Assembly (NCBI GenBank): GCA_033764315.1
Contig: JANRJA010000081.1
Span: forward strand, 1 to 24,379
Reading direction: 5' to 3'
Source of the DNA: Oculatellaceae cyanobacterium bins.114
GTDB taxonomy: Bacteria > Cyanobacteriota > Cyanobacteriia > Elainellales > Elainellaceae
Length of the DNA stretch: 24,379 nt
Shown here piece after piece: positions 1 through 24,379 of the stretch (position 1 is its first letter; every line of letters starts with the position of its first letter). The position numbers and the translations under genes are program-made. The notes under the pieces were generated by a model. The model did no database searches. It was not told where the DNA came from and saw only the letters and a list, made by a program, of their open reading frames with translations.

Positions 1-116
1 GGCGACTCAAGTCGCAGCTACACGAACAAAACCTGCCTCCGCAGGTTACAAAAAGCCTAGATTGGCTTGAGTCCGCGACGGCGGACTTTGTTTTTGTAGT
101 CGCGGTTTTAACCGCC
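1..116. repeat. ~115-bp four-hairpin REP/REPIN-like dispersed repeat, copy A
   Basis: Hairpins GCGACT-CA-AGTCGC, AACCTGC-CTCC-GCAGGTT, AGTCCGC-GACG-GCGGACT and GCGGTT-TT-AACCGC, with CTAC/GTAG tetramers next to the outer hairpins. Aligns end to end with 24058-24171. Confidence 0.8.
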
Positions 117-162
117 AAAAACTTCTCAGACATCCTCTAAGACTTTTGCCGAAGATTTCAGT

Positions 163-3100
163 CTAGGAAGAGGCAAACCCAGGCTGATCTGGAAACCGAA
201 TCGCACCGTTAGACTTGATGGTTTTAGGGGTTAGAGAATCGGGCGACCCCTCGCGGGTATCTCGAAGAGATCGCAATCTCAGCTCAACCAACAACTTTTT
301 CACTTGAGCTGCCACAAGTGGATCGGGGTCATCCTTCAGCATCGGCAACAGTTCGCGCAGGGCTCGTGGTGAAGCAATTCTGAGGTATCCCAAGACGGCC
401 TCACGCACAAACCCAGTAGGATGCTGTAAGCCAAAAACGGCTTGTTCTGTTGTGACCCCCCAACGAGAGTGTCGTGCCACATGAAAACAACACGCTAATG
501 CCCAATCTGAGAGGAAATGCCGCAGCTCTAGTAATTGGCGTATCCGCTGGCTTGGCTTCATTGGGGTATACGCCATGTAATCTGATAGGCTCTCTAGCTT
601 TTCGAGGTCACTGCGGCGATCGAGAATAATCAGAACGGCTCGTTTTCCAGGAATATCTAAGGTGTTATCTAAAATTTCTAATCCGCGTGCCACGTTTTCA
701 CCAGAGCCAGATTGCAAATTAAAATCAGCGGCTTTAATCGCACTAGAAGGGTACAAAAAGCGCATCAACAAAAACAGACGTTGAATGGCATCTGACCGCA
801 TGTTTAAAAGAGCTCGCTGCAACAAATCAGCTTCCATTCCAGCGACCTGATTGGGGTCAAAATCAATCAGACTGGCATAGATTTGTCCTATAAATCGGAG
901 TTCTTGGTTGATCAAATTCTCAATGCCGCTGCGACCCAAAGTATCTGAAACAGCATCAATGCCAGACTCTCTGGGCAGATGCAACAAGATTCGCAGAAGG
1001 TTGCGGCGCATTGAGCCCCAGGCTGTCATTAAATGAGAGACGAGGGCATCTAAGGCTTCGATTGTGCCAATTTGCCCAATCGTGCTCCAGGCACTAGTTC
1101 TCACTAACTCTGGCTTATGAACATCTTCACCTAGCTTCACTAGCATAGGAATTGCCTCATTTTCAAGCCGCACCAAGGCTTGCATAGCAGCCTCCCGAGT
1201 TGATTTGTAGTGCAACCCTTTTAACAATGAAGGATAGTATTCATCTAAATGAGTCGCGGCGATCGCCTCTAACAAAGCACAGCGCACCCGCAACGACTCA
1301 TCCTGCAACAACCGCTCAATGTGGAGTCGCAGCGATTGCATGTAAACGGCTTCCCCTAAAGCTCGACAACCCATCACCCGTTCTCGTTCTCGCTCATGGG
1401 TCAGCATTCGTCGGAGAGTTTCAGTAGCTTCTGCCTTTTGCTGACCATCTCCTCGTCTTAAGATAATCGAGGCAGCCGTTCCACGTACCACTGGATCTTC
1501 GCTGGGGTGCAAGTAGGGGCGCAGTTCCCCAATATCAGCATTTTCCTCCGTCAACCAAACATAGCGTAAAGCCATTGCTAAAACTTCGGGTCGTGGAGAC
1601 TGATTAATTAACGCTTTCACCTGATCTAGATAAACCAGACTAGGATACACCATCATTTCTTCTAAACTTTGGCGTTGCAGCGAGGGTGGCAGTTTACTCA
1701 GCAACGGTGCCAACACTTCACCTAAGTTTTTAGGATCAATATGGCTCAATAACTCAATACACGATCGCTTATCCGCTTCAGTGCCAGGTTGATCTAACGC
1801 TTCAACAACGGCTCGCTTGAGTTCTCGCAGGTCAACGTCTGAGACACTAAGTTGACCTCGTTCGGCACTGAGCACCAACAACCCGACATATTGGGTTCGC
1901 AAAAACCAGATACAGGCAAACCAGAGCACAGCAAGAATAACAATGGTAATCAAAATATCTTGTCTACCCTGCATTTGCACCCCAGCTTGTTGGGTGAGCC
2001 ATACCAGTCCTAAAATGGCTAATCCTGTTGCGCCGGTTGACAAGGGTTCTGCGATCCCCCTGACTACGGCTTGCAACCCACCCCTCATCATGTCTGGAAT
2101 TGGTTGAAATAAGACTGGCCCAATGCTGGCAAAGAGGGTGTAGTGTAACAGCTCGTCTAAAAACTTCAGCAACGTCAAACTAAAGAACAGCAGAGGAGCT
2201 TGTCCAAAACCTGTTAAAAGAATAGTTGTTGATAAGGTTCCAAGTACAGCGATCACCCCTGGCAACAACATCGCTGACGCAAATACACCAATCCCCTCAA
2301 TGACACGGCTTGAGGCTAGCCATTGCATGAGCAACTCACAAATGCCCAAAACCCCGTTAAACAAACCCAAAAATCCAGCAATTTGACTGGCACTCAGTTC
2401 GCCCCCTTGAGGACCAGACTGTTGTTGCAGTTGACTTAAAAATTGAAAATCAACTAGCAAAAACAAGACCTGCGCCAGGATAAAGAACACAAACAAAAAC
2501 AAGACATAGCGTCGCAAAGGCCCTTGAAGGCGACGATTGGTAAAGTCAGGTTGTCGCTCTTGTAATCGTCGTCGAGGTGAATCAGGAAAGGCTTGTTGAT
2601 AGGTTTGACAGAGATACAACAAAATTCCTGCGCCGATCAGCATTAAGCCAAACGCCAACAAAATGACGTTGCTCAGGTTTTGAACGACTCGCACCAGCAA
2701 CTGCAAGGAAAAGCCACTCAAAACATCTGCCACCAAAATGCCACTGCTGATGAGAGGATAGGCCCGTTTGATTTCCCGAATGTTAAAGAGTTGGTTTGCT
2801 GTAATAGATGTGTTGAGGTCATGGAGGACATAAACTGCCTCTAGCCACAATCGCATGACAAAGATAGTGGCTCCAACGGCCGTCAAACCAGCAATTAATG
2901 GAATGGTATCTTCTCCACCCAGCCCAATCCGAAACCCCAAAATTGGGAACGCCATTAACAAAGCAACAATGACAATGACCCACCGCAATGGCAAGATCTT
3001 TTGTAACCGAGAATAGACGAAACCCAGGAAAGAGCCAGTACCCGCACTGACAACGTAAATCCAGGGAAGCCAATACTCAACGTTATATCGATCTAGAAAT

Positions 3101-3267
3101 AGAGCAACGGTGCTGGCTTCAAACCATACCAGCCCCATTGAGGTAGTGGTATAAAAAGCAAACATTAAAAAAGTTCGTTCGCTTTCTTCTGGTCGGAGAT
3201 TTAACCAGCGCAACAATCCCCGTCCCCAAAACCCTTCACCTGTTGTAGACCACCGATTGAGTTCCAT
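163..3267 (-). CDS. MFS-fold NTT/TLC (ATP/ADP translocase-like) membrane protein fused to C-terminal HEAT repeats
   Basis: 1034-aa ORF. The N-terminal ~460 aa have about 12 hydrophobic segments and NTT-like motifs (LRPEE, ANQLFNIREIKRAYPLI). The C-terminal half is helical with HEAT-like units (EDPVVRGTAA, DESLRVRCALLEAI, DDPDPLVAAQV). Confidence 0.75.
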   Translation of the reverse strand: MELNRWSTTGEGFWGRGLLRWLNLRPEESERTFLMFAFYTTTSMGLVWFEASTVALFLDRYNVEYWLPWIYVVSAGTGSFLGFVYSRLQKILPLRWVIVIVALLMAFPILGFRIGLGGEDTIPLIAGLTAVGATIFVMRLWLEAVYVLHDLNTSITANQLFNIREIKRAYPLISSGILVADVLSGFSLQLLVRVVQNLSNVILLAFGLMLIGAGILLYLCQTYQQAFPDSPRRRLQERQPDFTNRRLQGPLRRYVLFLFVFFILAQVLFLLVDFQFLSQLQQQSGPQGGELSASQIAGFLGLFNGVLGICELLMQWLASSRVIEGIGVFASAMLLPGVIAVLGTLSTTILLTGFGQAPLLFFSLTLLKFLDELLHYTLFASIGPVLFQPIPDMMRGGLQAVVRGIAEPLSTGATGLAILGLVWLTQQAGVQMQGRQDILITIVILAVLWFACIWFLRTQYVGLLVLSAERGQLSVSDVDLRELKRAVVEALDQPGTEADKRSCIELLSHIDPKNLGEVLAPLLSKLPPSLQRQSLEEMMVYPSLVYLDQVKALINQSPRPEVLAMALRYVWLTEENADIGELRPYLHPSEDPVVRGTAASIILRRGDGQQKAEATETLRRMLTHERERERVMGCRALGEAVYMQSLRLHIERLLQDESLRVRCALLEAIAATHLDEYYPSLLKGLHYKSTREAAMQALVRLENEAIPMLVKLGEDVHKPELVRTSAWSTIGQIGTIEALDALVSHLMTAWGSMRRNLLRILLHLPRESGIDAVSDTLGRSGIENLINQELRFIGQIYASLIDFDPNQVAGMEADLLQRALLNMRSDAIQRLFLLMRFLYPSSAIKAADFNLQSGSGENVARGLEILDNTLDIPGKRAVLIILDRRSDLEKLESLSDYMAYTPMKPSQRIRQLLELRHFLSDWALACCFHVARHSRWGVTTEQAVFGLQHPTGFVREAVLGYLRIASPRALRELLPMLKDDPDPLVAAQVKKLLVELRLRSLRDTREGSPDSLTPKTIKSNGAIRFPDQPGFASS

Positions 3268-3500
3268 GCAGCTTTGCGTGTGTGCTTTTTAACCGGGAGT
3301 GCCGATTGCCTCCATTAAACATGGTCTAGAGCAATTACGAGCAACTTCCGGTGATTTTGGCTAATTTTTCGATGATTGACAGATTATTTCTGTGAATAGA
3401 CTTCTTCTCTTAGGTTAAGAAGAACTCAGACTGAGAATGCCCATATCCCTGTTACATGCGATCGCCACCCTGAGGATTTTACGGAATTAAGTTTCAGCCG

Positions 3501-4457
3501 TTACGCCTGTTCATAACTTTCATAAGCCGTAACAATCCGCTGTACCAGGGAGTGACGCACCACATCCGCTTTTGATAAGTGACAAAAGGCAATGCCCTCA
3601 ACCTGTTGCAAAATACGCTGTGCCACCACTAACCCTGACGATTGGTGAGAGGGCAAATCAGTTTGAGTCGTATCGCCTGTAACCACCATGCGAGAGCGAA
3701 AGCCCAAACGGGTCAACACCATCTTCATTTGTGCAGGAGTGGTGTTTTGTGCCTCATCTAGGATGATAAAGGCATTATTTAAGGTACGCCCGCGCATGTA
3801 GGCCAGAGGAGCGACCTCAATAATGCCTCGCTCCATCAAGCCCGCAATCTTTTCGGGATCTGTCATTTCATACAATGCGTCATAGAGCGGACGCAGGTAA
3901 GGATTGACCTTTTGCTGCAAATCTCCTGGCAAAAAGCCCAATTTTTCACCAGCTTCAACGGCGGGTCGTGTCAAAATCAACCGCTCATATTGATTAGACA
4001 ACAGAGCTTGAACAGCTAAGACAGCCGCTAAAAAGGTTTTGCCCGTGCCAGCAGGGCCAATACAAAAGGTCAGGTCATGTGTCCGAATAGCCTGCACATA
4101 TTGTCGTTGCCGAAACGTTTTTGCCCGAATGTCTTCCCCACGACGGGTACGTCCTACGACATCTTGCTGCAAGGCTTGCAGATCATCTTGGCGTTGAGTA
4201 TCGAGGGCATGGCGAGCCGTCAAAATATCAACACTCGTAATACTTTTGCCGCTACCCCAATAGGGTTCAAGCGATCGCACCAGTCGTTCACTTAACTCGA
4301 CCTGATGTTCAGTCCCCGAAATCAACAATTCCTGACCCCGCAGCACAATCGAGGCCCCGGTTTGCTGAGCCAGTTGCTTTAAATTTTCTTCACGCTGTCC
4401 TGCGAGGGCGATCGCACTCTCAGGATTTGGCAGTCCAATTGTTCTTGATGTTCCCAT
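3501..4457 (-). CDS. phoH: PhoH family ATPase
   Basis: Walker A GPAGTGKT, LILTRPAVEAGEKLGFLPGDL, PLAYMRGRTL, ILDEAQN, TGDTTQTDLP and DVVRH motifs. Confidence 0.95.
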   Translation of the reverse strand: MGTSRTIGLPNPESAIALAGQREENLKQLAQQTGASIVLRGQELLISGTEHQVELSERLVRSLEPYWGSGKSITSVDILTARHALDTQRQDDLQALQQDVVGRTRRGEDIRAKTFRQRQYVQAIRTHDLTFCIGPAGTGKTFLAAVLAVQALLSNQYERLILTRPAVEAGEKLGFLPGDLQQKVNPYLRPLYDALYEMTDPEKIAGLMERGIIEVAPLAYMRGRTLNNAFIILDEAQNTTPAQMKMVLTRLGFRSRMVVTGDTTQTDLPSHQSSGLVVAQRILQQVEGIAFCHLSKADVVRHSLVQRIVTAYESYEQA

Positions 4458-4476
4458 CTAATGTTGTAAATCAGAA

Positions 4477-4515
4477 AACGCCTGAATTCCTGCTTCATTT
4501 GGGATTCCAGGCGTT
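4477..4515 (-). terminator. Stem-loop between rpsU and phoH (possible terminator or processing hairpin)
   Basis: AACGCCTG...CAGGCGTT arms with further inner pairing, followed on the minus strand by TTCTGATTT (weak U tract). Confidence 0.45.
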
Positions 4516-4576
4516 CTAGTTATAATGTCTTCAGTCTAACCTGTTGTTACCAGGGTTGACACGCTCATAAAAAGCT

Positions 4577-4750
4577 TTAGAAACGGCGTTTGCGAGCCGC
4601 TTCGACTTTCTTCTTGCGACGCAAGCTAGGTTTTTCATAACGCTCTCGCCGTCTTACTTCAAATAAGATGCCAGCTTTTTGGATTTTCTTTTTAAAGCGT
4701 CTTAATGCCGATTCAATAGATTCATTTTCACCTAAACGAACCTCTGCCAC
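4577..4750 (-). CDS. rpsU: 30S ribosomal protein S21 (57 aa, GTG start; absent from ORF track)
   Basis: Manual translation gives [57 protein letters not shown], with the ALRRFKK and YEKPS bS21 signatures and a strong SD upstream. Confidence 0.96.
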
Positions 4751-4759
4751 TGGTAATTG

Positions 4760-4770
4760 TCACCTCCTTA
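4760..4770 (-). promoter_or_regulatory. Extended Shine-Dalgarno of rpsU (TAAGGAGGTGA)
   Basis: Plus strand TCACCTCCTTA at 4760-4770, 9 nt from the GTG start. Confidence 0.85.
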
Positions 4771-4813
4771 GATCAAAACTGGTGATATCCATGCTACCTG
4801 ACGACTGCTCCCT

Positions 4814-4848
4814 AAAAAAACAGGAACTATCTTCTTTCATAGAGGATA
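4814..4848 (-). terminator. Possible terminator after khpA
   Basis: Minus strand CTATCCTCT-ATGAA-AGAAGATAG stem (one mismatch) followed by TTCCTGTTTTTTT. Confidence 0.4.
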
Positions 4849-4870
4849 GAGTCATAAGATATAGAACTTC

Positions 4871-5254
4871 TCAATTTCGATGAGGTCGAGGAGGACGACG
4901 AGGCTGAGAACGAGGTGAGCTGGGTCTTTCCTCTGAGCCGCCCTCACGTCCTGCCGTCTGACTACCATAGATATCTAGATGAACCGAGTAACCGGATATC
5001 TGAGCGACGGCCTGCAACACCGTGCGAATCGCCTGGATATTTCGCCCACCTCGCCCAAACACTCGACCTTTATCTTCCCCTTCAAACGCTACGCGAATGA
5101 GTACTCGTGATTTGCGAGGAGAGACTTCACAATCTACCTTAAGAGATTCGGGAGATTCTAAAAAAGGCTCCATCAAAAACCTGACTAATCCTATGTAGTT
5201 TGGATTAGACGTTGATGCTTGTGGAGTGGGTTGGGTAGGGGCTAAATCAGGCAC
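4871..5254 (-). CDS. khpA: KH-domain RNA-binding protein (KhpA/YlqC family)
   Basis: DKGRVFGRGGRNIQAIRTVL GxxG KH motif; conserved position immediately downstream of rpsP. Confidence 0.88.
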   Translation of the reverse strand: MPDLAPTQPTPQASTSNPNYIGLVRFLMEPFLESPESLKVDCEVSPRKSRVLIRVAFEGEDKGRVFGRGGRNIQAIRTVLQAVAQISGYSVHLDIYGSQTAGREGGSEERPSSPRSQPRRPPRPHRN

Positions 5255-5277
5255 GACTAAATGAGATGCGAATAAAC

Positions 5278-5532
5278 TCAGGCATTAACTTGAACTTGTT
5301 CAAGAATATTAGCTTTTTTGAGAAGACGAAGCACCGTTTCAGTCGGTTGTGCTCCTTCCTGCAATCGTTTGATGATTGCTTCTTCTTTTAACTTCACTTC
5401 ATCTGTTCTGGGGTTATAAAACCCTAACTCTTCTAATGGGCGACCATCGCGGCGAGTTGTACTGAGTGCCGCTACGATCCGGTAGCTCGCTTCCCGTTTT
5501 TTGCCGTACCGCTTCAAGCGAAGTTTAATCAT
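5278..5532 (-). CDS. rpsP: 30S ribosomal protein S16
   Basis: [12 protein letters not shown]...YRIV...[15 protein letters not shown]...GAQPTETV. Start set to the ATG at 5532, not the ORF-track start at 5562. Confidence 0.97.
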
Positions 5533-5719
5533 GCCTGAAAATTGTGCTCCTGTAACCTTCAAAATACCTGTTAAGCTTCAATCAAAAAGATTGGCGATCG
5601 CTTTTACGTGCCAATCATTCTTAAATTTTAGACATTGGATTCATTATCATACCACTGGTTAGCAGAGAAAATTTGAGGCTGTGATCCTAAAAACCTGCAA
5701 CCCAGAGATTTATCAACCG

Positions 5720-7192
5720 TTATAGCGTACCAAATCCTTTCTTCTTTTTCTCTTTTTTCTTTTTCTTGGGTGGTGCTCCCCCTCCGGGATAGCCCCGCCA
5801 ACCCGCAGGCGTACCCCGTGGATTCCCCATCGCGGGTGCCCCACCTCCACCAAACATGCCGCCCATTCCTGGCATTCCTGGCATTCCAGGAAATTGCCCC
5901 TGACTCATTTGTTGCATTAGCGATCGCATCTTTTGAAAATCGCTAACAAGTTTGCTGACATCTTCTAACCCATAGCCTGCCCCTTTAGCAATGCGACGAC
6001 GGCGACTGGGAGACCCTGACAACAGATCAGGATTTTTTCGCTCCTCAACCGTCATTGAGTTAATCATGGCCTCAGCTCGTTTGAGTTGAGTTTCGCCCTG
6101 CTCTAACTGCTCACTTGACAGCTTATTCATACCAGGGATCATTTTAATGATTCCACCGAGCGACCCCATCGACTTCAACATCCGGGTTTGCTTCAAAAAG
6201 TCAGTGAAGTCAAACTTGGCAGACATGATCTTTTCTTGCAGCTTCTCCGCCTCTGCAAAATCTACCTCTTCCTGAGCTTTTTCTACCAGCGTCAGCACAT
6301 CCCCCATTCCCAAAATGCGAGATGCCATGCGATCAGGGTAGAAAGGTTGTAAGGCTTCTACCTTTTCGCCTACCCCAACAAACTTAATGGGTTGTCCTGA
6401 GATGCGCCGCACCGAAAGGGCTGCCCCACCCCGAGTATCGCCATCCATCTTGGTAAGAATGGCTCCGGTAATGCCGATTTGATCATGAAAGGTGCGTGTC
6501 AAGTTAGCTGCTTCTTGACCCGTCATCGCGTCCACCACTAGCAGCACCTCATGGGGCTGCACGGTTGCTTTGATCTGAGCTAGCTCAGCCATCATGTCTT
6601 GGTCGATTTGCAAGCGTCCGGCGGTGTCAATAATGACGGTGTCCACACCATCGGCTTTAGCTTTGGCGACCCCCTGGCGGGCAATCTCCACGGGGTCTGC
6701 ATCCGATCCCATTTCAAATACAGGGACATTAATCTGTTTGCCCAGGGTGATCAATTGGTCGATGGCAGCAGGACGGTAGACATCGGTTGCCACCAGCAAG
6801 GTTTCTCGGTTTTGCTTGCGCAGATGGAGTGCAAGTTTAGCGGTGGCAGTGGTTTTCCCAGTTCCTTGAAGCCCTGCCATTAAGACGATTGTCGGGGCTT
6901 CTGTTGCTTCTGCCAGGGGAACGTTGGTTTCCCCCATGACGCCAACTAACTCGTCATGGACGATTTTAATAAATTGCTGATCGGGACGAACACCTGAAAT
7001 TACCTCAGCCCCTTCAGCTTTGGTTTGCACATCAGCGACAAAATCTTTAACGACCTGGAGATTAACATCTGCCTCTAATAGGGCACGACGAACCTCGCGC
7101 AATGCCTCTTGAATATTGGCTTCCGAGATCTTGTCCTGTCCTCGCAGCTTTTTCCAAGCAGATTCTAGGCGATCGGATAGGGCTTCAAACAT
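5720..7192 (-). CDS. ffh: Signal recognition particle protein Ffh
   Basis: MFEALSDRL start, GLQGTGKTT, DTAGRLQ, TKMDGDTRGGAALS and Met-rich M domain. Start set to the ATG at 7192. Confidence 0.97.
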   Translation of the reverse strand: MFEALSDRLESAWKKLRGQDKISEANIQEALREVRRALLEADVNLQVVKDFVADVQTKAEGAEVISGVRPDQQFIKIVHDELVGVMGETNVPLAEATEAPTIVLMAGLQGTGKTTATAKLALHLRKQNRETLLVATDVYRPAAIDQLITLGKQINVPVFEMGSDADPVEIARQGVAKAKADGVDTVIIDTAGRLQIDQDMMAELAQIKATVQPHEVLLVVDAMTGQEAANLTRTFHDQIGITGAILTKMDGDTRGGAALSVRRISGQPIKFVGVGEKVEALQPFYPDRMASRILGMGDVLTLVEKAQEEVDFAEAEKLQEKIMSAKFDFTDFLKQTRMLKSMGSLGGIIKMIPGMNKLSSEQLEQGETQLKRAEAMINSMTVEERKNPDLLSGSPSRRRRIAKGAGYGLEDVSKLVSDFQKMRSLMQQMSQGQFPGMPGMPGMGGMFGGGGAPAMGNPRGTPAGWRGYPGGGAPPKKKKKEKKKKGFGTL

Positions 7193-7439
7193 GAGAATAG
7201 GCTCTGATGCAGTAAATATCGTTATCAATCCATTCTAGAAGTTAAGGTCAGGAGTTTTACGAAGTCATAGGCGATCGCCCCCAAATCTATCGATGAAAAC
7301 TCTGCTTACCTCAATTTCCGATATTTCCCGCAGGTTAGATTTTGCAGCCTGTTATAAGATGAAACGGGTTATTTATGGTCGCATCGTCTATGGGTCATGG
7401 CTGAGGATGTCTCTTGACCACTGCCCAATCGTGCCCAAT

Positions 7440-7494
7440 AAAAAAAGGGAGAGCCATTTGATTAACTCTCCCTACCATCAGGGTGCATCTACTT
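7440..7494 (-). ncRNA. Candidate ~55-nt small RNA, NsiR1-like
   Basis: Minus strand AGTAGATGCACCCTGATGGT, then AGGGAGAG-TTAATCAAATGG-CTCTCCCT and a T run (intrinsic terminator). A -10-like CATAAT (7500-7505) lies 6-7 nt upstream. The 5' motif matches my recollection of the NsiR1 conserved 5' end. Confidence 0.6.
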
Positions 7495-7499
7495 ATCAC

Positions 7500-7536
7500 A
7501 TTATGCCATTAGGGGTATGGGGGGTGTCACCCCCTA
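7500..7536 (-). promoter_or_regulatory. Promoter of candidate sRNA with GGGGG-N5-CCCCC palindrome (HetR-box-like)
   Basis: TGGCATAAT extended -10-like element; GGGGG-TGTCA-CCCCC at 7520-7534, centred about 34 nt upstream of the inferred start. Confidence 0.45.
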
Positions 7537-7551
7537 AATGAAAGTTTTTGC

Positions 7552-7584
7552 AAAAAAAACCAGGGTTTTTGTAAATTTCCCTGG
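7552..7584 (-). terminator. Probable intrinsic terminator of gatB
   Basis: Minus strand CCAGGG-N13-CCCTGG followed by T8, about 20 nt after the gatB stop. Confidence 0.55.
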
Positions 7585-7605
7585 AATTTCTGGTTTTGGC
7601 ATGGA

Positions 7606-9093
7606 TTAACCATTCAATTTTTGGATGAGAAGCTGGTTGGTCAGCTTTGGATCAGCCCGTCCACCAGTCTGCTTCATCACTTGACCGACAAAAAATCCCA
7701 AAAGTTTCGTCTTGCCGCCCCGATATTTTTCTAATTCATCTGGGAAAGCAGCTATAACAGCATCGATCGCCGTTTCGATCGCCCCCGTGTCTGAAATTTG
7801 AATTAGCCCTTTGCTTTCAATCAATGATTTTGCAGAACCCCCTTGCACAAGCAACTCCGGCAAGATATCTTTGCCGATCTTGTTGCTGATGGTGTTGTCT
7901 TCAATTAAATTAATCATTTCGGCCAGGGTTTCAGCCGTCAGAGCAATATCGTGGATTCCTTTCTTCTCATTATTGAGATAGCCGCTAATGTCACCCATGA
8001 TCCAGTTAGCTGCTTGTTTGGCGGGTGCTCCAGCCGTGACCGTTGCCTCAAAATATTGAGCGATCGCCCGATCGTCAGTGAGCACGCGTGCATCATAGGC
8101 AGATAGCCCCAGATCATTTTCATAGCGATGGCGTTTTTGGGCAGGCAACTCAGGCAGTTGCGATCGCCATTCTTCTAGTTGCTCCGTCGGAACTTCGATG
8201 GGCGTCAAGTCTGGTTCTGGAAAATAGCGGTAATCGCTAGAACCTTCCTTGACCCGCATACTAATCGTACGTTGCGACCCTTCTTCCCACAGACGAGTTT
8301 CTTGAACGATGCGTTCACCCGCCTCGATCGCTTGAACTTGCCGCTCAATTTCGTAATTAATAGCTCGTTCGATCGCGTTGAACGAGTTCATGTTCTTGAT
8401 CTCAACCTTGGTGCCAAATTTCTCAGTTCCAACTGGGCGAACTGAAATATTGACGTCACAGCGGAGTGAGCCTTCTTGCATGTTGCCATCACTCACACCG
8501 AGATAGAGCAAAATTCGCCGCAACTCTTGAGCATATTCAGCCGCTTCTCGACCCGATCGCATATCTGGTTCAGAGACGATTTCGACCAGAGGCACCCCAG
8601 TGCGATTGAAGTCTACTAAAGAATAGGTCGAACCCGACAACCGTTCACTACCCGCATGAACCAGCTTGCCCGCGTCTTCTTCCATGTGCAGACGGGTAAT
8701 GCCAATGCGTTTGCGCGTAGACGTGCCGCTGCCCTTATCAACCAACTCAATTTCTAGCCAACCATGTTCAGCGATCGGCAGGTCAAACTGCGAGATTTGA
8801 TAATTTTTGGGCAGGTCAGGATAAAAGTATTGCTTGCGGTCAAATTTACTATAAGCCGCGATCTCACAATTAAGTGCCAATCCAGCTTTTACAGCATATT
8901 CCAACACTTTCTGATTGAGCACAGGCAACACACCGGGCATTCCCATACAAACCGGACAGACATTTTCATTGGGCGGCGTGTTGAACGACGTAGAACAGTT
9001 GCAAAAGACTTTGGTGTCCGTTTTAAGTTGACAGTGGGTTTCTAACCCAATAACGGCTTCGTACTGAGTTTTGACAGGTGCGGCGGTAGTCAT
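7606..9093 (-). CDS. gatB: Asp-tRNA(Asn)/Glu-tRNA(Gln) amidotransferase subunit B
   Basis: [68 protein letters not shown] and C-terminal Yqey-like GFFVGQVMK. Start set to the ATG at 9093. Confidence 0.97.
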
Positions 9094-9170
9094 AGAACCA
9101 GAAGCATCGACAGTTGGCTCTATTGTAGCGGCTAACGGTTCAGGGGAGTGGATAAGGGAAGGGAAGGGGG

Positions 9171-9219
<49 letters not shown>

Positions 9220-9278
9220 AGGGCGGAGTAGATGAGTGAGAGTCGCATTTATCCATCTACCCATCTACCCACCGCCTC
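9220..9278. repeat. Imperfect inverted repeat containing a duplicated CCATCTAC octamer
   Basis: GGCGG-AGTAGATG...CCATCTAC-CCATCTAC-CCACCGCC downstream of the FKBP stop; may act as a 3' hairpin. Confidence 0.5.
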
Positions 9279-9309
9279 TATTGCTTTCTCACTCGATTAC
9301 TTTATGCCT

Positions 9310-9738
9310 TCAGGCGATCGCCACTAGGTTGATTTCAAAGGTCAAGTCTTCCCCAGCTAAGGGATGATTGGCATCGAGAGTTACTTCAGAGTCAGTCACA
9401 TCGGTGATGATGACGGGGATCACCTGTCCGGTGGGCTGTTGGATTTGCAATTGTTGTCCAACGCCGATGGGTAACTCTGGTGGAATCTGCTGGCGATCGA
9501 CGACCACCACCATCTCAGGATAATGCTCTCCATAGGCTTGCTCCGAAGGAATGGTTTCCGTTTTGGACTCACCAGGAGCCATCCCGATTACGGCTTGCTC
9601 AAATCCAGGGATCATATTCCCTCCGCCAATCGAAAACTGCAAGGGTTCGCGCCCCACAGACGAATCAAATACAGTGCCATCCTCTAGTTTGCCGGTATAG
9701 TGCACGCTTACTGTATCGCCTGGTTTTGCTTGTGCCAT
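9310..9738 (-). CDS. FKBP-type peptidyl-prolyl cis-trans isomerase (short SlyD/SlpA-like, no His-rich tail)
   Basis: VSVHYTGKLEDGTVFDSS, MIPGFEQAV, insert-in-flap region and VTLDANHPLAGEDLTFEI. Confidence 0.93.
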   Translation of the reverse strand: MAQAKPGDTVSVHYTGKLEDGTVFDSSVGREPLQFSIGGGNMIPGFEQAVIGMAPGESKTETIPSEQAYGEHYPEMVVVVDRQQIPPELPIGVGQQLQIQQPTGQVIPVIITDVTDSEVTLDANHPLAGEDLTFEINLVAIA

Positions 9739-10260
9739 GGTCTCTTTCCTTTGTCTCTTTCTTTATCTAGTATTGGACACTGTCGGAATGGATATTCATC
9801 AGCCGCGCTTTAGAGATTAAGCCCTACGAATGCGAAATTCTAGTTTTCTATCCATACGCCTACCCTAGCGAAAGAAGCATCGAATGTGCCCTGGCGTAAT
9901 GTCAATTTAACGTTGGTCAGGCTCAGCCCAAACCAAGCAAGCAAGTCTGGACTTGTTAGCCCTAGCCAGCGTCATAAATGGTGGATAACTCCATCTTTAA
10001 AAGGATGGCGATCGCATAGTTTTAGTTAAAAGCAATATAAATAACTACGAATTAACGATTTTTGAGAGGTGCGCGATCGCCTGTGACCGATTTTTTTTGA
10101 GTTTGAGATGTAGTCATTAGTTAACCCAGACAGAGGCTTACACCCCTTCAAATCAGGATTTAAGCTATTTCTATTTGTTGGTTTGGCGATCGCCCGATTC
10201 ACATCTCTCAAATTTTCTTGTGTAAAGGTTTAGTCATTTTTTTATATACACCCTCTTTTA

Positions 10261-10281
10261 TTTTGGTTATTTTGACTATAA
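10261..10281 (+). promoter_or_regulatory. NrtR operator overlapping a -10 box of the NAD operon
   Basis: TTTTG-GT-TATTTTG-AC-TATAA: 21-bp AT-rich imperfect palindrome with the GT-N7-AC core typical of NrtR sites. It overlaps TATAAT (10277-10282), and nrtR is in the downstream operon. Confidence 0.75.
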
Positions 10282-10505
10282 TTACAATAGGAACAGAGTA
10301 TTTCTCATCCAACCATCCTTCCTTTAAAGCATTTCGCGAAACAGCTCTCTAATAGACCCAAATCAGGTCTCAATCAATTCAATCAACAGTGCAGGATTTT
10401 CCTGGTATCCATCCAAACCCCTAACCTCAGGAGCAATCATAGGTGGGGGATCGGAATTTCTCTGTAGCGTCTCTTTATTACCTCACTTACGGTCATAGAA
10501 CCCCT

Positions 10506-11876
10506 ATGGAAGACCAGGAATTGACGATCTCGCCCACGGATTACAGTCTTTTGACCGATCTCTATCAACTAACAATGGCGGCTTGCTATGTCGGAGAAGG
10601 ATTAGACCAACGCAACGCCAGTTTTGAACTATTTGCCCGCCGTTTACCCGATGGCTTTGGCTATTTAGTCGCAATGGGTTTGGCACAAGCTCTACATTAT
10701 TTAGAAAATTTTCGGTTTAGTTCGACCCAAATTGAGACACTGCAAGCCACAGGTATCTTTGCCCATGCTCCCGACCGATTTTGGACGTTGTTAGCTGATG
10801 CCTCTTTTACGGGTGATGTGTGGGCCGTGCCAGAGGGCACTGTTGTGTTTGCCAATGAACCCCTGTTGCGAATTGAAGCCCCTTTGTGGCAAGCCCAACT
10901 GGTTGAGACCTATCTGTTGAATACGATCAACTATCAAACCTTGATCGCTACAAAAACAGCCCGGATGCGAGATGTCGCAGGCTCTGAGGCAGTTTTGTTG
11001 GAGTTTGGCACCCGTCGTGCTTTTAGTCCCCAAGCGTCACTATGGGCAGCCAGAGCAGCGATCGCCGCTGGCATGAATGCCACCTCTAACGTGTTAGCCG
11101 CAACTCGATTGAATCGTCAGCCCAGCGGCACAATGGCACATGCTCTGGTAATGGCGTTAACGGCTTTAGAGGGCAATGAAGATGAGGCGTTTGCCGCCTT
11201 TCACCGCTACTTTCCGGGAGCAGTATTACTGATTGATACCTTTGATTCGGTGGCAGCCGCGCAACGGTTGGCAGAGCAAATCAACACCAGTGGACTAAGT
11301 TTTAAGGGAGTCCGACTCGACTCTGGGGATCTGGTAACACTGTCGAAACAGGTGCGATCGCTCTTGCCCCACGCCTCTATCGTCGCCAGTGGCGACTTGG
11401 ATGAGGTTGAGATTTTGCGCTTGAAGCAAGCCGGAGCCGAGATTGATGCCTATGGCATTGGCACGAAACTCGTCACCGGAGCACCCGTAAACGGAGTCTA
11501 TAAATTAGTAGATATTGATGGCATTCCGGTGATGAAGGAGTCGAGCGGAAAAGCCACTCGCCCCGGTCGCAAGCAAATCTTTCGCCAGAGTAAAAATGGG
11601 CAACTGCACTCTGAACGATTGGGGTTGTTGATTGATGACCCGCAAGGACATGAACCGCTGTTGCGACTGGTCTTTAAACAAGGAGAGCGATTGCAGGAAC
11701 CAGAACCTCTAGAGGCGATCGCCTCTCGCACCGCTGCCTCTGTTGCCACCCTGCCTGCTGCCATTCGCCAAATCGATCGCCCCGATGTTTTGACTCCAAC
11801 CATTACCCCTGCCTTACAAGAATTGACTGAACACACACAACGAAATATTCACAAGTTTTATACTGAGCAAAATTAA
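10506..11876 (+). CDS. pncB: Nicotinate phosphoribosyltransferase
   Basis: LLTDLYQLTM, EFGTRRA, GTMAH, LIDTFD, GVRLDSGD and GIGTKLV motifs. Start set to the ATG at 10506. Confidence 0.92.
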   Translation: MEDQELTISPTDYSLLTDLYQLTMAACYVGEGLDQRNASFELFARRLPDGFGYLVAMGLAQALHYLENFRFSSTQIETLQATGIFAHAPDRFWTLLADASFTGDVWAVPEGTVVFANEPLLRIEAPLWQAQLVETYLLNTINYQTLIATKTARMRDVAGSEAVLLEFGTRRAFSPQASLWAARAAIAAGMNATSNVLAATRLNRQPSGTMAHALVMALTALEGNEDEAFAAFHRYFPGAVLLIDTFDSVAAAQRLAEQINTSGLSFKGVRLDSGDLVTLSKQVRSLLPHASIVASGDLDEVEILRLKQAGAEIDAYGIGTKLVTGAPVNGVYKLVDIDGIPVMKESSGKATRPGRKQIFRQSKNGQLHSERLGLLIDDPQGHEPLLRLVFKQGERLQEPEPLEAIASRTAASVATLPAAIRQIDRPDVLTPTITPALQELTEHTQRNIHKFYTEQN

Positions 11877-11886
11877 CCGCCCCCGA

Positions 11887-12030
11887 CAGAGACGCGATTA
11901 ATCGCGTCTCTGCCTGCCCCCTTATCTTTTCTTTTTCTCTGTTGGTGATCTGCCTGCCCCCTGACTTTTCTTTTTGCTCTCCTGGTGAATCGCGTCTCTG
12001 CCTTCCCCCTGACTTTTCTTTTTGCTCTCT
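11887..12030. repeat. Perfect 26-bp palindrome followed by three imperfect 40-50 bp tandem repeats
   Basis: CAGAGACGCGATT|AATCGCGTCTCTG at 11887-11912; TCTGCCT(G/T)CCCCCT...CTTTTCTTTTT(G)CTCT occurs three times. Confidence 0.85.
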
Positions 12031-12058
12031 TCTGTCTTTTATCCTCCCCCCTTTAGCC

Positions 12059-12670
12059 ATGACTCAAATTGCTCTCTTTGGTACGAGTGCTGATCCCCCA
12101 ACTGCTGCTCATCAAGAGATTCTTAAGTGGTTATCTCATCACTTTGATGAAGTGGCAGTGTGGGCATCCGACAATCCTTTTAAGTCACACCAAACCGCTT
12201 TAGAGCATCGAGCCGCAATGCTGCGGTTACTCATCAATGACATCTATCCCCCTCGCTATAACATTCACTACCACCCTGAGTTGAGCAGTCCTAGGGCTTT
12301 GATCACCGTAGAACGAGCACAGCACCAATGGGCAGATGCAAAATTTACGCTAGTTATCGGGTCTGATCTGGTGGGGCAGTTGCCTCGGTGGTATCGGATT
12401 GAGACACTATTACAACAGGTAAAGCTGTTGGTTGTGCCCCGTCCTGGCTATGCTTTGGTAGAGGGTGCTTTGACGCGACTACGAGAGATGGGGGCTGAGG
12501 TGGCGATCGCCGACTTGACAGGTCTGCCCATTTCCTCAACCGCCTATCGTGAAGCAGGAGACACAGACGTTTTAACCCCTCCGGTTGAAGCCTATATTCA
12601 TCGAGAGCATTTATACGCATGTCAGGACGCAGCCCAAAAAAGCCTGCTAACTCGCCTCTTCAGCGGCTAG
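12059..12670 (+). CDS. nadD: Nicotinate-nucleotide adenylyltransferase
   Basis: IALFGTSADPPTAAH, NPFK, LVIGSDL, W, VVPRPGY and ISSTAYR motifs. Start set to the ATG at 12059 because the upstream ORF extension is repeat-derived. Confidence 0.92.
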   Translation: MTQIALFGTSADPPTAAHQEILKWLSHHFDEVAVWASDNPFKSHQTALEHRAAMLRLLINDIYPPRYNIHYHPELSSPRALITVERAQHQWADAKFTLVIGSDLVGQLPRWYRIETLLQQVKLLVVPRPGYALVEGALTRLREMGAEVAIADLTGLPISSTAYREAGDTDVLTPPVEAYIHREHLYACQDAAQKSLLTRLFSG

Positions 12671-13362
12671 CCGACTTCAAAGTAGGGGTCGATAATGTGA
12701 TTTTTTCGGTCGATACAGACCAAAATCGCCTGCTTGTGCTGCTTGTGATGCGTCATCATGAACCCTTTTTGGGGCATTGGAGTTTGCCGGGAACCCTGGT
12801 GCGCCAGGGCGAATCGCTAGAAGATGCAGCATACCGGGTGTTATCTGAAAAGATTCGGGTTGAGAACTTGTATCTGGAACAGTTGTATACCTTTGGGGAG
12901 CCGCTACGTGACCCGCGTGAATCGCCTAAAAGCTATGGAGTGCGATATTTGTCAGTCAGTTATTTTGCATTAGTGCGGTTTGCTGAGGCCGAGCTAATTG
13001 CCGATGGAGTCAGTGGGATTGCCTGGTATCCCGTGAAACAACTGCCTCAGCTTGCCTTTGACCACAACAAAATTTTGGAATATGGCTATCGTCGTCTGCG
13101 GAACAAGTTGGAATATAGCCCTGTTGCCTTTGATGTGTTGCCAGAACTGTTTACGCTAAGCGACCTTTATCAGCTCTATACCACTGTGTTAGGGGAAGAT
13201 TTTTCAGATTACTCCAACTTTCGCTCTCGGCTATTGAAGTTGGGATTTTTAGAAGACACGGGCATTAAGGTGTCGCGTGGAGCCGGACGACCCGCTAGTT
13301 TATATCGCTTTGATGCAGAAGCGTTTGCACCGCTTAAAGACAAGCCATTGGTATTTATATGA
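12619..13362 (+). CDS. nrtR: NrtR, Nudix-related transcriptional regulator
   Basis: N-terminal Nudix fold (WSLPGTLV...ESLEDAAYRVLSEK, YLEQLYTFG, RDPR, LAFDH) plus C-terminal wHTH (FTLSDLYQLY, NFRSRL, GRPASLYRF); located inside an NAD operon. Confidence 0.9.
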   Translation: MSGRSPKKPANSPLQRLADFKVGVDNVIFSVDTDQNRLLVLLVMRHHEPFLGHWSLPGTLVRQGESLEDAAYRVLSEKIRVENLYLEQLYTFGEPLRDPRESPKSYGVRYLSVSYFALVRFAEAELIADGVSGIAWYPVKQLPQLAFDHNKILEYGYRRLRNKLEYSPVAFDVLPELFTLSDLYQLYTTVLGEDFSDYSNFRSRLLKLGFLEDTGIKVSRGAGRPASLYRFDAEAFAPLKDKPLVFI

Positions 13363-15179
13363 AAATTGCGATCGCTCAACTTAACCCAACCATCGGAGAT
13401 TTGGCTGGCAACGCTCGGCAGATTTTAACAGCGGCTCAACAGGCGATCGCTCAAGGAGCGCGACTGTTACTCACGACTGAGTTGTCACTGTGTGGCTATC
13501 CACCTCGTGATCTGGTGATGCAACCCAGTTTTATTCACCAGATGGCACAAACTCTAGAACAACTCGCCTGTGATCTGCCGCCCCAACTGGCCGTTTTAGT
13601 CGGCATTGTCACCCCAAATACGCGATCGCTCCAGCAAGGTGGCAAACCCTTATTTAACAGCACCGCTCTCTTAGATGGGGGGCAGGTACAGCAGATTTTT
13701 CACAAGCGGCTGTTGCCCACCTACGATGTATTTGACGAACACCGTTATTTTGAGCCGGGACAAGAGACAAATTGGTTCATTTTGCAAGATGAAACGGGTG
13801 CCACCCTAAAAGTGGGCGTCACCATCTGTGAAGATCTGTGGAACGATGAACAATTTTGGGGCAAACGCCAATATCCGATCAATCCTTTAGAAGCCCTGGC
13901 AGAAGAAAAGGTCGATCTGATTGTGAACTTATCTGCCTCACCCTATAGCTTGAACAAACAAACGTTGCGGGAGGCGATGTTACGTCATGCGGCCATGCGC
14001 TATCAGATCCCGATTCTCTATGCCAACCAGGTGGGCGGCAACGACGATCTGATTTTTGACGGCAGTAGTACTGGCTTCGATCGCCAGGGGCAATTAGTCT
14101 GTCGCAGTCAAGCCTTTGCCAGTGATCTGTCCTGTGCTGAGTTCTCAACTGAAACGAAGGATCTTTTATCCATCGATGGGGCAATTACTCCAAGCCTTGA
14201 GTGTGAGGAGGCTGAGTTGTGGTCAGCTCTGGTGTTGGGGGTGCGAGATTACGTCCGCAAGTGTGGCTTCTCTAAAGTCGTCTTGGGTCTGAGCGGAGGC
14301 ATTGATTCGGCGTTGGTTGCCGCGATCGCCGCCGCTGCTATTGGAGCCGAAAACGTTTTGGGTGTGCTGATGCCCTCGCCCTATAGCTCCGATCACTCGG
14401 TCAAAGATGCGATCGCGCTGGCTCAAAATCTGGGCATTCGTACAGAAACCCTGCCAATTGGCACGCTCATGACCGCCTATGACCAAACCTTTGAGACGCT
14501 CTTTGCGGGAACCGATTTTGGCTTAGCCGAAGAAAACATCCAATCCCGCATTCGGGGCAACTTGTTGATGGCAATCTCTAACAAGTTTGGGCATCTGCTG
14601 ATCTCCACAGGCAACAAATCAGAAATGGCCGTTGGCTACTGCACCCTCTATGGTGATATGAATGGCGGATTGGCGGCGATCGCGGATGTCCCTAAAACTC
14701 GTGTCTATGCGATCTGTCAATGGCTCAACAGCGGTGGATGGAAACTTGACACTCAAAACTCAAAACTCGAAACTCAATCCTTTCCCATCATTCCCCCCAA
14801 CATTCTCACCAAGCCCCCCAGCGCAGAACTCAAACCGGGGCAGGTCGATCAAGATTCGCTGCCGCCTTACGAAATTTTGGATGACATTCTCGATCGCCTG
14901 ATTTTGCACCATCAATCTTTAACAGAGATTACTCAAGCAGGTCATGATGTCGCTACTGTCGAACGGGTTGTGAAACTAGTGACTCGTGCTGAATTTAAGC
15001 GCAAACAGGCTCCTCCAGGATTAAAAGTGACCGATCGCGCCTTTGGTACGGGTTGGCGCATGCCGATCGCGAGTCGCTGGGTGCCATCGGTGGCTGTGTT
15101 AACTCCAGAGCGGCAGAACTCGCTCTCTGGGACTCCCTCACCCTCGCTGGGTCGGGCTAAAGTGGAAGGTGTTGCGTAA
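13359..15179 (+). CDS. nadE: Glutamine-dependent NAD+ synthetase
   Basis: Nitrilase-like domain with E/K/C triad (TELSLCGY, HKRLLPTYDVFDE, TICEDLW) plus synthetase domain (LSGGIDS, ENIQSRIRG, TGNKSE, PSAELKPGQ). ATGA overlap with nrtR. Confidence 0.96.
   Translation: MKIAIAQLNPTIGDLAGNARQILTAAQQAIAQGARLLLTTELSLCGYPPRDLVMQPSFIHQMAQTLEQLACDLPPQLAVLVGIVTPNTRSLQQGGKPLFNSTALLDGGQVQQIFHKRLLPTYDVFDEHRYFEPGQETNWFILQDETGATLKVGVTICEDLWNDEQFWGKRQYPINPLEALAEEKVDLIVNLSASPYSLNKQTLREAMLRHAAMRYQIPILYANQVGGNDDLIFDGSSTGFDRQGQLVCRSQAFASDLSCAEFSTETKDLLSIDGAITPSLECEEAELWSALVLGVRDYVRKCGFSKVVLGLSGGIDSALVAAIAAAAIGAENVLGVLMPSPYSSDHSVKDAIALAQNLGIRTETLPIGTLMTAYDQTFETLFAGTDFGLAEENIQSRIRGNLLMAISNKFGHLLISTGNKSEMAVGYCTLYGDMNGGLAAIADVPKTRVYAICQWLNSGGWKLDTQNSKLETQSFPIIPPNILTKPPSAELKPGQVDQDSLPPYEILDDILDRLILHHQSLTEITQAGHDVATVERVVKLVTRAEFKRKQAPPGLKVTDRAFGTGWRMPIASRWVPSVAVLTPERQNSLSGTPSPSLGRAKVEGVA
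14742..14776. repeat. Heptamer STRR tract inside nadE (5 units)
   Basis: AAACTTG ACACTCA AAACTCA AAACTCG AAACTCA, translated as KLDTQNSKLETQ. Confidence 0.75.
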
Positions 15180-15192
15180 TTGCCGCAGCTAG

Positions 15193-15231
15193 GCTTGAGA
15201 ACCAAGCTTGAAAACCAAGTTTGAGAACCAA
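15193..15231. repeat. 13-bp tandem repeat x3
   Basis: GCTTGAGAACCAA GCTTGAAAACCAA GTTTGAGAACCAA. Confidence 0.85.
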
Positions 15232-15510
15232 GCCTTTGGGGGAAGGTTCCCCCACCCCCCCTCGCTGAGAGACGAAGCACGTCCCTCAGACTCCCTCCGC
15301 ATAGTGTGTAAGAACAGTAGTAAGGCGCGCTTCGCATCGGTGACCAGTGCGGGTGCCACTGCTCTGGTCAAAATCCTTTGCCAAGGATCGTCCCCTAAGC
15401 CTGCGGGATTTAAGGGGCTGAGAGGGTGCTGTATTGGGGTAGGTTTGATTGCGATCGCTCCCCCATCCACGTTTGTTCAGGTACTCTGTTCAGGTACTCA
15501 TTTTTAAGTT

Positions 15511-17574
15511 ATGTCTGATACCAATACTCCCCTGACCTATCCTCCTACCGCCACGGTCTCACAAGTAGACGACTACCACGGCACAAGCGTGGCTGATCCC
15601 TATCGGTGGTTAGAAGATCCCGATTCTGATGAGAGCAAAACCTGGATCGAGGCGCAAAATCAAGTCACCTTTAGCTACTTAAATAGTTTGCCAGCCCGCG
15701 ATCGCTTGAAAGAACGCCTAACAGCTTTATGGGACTACGAAAAATATGGCACTCCCTTTAAACAGGGCGATCGCTACTTCTACTTTAAGAACGATGGGCT
15801 ACAAAACCAGAGCGTGCTCTACACGTTGCCCAGTCTAGAAGCAGAACCCACAGTCTTGCTTGATCCCAATACTCTCTCTGAAGATGGCACTGTTGCTCTA
15901 TCAGGGTTAGCCATTAGCGAAAACGGCAACTTATTAGCCTATGGCATCTCTCGCTCTGGCTCCGACTGGGTCGAGTGGAATGTGCGCGACATCGCAACCG
16001 GAAAAGATCTGCCCGATCACATTCAATGGGTAAAATTTTCGGGAGCCAGTTGGACGCATGACCACCAGGGTTTTTTCTACTCTCGCTATGACGAACCCAA
16101 CAGCGATACCAAGCTAGAAGACATCAACTATTTTCAAAAGCTTTATTATCATCGCCTCGGCACGCCTCAAACTGAAGACGTTTTAATTTACGAACGTCCT
16201 GATGAGAAGGAGTGGATGTTTGGGGCAGATGTAACAGAGGATGGACGATACCTGATCATTGATATCCGGCGGGGCACCGACCCTCGCAATCTCGTCTTTT
16301 GGAAAGACTTGTCTCAGCCTGATGCTCCGGTAGTTGAGCTAATCAATACTTTTGAAGCCAGCTATAGCTTGATTGGCAGTGAGGGAGCAACTTTTTGGTT
16401 TCAAACCGATTTAGACGCGCCACGAGGACGGGTAATGGCGATCGATATTGCCAACTGCGATCGCGCTCATTGGCAAGAAGTGATTCCTCAAGCCGAGGAA
16501 ACCTTAGAGGGAGTCAGTCTGCTCAACCAGCAACTAGTAGCGCAATATCTCAAAGATGCCCATGCCCAAGTCAAGATTTTTGACTTAAATGGGGGCTTTG
16601 TCCGAGAGGTCGCCCTACCTGGATTAGGCTCGGTTGGCGGTTTTGGCGGCAAACCCGACGATACCGAAACCTTCTACAGTTTCACCAGTTTTACGACTCC
16701 CACAACGATCTATCGGTATAACCTGACAACAGGCGAAAGCACCCTCTTTCGTCAGCCACAGGTGCCCTTTGACCCCAAAGATTACGAGTCAAAACAGGTT
16801 TTTTATCCCAGCAAAGATGGCACCCGCGTTCCTATGTTTATCACCCACAAGCGGGGGCTAACCTTGGATGGCAACAATCCTACCTATCTCTATGGCTATG
16901 GCGGATTTAATATCTCGTTGACTCCGTCGTTTTCACCTAGCAATCTGGTTTGGCTAGAAATGGGAGGAGTATTTGCCGTTCCCAACTTACGAGGTGGCGG
17001 TGAATATGGGGAAGAGTGGCACCAGGCAGGCACAAAACTCAATAAGCAGAATGTGTTTGACGACTTCATCAGCGCGGCAGAATGGCTGATTGCTAATGGC
17101 TATACATCATCCAAAAAGTTGGCGATCGCCGGGGGCAGCAACGGTGGGCTGCTGGTCGGGGCATGTATGACCCAACGACCCGATCTGTTTGCCGCCGCAC
17201 TACCAGCGGTTGGGGTGCTAGATATGCTACGGTTCCATAAATTTACAATTGGCTGGGCGTGGTGCTCTGACTATGGTTCTCCTGACAATCCAGAGGAGTT
17301 TAAAGCGTTGTATGCCTATTCGCCACTACACAACCTCAAACCTGGAACTCACTATCCCGCAACGCTAATCACCACCGCCGACCACGACGATCGCGTGGTG
17401 CCTGCTCACAGCTTTAAATTTGCGGCTGCCTTGCAAGCGGCCCATCAGGGAGACAATCCTGTCCTCATTCGCATTGAAACCAAAGCTGGACACGGAGCGG
17501 GTAAACCAACCGCTAAATTAATTGAAGAAAATGCGGATAAATGGGCGTTTCTAGTCAAAGTATTAGAGGTTTGA
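15511..17574 (+). CDS. Prolyl oligopeptidase (S9A)
   Basis: VADPYRWLED N-terminus, beta-propeller region, catalytic GGSNGG, DHDDRV and AGHGAGKP. Confidence 0.96.
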   Translation: MSDTNTPLTYPPTATVSQVDDYHGTSVADPYRWLEDPDSDESKTWIEAQNQVTFSYLNSLPARDRLKERLTALWDYEKYGTPFKQGDRYFYFKNDGLQNQSVLYTLPSLEAEPTVLLDPNTLSEDGTVALSGLAISENGNLLAYGISRSGSDWVEWNVRDIATGKDLPDHIQWVKFSGASWTHDHQGFFYSRYDEPNSDTKLEDINYFQKLYYHRLGTPQTEDVLIYERPDEKEWMFGADVTEDGRYLIIDIRRGTDPRNLVFWKDLSQPDAPVVELINTFEASYSLIGSEGATFWFQTDLDAPRGRVMAIDIANCDRAHWQEVIPQAEETLEGVSLLNQQLVAQYLKDAHAQVKIFDLNGGFVREVALPGLGSVGGFGGKPDDTETFYSFTSFTTPTTIYRYNLTTGESTLFRQPQVPFDPKDYESKQVFYPSKDGTRVPMFITHKRGLTLDGNNPTYLYGYGGFNISLTPSFSPSNLVWLEMGGVFAVPNLRGGGEYGEEWHQAGTKLNKQNVFDDFISAAEWLIANGYTSSKKLAIAGGSNGGLLVGACMTQRPDLFAAALPAVGVLDMLRFHKFTIGWAWCSDYGSPDNPEEFKALYAYSPLHNLKPGTHYPATLITTADHDDRVVPAHSFKFAAALQAAHQGDNPVLIRIETKAGHGAGKPTAKLIEENADKWAFLVKVLEV

Positions 17575-17594
17575 AGGGATGAGGGGAATTAGGA

Positions 17595-17622
17595 AAGGAT
17601 GAAGGATGAAGGATGAAGGATA
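17595..17622. repeat. Heptamer STRR (AAGGATG)3 AAGGATA
   Basis: Direct reading; lies in a purine-rich block that is followed by a pyrimidine-rich block at 17670-17722. Confidence 0.85.
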
Positions 17623-17831
17623 AAGGGCATAAGGATCAAAATATGGAAAGACAAAAGGATGAAGCGTGATATTTCGGTTTCTTTCAGTTCCTTTACCTTT
17701 TTGCTGTCTGCCTTTGATCTTTGACGGTGCATTACGTTGACGCTAACAGCCCTCTATCCCCTGCCCTTTTCCCTCGGCCAACTTTCTGTAGATCTAATGG
17801 GCAACTTTTCTAAGACTCCCGCCAAATCTGA

Positions 17832-17915
17832 CCCTCACCCTAGCCCTTTCCCATAGGGGAGGGAACTGGAGTCCCTGGAAGCCCTTTTCCCTAAATACAA
17901 GGGTTGGGATGAGGG
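17832..17915. repeat. Degenerate MITE-like palindromic repeat
   Basis: Imperfect 17-bp terminal inverted repeats CCCTCACCCTAGCCCTT / AAGGGTTGGGATGAGGG with an internal CCCTTTCCC-ATA-GGGGAGGG hairpin. Confidence 0.6.
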
Positions 17916-18010
17916 CAAATGAGTTGCACATCGCGTTTCATTACATTTCTTTTCTCTTTATTTATCTTCACTTTTCTAACCTCCCACCCTCCTCTCGCTT
18001 CCTTGCCCTA

Positions 18011-19588
18011 ATGGATATCAATCATCTCCTGCTCTGGCTAGTCGGTCTTTCCTGTAGCTTGACATTGATTCGGACACTGCGAACACCGTCTAGCCATAAC
18101 CGAGGGTGGATGGCGGTTTCTGGGTTTGTTTTGATGGTCACAACGATCGCCTTGTTTGTCATACCCCGGCAAGCGGGACTACTCGGCGGTGGCCTATGGG
18201 CGGTGTTAATGGTGATACCTAGTTTTGGCATTCGTCAGGTGAGTGCGCTGGCCTATCAAGAGCGTTATCAAGCCGCCAGTCAATTAGCCCGTTTTTTAAG
18301 CTGGTTGCATCCGGCAGATGGGTGGCGAGACTATCCGATCATTTTGGGGGCGATCGCTCTGGGGCAACAGGGGCAACTGGATCAGGCGATCGCCATTCTC
18401 GATCGATATCAGTCTCCTAAAACGGCGATCGGGCGATTGGCGGCTGCCTTTCGTTATCGCTTAGAGTCACGCTGGGGCGATCTACTGACGTGGATCTATG
18501 AACATGGATTAACCGCACGCTTAAATCAAGACCCCAGTTTAATGACGTCTTACTTGCGATCGCTCGGTGAGACAGGCAACTTAAATGCATTAGCCGAACA
18601 AACCTACGCCTTTAGTCAAATTTTAGAAAAAACGGGTAATGTTCAATTGGCTCATCTGGTGAGGCTATTCGTTTTGTCATTTTGTGGAGAACCTGAACGA
18701 GTACAACGGTTGCTCAATCGCTCCTTTGCAAATTACTCTCCCCACATTCGAGGATTTTGGTTAGCCACCGCTGAAATGACGGCTGATCAACGCTCCGCAG
18801 CCCAACAACGGTTATTAACCCTTCAATCAGTTGGCAATTCAATCATGCAGCGAGCGATCGCCCATCGTCTCAATCAACCTCTTCCATCTGCCAGTTCCAT
18901 CCTCTCTCCAACCTCACGCCAAATCCTGGTACAAATTGAGCAAGACGCCCAAAACGAAGCGCGTTATGGCAGACCTTTTACATTTGTTAGCAAAACAGCT
19001 TACGCTACCTATGCTCTGATTGCGTTAAACCTGCTCATGTTTGTGCTTGAAGAGCTACAGGGCGGTAGTCAAAATGATCTCACCCTCGTTCAGTTAGGTG
19101 CGTTGATGCCTGTAGCCGTGTGGCAGGGCGAGTGGTGGCGTTTATTAGCGGCCAACTTTTTACACTTTGGCTGGGTGCACTTGACGATGAACATGTTAGG
19201 ACTTTACTTTTTAGGAGGTTTTGTCGAGTCAACCCTGGGTGTTGGTCGCTATCTAACCACTTATTTCATCAGTGGAATTGGGGCACTGTTTCTAATTGTT
19301 TTGCTGGCGATCGCATCCCACGCCCCAACACAAATTTTGGTCGGTGCCTCTGCTGCGATCATGGGTCTGGTAGGCGCGATCGGGGCCATCATGCTTTATG
19401 GTTGGCGATATGAAAAGTCCCGCGTCGCTGCCAAAAATTTACGAGTTTTGCTGTTTGTAATTGGCATTCAGATCGTGTTTGACCTGACCACTCCAGGCGT
19501 TAGTTTCCTGGGTCATACCTTGGGTTTGATCTTAGGATTTGTCGTCAGCAGTTTCTTACTACGCCATTGGAAACTGGTCAACAGGTGA
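18011..19588 (+). CDS. Rhomboid family intramembrane serine protease with long N-terminal membrane and helical (TPR-like) extension
   Basis: GEWWRLL..NFLHFGWVHLTMNM, catalytic GASAAIMG and FLGHTLG. Start set to the ATG at 18011. Confidence 0.9.
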   Translation: MDINHLLLWLVGLSCSLTLIRTLRTPSSHNRGWMAVSGFVLMVTTIALFVIPRQAGLLGGGLWAVLMVIPSFGIRQVSALAYQERYQAASQLARFLSWLHPADGWRDYPIILGAIALGQQGQLDQAIAILDRYQSPKTAIGRLAAAFRYRLESRWGDLLTWIYEHGLTARLNQDPSLMTSYLRSLGETGNLNALAEQTYAFSQILEKTGNVQLAHLVRLFVLSFCGEPERVQRLLNRSFANYSPHIRGFWLATAEMTADQRSAAQQRLLTLQSVGNSIMQRAIAHRLNQPLPSASSILSPTSRQILVQIEQDAQNEARYGRPFTFVSKTAYATYALIALNLLMFVLEELQGGSQNDLTLVQLGALMPVAVWQGEWWRLLAANFLHFGWVHLTMNMLGLYFLGGFVESTLGVGRYLTTYFISGIGALFLIVLLAIASHAPTQILVGASAAIMGLVGAIGAIMLYGWRYEKSRVAAKNLRVLLFVIGIQIVFDLTTPGVSFLGHTLGLILGFVVSSFLLRHWKLVNR

Positions 19589-20055
19589 TCTGAGATAAAA
19601 GTGCAGATCTGAAGAATGGATAGAAGCGGATTTAGCCTTCGATCAATTATCAATTACCAGCCGTCTCGATCAAGCCAGACAACTTTAAAACCCGATAAAG
19701 TTTTTGAAGCTGATGTGAGTGCTTTAGATTCACAAATGGGTAATTTGTATTTAGCTTGAAGAAGTGAGTCAGGTAGTCACCTGTACATGGGCAAAGCGAT
19801 CGCCCTGTTCTAACTGCTGAGAAATACTCGATTCATCCATTCGAGATCGACTCACTTCAAAAATAGAAATAATTCCCGATTGGTTGTATTAAAAAGCCAA
19901 CTGTGGAGTAGACTAATTTGGATGTTCAGAGCAATATAACAGGGTTGCGTCTTCCAACATTTCAACCAATCTATAAAGTGCTTTAACACCCATTGATCAT
20001 CTTCATATTTGTTCACCTTTATCAATTTGCGGCAGCTACCTAAGGAATTTTTGTC

Positions 20056-23000
20056 ATGGCGTCCATTTTTGGCACTCCCGGTTCAGATTTTGCAGTTGGC
20101 ACATCCGAGTCTGACTTGTTTTTAGGCGATGCAGGGGATGACACCCTTGTGGGCGAAGCCGGAAACGATACTATTTCGGGTAATGCTGGCAATGACTTTG
20201 TTGTGAGTCGAGCGGGCAACGATATCACCAATGGCAATGATGGGGATGACACTATCTATGGCGATGAAGGCAACGACAGCCTACTTGGAGATCTGGGGAA
20301 TGACAATCTCTACGGTGGACTGGGCAATGATGTCATAAATGGGGGCACTGGCAATGACATTCTCGATGGCAGCACTGGACGTGATTTGTTAACGGGAGGC
20401 ACCGGCAACGACAGTTTTGTGATTGCCCGTCGAGGTGGCGGTCGCCGCCTCAGTCAAGCCGACATTATTACTGATTTCGGTAATGGGCGAGATTTGCTCC
20501 GTCTGGCGGGTGGGTTGCGCTTCACTGACTTAACCATCACACAAGGCACAGGGCGCAATCGCAGAGATACCATCATTCGCGATCGCCGCTCTGGTGAATA
20601 TTTAGCGGTGTTACGAGGGGTCAGCCGCAGTCGCATTACTCGTCGCAGTTTTTCTGCGATTACGCTGCCCGTCCGAGAAACTACCGCTCCTCTCGCCAGT
20701 AATTTGCAAGCGGCCAACATCACGGGCGGTGGCAACACTCAAACATTTACCGTGCAATTTGCCGACGATGTGGCAATTAACGTTCTGAGTCTGGGCAATA
20801 ACAATATTCGGGTCACAGGTCCCAACAACTTTAGCCAGTTAGCCACCTTCTTAAGCGCGACTCCCGGTGGAAATGGCATCGTTCGCACAGCAACCTATCG
20901 CATTAGTGCTCCAGGCAACGTCTGGGATAGTGCAGACAATGGCACCTATCAAATTGCCTTACAATCTGGGCAGGTTTTCGATACCTCTGCCAACTTTGCG
21001 CCTGCAACCAGTCTAGGCGCGTTTACCGTCAACTCTCCACCCCTAAACTCAACCGTAACGGTGAGTGCGACTCCACTGAGTGTTGTCGAAAATAGTGGAT
21101 CTGGTATTACCTACACCTTTACTCGCGATAACAGTGTCACGGCTCCTTTGAGCAGTGCTTTGACTATTAACTTTAACGTCGGCGGAACAGCCGTCTTCGG
21201 GGCGGGGGGCAACGATTACACCCAAACCGGAGCGTTAACCTTCTCAGCCACAACTGGGTCTGTCACCTTTGCTCCCAACGCCACAACCGCGACGGTGAGA
21301 CTGACTCCTGTAGGCGACACCACCGTAGAACCTGACGAAACGATCGCCCTCTCTGTAGCCGCAGGCACGGGGTACACCGCAGGCATTCCTGGTTCTGCCA
21401 CTTCCACTATTAGCAACGATGATGTCGAGGTTAGCTTATCTGTCTCACCCGCTGTGATTCAAGAAGGCAACTCTGCTGGCTTGCTCTACACCTTTACGCG
21501 GGCAGGCTCTTTAACCAATGCATTGACGGCTAATTTTACGGTCGCTGGCTCAGCTGTTTTTGGAGTTGGCAACGACTATACCCAAACTGGAGCCGCCACC
21601 TACACAGGCACCACTGGCACCGTCACCTTTGCCGCCAACGCCTCGACGGCCACTGTTCGCCTTACTCCCATCAATGATGCGATCGTAGAACCCGATAAAA
21701 CCGCCACACTTACCCTGGCATCCGGAACAGGCTACACCATTAGCACACCTGCCGCTGCCACGGGCACCATTCTCAACGACGATGCCACCGTTACTGTAGC
21801 CGCCTCACCCCTCAATGCCTTTGAAAATAGCGGGACAGGCTTGGTTTACACATTCACCCGTACTGGGTTCACCGAAAGTGCTTTAACGACCAGTTTTACA
21901 GTCGCTGGAGCCGCCGCTTTTGGCACCGATTACACTCAAACTGGAGCCGCTAGCTTCACCGCCTCAACGGGAACAGTTACCTTTGCAGCTGGAGCCTCGA
22001 CCGCAACCATCACTCTCAATCCGACGGCTGATTCAACCTTTGAGCCAGATGAAGCCGCCACTCTCACCCTCACTCCTGGCACCAACTACAGTCTGGGTGC
22101 TCAATCTGCGGCTACAACCACAATCCTCAACGACGACGCCAGCCTCACAGTCAGTGTCAGCCCCAGCAGTGTTTTAGAAAATGGTGGAACGGGATTAGTC
22201 TATACCTTTACCCGCATTGGAGCCACCACAAATCCCTTAGTGGTCGATTTCACCGCCAGTGGCACAGGAGTGTTTGGTCCCACAGCAGACTATACCCAAA
22301 CTGGAGCCACCAACTTTGATGGTACCAATGGACAAGTGTCGTTTTTAGCCAATGCCACGACGGCTACAGTGACATTGTCACCTGTGGGAGACACAGTTGT
22401 AGAAGCTAACAAAGATGTCACCCTGACAGTTGTTCCCGGAAATAGTTACAGCGTTGGCACGACAGGCACAGCCACTGGCACATTGTTGAACGATGATGCA
22501 GATGTCACCCTCGCTGTTGCCCCCGCCAGTGCCCTAGAAGACAGTGGTACAGGCTTAGTCTATACGTTCACTCGCACTGGCTTTATCACAAATCCGCTGA
22601 CAGTGAATTTTAGCGTTGCAGGTACAGCCACCTTTGGCGGCGGCAATGACTATACCCAAACCGGAGCATCAGGATTTAACGGCTCGGCAGGCACAGTCAC
22701 CTTTGCCGCCAACGCAACTACAGCAACCGTTACATTGACCCCCGTTGCAGATGGAGCGGTTGAGGCTAATGAAGATGTACGGTTAACCCTGGTTGCTGGA
22801 GCAGGGTATAACGCCGTCACAAATGGAGCTGTATCCACGACTATTCTGAATGACGATGCCACAATTACTGCGGCGATCAGTCAAGCCAGTGTGGATGAGG
22901 ATAGCGGCACAGGAATTGTTTACACCTTTACTCGCACAGGTTATCTCGATCGCGCCCTTACAGTAAATTTTGGAGTTGGCGGAACAGCCACCTTTGGTGG

Positions 23001-23982
23001 AGCTAGCGCAGACTATACCCAAACTGGAGCGGCAACCTTTACTGGAACTGGAGGCACCGTTACGTTTGCGGCTGGAGAAACCACCAAAACCGTTACCATC
23101 AATTCCACGCTCGATCCAGTAGTGATCGAGTCAGATGAAACCGTGATTCTCACGTTAGGCGCAGGATCGGGTTACACCGTGGGCACAGCTACCGCGTTAA
23201 CAGGCACCATTCTCAATGACGATGGCGTAGTTCGCAACACCAATGACAGTGGTCTAGGATCGCTACGGCAAGCGATTTTGGCGGCTAATAATGTGACATC
23301 ACCTGCCAACTGGACGGTTCAATTTGCTCCCAGCCTCAATGGAACGATCGCCCTCACCACCGCATTACCCACCATCGAACGCGACATGATTGTTGACGGC
23401 CCCGGAGCTAGCACCTTGACAGTCAGTGGTGGAGATGCAGTGCGAATCTTTAGTGTGGGCAGTGGGGTTAACGTAACTCTCCAAGATTTGAGAATCGCTA
23501 ATGGAAACGCGATCGGCAGTAGTGGCAATGATGGTGGGGGATTGCTAAACTCCGGTGGCACAATCACCGTTCAAAATGTCACCTTTGCTAACAACAAAGC
23601 GACTGCTGGTGGAGCTATTTCTAATCGCAGCGGCTCAATTACGATTACTGACAGCGACTTCTCAACCAACCAAGCCACATCTCAAGGAGGCGGCATTAAC
23701 AACAGCGGCACGGTCAATGTTACCAGCAGCCGCTTCTTTGACAACACAGCCGCATTTCAAGGAGCGGGCATTTACACCCTTAATAGCTCTCTAACAGTTG
23801 ATAACAGTCAGTTTTCTAATAATGATGCGGGCTTCCAGGGAGGTGGCATCTTTAACGCCGCAACGACGGCTATCCTTGTGCAAAATAGTAACTTCCTAAC
23901 GCCTGAGCCAAACTCTCCTTCGGCGATTTCGGGTGCTTTGGGTTCGGGTTCCTTTACGGGCAGCAACAACACATTCCCTTAA
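20056..23982 (+). CDS. Large Ca2+-binding surface/secreted protein: N-terminal RTX nonapeptides, Ig-like domain, 6 Calx-beta-like repeats, C-terminal parallel beta-helix
   Basis: GGxGxDxLx repeats (aa ~20-122); six ~120-aa units with YTFTR...DYTQTGA...TI/LLNDD; VRNTNDSGLGSLRQAI and GGAI/GGGI..FxxN repeats; T/G/A/S/N-rich; no classical signal peptide visible. Confidence 0.85.
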   Translation: MASIFGTPGSDFAVGTSESDLFLGDAGDDTLVGEAGNDTISGNAGNDFVVSRAGNDITNGNDGDDTIYGDEGNDSLLGDLGNDNLYGGLGNDVINGGTGNDILDGSTGRDLLTGGTGNDSFVIARRGGGRRLSQADIITDFGNGRDLLRLAGGLRFTDLTITQGTGRNRRDTIIRDRRSGEYLAVLRGVSRSRITRRSFSAITLPVRETTAPLASNLQAANITGGGNTQTFTVQFADDVAINVLSLGNNNIRVTGPNNFSQLATFLSATPGGNGIVRTATYRISAPGNVWDSADNGTYQIALQSGQVFDTSANFAPATSLGAFTVNSPPLNSTVTVSATPLSVVENSGSGITYTFTRDNSVTAPLSSALTINFNVGGTAVFGAGGNDYTQTGALTFSATTGSVTFAPNATTATVRLTPVGDTTVEPDETIALSVAAGTGYTAGIPGSATSTISNDDVEVSLSVSPAVIQEGNSAGLLYTFTRAGSLTNALTANFTVAGSAVFGVGNDYTQTGAATYTGTTGTVTFAANASTATVRLTPINDAIVEPDKTATLTLASGTGYTISTPAAATGTILNDDATVTVAASPLNAFENSGTGLVYTFTRTGFTESALTTSFTVAGAAAFGTDYTQTGAASFTASTGTVTFAAGASTATITLNPTADSTFEPDEAATLTLTPGTNYSLGAQSAATTTILNDDASLTVSVSPSSVLENGGTGLVYTFTRIGATTNPLVVDFTASGTGVFGPTADYTQTGATNFDGTNGQVSFLANATTATVTLSPVGDTVVEANKDVTLTVVPGNSYSVGTTGTATGTLLNDDADVTLAVAPASALEDSGTGLVYTFTRTGFITNPLTVNFSVAGTATFGGGNDYTQTGASGFNGSAGTVTFAANATTATVTLTPVADGAVEANEDVRLTLVAGAGYNAVTNGAVSTTILNDDATITAAISQASVDEDSGTGIVYTFTRTGYLDRALTVNFGVGGTATFGGASADYTQTGAATFTGTGGTVTFAAGETTKTVTINSTLDPVVIESDETVILTLGAGSGYTVGTATALTGTILNDDGVVRNTNDSGLGSLRQAILAANNVTSPANWTVQFAPSLNGTIALTTALPTIERDMIVDGPGASTLTVSGGDAVRIFSVGSGVNVTLQDLRIANGNAIGSSGNDGGGLLNSGGTITVQNVTFANNKATAGGAISNRSGSITITDSDFSTNQATSQGGGINNSGTVNVTSSRFFDNTAAFQGAGIYTLNSSLTVDNSQFSNNDAGFQGGGIFNAATTAILVQNSNFLTPEPNSPSAISGALGSGSFTGSNNTFP
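21052..23223 (+). repeat. Six intragenic ~360-bp Calx-beta-like repeats
   Basis: Units end in NDD at about 21423, 21783, 22137, 22497, 22857 and 23223; all share GA(C/T)TA(C/T)AC(C/T)CAAAC(C/T)GGAGC. Confidence 0.85.
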
Positions 23983-24057
23983 CATCAATTCAGGTTAAAC
24001 CGCTTGCCCATGAATTCACGGCTATTAAGACTAACGTGAATTTGGGATAAGGATTTT

Positions 24058-24171
24058 GGCGGTTGAAACCGCAACTACAGGAGCAAAACCGACCTGCGTT
24101 GGTTCAGTAAACCTTTGATTTTGCTAGTCTGCGAAGGCGGACTTCGTTCTGGTAGCCGCGAATTTATTCGC
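24058..24171. repeat. ~115-bp four-hairpin REP/REPIN-like dispersed repeat, copy B
   Basis: GCGGTT-GA-AACCGC, AACCGAC-CTGC-GTTGGTT, AGTCTGC-GAAG-GCGGACT and GCGAAT-TT-ATTCGC; colinear with 1-116. Confidence 0.8.
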
Positions 24172-24379
24172 TGGGCTGCTTATACCAATCAGATGTGAGG
24201 ATGCGCCAAATCAATCACCCCCTGTAGTCCCCCTTGGCAAGGCAGGGCTGATCTACTGAAAAAAGGAAAAAAGGCGAGGGATATCATGGGCAACCCGACG
24301 AATGGCTTGAGTAATTGAGCTATACCCGTGTCCCCGAAACAGATTCACGACAATCGTTCGGACAATTGCAAAATTGACC

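Follow-up and report, generated by a model that had tools for sequence, protein, structure and literature searches.

A putative HetR-controlled paralogue class of the small RNA NsiR1 in cyanobacteria

The locus between gatB and ffh

The window, meaning the whole analysed stretch of 24,379 nt, carries gatB and ffh, both confirmed by NCBIfam models. Between them, where the initial annotation had placed a stand-alone small RNA (sRNA), we found every part of the compact minus-strand unit that it had described: a -10 box, an open 5' segment, a strong stem and a U tail (Table 1). With one further base included, the 5' segment reads AGTAGATGCACCCTGATGGT (7493-7474, minus strand). The 5' end of the sRNA probably lies at 7492/7493, judging from the -10 spacing and from the start of NsiR1 in PCC 7120. 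G7492 was taken as +1 because it follows the -10 box by 7 nt and because the sequence listed for the mapped PCC 7120 NsiR1 transcript begins with GTAGATG (Table S3, PMC4734099). The probable 3' end was placed by the position of the terminator. A strict two-hexamer sigma-70 promoter scan called no promoter at the sRNA locus. The 59-nt RNA was predicted to fold with -17.5 kcal/mol, leaving its 5' part open in the centroid; the z-score of -2.47, with 4 of 200 shuffles equal, is modest when taken alone.

A separate terminator had also been proposed for gatB. A hairpin followed by T8 does exist there (CCAGGG at 7584-7579 pairing with CCCTGG at 7565-7560 across a 13-nt loop), but it is weak (-12.2 kcal/mol, z = -1.27) and a simple terminator scan did not call it.

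Table 1. Features of the locus, and the hetZ gene of the source genome.
Feature	Position	Strand	Remarks
sRNA gene, class-H NsiR1 paralogue (predicted)	7440..7493	-	about 53-54 nt; Rfam NsiR1 match 7439-7494
HetR-type palindrome GGGGGTGACACCCCC	7520..7534	-	-42 to -28, centre -35; contains GGG-N5-CCC; arms resemble the 17-bp hetP site (PMC4192349, partial text)
Extended -10 element	7500..7508	-	TG 7508-7507, one base, CATAAT 7505-7500
Open 5' segment (seed) GTAGATGCACCCTGATGGT	7474..7492	-	19 nt; unpaired in the centroid fold
Terminator hairpin	7446..7473	-	arms 7473-7463 and 7456-7446, 11 pairs; 6-nt loop 7462-7457
U-run (T-run in DNA)	7445-7440	-	directly after the terminator hairpin
gatB	7606..9264	-	NCBIfam NF004012, 721.1 bits
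ffh	5720..7228	-	NCBIfam TIGR00959, 611.6 bits, aligned from residue 14; longest ORF given, true start may be slightly downstream
Weak terminator-like hairpin + T8, 3' of the gatB stop codon	7552..7584	-	fold energy and shuffles
82-aa ORF overlapping the conserved block	7293-7541	+	ORF list
hetZ of the source genome	C65:4231-5373	-	NF037963, 669.6 bits; GTG start

A BLAST search with window positions 7000-7900 against 40 relatives returned a block of about 97 nt (7536-7440), 76-96% identical, in 33 of them, members of other families included (39 copies at 37 loci). In the aligned block, the inverted repeat (G)AGGGGT-N3-ACCCCTCA is followed after about 11 nt by TG-n-CATAAT and, 7 nt further on, by the 17-mer GTAGATGCACCCTGATG; the terminator GGAGAG...CTCTCC and a T-run complete it. 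The 17-mer was identical in 38 of the 39 copies. By hand counts, the unit adjoins gatB and/or ffh in 17 of the 33 relatives (both genes in 7, gatB without ffh in 8, ffh without gatB in 2). In the other 16 it lies away from both genes, with the block kept.

Kinship to NsiR1 and two promoter classes

NsiR1 as described in Nostoc PCC 7120 is expressed in a HetR-dependent, heterocyst-specific manner, and it targets the hetF 5' UTR (antisense) and the start region of the hetP-like gene alr3234. The initial annotation had proposed kinship to this RNA, to be checked with the Rfam model. When run against 391 nt with E-value reporting, RF02399 (NsiR1) aligned over its full length (model positions 1-60, E = 7.7e-5), which bears out the kinship, but the score of 32.9 bits fell under the gathering score of 39 bits. 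No Rfam family reached its gathering score anywhere in the window. The NsiR1 5' motif GUAGAUGCACCCUGAU was matched exactly and was followed by a hairpin and a U-tail, at a length of about 60 nt, which is the NsiR1 layout.

The source genome (251 contigs, 6.64 Mb) also contains four canonical NsiR1 genes, scoring 49.4-55.5 bits. The exact 15-mer GTAGATGCACCCTGA is common to all four, and a genome-wide search found it exactly five times, in these genes and in the window copy. The canonical copies lie one per contig and adjoin cobM, hemE / a histidine kinase, an RTX-like gene and a Pit-type transporter. A tandem NsiR1 array is absent from the assembly, in whose 251 contigs an array could have been collapsed. 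The window gene proved to be a single copy with a terminator unlike that of canonical NsiR1, as had been stated. Its description as a copy outside the hetF array had to be abandoned, since the assembly has no hetF-linked array and the four canonical copies stand singly in unrelated contexts.

The promoters of the two kinds of gene differed. All four canonical copies have a DIF1-like box about 36 nt upstream of GTAG (TCCGGA in one, TCCTGA in three), whereas the window copy has no TCC[G/T]GA at -34 to -40. The DIF1 (TCCGGA) -35 box is a defining feature of NsiR1 promoters (PMC9045159, partial text); its recognition is now attributed to sigma-HetZ, and position -32 is reported to be replaceable (PMC13342950, partial text). 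The initial annotation had recognized the -10 box of the window gene and overlooked the HetR-type palindrome over its -35 region, which replaces the canonical DIF1 box.

An exact scan for the 17-mer with one genome per species gave at least 121 stretches, 80 of them listed; pooling with the relatives yielded 143 copies. Among the matches listed and the relatives, 104 copies had GGG-N5-CCC at -45 to -30 (class H) and 17 had TCC[G/T]GA at -40 to -34 (class D), none of the latter 17 carrying the palindrome. Neither box was present in the remaining 22, many of which are class-H-like RNAs with a decayed box, such as those in the named Nostoc, Tolypothrix and Spirirestis records. Because the scanned loci were chosen by the 17-mer, its invariance among them holds by construction, and the fair figure is that of the BLAST-found copies given above. 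Class H occurred, among the matches listed, in the non-heterocystous genera Microcoleus, Lyngbya, Symploca, Phormidesmis, Leptolyngbya, Spirulina, Limnothrix and Nodosilinea, and in the heterocystous genera Scytonema (seven tandem copies), Rivularia, Westiellopsis, Anabaena and Dolichospermum.

The Rfam NsiR1 threshold separates the two classes cleanly: all 8 class-D copies scored 39.5-58.4 bits with RF02399, and all 19 class-H or degenerate-box copies scored 26.5-37.9 bits. The window element resembles NsiR1 in its identical first 16 nt, its size of about 55-60 nt and its combination of an open 5' segment with an intrinsic terminator. Sibling NsiR1 copies are present in the same genome, and both RNAs appear to belong to a HetR-dependent circuit. 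It differs in having a HetR palindrome with an extended -10 element in place of the DIF1 -35 box, and its class-H terminator is of another type, conserved in its own right (GGAGAG...CTCTCC). It is also a single-copy gene at a conserved gatB/ffh position, unlike the tandem array upstream of hetF, and class H occurs in many families besides f32, the sole family where HetP was found. The element probably works like NsiR1 but lacks four of its described features that we tested, namely a threshold Rfam score, a DIF1 promoter, an arrangement in tandem and linkage to hetF.

Homologues outside heterocyst formers have been noted before. NsiR1 was described as confined to heterocyst formers in a 2015 review (PMC6596454, partial text), and homologues were marked in several non-heterocystous strains in the 2016 supplementary Table S3 of PMC4734099; in the text of that table, one entry has the seed and is canonical NsiR1. 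A further parallel is RNA162 (57 nt) of Limnospira indica PCC 8005, an NsiR1-like sRNA measured by RNA-seq in a non-heterocystous, hetR-bearing host (PMC8400943, partial text). Its promoter is not analysed in the available part of that paper. The single Limnospira copy that we saw, which may differ from RNA162, is of class D (TCCGGA at -38, 39.5 bits).

The HetR-type box and its co-occurrence with hetR

The strong HetR site of hetP is GAGGGGTCTAACCCCTC, with GGG-N5-CCC as a structural requirement (PMC4192349, partial text). The core of the direct HetR regulon (GGG-N5-CCC in an inverted repeat like GAGGGGT-N3-ACCCCTC) was found in the window palindrome at 7534-7520, and the exact arms of the hetP site are present in several class-H orthologues. 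The box is rigidly placed: in 86 of 101 unique homologous promoters, the first base of GGG-N5-CCC is at -40 (consensus tagGGGGTg.cACCCCtCA, n = 86). Among these fixed-spacing promoters, 75 of 86 have TG at -16/-15, and the commonest -10 hexamers are CATAAT (27), TATACT (16) and CATACT (15). An A-rich tract lies at -55 to -49 in the homologous promoters. The centre of the palindrome varies among the 101 promoters, which leaves the box without a conserved -35 hexamer. Elsewhere in the source genome, other strong palindromes lie beside a caspase-like ORF, a SigF-like sigma factor and small unknown ORFs, with no hetP or hetZ among these genes. In 24 genomes, the stretch upstream of hetZ from -170 to -40 contained no HetR box.

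The source genome contains hetR, with two PF03574 matches (267.3 and 223.1 bits). Among the 40 relatives, hetR (PF03574) was found in 32; all 32 have the element, as does one of the 8 hetR-negative genomes (G035). We extended the comparison to a class-wide sample of 201 genomes, made up of an even draw of 200 and the source genome, using the pattern seed - 26 to 32 nt - GGG-N5-CCC. The pattern occurred in 91 genomes (backwards control, 0 of 201) and hetR in 112. Where hetR was found, the pattern was present in 89 genomes and absent from 23; where hetR was not found, it was present in 2 and absent from 87. Related genomes are not independent, so these counts describe a pattern and are not a test. 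The two genomes that carry the pattern and have no hetR match are G035 (99% complete) and G160 (62% complete). At least one of the 23 hetR-positive genomes without the exact pattern (G033) has a seed copy with one mismatch, and the named Nostoc records have a degenerate box. The initial annotation was incomplete on this point, since the element is not restricted to one genome: the promoter-plus-RNA unit, often at the same gatB/ffh position, spans many cyanobacterial families and tracks hetR.

In the same class-level sample, hetZ (NF037963) was found in 109 of the 201 genomes, and canonical NsiR1 at or above the Rfam threshold in 89 of 150. The HetP family NF037966 had no match in the source genome and was positive in all four f32 genomes. 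As no HetP was found in it, the organism is probably not a heterocyst former.

The HetR-type palindrome lies at -35, where the canonical genes have DIF1, and the sRNA is for this reason most likely under direct HetR control. We consider it probable that the locus is a real NsiR1-family sRNA gene regulated in this way, and its box is predicted to bind HetR. The stand-alone gene would be transcribed into a trans-acting sRNA and would represent a distinct, ancient promoter class, in which the TG-extended -10 element and the HetR palindrome take the place of the DIF1 box read by sigma-HetZ. The invariant open 5' segment presumably pairs with mRNA leaders. Like the direct HetR-regulon promoters of hetP and hetZ, this promoter has a hetP-type inverted repeat with the GGG-N5-CCC core and co-occurs with hetR. 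It differs from them in that its product is an sRNA, and HetR binding at its box is here predicted from sequence.

Activation of the sRNA by HetR is mildly favoured over repression, because every well-characterized high-affinity HetR palindrome activates. The high-affinity hetP-type palindromes of PhetP and PhetZ, for instance, activate in E. coli (PMC13342950, partial text). The geometry, however, fits repression equally well. The box covers -42 to -28 and overlaps the -35 region, and could therefore be an operator on a constitutively strong promoter, through which active HetR would silence the sRNA. The conserved extended -10 may need no activator, which makes repression as plausible as activation on this count, and together with the A-rich tract it could let the promoter fire unaided. 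In the activated hetZ promoter of Nodularia, the HetR site lies at about -45 (PMC3610870, partial text), roughly one helical turn further upstream, so that the box centred on -35 here is about 10 bp closer. HetR is also known to activate or inhibit different genes (PMC11298460, partial text), and one promoter is derepressed in a hetR mutant (PMC4192349, partial text). Against an operator stand the activating behaviour of the hetP-type palindromes known so far and the lack of a conserved -35 hexamer inside the box. We regard repression through an operator as possible, though less probable than activation.

The palindrome could also act as RNA, as a hairpin in a transcript of about 100 nt or in the gatB 3' UTR, from which the sRNA would arise by processing or read-through. 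The conserved block measures about 97 nt and not 55 nt, gatB immediately precedes it in 15 of the 33 relatives, and G-run and C-run arms with a variable centre would fit a hairpin. We consider this improbable. A conserved TG-n-NATAAT is found 7 nt upstream of the position at which NsiR1 starts in PCC 7120, and class-D copies have the RNA without the upstream block. The relatives in which the unit lies away from gatB and ffh still keep the block. Furthermore, the arms agree with the published HetR site and their occurrence follows hetR, and no compensatory changes were seen in the G/C arms.

It is very unlikely that the gene is an ordinary NsiR1, driven by sigma-HetZ through DIF1, specific to heterocysts and merely diverged below the Rfam threshold. 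The shared 5' 16 nt, size and layout would agree with such a gene, but the window copy lacks the TCCGGA or TCCTGA that all four canonical copies of its genome have. Its upstream region has not decayed and is conserved together with the RNA across families, the palindrome is missing from every class-D copy among the matches listed and the relatives, and the terminator is of its own conserved type.

Across 98 distinct class-H homologues, the terminator helix was paired in 86.1% of cells, as compared with at most 60.9% in slid controls, and 9 of its 11 pairs showed two-sided changes. The covariation score of 0.320 exceeded the slid controls (at most 0.160) and was reached by none of 500 shuffles; RNAalifold predicted the same helix. 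The terminator is a covarying structured RNA, and the block is not coding. A small protein encoded by the plus-strand 82-aa ORF or on the minus strand can be dismissed almost entirely: the ORF is listed and 29 of 40 copies keep the antisense frame open through the block, but the other 11 have it closed and the sense frame is open in only 14 of 40, the loop differs by 1-nt indels among close relatives, conservation ends at the block edges, well inside the ORF, and the substitutions preserve the helix.

hetZ as a candidate target

In the source genome, the hetZ leader contains ACCAUCAGGG at -27 to -18 from the GTG, which is the exact complement of the sRNA bases CCCUGAUGGU. The predicted duplex has an energy of -23.5 kcal/mol, with 10 bp + 6 bp over leader positions -27 to -4. 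It ranks 10th among 3611 upstream regions (ORFs of at least 200 aa, source genome; mean -11.24, sd 3.24, first percentile -19.7), and nine others score as well.

Among 35 hetZ leaders, the exact CCATCAGGG was found in 16 and CC[A/G]TC[A/G]GGG in 21, the A-to-G variants facing U in the sRNA. With these leaders, the best duplexes averaged -19.03 kcal/mol, as compared with -12.49 +/- 1.10 for 400 shuffled seeds, none of which did as well; this shuffle test counts related sequences, since the hetZ leaders are homologous to one another. For 70 pairs of a genome's own sRNA and own leader, one per genome, the mean was -19.28 kcal/mol. Read by eye, the hetZ-leader consensus CCAUCAGGGGAGAUCUGCC resembles the seed reverse complement CCAUCAGGGUGCAUCUAC. 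The class-H-specific bases after GAUG, GGU in the window gene, extend the hetZ-leader match, in contrast to the canonical copies, which have U or A there.

A swap test of cognate against non-cognate sRNAs on hetZ was not significant: the cognate sRNA was better in 11 of 19 families, by a mean of -0.58 kcal/mol (Wilcoxon p = 0.18). Both half-sites in order (strict pattern) were found in only 4 of the 70 leaders. The hetZ pairing was weak, about -14 kcal/mol, in families f32, f22 and f29, and in f32, the sole family with HetP, the pairing region lies inside the coding sequence. We name the hetZ leader as the best candidate for a real target of the sRNA, though tentatively and with the odds still somewhat against it.

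Other targets were sought in lists built on ORFs without a gene caller, which are noisy. The best genome-wide complement (contig C212, -34.8 kcal/mol) lies opposite a minus-strand ORF whose mRNA bears the sRNA-like sense strand, and is thus not a target. A YkuD L,D-transpeptidase gene has a 14/15 complementary site 37 nt upstream; the regions upstream of its homologues in 29 relatives gave no better than -20.8 kcal/mol and the same-genus copy -15.2 kcal/mol, and it was set aside. The same applied to a 71-aa ORF of no family with a 14/15 site 43 nt upstream, which was kept only in the same-genus genome (-24.8 kcal/mol), seven other homologues giving -10 to -17 kcal/mol. Both hetR upstream regions were unremarkable (best -18.9 kcal/mol). 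AAA_35+FHA and STAS genes were further candidates. In genome G183, a hetP-like gene has CAUCAGGG at its ribosome-binding region (-19.1 kcal/mol).

With the hetZ leader as the target, the sRNA would form a feed-forward branch from HetR through the sRNA to hetZ. A wider scenario is conceivable, if speculative. Class H may be the ancestral direct RNA output of HetR, predating heterocysts and kept in nearly all hetR-bearing cyanobacteria, and the NsiR1 array of the model strain may be a later offshoot driven by sigma-HetZ. By pairing of the invariant 5' segment with the hetZ leader, HetR would both induce hetZ and gate its translation in a feed-forward manner, and feedback on hetZ would come from the class-D copies, which are driven by sigma-HetZ and have 16 seed bases in common with class H.

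In the literature searched, the 15-mer and its complement were not found, nor were the HetR-box class, its distribution among hetR carriers, the gatB/ffh synteny and the hetZ link; several key papers outside the search could contain them. The available parts of PMC9045159 and PMC11797042 do not mention hetZ. We read the element as a HetR-controlled paralogue class of NsiR1 that lies below the Rfam threshold. As the threshold excludes this class, annotation by it would leave class H unlabelled. HetR, HetZ and PatX form a module older than heterocysts, and the question of what it controls in filamentous cyanobacteria that lack heterocysts still stands (PMC7761841 and PMC4192349, partial texts); by current description, hetZ encodes the circuit's central sigma factor (PMC13342950, partial text). 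For Leptolyngbya sp. BL0902, a hetR-bearing strain without heterocysts, deletions of hetR, of patX and of both genes exist together with RNA-seq (PMC11298460, partial text). An sRNA gene with a rigidly placed HetR-type box, kept in most hetR carriers, could serve as a simple reporter, open to direct testing, of HetR activity beyond the heterocyst model, and it may provide a post-transcriptional link to hetZ.

NsiR1 genes and seed-like sequences in the genome

The genome carrying the window contains four canonical NsiR1 genes (matches to Rfam RF02399 at or above the 39-bit cut-off), with scores of 49.4–55.5 bits. They are located on four contigs, one gene each, and form no tandem array in this assembly. 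A TCCGGA or TCCTGA box was found ~36 nt upstream in 4/4 cases. The adjoining genes were cobM, hemE and a histidine kinase gene, an RTX-like gene, and a gene for a Pit-type transporter.

A sense copy of the 5′ segment of the window sRNA (17/19 identical positions) was detected on contig C212 inside a 247-aa ORF on the minus strand. It could be a chance match (~0.07 expected) or a relic. Separately, two intergenic sites on C166 and C218 have ~60 nt of similar sequence in common. At its end stands CTAGATGCACCC, which is almost identical to the seed, the open 5′ segment of the sRNA.

Coordinates of features in the genome carrying the window
Feature	Contig	Position	Strand
Canonical NsiR1	C100	46066-46117	+
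Canonical NsiR1	C116	10902-10951	-
Canonical NsiR1	C119	25007-25057	+
Canonical NsiR1	C214	11925-11975	+
Sense copy of sRNA 5′ segment	C212	12647-12677	
Seed-like, intergenic	C166	20666-20680	
Seed-like, intergenic	C218	6426-6440	
hetR paralogue	C209	90377-90823	-
hetR paralogue	C217	16163-16609	+
Dispersed repeat, example	C14	33336	
Dispersed repeat, example	C36	13110	
Dispersed repeat, example	C41	61188	
Dispersed repeat, example	C175	61609	
Non-repeat palindrome	C97	64954	
Non-repeat palindrome	C175	44953	
Non-repeat palindrome	C122	23338	

HetR-core-like palindromes

The same genome harbors a dispersed repeat family of ~45 sites, in which GGGGT-N3-ACCCC lies within a longer G/C-rich palindromic unit. 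The family comprises at least two sub-types, and the majority of this genome's 60 strict HetR-core-like sites belong to it. The repeat may be a MITE-like element that muddles genome-wide counts of HetR sites. Three palindromes with full hetP-type arms were found outside the repeat, and the one on C97 reads ATGAGGGGTCTAACCCCTCAT. On C97 and C175, a –10-like hexamer comes 11–15 nt after the palindrome, an arrangement shared with the element in the window. The ORFs nearby encode small unknown proteins and a caspase-like protein (NF047832, under the cut-off).

hetR copies and hetZ leaders

Two hetR paralogues (267.3 and 223.1 bits) were identified in the genome carrying the window, and several of its relatives also have 2–3 copies. 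The hetR search of two other cyanobacterial genomes, G035 (99% complete) and G031 (93% complete), gave no match in either, yet both contain Rfam NsiR1 matches. G035 additionally showed a class-H element (an NsiR1-family gene with a HetR-type palindrome and an extended –10) and hetZ above the cut-off. For G031, there was only a HetZ-family match under the cut-off.

Most hetZ leaders outside f32, the only family where HetP was found, contain a second conserved motif, GTGTGTTAGC-like. For the hetZ gene on contig C65 of the window's genome (L292), this motif lies ~50–60 nt upstream of the GTG start. It could represent a promoter or mark where transcription starts, or it could be an RNA element.

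Tandem arrays of class-H genes

Among the matches listed, class-H genes form tandem arrays of 3–7 units, spaced by 119–143 nt and each with its own palindrome, in the records of Scytonema sp. HK-05 (L126), Symplocastrum (L122), Symploca (L119), and Rivularia (L146). Tandem amplification is therefore not peculiar to the DIF1 class.
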